Below, piece after piece: positions 1 through 17,546 of a DNA stretch of 17,546 nt; position 1 is the first letter of the stretch, and each line of letters opens with the position of its first letter. A model generated the notes under the pieces. It made no database searches. It was given only the letters and a program-made list of their open reading frames with translations, and was not told where the DNA came from. The stretch lies in NCBI GenBank assembly GCA_043228905.1, contig JBHGNT010000690.1, positions 1 through 17,546 on the forward strand, in the 5' to 3' direction. The position numbers and the translations under genes are program-made. The stretch is from Azolla caroliniana. Its lineage: Eukaryota; Plantae; Polypodiophyta.

Positions 1-853
1 ACGAATTTACAATAAGCTCAAATGTTAAGGAAAACTAACAACATACTAGAGACGACAATGGAAACAAATTTAAATTAAACCCATCCACGATAATAGTTGC
101 AGCAAAGAGGTATGCAGGACACTAGCAATCATGTCATATCAACAACTTTGTATGTTCGGCATGGCGTCAATATTTGATTATGTATGTTTACATTGAAGAG
201 AATTTCTTCGGCCACATGATGAAGGATATGATTTCCACAATCCTCATTGTTTCCACTCGAAACAGCGTGCATGTGTACAGGTACGCATACACGTAATTTA
301 TTGTGAAACACACAAGCTTGATATCTTGATCCCTTGGTTAGGATGAATCCACATGTACCCTCCAAAACGAGACAAACAAAATATGTGTGGTCAAGGGACA
401 TTACAATTTAGCATGATCCATATACTAATAATGGGAGGCATGGTGGGTTAGAGGCAGATTGATCGAGCACGGTAACTTTGAAGAGATGCACGTGGTAAAA
501 GAGAGCAACTATGATGTAACTCTAGTGATTCCTTCCGCATCCTACTATTCTCGACAGACAATTTGGACTGTTATGAGTCATGCGGGACATGCATTCACAC
601 CATTTGCCTTCTTTACAACAGTTATTACAGAGAAGCATGAGTAGCATTACATACAACACCGGAGAAAGTCGGCCCAAAACTGGGGATATGAGTGACTAGA
701 TGAAATTATCGAGAGATAATAATAGTAAAAAACAGCTAGAAATGGAGGGTCCACTGACTCAAGAAACAAAAAAACAAAAAGCAAAGTATGAGAAGAGACC
801 AAAAGAAAAGAATAGAAAAACAAACTAAAGGAGAAGGAGAAGAGCAAAAAGCA

Positions 854-889
854 AAGAAGAAGAAGAAGAAGAAGAAGAAGAAGAAGAAG
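854..889. repeat. (AAG)12 microsatellite within an A/purine-rich tract (about 760-1110)
   Basis: Read directly from the sequence. Confidence 0.9.
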
Positions 890-1189
890 AGATGCTTTTC
901 TGCTTTTCTTGCTTTTTGGCGGAAAGGCAAAGGGAAAAGAAAAAGCGGAAAGCACAAAAAACAAAAAACAAAATAAAAAAGCACGAGGAATAATAAGAGA
1001 AAAAAAAAAAACAAAGGAGAAGAAGAAGGGAAAAAAGATAAAAAGAACAAAGGAAATGAAAATAGGAGGGCAGAAAAGCAAAACGCAAAAAGCAAAAAGC
1101 AAAGATGGGAATTTATGAATATTATTCTTTTTATTTTTTATTTTTTATTTAGAATTAAAGGGGGGGGGGGGAAAAAAAACAAATACGGA

Positions 1190-1196
1190 TATATAA
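1190..1196 (+). promoter_or_regulatory. Candidate TATA box of PDX1 (TATATAA); predicted leader exon about 1220-1300
   Basis: TATATAAG lies about 30 nt before a pyrimidine-rich, microsatellite-containing segment that ends in the splice donor at 1301. Confidence 0.5.
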
Positions 1197-1227
1197 GCGC
1201 AGAAGAATCGAAGCTTCAGTCTATCTT

Positions 1228-1271
1228 CCATAGCCATAGCCATAGCCATAGCCATCTTCATCTTCATCTTC
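1228..1271. repeat. (CCATAG)4 followed by (CATCTT)3 compound microsatellite in the predicted PDX1 leader
   Basis: Read directly from the sequence. Confidence 0.85.
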
Positions 1272-1300
1272 TGCAGCGGCAGAAGTAGCAGAAGCAGCAG

Positions 1301-2701
1301 GTCAGTATCTGTCTCTCTCTGTGTGTGTATAATATGATGCCTTTCTCCTGATCTTCTCCTGCTTGTCTGTTTCTCCCTGAATCACCTGCCAGAGATCAAG
1401 CTCTCTGTTTTGATATACCTCACTCACTATAGTAGGTGAAGAAACTGTTCTTGGTTTCTTCGACGAAGCCTTTTAATGCTGTTCTTTTCTTTTTTTGTTT
1501 TCCCTTTCGTTGATTCTGGATATGGCATGGCTTCCATTCTTTTCCTTTTCATTCTTCCTCTTCTGAGCCATGCCGTATACAGGCCTCTGTTTTAAGGCTT
1601 TCTCCTTCTTCCTCGGGAGACCTGTCTGCCTTATACATATTAGTGTTTCTTTCGGCTTCTTTTCCAAGAATCTATCTTCTGAAGCCTTTTCAGCTGTATA
1701 TTTAGGGCTTCTTCAGAGCTCTCGTTCGTGCTCTGAGGTTTGTCTGCTATAGATTTAGGCTTCTTTTGAGTTCCTCTTATTTCCTAGGCCTACCTGCCAC
1801 ATATTTAGGATTTTCTTTAGAATCTGATTGTCTTAGGTGTAGGAAAAGGTCCATTAATGTCCTATGTCCTACGCTCAGGTTTATCCTCTTGATATTCAGT
1901 GTTTTGACTTCTTGTAGAGTAGTTATAGAGTTGTCAGCTAACATGACTGACATGTCATGATCTCCTCAGGGTCTACATTTTTGTTTTCCTGAAAGGCATA
2001 AACTGTCTTATCGCATCTAATTTTTCCTGATCTAGTTTTTCTATTTATGTTTCTGCAAATAAAATCTTCATGCTTTGAATCAGGCAATTTTGAGTTCTTC
2101 CGTGTGTTTCACATAAAGTTTGTGAAAATAAATTTTTGTGTTTTGCATCGAGTAAATTTTCACTTTTGTTTTCTGTAGAATATTTTGTAACATCGTGTAC
2201 TATGTCAAGTATTTTTCTCACCCTTTTAAGAATTCCACTGGTTCATGTTGATGTTCTCGTGAAGGATTAGATGCATTCATCCTGAAGGTGTTTTTAGTAG
2301 CTCTTATTACTTGTGGAAACTCTAAAGATTTAGAAATGTGTAAAGCTGTGTCGCACTTTCATTGGGGTTTCTGTTGCTGCATAGGTTTCACTGCGAAATC
2401 TTGCATCATAGAGAATTCTGGTTCGTCCCGACGTTTTTAAAGAAGGGTCTAAATTGTAATACACTTTTGGTTGGGGTTTTCCTGTATTGCACAGTACTCA
2501 CCAGTAAAATCTGCATGCTACATTCTCTTACTCATGATATATTACTTGAAGTTTATGCTTTTTGCATGTCCTTAGTGGTAACCTAAAGTTTGCAAGTCTC
2601 TCTCTATATATCTATATTTAACAAATATTATGGATCACACTTCAGTATTTGTTCAACTGGTAGTGGTTACTGACATTAGAGTGCTTTTAAATTGTAAGCA
2701 G
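1301..2701 (+). other. Probable 5'UTR intron of PDX1 (1401 bp)
   Basis: Donor CAG|GTCAGT at 1300/1301, T-rich body, branch-like CTGAC at 2670-2674, and acceptor AAGCAG ending at 2701, 2 nt before the ATG. Confidence 0.7.
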
Positions 2702-2703
2702 TG

Positions 2704-3633
2704 ATGGCAAGCGATGGAGTAGTTACGGTCTATGGCAATGGTGCGATTTCGGACCCAAAGAAATCGTCATACGCAGTGAAGGTTGGATTGGCTCAGATGC
2801 TGAGGGGTGGAGTGATCATGGACGTTGTAAATGTTGAACAAGCACGTATTGCAGAAGAAGCAGGAGCTGCAGCTGTTATGGCTCTTGAGCGTGTTCCGGC
2901 AGACATAAGGGCTGAAGGTGGAGTCGCACGCATGAGTGACCCTGGCTTAATCAAGGAAATCAAGAATGCTGTAACTATCCCTGTTATGGCTAAAGCTAGG
3001 ATAGGTCACTTTGTTGAAGCCCAGGTTCTCGAAGCCATCGGTGTCGATTATATTGATGAGAGTGAAGTTCTTACTCCCGCCGACGACGTGAATCATACCA
3101 ACAAGCATAACTTCAGGATTCCTTTCGTCTGTGGATGTAGGAACTTAGGCGAAGCTCTACGAAGGATCGCTGAAGGTGCAGCGATGATTCGAACCAAAGG
3201 AGAGGCTGGAACTGGTAACGTGGTCGAAGCGGTGAGGCATGTGAGGTCAGTGCTAGGAGAAATTAGGAAGCTTCAGAGCTTAGATGACGATGAGGTGTTC
3301 ACGTTTGCGAAGGAAATCGCGGCTCCTTATGAACTTGTGAGGCAAACCAAGCAACTTGGCCGCCTCCCGGTAGTGAATTTTGCTGCTGGGGGTGTTGCCA
3401 CCCCTGCGGATGCTGCCATGATGATGCAACTTGGTTGTGATGGCGTCTTTGTCGGATCAGGAATCTTTAAGAGTGGGAATCCTTCTCAACGTGCAAGAGC
3501 CATTGTCTCAGCTGTCACTCACTTTAATGATCCTAGTGTTATAGCAGATGTTAGCTGTGGGTTGGGTGAAGCTATGGTCGGCATTAACCTCAGCGATAAG
3601 AAAGTAGAGCGCTTTGCAGCCAGATCGGAGTAG
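2704..3633 (+). CDS. PDX1: Pyridoxal 5'-phosphate synthase subunit PDX1 (SNZ/PdxS family), 309 aa, intronless CDS
   Basis: Translation has the family motifs [51 protein letters not shown] and [18 protein letters not shown]. Both catalytic lysines (MAK, RTK) and the MDV aspartate are present, so it is a catalytic type rather than a PDX1.2-like pseudoenzyme. The likely start is ATG 2704, because the GTG at 2701 overlaps the splice acceptor. Confidence 0.97.
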
Positions 3634-4678
3634 CTCTTTTTCTTCCATTTGTTTGCGCAACAAAACCTCTGTAAACCTCTGTTTGCGGTGATTTTGGGTT
3701 TGAGGAAGTGGGTCTTTTCGTTGAAGTCAAATTTCTGGCTCAACAAGAGGGGACATTGGACATGCTGACAAAACTCTGATTGTTCAACAATCAAGAGGGA
3801 CACTGGATTTGTGTACTTTTGTTGCCTCTCAACATTGCATTGCTCTCAAAGTACTAAAGCTTTTCAACAAACTATATTTCCTATATTTACTGCATTGCAT
3901 TGCATTGCGTAACTTCATATCTATTTACTCCAGTTCAAAAAAAAAAGCTCTAACAAGGCGTCTCTTGTATGAATCAAGAAGCTGTATTTCTTAAATGTAT
4001 TGCATTGCTTGACCTTTTATTGCTTTCCCTTGAATTAGAAAATTGCTTTAACATGGTGTTATCTCTTGTATTTACAAGCGATTTGAGTGTTGTCCAGGTG
4101 TTTGTCTTAAAATGTGGTGTTAATTGTGGTAATGACTGTTTAATTGTTAGCACTACCAATGGTATGTGTTGAAACTGATGAAAGTATTTACTTGATATGA
4201 TTTGTATGGATATGTTTCTACACAAATCTGGTGATAAGGGTTTGGATATGTGGGGTTGGCATTGTTTTAACGAATGGTGCAAATAATAGGAGACTTTGTG
4301 ATCTCTGAGTTTGAGTGAAGCAAAGAATGGTGGAGGGTTTTTACCATTTTCCTTGTGATCTTCATATCTGATTGATTGGAAGTTACCCGTTATAGTGGGA
4401 TTAGTGTGAAGTATATCTCATTAGTGAAAGCAAATTGAGGGAGATAGATTAATGACGTAACGAGTTAGAAATGGTGTACGAGACCAAATAAAGAGTGTGC
4501 ATCTTTAATTGCTGTCTCATCTTTGAGAACAGTGAACTGAAATAATAAATTATAACTCAACTTAGGTACTAGATAGTCATCTTAGCTAAGCACTTGGTTT
4601 TCTAAACTTAGATGAAGCGAAAAACTTTTGCATCTGAAATTTCTCCAACTTTTGCACCTCTTTGGAGAGAGTGACACA

Positions 4679-5002
4679 CCTTTGAGGTAGGGTGATAATG
4701 GCTTGGCCTATTGTCAAAATAACTATTGTTACTACATTTCTTTATTGGGGATAGAATTGATAGCTACAAAATGGATTGTGGGAGTGCCTTTGAGGTAGGG
4801 TGATAATGGCATGGCCTATTGTCAAAATAACTATTGTTACTACATTTCTTTATTGGGGATAGAATTGATAGCTACAAAATGGATTGTGGGAGTGCCTTTG
4901 AGGTAGGGTGATAATGGCATGGCCTATTGTCAAAATAACTATTGTTACTACATTTCTTTATTGGGGGTAGAATTGATAGCTTCAAAATGGATTGTGTGAG
5001 TT
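4679..5002. repeat. Tandem repeat, 3 x 108 bp
   Basis: Units start CCTTTGAGGTAGGGTGATAATGGC at 4679, 4787 and 4895. Copies 1 and 2 differ at 1 site; copy 3 differs at about 4 sites. Confidence 0.95.
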
Positions 5003-5309
5003 TTGGTAGCACTCTTTAATATTATGTGAGTTTGGTAAACAACCAATGCCCCCACAAATTTGATATTTCTCTAAAATTAGCTGTAATCCAATGCATTCAG
5101 TGTTTGGAAAGTTTTTTGATAAAAAACTTTGAAGCCAATTGGTCCTAATTTGATTGATGATTCGATGGTTCATACTCAATAATTGGTAATCAATAGATTG
5201 GGCATGGTCCACACAAGATACAAATTCGAAAACAATGGAATATTTATTTAATCGGTTTCTTTATCAATTTTCTCTTTTAACTTTCAAACAATACAACCCA
5301 TAACTATCA

Positions 5310-5455
5310 ATCAATGATACACAAACTTTAATTTGATAAATGATACACAAACCTTAACTTGATCAATGATGTTGCAATCCTTAACTTTTGATCAATGATA
5401 CACAAACCTCAACTATTGATCAATGATACACAAACTTAATTTTCGATCAACGATG
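5310..5455. repeat. Minisatellite, about 5.5 x 26-29 bp (ATCAATGATACACAAACYTTAAYTTG)
   Basis: Units start at about 5310, 5336, 5362, 5391, 5419 and 5446. Confidence 0.85.
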
Positions 5456-7161
5456 TCAAAATCAATAAACTGAATTCATACATCATGAATAACACATTTA
5501 TTGAATTTGAAGTGATTGTAACCATGGGATTCTTTGGATGGTAAGACATTCGAAACATCATTAGTGCAAAACACTTGACAAATAAACACATTATGCTTTA
5601 AGCACATCACATGGATAGGAATTTCTATTGATTGTGAGAGGATTAGAATGTGCATCTCCTAGAAATGTAGAGAAAGTATGTTTAATACTAGAAACACTCT
5701 CGAAGAAGACATTATCTGCTACACGACATACTCAAGCATACATGACACCATCAATTTGGACCTTTTAATTTCTATTGTGTGCCTAAAAAATGTCAAACAA
5801 TAGATGTTGGGCGTTTGGAAAATAAATATATCTTTTCATTCTCATTCCAATTGGTTTTATGTGGTTAATTTGTCGGGGAGAAAATGCATGAATATTGTGC
5901 AAGAAGAGCTATTTGATGTGGCAAAAAGGTGATGTGACATCATTAGCCAACACAACTGAGAAATTTGAGGAAAATGATTGGGAATCGAATTGAGAGTCTC
6001 CCATTGCAACGATATTTGCATATGTATGTATGTATGAGCAAAAACATCATGTGTGTGCATTTACAAATTTAGGTACTGACGTATGTACATGTTCATGTAC
6101 TTGTATGTGAATGTGTTCACGTGTGGGACATGAGTATAATAGGTGTATCCCATACTTCAACTTTCTAAATAGAATATTCAATAGTTAAGAAGTTGCTCAA
6201 CTCTCAAAGGAATCCATTCGCAATGAATTATTTTCTGCATGCATACAAGTTTGGGAACTAGACAAAACATTCTTTGAAATTTCGAACCCTCTTGTATAAA
6301 AATAGCGAGTGGTAGATGACTAAAGTTCATACACGAGTTTGGAAACTAAACGAACATTTTTTTTTTGATTTTTCAACATCTCAAAGGACTACTTTTATCT
6401 ACGACCAGCACACAAACAAAACGTTTGGTTTGATGACAAGAATTCCAAGTCTAACACCTTGATGCGGACATTAGAATAGATGGACATGAGACTTTGAAGT
6501 TTCCAGAAATCCTTAGGAATGAATGGTCAATATAAAGATAATATAACTAACAACTTTTGAATTGTATGATGCCAACCCACATTTATGTTGTCATCATAAA
6601 TTATAGCACCTCGATTGCTCTGTTGAGCATTCAAATTAGGTAAACAAGGCCAAAATATAACAGGTTGTTCATGACATGAAGCAACAACATATTCCCATCC
6701 ACACAAAGCAACAACCAACAAACCCCCAAGTTCCAAACCTCCGAGGAAGTGTCAACTCACAATCGGCTATATATACACACAACTATGTATGCCTTCTTTA
6801 CCTATTTCACAATCCTCTAATGTTGCCGATTTGCCATTTAGGGAGTTGCACTAACGTGTCTTCCATGACATGCACAAATCACATCCAACGAGTAATGCCA
6901 AATCGACAAACATACCATCGACCCATGCATGCTTCCATTTAGAGTGGAAGCAGGGTTGTTGGACAATGATGGGACCAAGAGTTCTTCTCATTGACACCAT
7001 CCTTACCGGATGAAATGCGGGTCGACACTAAAGGCCGGTTCTATGTTTGAGCTATATCCTATACAAAAGAGCAAGGGTGTAAGTGTGAATTGATCATTCG
7101 TAGGCTCGACAAAGGCGTCTATCTGGTCCGATCCGATTCAATCTCTTGTGGAGACTACGAC

Positions 7162-7163
<2 letters not shown>

Positions 7164-7222
<59 letters not shown>

Positions 7223-7289
7223 TCTCTCTCTCTCTTTCTCCCTCCCTCTCTCTCTCTCACATACACACACACACATACACACACACACA
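7164..7289. repeat. Compound (CT)n-(CA)n microsatellite upstream of the PUB gene
   Basis: About 95 bp CT tract followed by an interrupted CA tract of about 30 bp. Confidence 0.92.
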
Positions 7290-7373
7290 TGGAAGAGTGA
7301 AGATTATTAAGAAATTGTCAATTGGGTGGTAGTTGTAACTTGTAAAATGTGAGCACTCTAAATATAGAGCAGA

Positions 7374-7473
7374 AAACAGAGGTAAAAAAAACAGAGGAAG
7401 AAAACAGAGACAAAAAACAGAGGAAAAAAAAAACAGAGGAAGAAAACAGAGACAAAAAAAAACAGAGGAAGAA
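7374..7473. repeat. A-rich tandem units AAAACAGAG(G/A), including a duplicated AAAACAGAGGAAGAAAACAGAGACAAAAAA
   Basis: Read directly from the sequence. Confidence 0.75.
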
Positions 7474-7517
7474 GAAGGACTACAAAGGCTTTCGGAAAAA
7501 TTCCTGCAAGTACTCGA

Positions 7518-7559
7518 CATCGCCATCGCCATCGCCATCGCCATCGCCATCGCCATCGC
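7518..7559. repeat. (CATCGC)7 microsatellite
   Basis: Seven perfect copies. Confidence 0.92.
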
Positions 7560-7569
7560 TCACAGAAAG

Positions 7570-7575
7570 GTCGGT
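7570..7575 (+). promoter_or_regulatory. Candidate 5'UTR intron donor of the PUB gene (acceptor uncertain: AG ending at 7716, 8441 or 8458)
   Basis: AAG|GTCGGT follows a (CATCGC)7 tract and precedes CT-rich, intron-like sequence, the same layout as the PDX1 leader. Confidence 0.4.
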
Positions 7576-8504
7576 CCGCCGCCTGTCTTTCTTCCTTCCC
7601 TTCTATACATTCCATTCTGTGAAACTCCTTTATATATTCTGCCTCCCTTTCTCCTTCTCCTTCTCCGACTCTCTGTCTCCCTTTCTGTGTATGTATATCG
7701 AGCAATTCATCTGCAGAAAGGTAACCGTCTTGCAAACATGTGCAGAAGAGAAACTATCTTAGCAAACATCTGTAGAGAGTAAGTCTTCTTTGCAAGAATC
7801 TGCAGAGAATAACTCTTCGTTTGCAACCATCCGCAGGAAAGAAACAAGCACCTGAAGAAAAGAAAGCATCTCTGCAAAACCGTGGAGGAAAATTCAACCA
7901 CCTTGGGCGAAGCTCTGCTCTGATAGTACCCATCTTGCGAAACTGTGGCGAAAATAATTATGTCGCGAATCTTTGTTCCTTTACGCAGAGAAAGAAATAA
8001 CCTTGCAGAATTGTGCAGAAACCCGAAGCAGATCTTAGCCAACTTGAAACAGGTGTATACATTGTAGCAATACTGGTTTCCCATGGAAGTTTTCATGTGT
8101 ATACATGCGTAACGAGAATTTCCGATTTCTTCGGCACACTATATCAAGCCTTTTGGAAAAGCCCAGTTTCAGTTGAGAATCAGAGAGGAATTTCGAGAAA
8201 AAGATTTACAAAGTTAAAGAAGAAGAAGAATACAAGAAGAAGAATCCAAGCAGGAGAACCTTAGAAGAAGAAGAAGAATCTAAGACATCATACAAGTGTC
8301 CCTGGGAAGTATCCTTAAGAAGAAGAGGAGGAGTAGGACATACTAAAATGAGTGATTTTGCAAAGACAATCAGTCATAGGCACAGCAGCTTAACCAAGAA
8401 GAAGGTATCACACATCATAGAAGTTGTGATTTCTTCATTAGACTTTTGACGAGAACAGTTTGTCTTCCCTTTTGCTTGGGGGCTATTTCCCTTCTATTAT
8501 CAAT

Positions 8505-10988
8505 ATGGAGGGACAAAATCAAAGTATTTCACTCCTTGAGTCTATATGGCATAATGCCAACCAGATAGTTGGAGCAAAAGGTTTTCCTTCTAGCCATAAG
8601 AGAGTCTGTGTTGACCTGATTCGCAGAGTTAAGCTCATTCTGCCATTTCTTGAAGAGGTTCGAGAATCTCAAGATTCCTCGTTGCAAGAAGCTTCCATTT
8701 CTGCTTTCTATGCCCTCGAAAAAGCTCTATGCTCTGCCCTTCGTTTACTTCAGTTTTGCAAAGACGGCAGCAAATTATATCTGGTTTGGCTCTTTCCAAC
8801 TTTTGAGTTTAATTTTCATCCATATGTGCTAAATTCTCAAACATTTTAATTTGCTTCGTATGCCCACATAAAGTTTGATTTCAATGTCAGTTGATTCGCA
8901 TACACTTGCTTTGTTCCATTTGTACACATGGAATGACTTCCATTATCTGATGTTGATACATATCACAAATATAGAGCATCTGCTCAAAAAGCAAGTTTTG
9001 GTGTTTTTGTTTGGTCTCTTTTCCTTAGGTTTTGGAGAGGGGAGTTATTGCAAACAGACTCTATGAAGTGACTGATGCAATGGATAAAGCTTTAGACCAA
9101 ATGCCAACCAAATGTTTAGAACTCTCATTAGAGGTTCAGGAGCAGGTGAATTTCTTATGCTTGCAACTTTAGTCTGTAAACAGCCTGTAATTTCGACGGA
9201 AATGGGATTCTTAGCCTATGATTTATGCAAAATGTTACAGATTGAGCTTGTCCATGCCCAACTGAAACGAGCAAAAGGAAGATCAGACACACACGACATG
9301 GAACTATTTATGGATGCAATGCTAGCCATTTCAGAGAAGGATGACACAAAAGCTCTCTGTCAAGTTGCTGAAAAGCTTCAGCTTAAAAGTCCTTCACAAC
9401 TAAAAACTGAAGCTCATGCTGTACAAAACTTGATTAAGGAGAGGAATGGGGTTGTTGATGAAAGCCTTAAACAGATTTTGGGTTTACTGAGGAGACTTAC
9501 TCTTTTAATTAATGAAGCTGATACTGAATTAGATAGTTTGGAACTTGAGAAGCTTTCATTCTATGATGTAGCTGATGGTGAAAATCCACAATCACCTGTT
9601 GTACCTAATGATTTCCGGTGCCCAATATCCTTGGAGCTCATGAAAGATCCAGTCATAGTTGCGACGGGGCAGGTTAGCTACTTATGATTATGATTATGAT
9701 TTTCCTGATATCTATAGAAAAGATTATTCTTGTAATATGTTTAACAGTGTTTTACATGCTTATGCCAGAATTTATATGTCAAAATGTGATTTCTGGGCTT
9801 GTGCAAGAGACTTGATATGATTTTCTGTACTTAGAGCCTTTGTTTTGAAATGTGTGTTTAAATGTGCTACTGCTGCTGCTTGCATAAGACTTTTTTGTAT
9901 GTCTTCTGGTGCAGACTTATGAGAGATCGAGTATCCAAAAATGGTTAGAAGGACATAAGACTTGTCCTAAGACTGGGGAGGTTCTCCCACATACAGTGTT
10001 AACTCCTAATTTTGCACTGAGAAGTCTCATCATTGAGTGGTGTGAAGCTAATGGAATTGAAGTCCCAAAAAGAGCATGTCTGAATCGAGGTAATAAGACT
10101 TCTTTGGTGCTATCTTCCAAAGATGGCATCTCTTTGGATATGCTTATTGAGCATTTATGCAGTGGTCAATTAGAATTACAGAGGGTTGCAGCTGAAGAGA
10201 TAAGATCACTAGCAAAACAAAATGCTGATAATAGAGTGTGTATAGCAGAAGCGGGTGCTATTCCACTTCTAGTGAATCTCCTCTCAACTGAAGATTCTCG
10301 CACTCAGGAACATGCTGTTACTGCGTTGCTTAACTTGTCAATTTATGAAGGAAATAAAAGAGCTATAGTGAGAGCTGGGGCTATCCCACACATTGTTGGA
10401 GTTTTAAAGTATGGAAACATGGAAGCAAGAGAAAATGCTGCAGCTACTCTCTTCAGTCTATCTGTGATGGATGAAAACAAGATGATGATTGGAGCGGCTG
10501 GAGCTATTCCTCCACTGGTAGACCTATTGAGAGATGGGAACCCTCAAGGAAGGAAAGATGCTGCAACTGCTCTGTTTAACCTAGCAATTTATCAAGGGAA
10601 CAAGCGAAGAGCTATTAGAGCTGGAATAATCGATCCTTTAATGAGGCTAATGGTTGATCTCACTGCCGGAATGAGAGATGAAGCATTAGCTATTCTTGCT
10701 ATCCTCGTCACCCACCAAGAAGGAAGAGTTGCTATTGGCAATGCTTCAGCAGTGCCAGTATTAGTGGATATAATAAAGAATGGCTCATCACGCAATAAGG
10801 AGAATGCTGCCTCAGTTCTTTTAGCATTGAGTTCTAGTGATATAAGTCATTTAATGGAAGCTCAAGAGCTTGGAGTAGAAGGCCCTCTCATTGAGCTTGT
10901 TCATTCTGGAACTGCGAGGGCAAGACGGAAGGCATCTAGTCTTCTAGAACGGTTAAACAAGCAAAATGAAGATTTAAGAAGTTCATGA
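8505..10988 (+). CDS. Plant U-box/ARM-repeat E3 ubiquitin ligase (PUB13/PUB14/SPL11-like), join(8505..8783,9029..9145,9241..9672,9915..10988), 633 aa
   Basis: Three phase-0 GT-AG introns join exons of 279, 117, 432 and 1074 nt in frame. It has an N-terminal UND-like region ([14 protein letters not shown]...GSKLYL|VLER...EVQEQ|IELVHAQL), a U-box ([23 protein letters not shown]|[10 protein letters not shown]...TCPKT...[11 protein letters not shown]) and ARM repeats ([52 protein letters not shown]). The exact orthologue cannot be assigned. Confidence 0.93.
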
Positions 10989-13441
10989 TGAATTAAAATT
11001 GAGTTAGTTGATTTCAGTTAGCAATTGTAGGAGGAGAAAAGTTTAGTGACATGATAATGGTTTGTGAAAACCATGATGAAAATATAGGCGATATCAGTTT
11101 GTAAAGATGGAACCAGGAAAGTTTAGGGCCAAGATAATGGTTTGAGGAAGCCATGATGATAAGATGTGGAATCAGAACAAATCAGTGGACAGGCAGGGAC
11201 GATTTTAGCAGCCATGATTAGTAGAAGATTGATGAAAGCATCACACGTTTGGTCTTTGAGAAGTGTTGTGATGACGTTTTAAGAAGACCATGATGAAAAT
11301 ACAGTTAATTTTAGTTAGTTCCCGTGGAATAAGATGGGAAAACGTCTAGGAAAAATTTTAGTAGCAAGATGATGTTTGAAGAAGCCCATGATGAAAATAT
11401 GGTTCATCTCAGATCGTGCAGGCTGAAATCAGAGCTAGTAAATGCTGGAACTAGTACGTGAAATTGCGCCACCCGTTTGCCTCACAAAGTTATTGTAACA
11501 TTTATATAAAGTTCGTTACATTGTGGGTCCGACTTCACCATAAGCTTCCTAATTCATGCACTAGAGATATTCAAAAGAGAGATTGTTTATTGCAGAGTAA
11601 CGATACAACACAGCTGAAATCCATTGCTGGTCTACTAATTTGTATTCGGTCTATGTTCATGAACATCTTGCAGGTTGAATAAAATGTTCTAAGGTAGACA
11701 AAGTCCTCCTTAGTATATTCATAATAAATCCACGAGAAAGAGAAATCAATTGCATATATGCTTCCATTCAATTGTTTATTTCCAAGTTGTTTTTCATTAT
11801 TAATAGCACTTCCTTATAATGGATTACAGCATTTTTCTCATCACTTTTTAGCTCATTGTTTTTTTCTTCCTTTTAATGGGTTTAAACAATGAGGAACAAC
11901 TTGTGAATGTCGAGTTGTTACTCTTTGACTTCTCTCAATCTCTCACGAGACCTATCACTACCATTTTCTTTTCTTTTTTAAGGAATAGAGGAATCTATAA
12001 CAGGTTATTACTAAAAAAGAGAAACAAGGAGAGAGATTTTATGTTTTGCTAACCATAGCCTTTAAATGCTCGAGAGTAAAACTAAACTGCACAACAGATT
12101 CAGTTAACGATTAAACTCCAGTGGTGAATTGTCTTGCTATCTATATTTATCCAATCTATTATGACATTCAACTATCCTGCATACTAATAATTGACGTTTC
12201 ATTTTGTACAAGTACTGCTATTTCTTAATGGTGATTATCTTATTCTGAAATTTGTATTATTTTTAGGATAGAAGCTTTCCTTATTTAGGACTTGGGAGAG
12301 TTTTATTATTGATTGCCTATGGTCTTTTAGGTTCCTCTTTAGATTTTACAAGAATCCAGGACATCCACATATAGTTGCTTGTAGTCATTACTTTTTAACA
12401 TGTATATCTTTAATCATGACACATGTCATGGTGAGATTCCTCTTTAGATTCTACAAGGATATCTAGCAATGCACACAATTGTTTCTTTGATAGACATTGC
12501 AATATATACATATTTGGTCATGATGTCTTTGAGTATTAATTTTAACAGTTTAACGTCTCCTCGGGCCCTCCTTGAAAACTAGGCATTGCCTTCAAATGAA
12601 CACAGATAAAGCCATGGGCTTCTCATTAATGATCAATTTAAGAAATAAAAAGAAAACGACCATCAGGGAGCCTTGGTTGGATTCTTTTGTTGGATCATAT
12701 TCTTTACGATTGATCATGGGCTTCTTCTTGCATCATTTCATATCAGTGCCTGGATTCTGCTGCTTGCTGTTCACCAGGTATATCAATAAAAGCACTACTC
12801 ATCAGCAGAGTATTAGGAGTATCATGAATCTGATTATTCTAATGGGTCATGTATTGATTACTCATAGTTCAGGGGTGCAATGGAATCTCCTCTAAAGGTG
12901 GTATCGTCTCTTCACTGGCACTTTCGTCATAAATCCAGCACTTCTGTTCTGCTGGGAAATAATCTATCATTTCCGGGCTCCGCTCCAATTTTCACTTCAT
13001 GTCCTAAATTGATCAATTCTTTTCCCTTTCTCATGCGTGAAAACGAGCGAAAATGAATGAACAAATAATATTTCTAATGCAGAAGCAACGGAAGCTCGTA
13101 GAGAAACCTTAAATTATTGGCTCACTTAAAGAAGTACTGCAGCCCGTTTAGTCCTAATTCTTCTCATAACCAATGTTTTCACTTTGATTTCGTTCAATCT
13201 CCTGTTATTTGGGTACATTCACGTGGGAATGGAAGAGATTCCGGCAGATCATGTTCACCATGAAGTCATATGAAATCGGATCTCGATTCTCCCTAGAATC
13301 TTCCTATTAGTTGCCATCAAAGACTTTTTGCTTGTTTTCCGTTCTTTATCAATGGGTTATTTCAAAGGGTGGCCTAAGGTCACCCCCATTAAATGAGAGT
13401 CCCGCCTCTCTTCGTTTAAGCGGGAAAAACGGGAAAGGGAG

Positions 13442-13449
13442 AGGCCAAT
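13442..13449 (+). repeat. 8 bp target-site duplication, left copy (AGGCCAAT)
   Basis: Identical to 17458-17465 and abuts the TIR; 8 bp is the typical hAT TSD length. Confidence 0.95.
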
Positions 13450-13470
13450 CAGGGCCTGAATTTGACGGGT
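13450..13470 (+). repeat. Left TIR of the hAT element (CAGGGCCTGAATTTGACGGGT)
   Basis: The reverse complement of 17437-17457 is CAGGGCAGGAATTTGACGGGT, differing at 2 positions. Confidence 0.95.
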
Positions 13471-13895
13471 TAGTCTTAAAGTTTTTTGACGGGCATTTTT
13501 TAAAGATGTATGTCATATGACGTAAGAGTGCAAAAATTAACATGTCATTTGACATACAAATTTCTTATAATGAAAAGCTCTATATGATGCTTCATTATTA
13601 TACATTTTATTACTATAGAAGGTACACAAATAGACACAACTACCTCGCAAAGATAATGAAATACAGAAAATAAATATCGTGTTAATGTTTTTTTTTTACC
13701 AAAAAAGTGTTAATGTTTTTTAAGCCAAAGTACAAACTATATATGTATCCATAATCATAATTCATTCTTGCAAAGTGGATACAATAAGCTTCAAACAAAT
13801 AATCATACAAATCGAATACTTAATCATCATATATTTCTTAAAGCCCAAAAAACACAAAAAAATGTTTATCATACCGGGACTCCTCATACTTATTA

Positions 13896-16097
13896 CTAAG
13901 CATTGTTCAATGATACTATCCTTCTCTCTTTCTCTTCAAACCAAAGGTTAAATATATCCCTCCAACAAATGTTTGATGTCTCTTGAGCATTCAAGGATAT
14001 AAACATCAAAGCATCTAAAGTTTCCAAAGATAAACCATTTCTAATATCATTTTTTATGATATTTTGACGTGAAAAGCCTCGTTCACATGCAGCTGTACTA
14101 ATAGGAATAGTCATACATAGTTGCCACAATTGCATAATACCCGGAAATAATTGCCACCAAGATTGTGCATTGCAACAAATATCCCATGCATCATGCATTC
14201 CTCTTCCTTTAGCAATTCTCACAAGCATACCAACAAAATCTTCTCGTTCATTGAAGCATCTTTTCATGTCAACAATTTGCCTATCAATGTTAAACTTCCC
14301 AATAAGTTTGTGCATCCATTCCTTTGTCTTTTTCTCTCTTTCATTTTCCTCAATGGGATATGAAGATGGATTAAACAACTTGATAGCATTGAAAAATGTA
14401 ACATCCGGGAAACGATTGTTTAAGGCATCAATAACATGTTGGACAAAAGTTTTTCCAATTCTAATGCATTCATCCAAACTACCATTTTCCGCATTACCAT
14501 TAAACATATTCAAGTTAGAATCATTATCTTCATTCTCACTATCAAGACCACTCATTATTCTTGATCGATTTGCTACCTCCTTTGGGTTTGGAATCGGTAT
14601 AAACTTCAATGGATGTGAATGAGTAACACTATCACATCGAATATATATGAGTATGCCATCTTTCACATTCGATAAAAAGCTTGCAAGAAACATAGACCCG
14701 GTGCCAAATGTTTCACACGATAAATATCTTCTTCGAAGTTTCTCATGGATCAAATCCAAGTGAACACCAAGCATAGTTACATCCATTAATTCCCTTTGGA
14801 ATTGCTCATTTAATTTATTTAATTCCACAAGAATATCTGCCAATAGGTGCAACATAAATTGCACTTGGAATATAGTAGCATACTCGTACCATTTTTTCTC
14901 ATGTTTTTCCCATTGTTCTAAAATTGCGGGCATAAGTGTAACTAGTCTCTCCATTACTTGGCCTCGAGATAACCATCTTATGGAGTGAATTTTAAGCACC
15001 TTCAAATCACCCTTACCATGTCGTTTCATTATCTCTTTTAGCTCCTTGTGTCTATTAGTTGACTTTCCCAACCAAGAGTATACTTTATTTGCAAATACAT
15101 CAAGGAAGCTAAACACATGGGCATGAGACATTATATATGCATCTTTTATGGCAAGTGCTTCACGATGTGCAATGCAATGTACTCCCAAAATATTAGGCAT
15201 CATGGATTGAAACTTAGAAATTGCACCATTGTTCTTCCCTATCATAGATGATGCCCCATCACTTGCAAAAGCCACAAGTTTTTTTAAATCTAAATTGCTC
15301 TCCAAAATGAATTCATTGATAGACTTGTAGATACCTTCAGCTTTCACATTTTCCACCGGAAGAAGTCGCGCAAATTTACAATGTGGCTCCCCTTTGCCAC
15401 CTTCACTTAAGTACAATACATAGATAATGAGGTGTTTTTCCAATGTACGATCAATGCTTTCATCAATCAAGATGGAGAAAAATGGACTTCCACGAATTTC
15501 ATCATACAAGAGTTTCCTTGTGTGGTTCTTAATGGCCATTAAGAATTCTCTTGCAGATTTAGCATTAGCATAAGCACCATATTCTTTTGAGGCAGGGGCG
15601 TTTGGAGTACCAAGTTCTCTTTGTAACATACATTGTTTTACATATTTCTCTAATGGAATATCATTGCAAGCATGAAAATGAACCAACTTCATGCATAAAA
15701 GTATCCTCTCATATTCTAAATGCATGATTTCTGAAATTTTGTCATCCATTGGGCCTTTCACATTTGCATTTTCCTTTTGTCTTTTTGCATTATACATGGC
15801 ACTTGCTATCACATGATCGGATGACTTTGCATGTTCATTCAATGAAGACATTTGCATGATTTGAGATCCACCATCCGCAAATACATTGTTCTTTCTTGCA
15901 TCTTCACACCACATGCATTTGATTATATCATCACCTAATAGGGACTTTGTCACATATGCCCATGGGTGAAGCAAAGTCCATTGGTTTCTCCACTTTCTTT
16001 TTTGTTTGTTATAAGAAGATCTCGACTCATTTGTGTTTGTAACCACCTCGTGCTCATTATTTGGAGCATCATTAACATGTGTTGCCTTGCAAAACAT
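13896..16097 (-). CDS. hAT transposase (ZNF862/C17orf113-like group), at least 733 aa; probably 748 aa as complement(join(13896..16140,16307..16308))
   Basis: N-terminal W-W-CxxC...H...H zinc finger (CMWC...LNEHAKSSDH); catalytic DDE contexts FFSILIDESID, FASDGASS and STAACERGFSRQN; CxxH motif (HCIAH); RWLS motif; C-terminal hAT dimerisation region. No stops or frameshifts. Confidence 0.93.
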   Translation of the reverse strand: MFCKATHVNDAPNNEHEVVTNTNESRSSYNKQKRKWRNQWTLLHPWAYVTKSLLGDDIIKCMWCEDARKNNVFADGGSQIMQMSSLNEHAKSSDHVIASAMYNAKRQKENANVKGPMDDKISEIMHLEYERILLCMKLVHFHACNDIPLEKYVKQCMLQRELGTPNAPASKEYGAYANAKSAREFLMAIKNHTRKLLYDEIRGSPFFSILIDESIDRTLEKHLIIYVLYLSEGGKGEPHCKFARLLPVENVKAEGIYKSINEFILESNLDLKKLVAFASDGASSMIGKNNGAISKFQSMMPNILGVHCIAHREALAIKDAYIMSHAHVFSFLDVFANKVYSWLGKSTNRHKELKEIMKRHGKGDLKVLKIHSIRWLSRGQVMERLVTLMPAILEQWEKHEKKWYEYATIFQVQFMLHLLADILVELNKLNEQFQRELMDVTMLGVHLDLIHEKLRRRYLSCETFGTGSMFLASFLSNVKDGILIYIRCDSVTHSHPLKFIPIPNPKEVANRSRIMSGLDSENEDNDSNLNMFNGNAENGSLDECIRIGKTFVQHVIDALNNRFPDVTFFNAIKLFNPSSYPIEENEREKKTKEWMHKLIGKFNIDRQIVDMKRCFNEREDFVGMLVRIAKGRGMHDAWDICCNAQSWWQLFPGIMQLWQLCMTIPISTAACERGFSRQNIIKNDIRNGLSLETLDALMFISLNAQETSNICWRDIFNLWFEEKERRIVSLNNA

Positions 16098-16224
16098 AGT
16101 CTTAATAGAATGTTGTTGTGCTTGGTTCTTTGTTTTCCCCCTGAAATTATTTAAATAATAGACATCTAAAAATGTACTAAAAGTATTTCATTTCACTATA
16201 ATAGAGACATTGAAGTTATTGTTT

Positions 16225-16975
16225 AGGTATTAAGGTAATACAAAAACAATATTGTATAATAACTTGTTAAATGAACATAATATGATAGATATTCATGGTA
16301 ACTTACATTTTTAAAATGTAGTTAAAAAATGTTGAAGGTTGAAGGCTGTTTTTGTTCTATTCCCACTGCACAAAAAGGCTACATAGAATCAATAATTTTT
16401 AATTGGAACAATAGCTTGCTACCTAATAGTAAGTACTCACCTTTTCCTATACTAATAAGTTATTATTAACCCTAATTTTTTAATAAAGCATAGTAAAACG
16501 TAATAAGTATGTATAAAACAATAGGTTAGTAAAACATTTAGTTTAAAAAAACTTAAAATCAAACCTTATTGAAATGAAATACTTTTAGTTTATTTTTAGA
16601 GGTATTAAGGTAATACAAAAACAATATAATAACTTGCTAAATGAACATAATATGATAGATGATCATGGTAACTTACATTTTTAAACTGTAGTTAAAAAAT
16701 GTTGAAGGTTGAAGGATGTTTTTCTTTGTTCTATTCTTGCTGCACAAAAGGCTACATAAAATCAATCATTTTTAAGTTGAAAAATAACTTGTTACCTAGC
16801 AGTAAGTAGTAAGTAGTAAGTACTCACCTTTTTCCTATACTAAAAAGTTATTACTAACCCTAATTTTTTAATAAAGCACAGTAATAAGTATTAAGTATTA
16901 AGTAATAAGTAATAAGTATGTATAAAAAAGTAGGTTAGTAAAACATTTACTTTAAGAAAACTTAAAATCAAACCT
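16225..16975. repeat. Diverged tandem duplication inside the transposon leader (about 16225-16566 and 16600-16975, period about 375 bp)
   Basis: Both copies start AGGTATTAAGGTAATACAAAAACAATA and end CTTAAAATCAAACCT. They are collinear throughout, with substitutions and small slippage expansions (AGTAAGT, TAAGTAA) in copy 2. Confidence 0.92.
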
Positions 16976-17100
16976 AGAGTGACTAGTCTACACTCTAGTA
17001 TTTTTTAGAGTATTTAATAAAGCACCAAGGTTATTGTTTAAAATTTAAATTGATTTGGGGATTCATCATTACAATTTATATGATATTATTTTAAGCGTGT

Positions 17101-17105
17101 TATAA

Positions 17106-17136
<31 letters not shown>

Positions 17137-17140
17137 TATA
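17101..17140. repeat. (TA)n tract inside the transposon
   Basis: Read directly from the sequence. Confidence 0.8.
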
Positions 17141-17436
17141 TTAAAATTTAGTATATTACACACTTCATACTATATAGTCAAATTGAATCTTGATACTACA
17201 TACATGATAGTATGATAGTACATATATTTAAATTTTATATGACAATATGTGGTATATATATATAATATATATGAATAATGACATAGAAAATAAAATTTTA
17301 GCATGTCATTTGACATGTATAATTTTAAGGGGCCTTTCACATGAAAAGGAAAATTTTATACTTTATATGTCACTTGACGGACATTTTTAGTAGGTGTATG
17401 TTTTTGACGGGCAAAATGGCCTTTGACGGGCATGAC

Positions 17437-17457
17437 ACCCGTCAAATTCCTGCCCTG
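17437..17457 (-). repeat. Right TIR of the hAT element
   Basis: ACCCGTCAAATTCCTGCCCTG is an inverted match to 13450-13470. Confidence 0.95.
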
Positions 17458-17465
17458 AGGCCAAT
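17458..17465 (+). repeat. 8 bp target-site duplication, right copy (AGGCCAAT)
   Basis: Identical to 13442-13449. Confidence 0.95.
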
Positions 17466-17546
17466 ATGCTTCAACATTCGAAGATAAAGAGCGCAGATTG
17501 CCCCTGAACTACGAGTAGCACTCGCTCTGTCATGGATAGACAATCT

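What the first reader, a model, noticed from the sequence alone, without database searches (positions are those of the whole stretch)
16098..16308. Transposase start codon appears to be assembled by splicing (AT|G)
Seen in sequence: on the minus strand the transposase frame stays open upstream of the annotated Met, with no ATG before the stop near 16190. There is an acceptor TTTCAG| at 16141 and a strong donor AAAAAT|GTAAGT at 16306. Removing this 166 bp intron joins AT (16308-16307) to G (16140), giving AAAA-ATG-GGG in frame and in a good plant initiation context: MGKTKNQAQQHSIKT-MFCK..., 748 aa. Inference: full-length transposase would depend on this splice, while unspliced RNA would start at 16097 and lack 15 residues. 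That could act as an on/off control, loosely analogous to splicing control of the Drosophila P element.
Basis: partly seen in the sequence, partly recalled or inferred. Interest (0 to 1): 0.8.

Follow-up and report, generated by a model that had tools for sequence, protein, structure and literature searches.

The report
Fern hAT transposase with split start
An intact cut-and-paste jumping gene, likely from a fern, has no start codon in front of the conserved front end of its enzyme and likely builds that start codon by splicing AT to G, a rare but known gene layout for which no spliced RNA and no on/off control were shown.

Summary
The sequence facts hold. A 4,008-bp hAT element (TIRs, 8-bp target duplication) carries an unbroken transposase frame. 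Donor 16306 and acceptor 16141 join AT to G in frame, giving 748 aa; 8 of 3000 shuffles do this. The 15 extra residues look like real protein. Close relatives (90% identical) start at the matching place with an ordinary genomic ATG and have Val where the window has Met-16097. A Q-x-x-I-x-x-x-F motif, like a PCNA-binding PIP box, sits there in 11 of 21 long homologues. Relatives usually show an acceptor-like site just before their ATG, so a leader intron seems to be a family trait. This subfamily swapped its 5' region and likely moved the splice into the codon. A duplicated upstream donor (16676) gives the same protein. No RNA junction was found; the RNA-like contigs laid barely cover this 5' type. 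Two deleted copies have an in-frame Met about 20 codons further upstream, which is the main rival. Nothing shows regulation. Unspliced RNA would meet six short upstream frames, so it would likely make little protein rather than the 733-aa form. The P-element analogy is weak. Split start about 0.62; regulated switch about 0.1.

The parts
13442..13449 (.). Left target-site duplication AGGCCAAT (8 bp)
13450..13470 (-). 3' terminal inverted repeat, 21 nt, 2 mismatches to the other end
13896..16140 (-). Main transposase exon (predicted); no stop in 747 codons; zf-C17orf113 and hAT dimerisation domains; D227, D295, E687, CxxH 323-326, W390 in 748-aa numbering (catalytic roles recalled)
16098..16140 (-). 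G plus 14 codons of N-terminal extension: basic residues and the first part of the motif QHSIKTMF (residues 10-17, PIP-box-like)
16095..16097 (-). Internal ATG (Met16); Val in the full-length relatives, Met in deleted copies of the window's 5' type
16141..16306 (-). Predicted 166-nt GT-AG intron splitting the start codon in phase 2
   Evidence: no RNA junction seen
16307..16365 (-). Predicted 59-nt leader exon ending in AT
   Evidence: prediction only
16366..16440 (-). Predicted 75-nt upstream leader intron (AAG|GTGAGT ... TTTGTGCAG|)
   Evidence: prediction only
16625..16975 (-). Tandem copy of the leader unit (86-94% alike in ungapped blocks) with a second AT|GTAAGT donor at 16676, donor 16827 and acceptor 16740; 16676 to 16141 gives the same 748-aa protein
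16162..16198 (.). Arm of a 37-nt inverted repeat (partner 16567-16603) covering the three competing AGs at 16196, 16177 and 16166
17437..17457 (-). 5' terminal inverted repeat
17458..17465 (.). Right target-site duplication AGGCCAAT

Best explanation
This is an intact hAT DNA transposon, likely from a fern, whose transposase likely starts at an ATG made by routine splicing of a leader intron (AT from a short leader exon, G from the main exon), which would give a 748-residue enzyme with the family's conserved front-end motif. Shown: element ends, unbroken frame, splice-like sites, in-frame join, conservation of the front-end peptide in relatives that use a plain ATG, and a 5' region unrelated to theirs. 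Inferred: the family has an intron ending just before the ATG; this subfamily replaced its 5' region and first codons, and the splice now falls inside the start codon. The splice is likely constitutive. Retaining the intron would switch translation off through short upstream frames, as retention of any leader intron would. The front-end motif is predicted to dock on PCNA (untested).
For: Only AT-ending donors with acceptor 16141 give an in-frame ATG (2 of 16 pairs); 8 of 3000 shuffles. The product (748 aa, Met 9 residues before Q) matches the closest relative (747 aa, Met 10 before Q, 90% identical, Val at the Met-16097 column). The motif Q-x-x-[ILMV]-x-x-x-[FY] is in the first 45 aa of 11 of 21 long homologues against 3 of 252 downstream windows and 1.4% of shuffles. 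An acceptor-like YAG lies within 20 nt before the ATG in 12 of 16 loci, 5 of 7 sequence groups, background 0.07-0.32. In run X1 (probably DNA; 59 contigs laid, none 99% alike) none of the 40 listed substitutions falls in 16293-16312 or 16137-16209, 10 of 12 listed indels fall in the predicted intron and none in 16098-16140, and the six listed substitutions in the extension make no stop (codons read by hand). The window frame has 63 sites where one transition makes a stop and none is hit.
Against: No junction in any of the 7 runs laid. The acceptor is moderate and fails the 9-of-14 threshold I applied to relatives; the AG at 16166 scores higher and would give only a 4-codon frame. P0225 and P0309, 2 of 7 proteins of the window's 5' type, read through 16190 as Trp to a Met about 20 codons upstream, and G-to-A decay would turn that into the window's sequence. 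hides differences near contig ends and 7 substitution rows and 2 indel rows were not shown; more contigs cover the intron than the extension; X1's copies seem mostly internally deleted, so their likeness may reflect youth, not selection. One of the seven (P0205) is frameshifted in the extension and reads K, not Q, over the acceptor. Copies with a plain ATG exist in related material and could supply all transposase.
Confidence: 0.62

Rival explanations
1. The window's 5' type makes no full-length transposase. Its real start was a plain in-frame ATG (about 16199, as in P0225, or the relatives' start lost when the 5' region was replaced), and the copy is moved by elements that keep a normal ATG. 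The AT|G fit is chance.
For: P0225 and P0309 start MLKW at about 16199. Full-length relatives with a plain ATG and a core 92-100% identical exist. The same internal deletion occurs with both 5' types (L002 and P0225), so mosaics or assembly chimeras occur.
Against: It needs two disabling hits in four codons with none at 63 stop-prone sites downstream (best-case likelihood 1.3e-4). The inverted-repeat arm copied from this spot also reads TGA. P0225 and P0309 are deleted, frameshifted copies, and their Met comes from an automatic gene caller. A split start arises in 8 of 3000 shuffles.
Confidence: 0.18
2. The transposase starts at 16097 (733 aa), reached by skipping the 59-nt exon (donor 16440 or 16827 to acceptor 16141), by a downstream promoter or by leaky scanning, and works without the front-end motif.
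For: Donor 16440 has the better AG|GTGAGT consensus; this path leaves 16097 as the first long-frame ATG. Met-16097 has A at -3 and is kept in 6 of 7 proteins of this 5' type.
Against: It cuts the family motif in half, and full-length relatives have Val there. The extension stays open in X1's listed variants.
Confidence: 0.1
3. The split start is real and is a regulated switch: tissue or stress changes the choice between the productive splice, intron retention, the 16166 acceptor and exon skipping.
For: The alternative paths have sharply different outputs: 748 aa, 733 aa or only tiny frames. A 37-nt inverted repeat is predicted to pair over the three competing AGs (z -2.66, 1 of 100 shuffles as good). 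Splice control is known for the P element (PMC9762592, passages).
Against: No expression data at all. The hairpin's outer arm is present in one low-depth X1 contig while other X1 contigs leave the window sequence at 16566. Relatives with a plain ATG would be just as sensitive to leader-intron retention.
Confidence: 0.1

Closest known systems
hAT superfamily DNA transposons (Ac, Buster and Tip groups; PMC3942097, passages read)
   Same: 2.5-5 kb, short TIRs, 8-bp target duplication, hAT dimerisation domain; nearest named proteins are from Adiantum nelumboides and Ceratopteris richardii (52-53% identity).
   Different: The start codon is predicted to be split by an intron. Subgroup not tested.
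Introns that disrupt the start codon (phase 1 or 2 in codon 1; Nielsen and Wernersson 2006, PMC1626468, section 6 and passages read)
   Same: A phase-2 intron inside ATG; the paper calls these relatively rare, especially in plants.
   Different: Here in a mobile element, with a duplicated donor, and with close relatives that keep a plain ATG, so the change can be traced. Not shown by RNA.
Drosophila P element IVS3 (PMC9762592, passages read)
   Same: Transposase output depends on removing one intron.
   Different: IVS3 is the third intron and its retention is controlled by host splicing factors and piRNAs. Here the intron precedes the coding sequence and no control is shown.
Restless hAT of Tolypocladium inflatum (title seen only in a reference list; paper not held) and Kat1 frameshift control (PMC4316626, passage)
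   Same: hAT transposases whose expression involves alternative splicing or recoding.
   Different: Neither text seen mentions a split start codon; details of Restless splicing were not read.
PCNA-binding (PIP) motifs of transposases: archaeal IS1634, Drosophila Pogo, LINE-1 ORF2 (PMC4549789, passages read)
   Same: Consensus Q-x-x-I-x-x-F-F; the window has QHSIKTMF and homologues have e.g. QSSIKRFF and QPTLVQFF.
   Different: Met in place of the first Phe; that paper names no hAT; binding untested.

Membership tests
hAT superfamily | 8-bp target-site duplication | tested here: met
   AGGCCAAT on both sides
hAT superfamily | Short TIRs (10-25 bp), length 2.5-5 kb | tested here: met
   21 nt with 2 mismatches; 4,008 bp (criteria from PMC3942097)
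hAT superfamily | hAT C-terminal dimerisation domain | tested here: met
   PF05699 27.4 bits, cut-off 21.4; weak match to Hermes, E 0.0015
hAT superfamily | DDE triad with CxxH and W motifs | tested here: met
   Motifs present and conserved in alignment; their catalytic role is recalled, not tested
hAT Tip / Ac / Buster subgroup | Position in a transposase tree with named members | not tested
   No reference members were in hand
Autonomous active hAT | Transposase expressed and mobilising the element | not testable with these tools
   Intact frame and ends only
Genes with an intron inside the start codon | Canonical GT-AG intron whose removal yields an in-frame ATG | tested here: met
Genes with an intron inside the start codon | Spliced transcript with that junction | tested here: inconclusive
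   No junction in 7 runs laid; the six RNA-like runs have no cover at 16180-16596
Genes with an intron inside the start codon | Sites conserved among copies | tested here: inconclusive
   No listed change at donor or acceptor in X1 (with hidden rows); absent from full-length relatives with another 5' region
P-element-type splice control | Tissue- or host-factor-dependent intron retention | not testable with these tools
   No raw-read RNA runs listed
P-element-type splice control | Controlled intron lies inside the coding sequence, downstream of a normal start | tested here: not met
   The intron precedes all coding sequence but two letters
PIP-box proteins | Q-x-x-I-x-x-F-F consensus | tested here: inconclusive
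   Q, I and last F present, Met at position 7; motif enriched at homologue N-termini, 11 of 21
PIP-box proteins | Binding to PCNA | not testable with these tools
   No result available; open

The most novel reading that the evidence does not exclude
A hAT subfamily rebuilt its 5' end so that one splice both creates the start codon and adds a PCNA-docking peptide. Regulated splice choice would toggle between an active, replication-coupled 748-aa transposase, a 733-aa form lacking the peptide that could poison the hAT oligomer, and silent RNA.
Probability: 0.1. Interest if true: 0.75.

Novelty: new variant of a known kind. Interest (0 to 1): 0.4.

Why it matters
If the splice is real, it is a traceable case of an intron ending up inside a start codon, with sister elements that keep the plain ATG for comparison. 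It also warns annotators that hAT copies which seem to lack a start codon (as said of Hatvine-4 in PMC2528002, passage) may be intact. The element is intact with perfect ends, so it is a candidate active fern transposon. The conserved PIP-box-like front end suggests a testable link between plant hAT transposition and the replication clamp. A regulated switch would matter more but has no support yet.

Tried and rejected
No whole genome is held, so other copies in this genome could not be aligned. No RNA holder is on record; 10 runs were listed, all contigs with RNA guessed. X2-X7 have no cover at 16180-16596; one 172-nt X3 contig of the window's 5' type stops at 16127. This is no evidence on splicing either way. 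Pattern scans for the donor in genome contigs gave 7 bacterial hits, taken as chance and not examined; the acceptor pattern gave 0 in viral contigs. None of the 80 metagenome loci holds the window's 5' type. The 96-nt in-frame gap in P0001, L003 and X3 looked like a second intron but has no GT-AG ends and occurs in a contig that keeps its upstream intron-like DNA, so I treat it as a deletion. All-against-all comparison of the loci gave 16 gap rows and none is a GT-AG leader intron. The complex prediction with a PCNA gave no verdict. The left flank was not identified by Pfam or PDB searches. Rfam gave 0 matches. Earlier notes by place and by sequence gave nothing. Literature: ten searches, read as listings, showed no title or abstract start on a hAT with a split start codon or a hAT PIP box; the library lacks most subscription papers and I read no supplements, where counts of split start codons may stand.

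Full report
Setting. The window holds plant-type genes (a PDX1/SOR-SNZ gene at 2698-3633 and a U-box/ARM gene at about 8442-10988) and a minus-strand hAT element at 13450-17457 (4,008 bp). The element has 21-nt TIRs with 2 mismatches and a perfect 8-bp duplication AGGCCAAT. Its frame has the zf-C17orf113 and hAT dimerisation domains and no stop in 747 codons. The nearest named homologues are fern proteins at 52-53% identity, so a fern source is likely; no genome is held.

Observation. All coordinates check out: stop at 16190-16188, first in-frame ATG at 16097, donor at 16306, acceptor at 16141, intron 166 nt, product 748 aa. Only 2 of 16 donor-acceptor pairs give an in-frame ATG, and both use an AT-ending donor with acceptor 16141. 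Each unit looks like exon / short intron / 59-63-nt exon ending in AT / donor. A split in-frame start appeared in 8 of 3000 shuffles with a GTRAG donor and 46 of 3000 with GTRA; a plain in-frame ATG appeared in 252 of 3000. Thresholds were set after seeing the site. The acceptor is moderate (8 of 14 pyrimidines, no YTRAY) and the AG at 16166 scores higher.

Is the extension protein? Likely yes. The closest full-length relative (P0085, 747 aa, 90% identical) begins MSCPKKQ, carries QPSIKSVF and has Val at the column of Met-16097. A motif Q-x-x-[ILMV]-x-x-x-[FY] lies in the first 45 residues of 11 of 21 homologues (those of 690 aa or more among the best 52 of the 83 hits), against 3 of 252 downstream windows and 1.4% of shuffles. 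The window's version, QHSIKTMF, spans residues 10-17, so a start at 16097 would cut it. It resembles the PCNA-binding consensus Q-x-x-I-x-x-F-F quoted in PMC4549789 (passages). Binding is untested.

Is the split conserved? Not across the family. Four close loci (L001, L002, L003, L005) have a plain ATG 10 nt after a CAG, and their 5' region is unrelated to the window's beyond about 225 nt from the TIR. Identity to the window rises from about 80% in the first 150 coding bases to 92-100% in the core. L001's two flanks do not form a duplication, so these contigs are likely collapsed copies. All 16 loci with a readable N-terminus have a plain ATG (two stray rows from 3' regions were dropped). Twelve of the 16, in 5 of 7 sequence groups, have an acceptor-like YAG within 20 nt before it, against backgrounds of 0.07-0.32. 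I infer a family-wide leader intron ending just before the start. The window's 5' type is a separate module in which the first codons differ and the acceptor falls inside the codon.

Other copies of the window's 5' type. Run X1 (probably DNA) gave 59 contigs over 15950-16620, none 99% alike. None of 40 listed substitutions lies in 16293-16312 or 16137-16209; 10 of 12 listed indels lie in the predicted intron and none in the extension; six listed changes in the extension make no stop. Limits: 7 and 2 rows were not shown, changes near contig ends are hidden, the intron has more contigs on it, and these copies seem mostly to carry a 441-nt internal deletion, so they need not be under selection. 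Seven database proteins are of this type: four start at the Met-16097 equivalent, one is frameshifted with K in place of Q over the acceptor, and two (P0225, P0309) read through 16190 as Trp to a Met about 20 codons upstream. That is the strongest point against the split start. Against it in turn: the window would need two disabling hits in four codons with none at 63 stop-prone sites (likelihood at most 1.3e-4), and the inverted-repeat arm at 16567-16603, which looks copied from this spot, also reads TGA.

RNA. Ten runs were listed, none on record as RNA; seven were laid. The RNA-like ones carry mainly the relatives' type and do not cover the donor. No junction was seen, which says nothing either way.

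Mechanism. Best reading (0.62): a transcript from the 5' end removes one or two leader introns, the last splice joins AT to G in an AAA-ATG-G context, and a 748-aa transposase results. Modelled alternatives: acceptors 16166 or 16177 give a 4-codon frame first; skipping the small exon leaves 16097 as the first long-frame start (733 aa). Retention leaves six upstream ATGs with frames of 1-9 codons, the first being ATG-TAA at the donor itself. So unspliced RNA would likely be silent rather than make the short form. Nothing shows that these choices are regulated. A predicted long-range stem covers the three competing AGs and leaves 16141 outside it, but its outer arm is seen in only one low-depth X1 contig and looks like a by-product of the duplication.

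Comparison. It is a hAT by every feature tested; subgroup and activity are untested. Introns inside the start codon are known and called relatively rare, especially in plants (PMC1626468, section 6). P-element control concerns the third intron and host factors (PMC9762592, passages), so the analogy is loose. Splicing of the hAT Restless is known to me here only from a cited title. Ten searches, read as listings, showed no hAT with a split start. Earlier notes of this scan record similar split starts in other genomes; they are unchecked leads and show only that the layout recurs.

Verdict. Observation confirmed; split start likely but unproven; on/off switch unsupported. New variant of a known kind, interest 0.4.

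Noticed in passing
window 16094-16115 (minus strand) and homologues: A PIP-box-like motif Q-x-x-[ILMV]-x-x-x-[FY] behind a basic stretch sits at the N-terminus of 11 of 21 long homologues from ferns, moss, yew and unnamed sources. It may link this hAT clade to PCNA.
   Followed up: partly
window 13442-13449 / 17458-17465: Run X7 has a contig joining 13443 to 17460 (4,016 skipped = element plus one duplication), and X1, X2 and X7 show a similar left flank at 17460: a homologous site without the element. The flank has high depth and may be multi-copy or organelle-derived; it was not identified.
   Followed up: partly
window 15484-15926; L002; P0225: The same roughly 441-nt internal deletion occurs with both 5' types, pointing to recombination between subfamilies or to chimeric assembly.
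   Followed up: partly
window 15503-15602; L003; P0001, P0090, P0096: An in-frame 96-nt net deletion variant (715 aa) just before the first catalytic Asp recurs in several contigs and in run X3; a possible inhibitory derivative.
   Followed up: partly
window 16165-16163 (minus strand): An out-of-frame ATG-TCT lies 11 nt after the AG at 16177, much as the relatives' ATG-TCC lies 10 nt after their CAG; it may be a relic of the old start.
   Followed up: no
window 4679-5002: Three tandem copies of a 108-bp unit, 95-99% alike.
   Followed up: no
window 11005-11417: Four diverged copies of a 66-80-nt unit containing CCATGATGA, downstream of the U-box gene; no Rfam match at gathering score. Could be a degenerate snoRNA-like or simple repeat cluster.
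   Followed up: partly
window 2698-3633 and 8442-10988: An intronless PDX1 (SOR/SNZ) gene and a multi-exon plant U-box/ARM gene.
   Followed up: no
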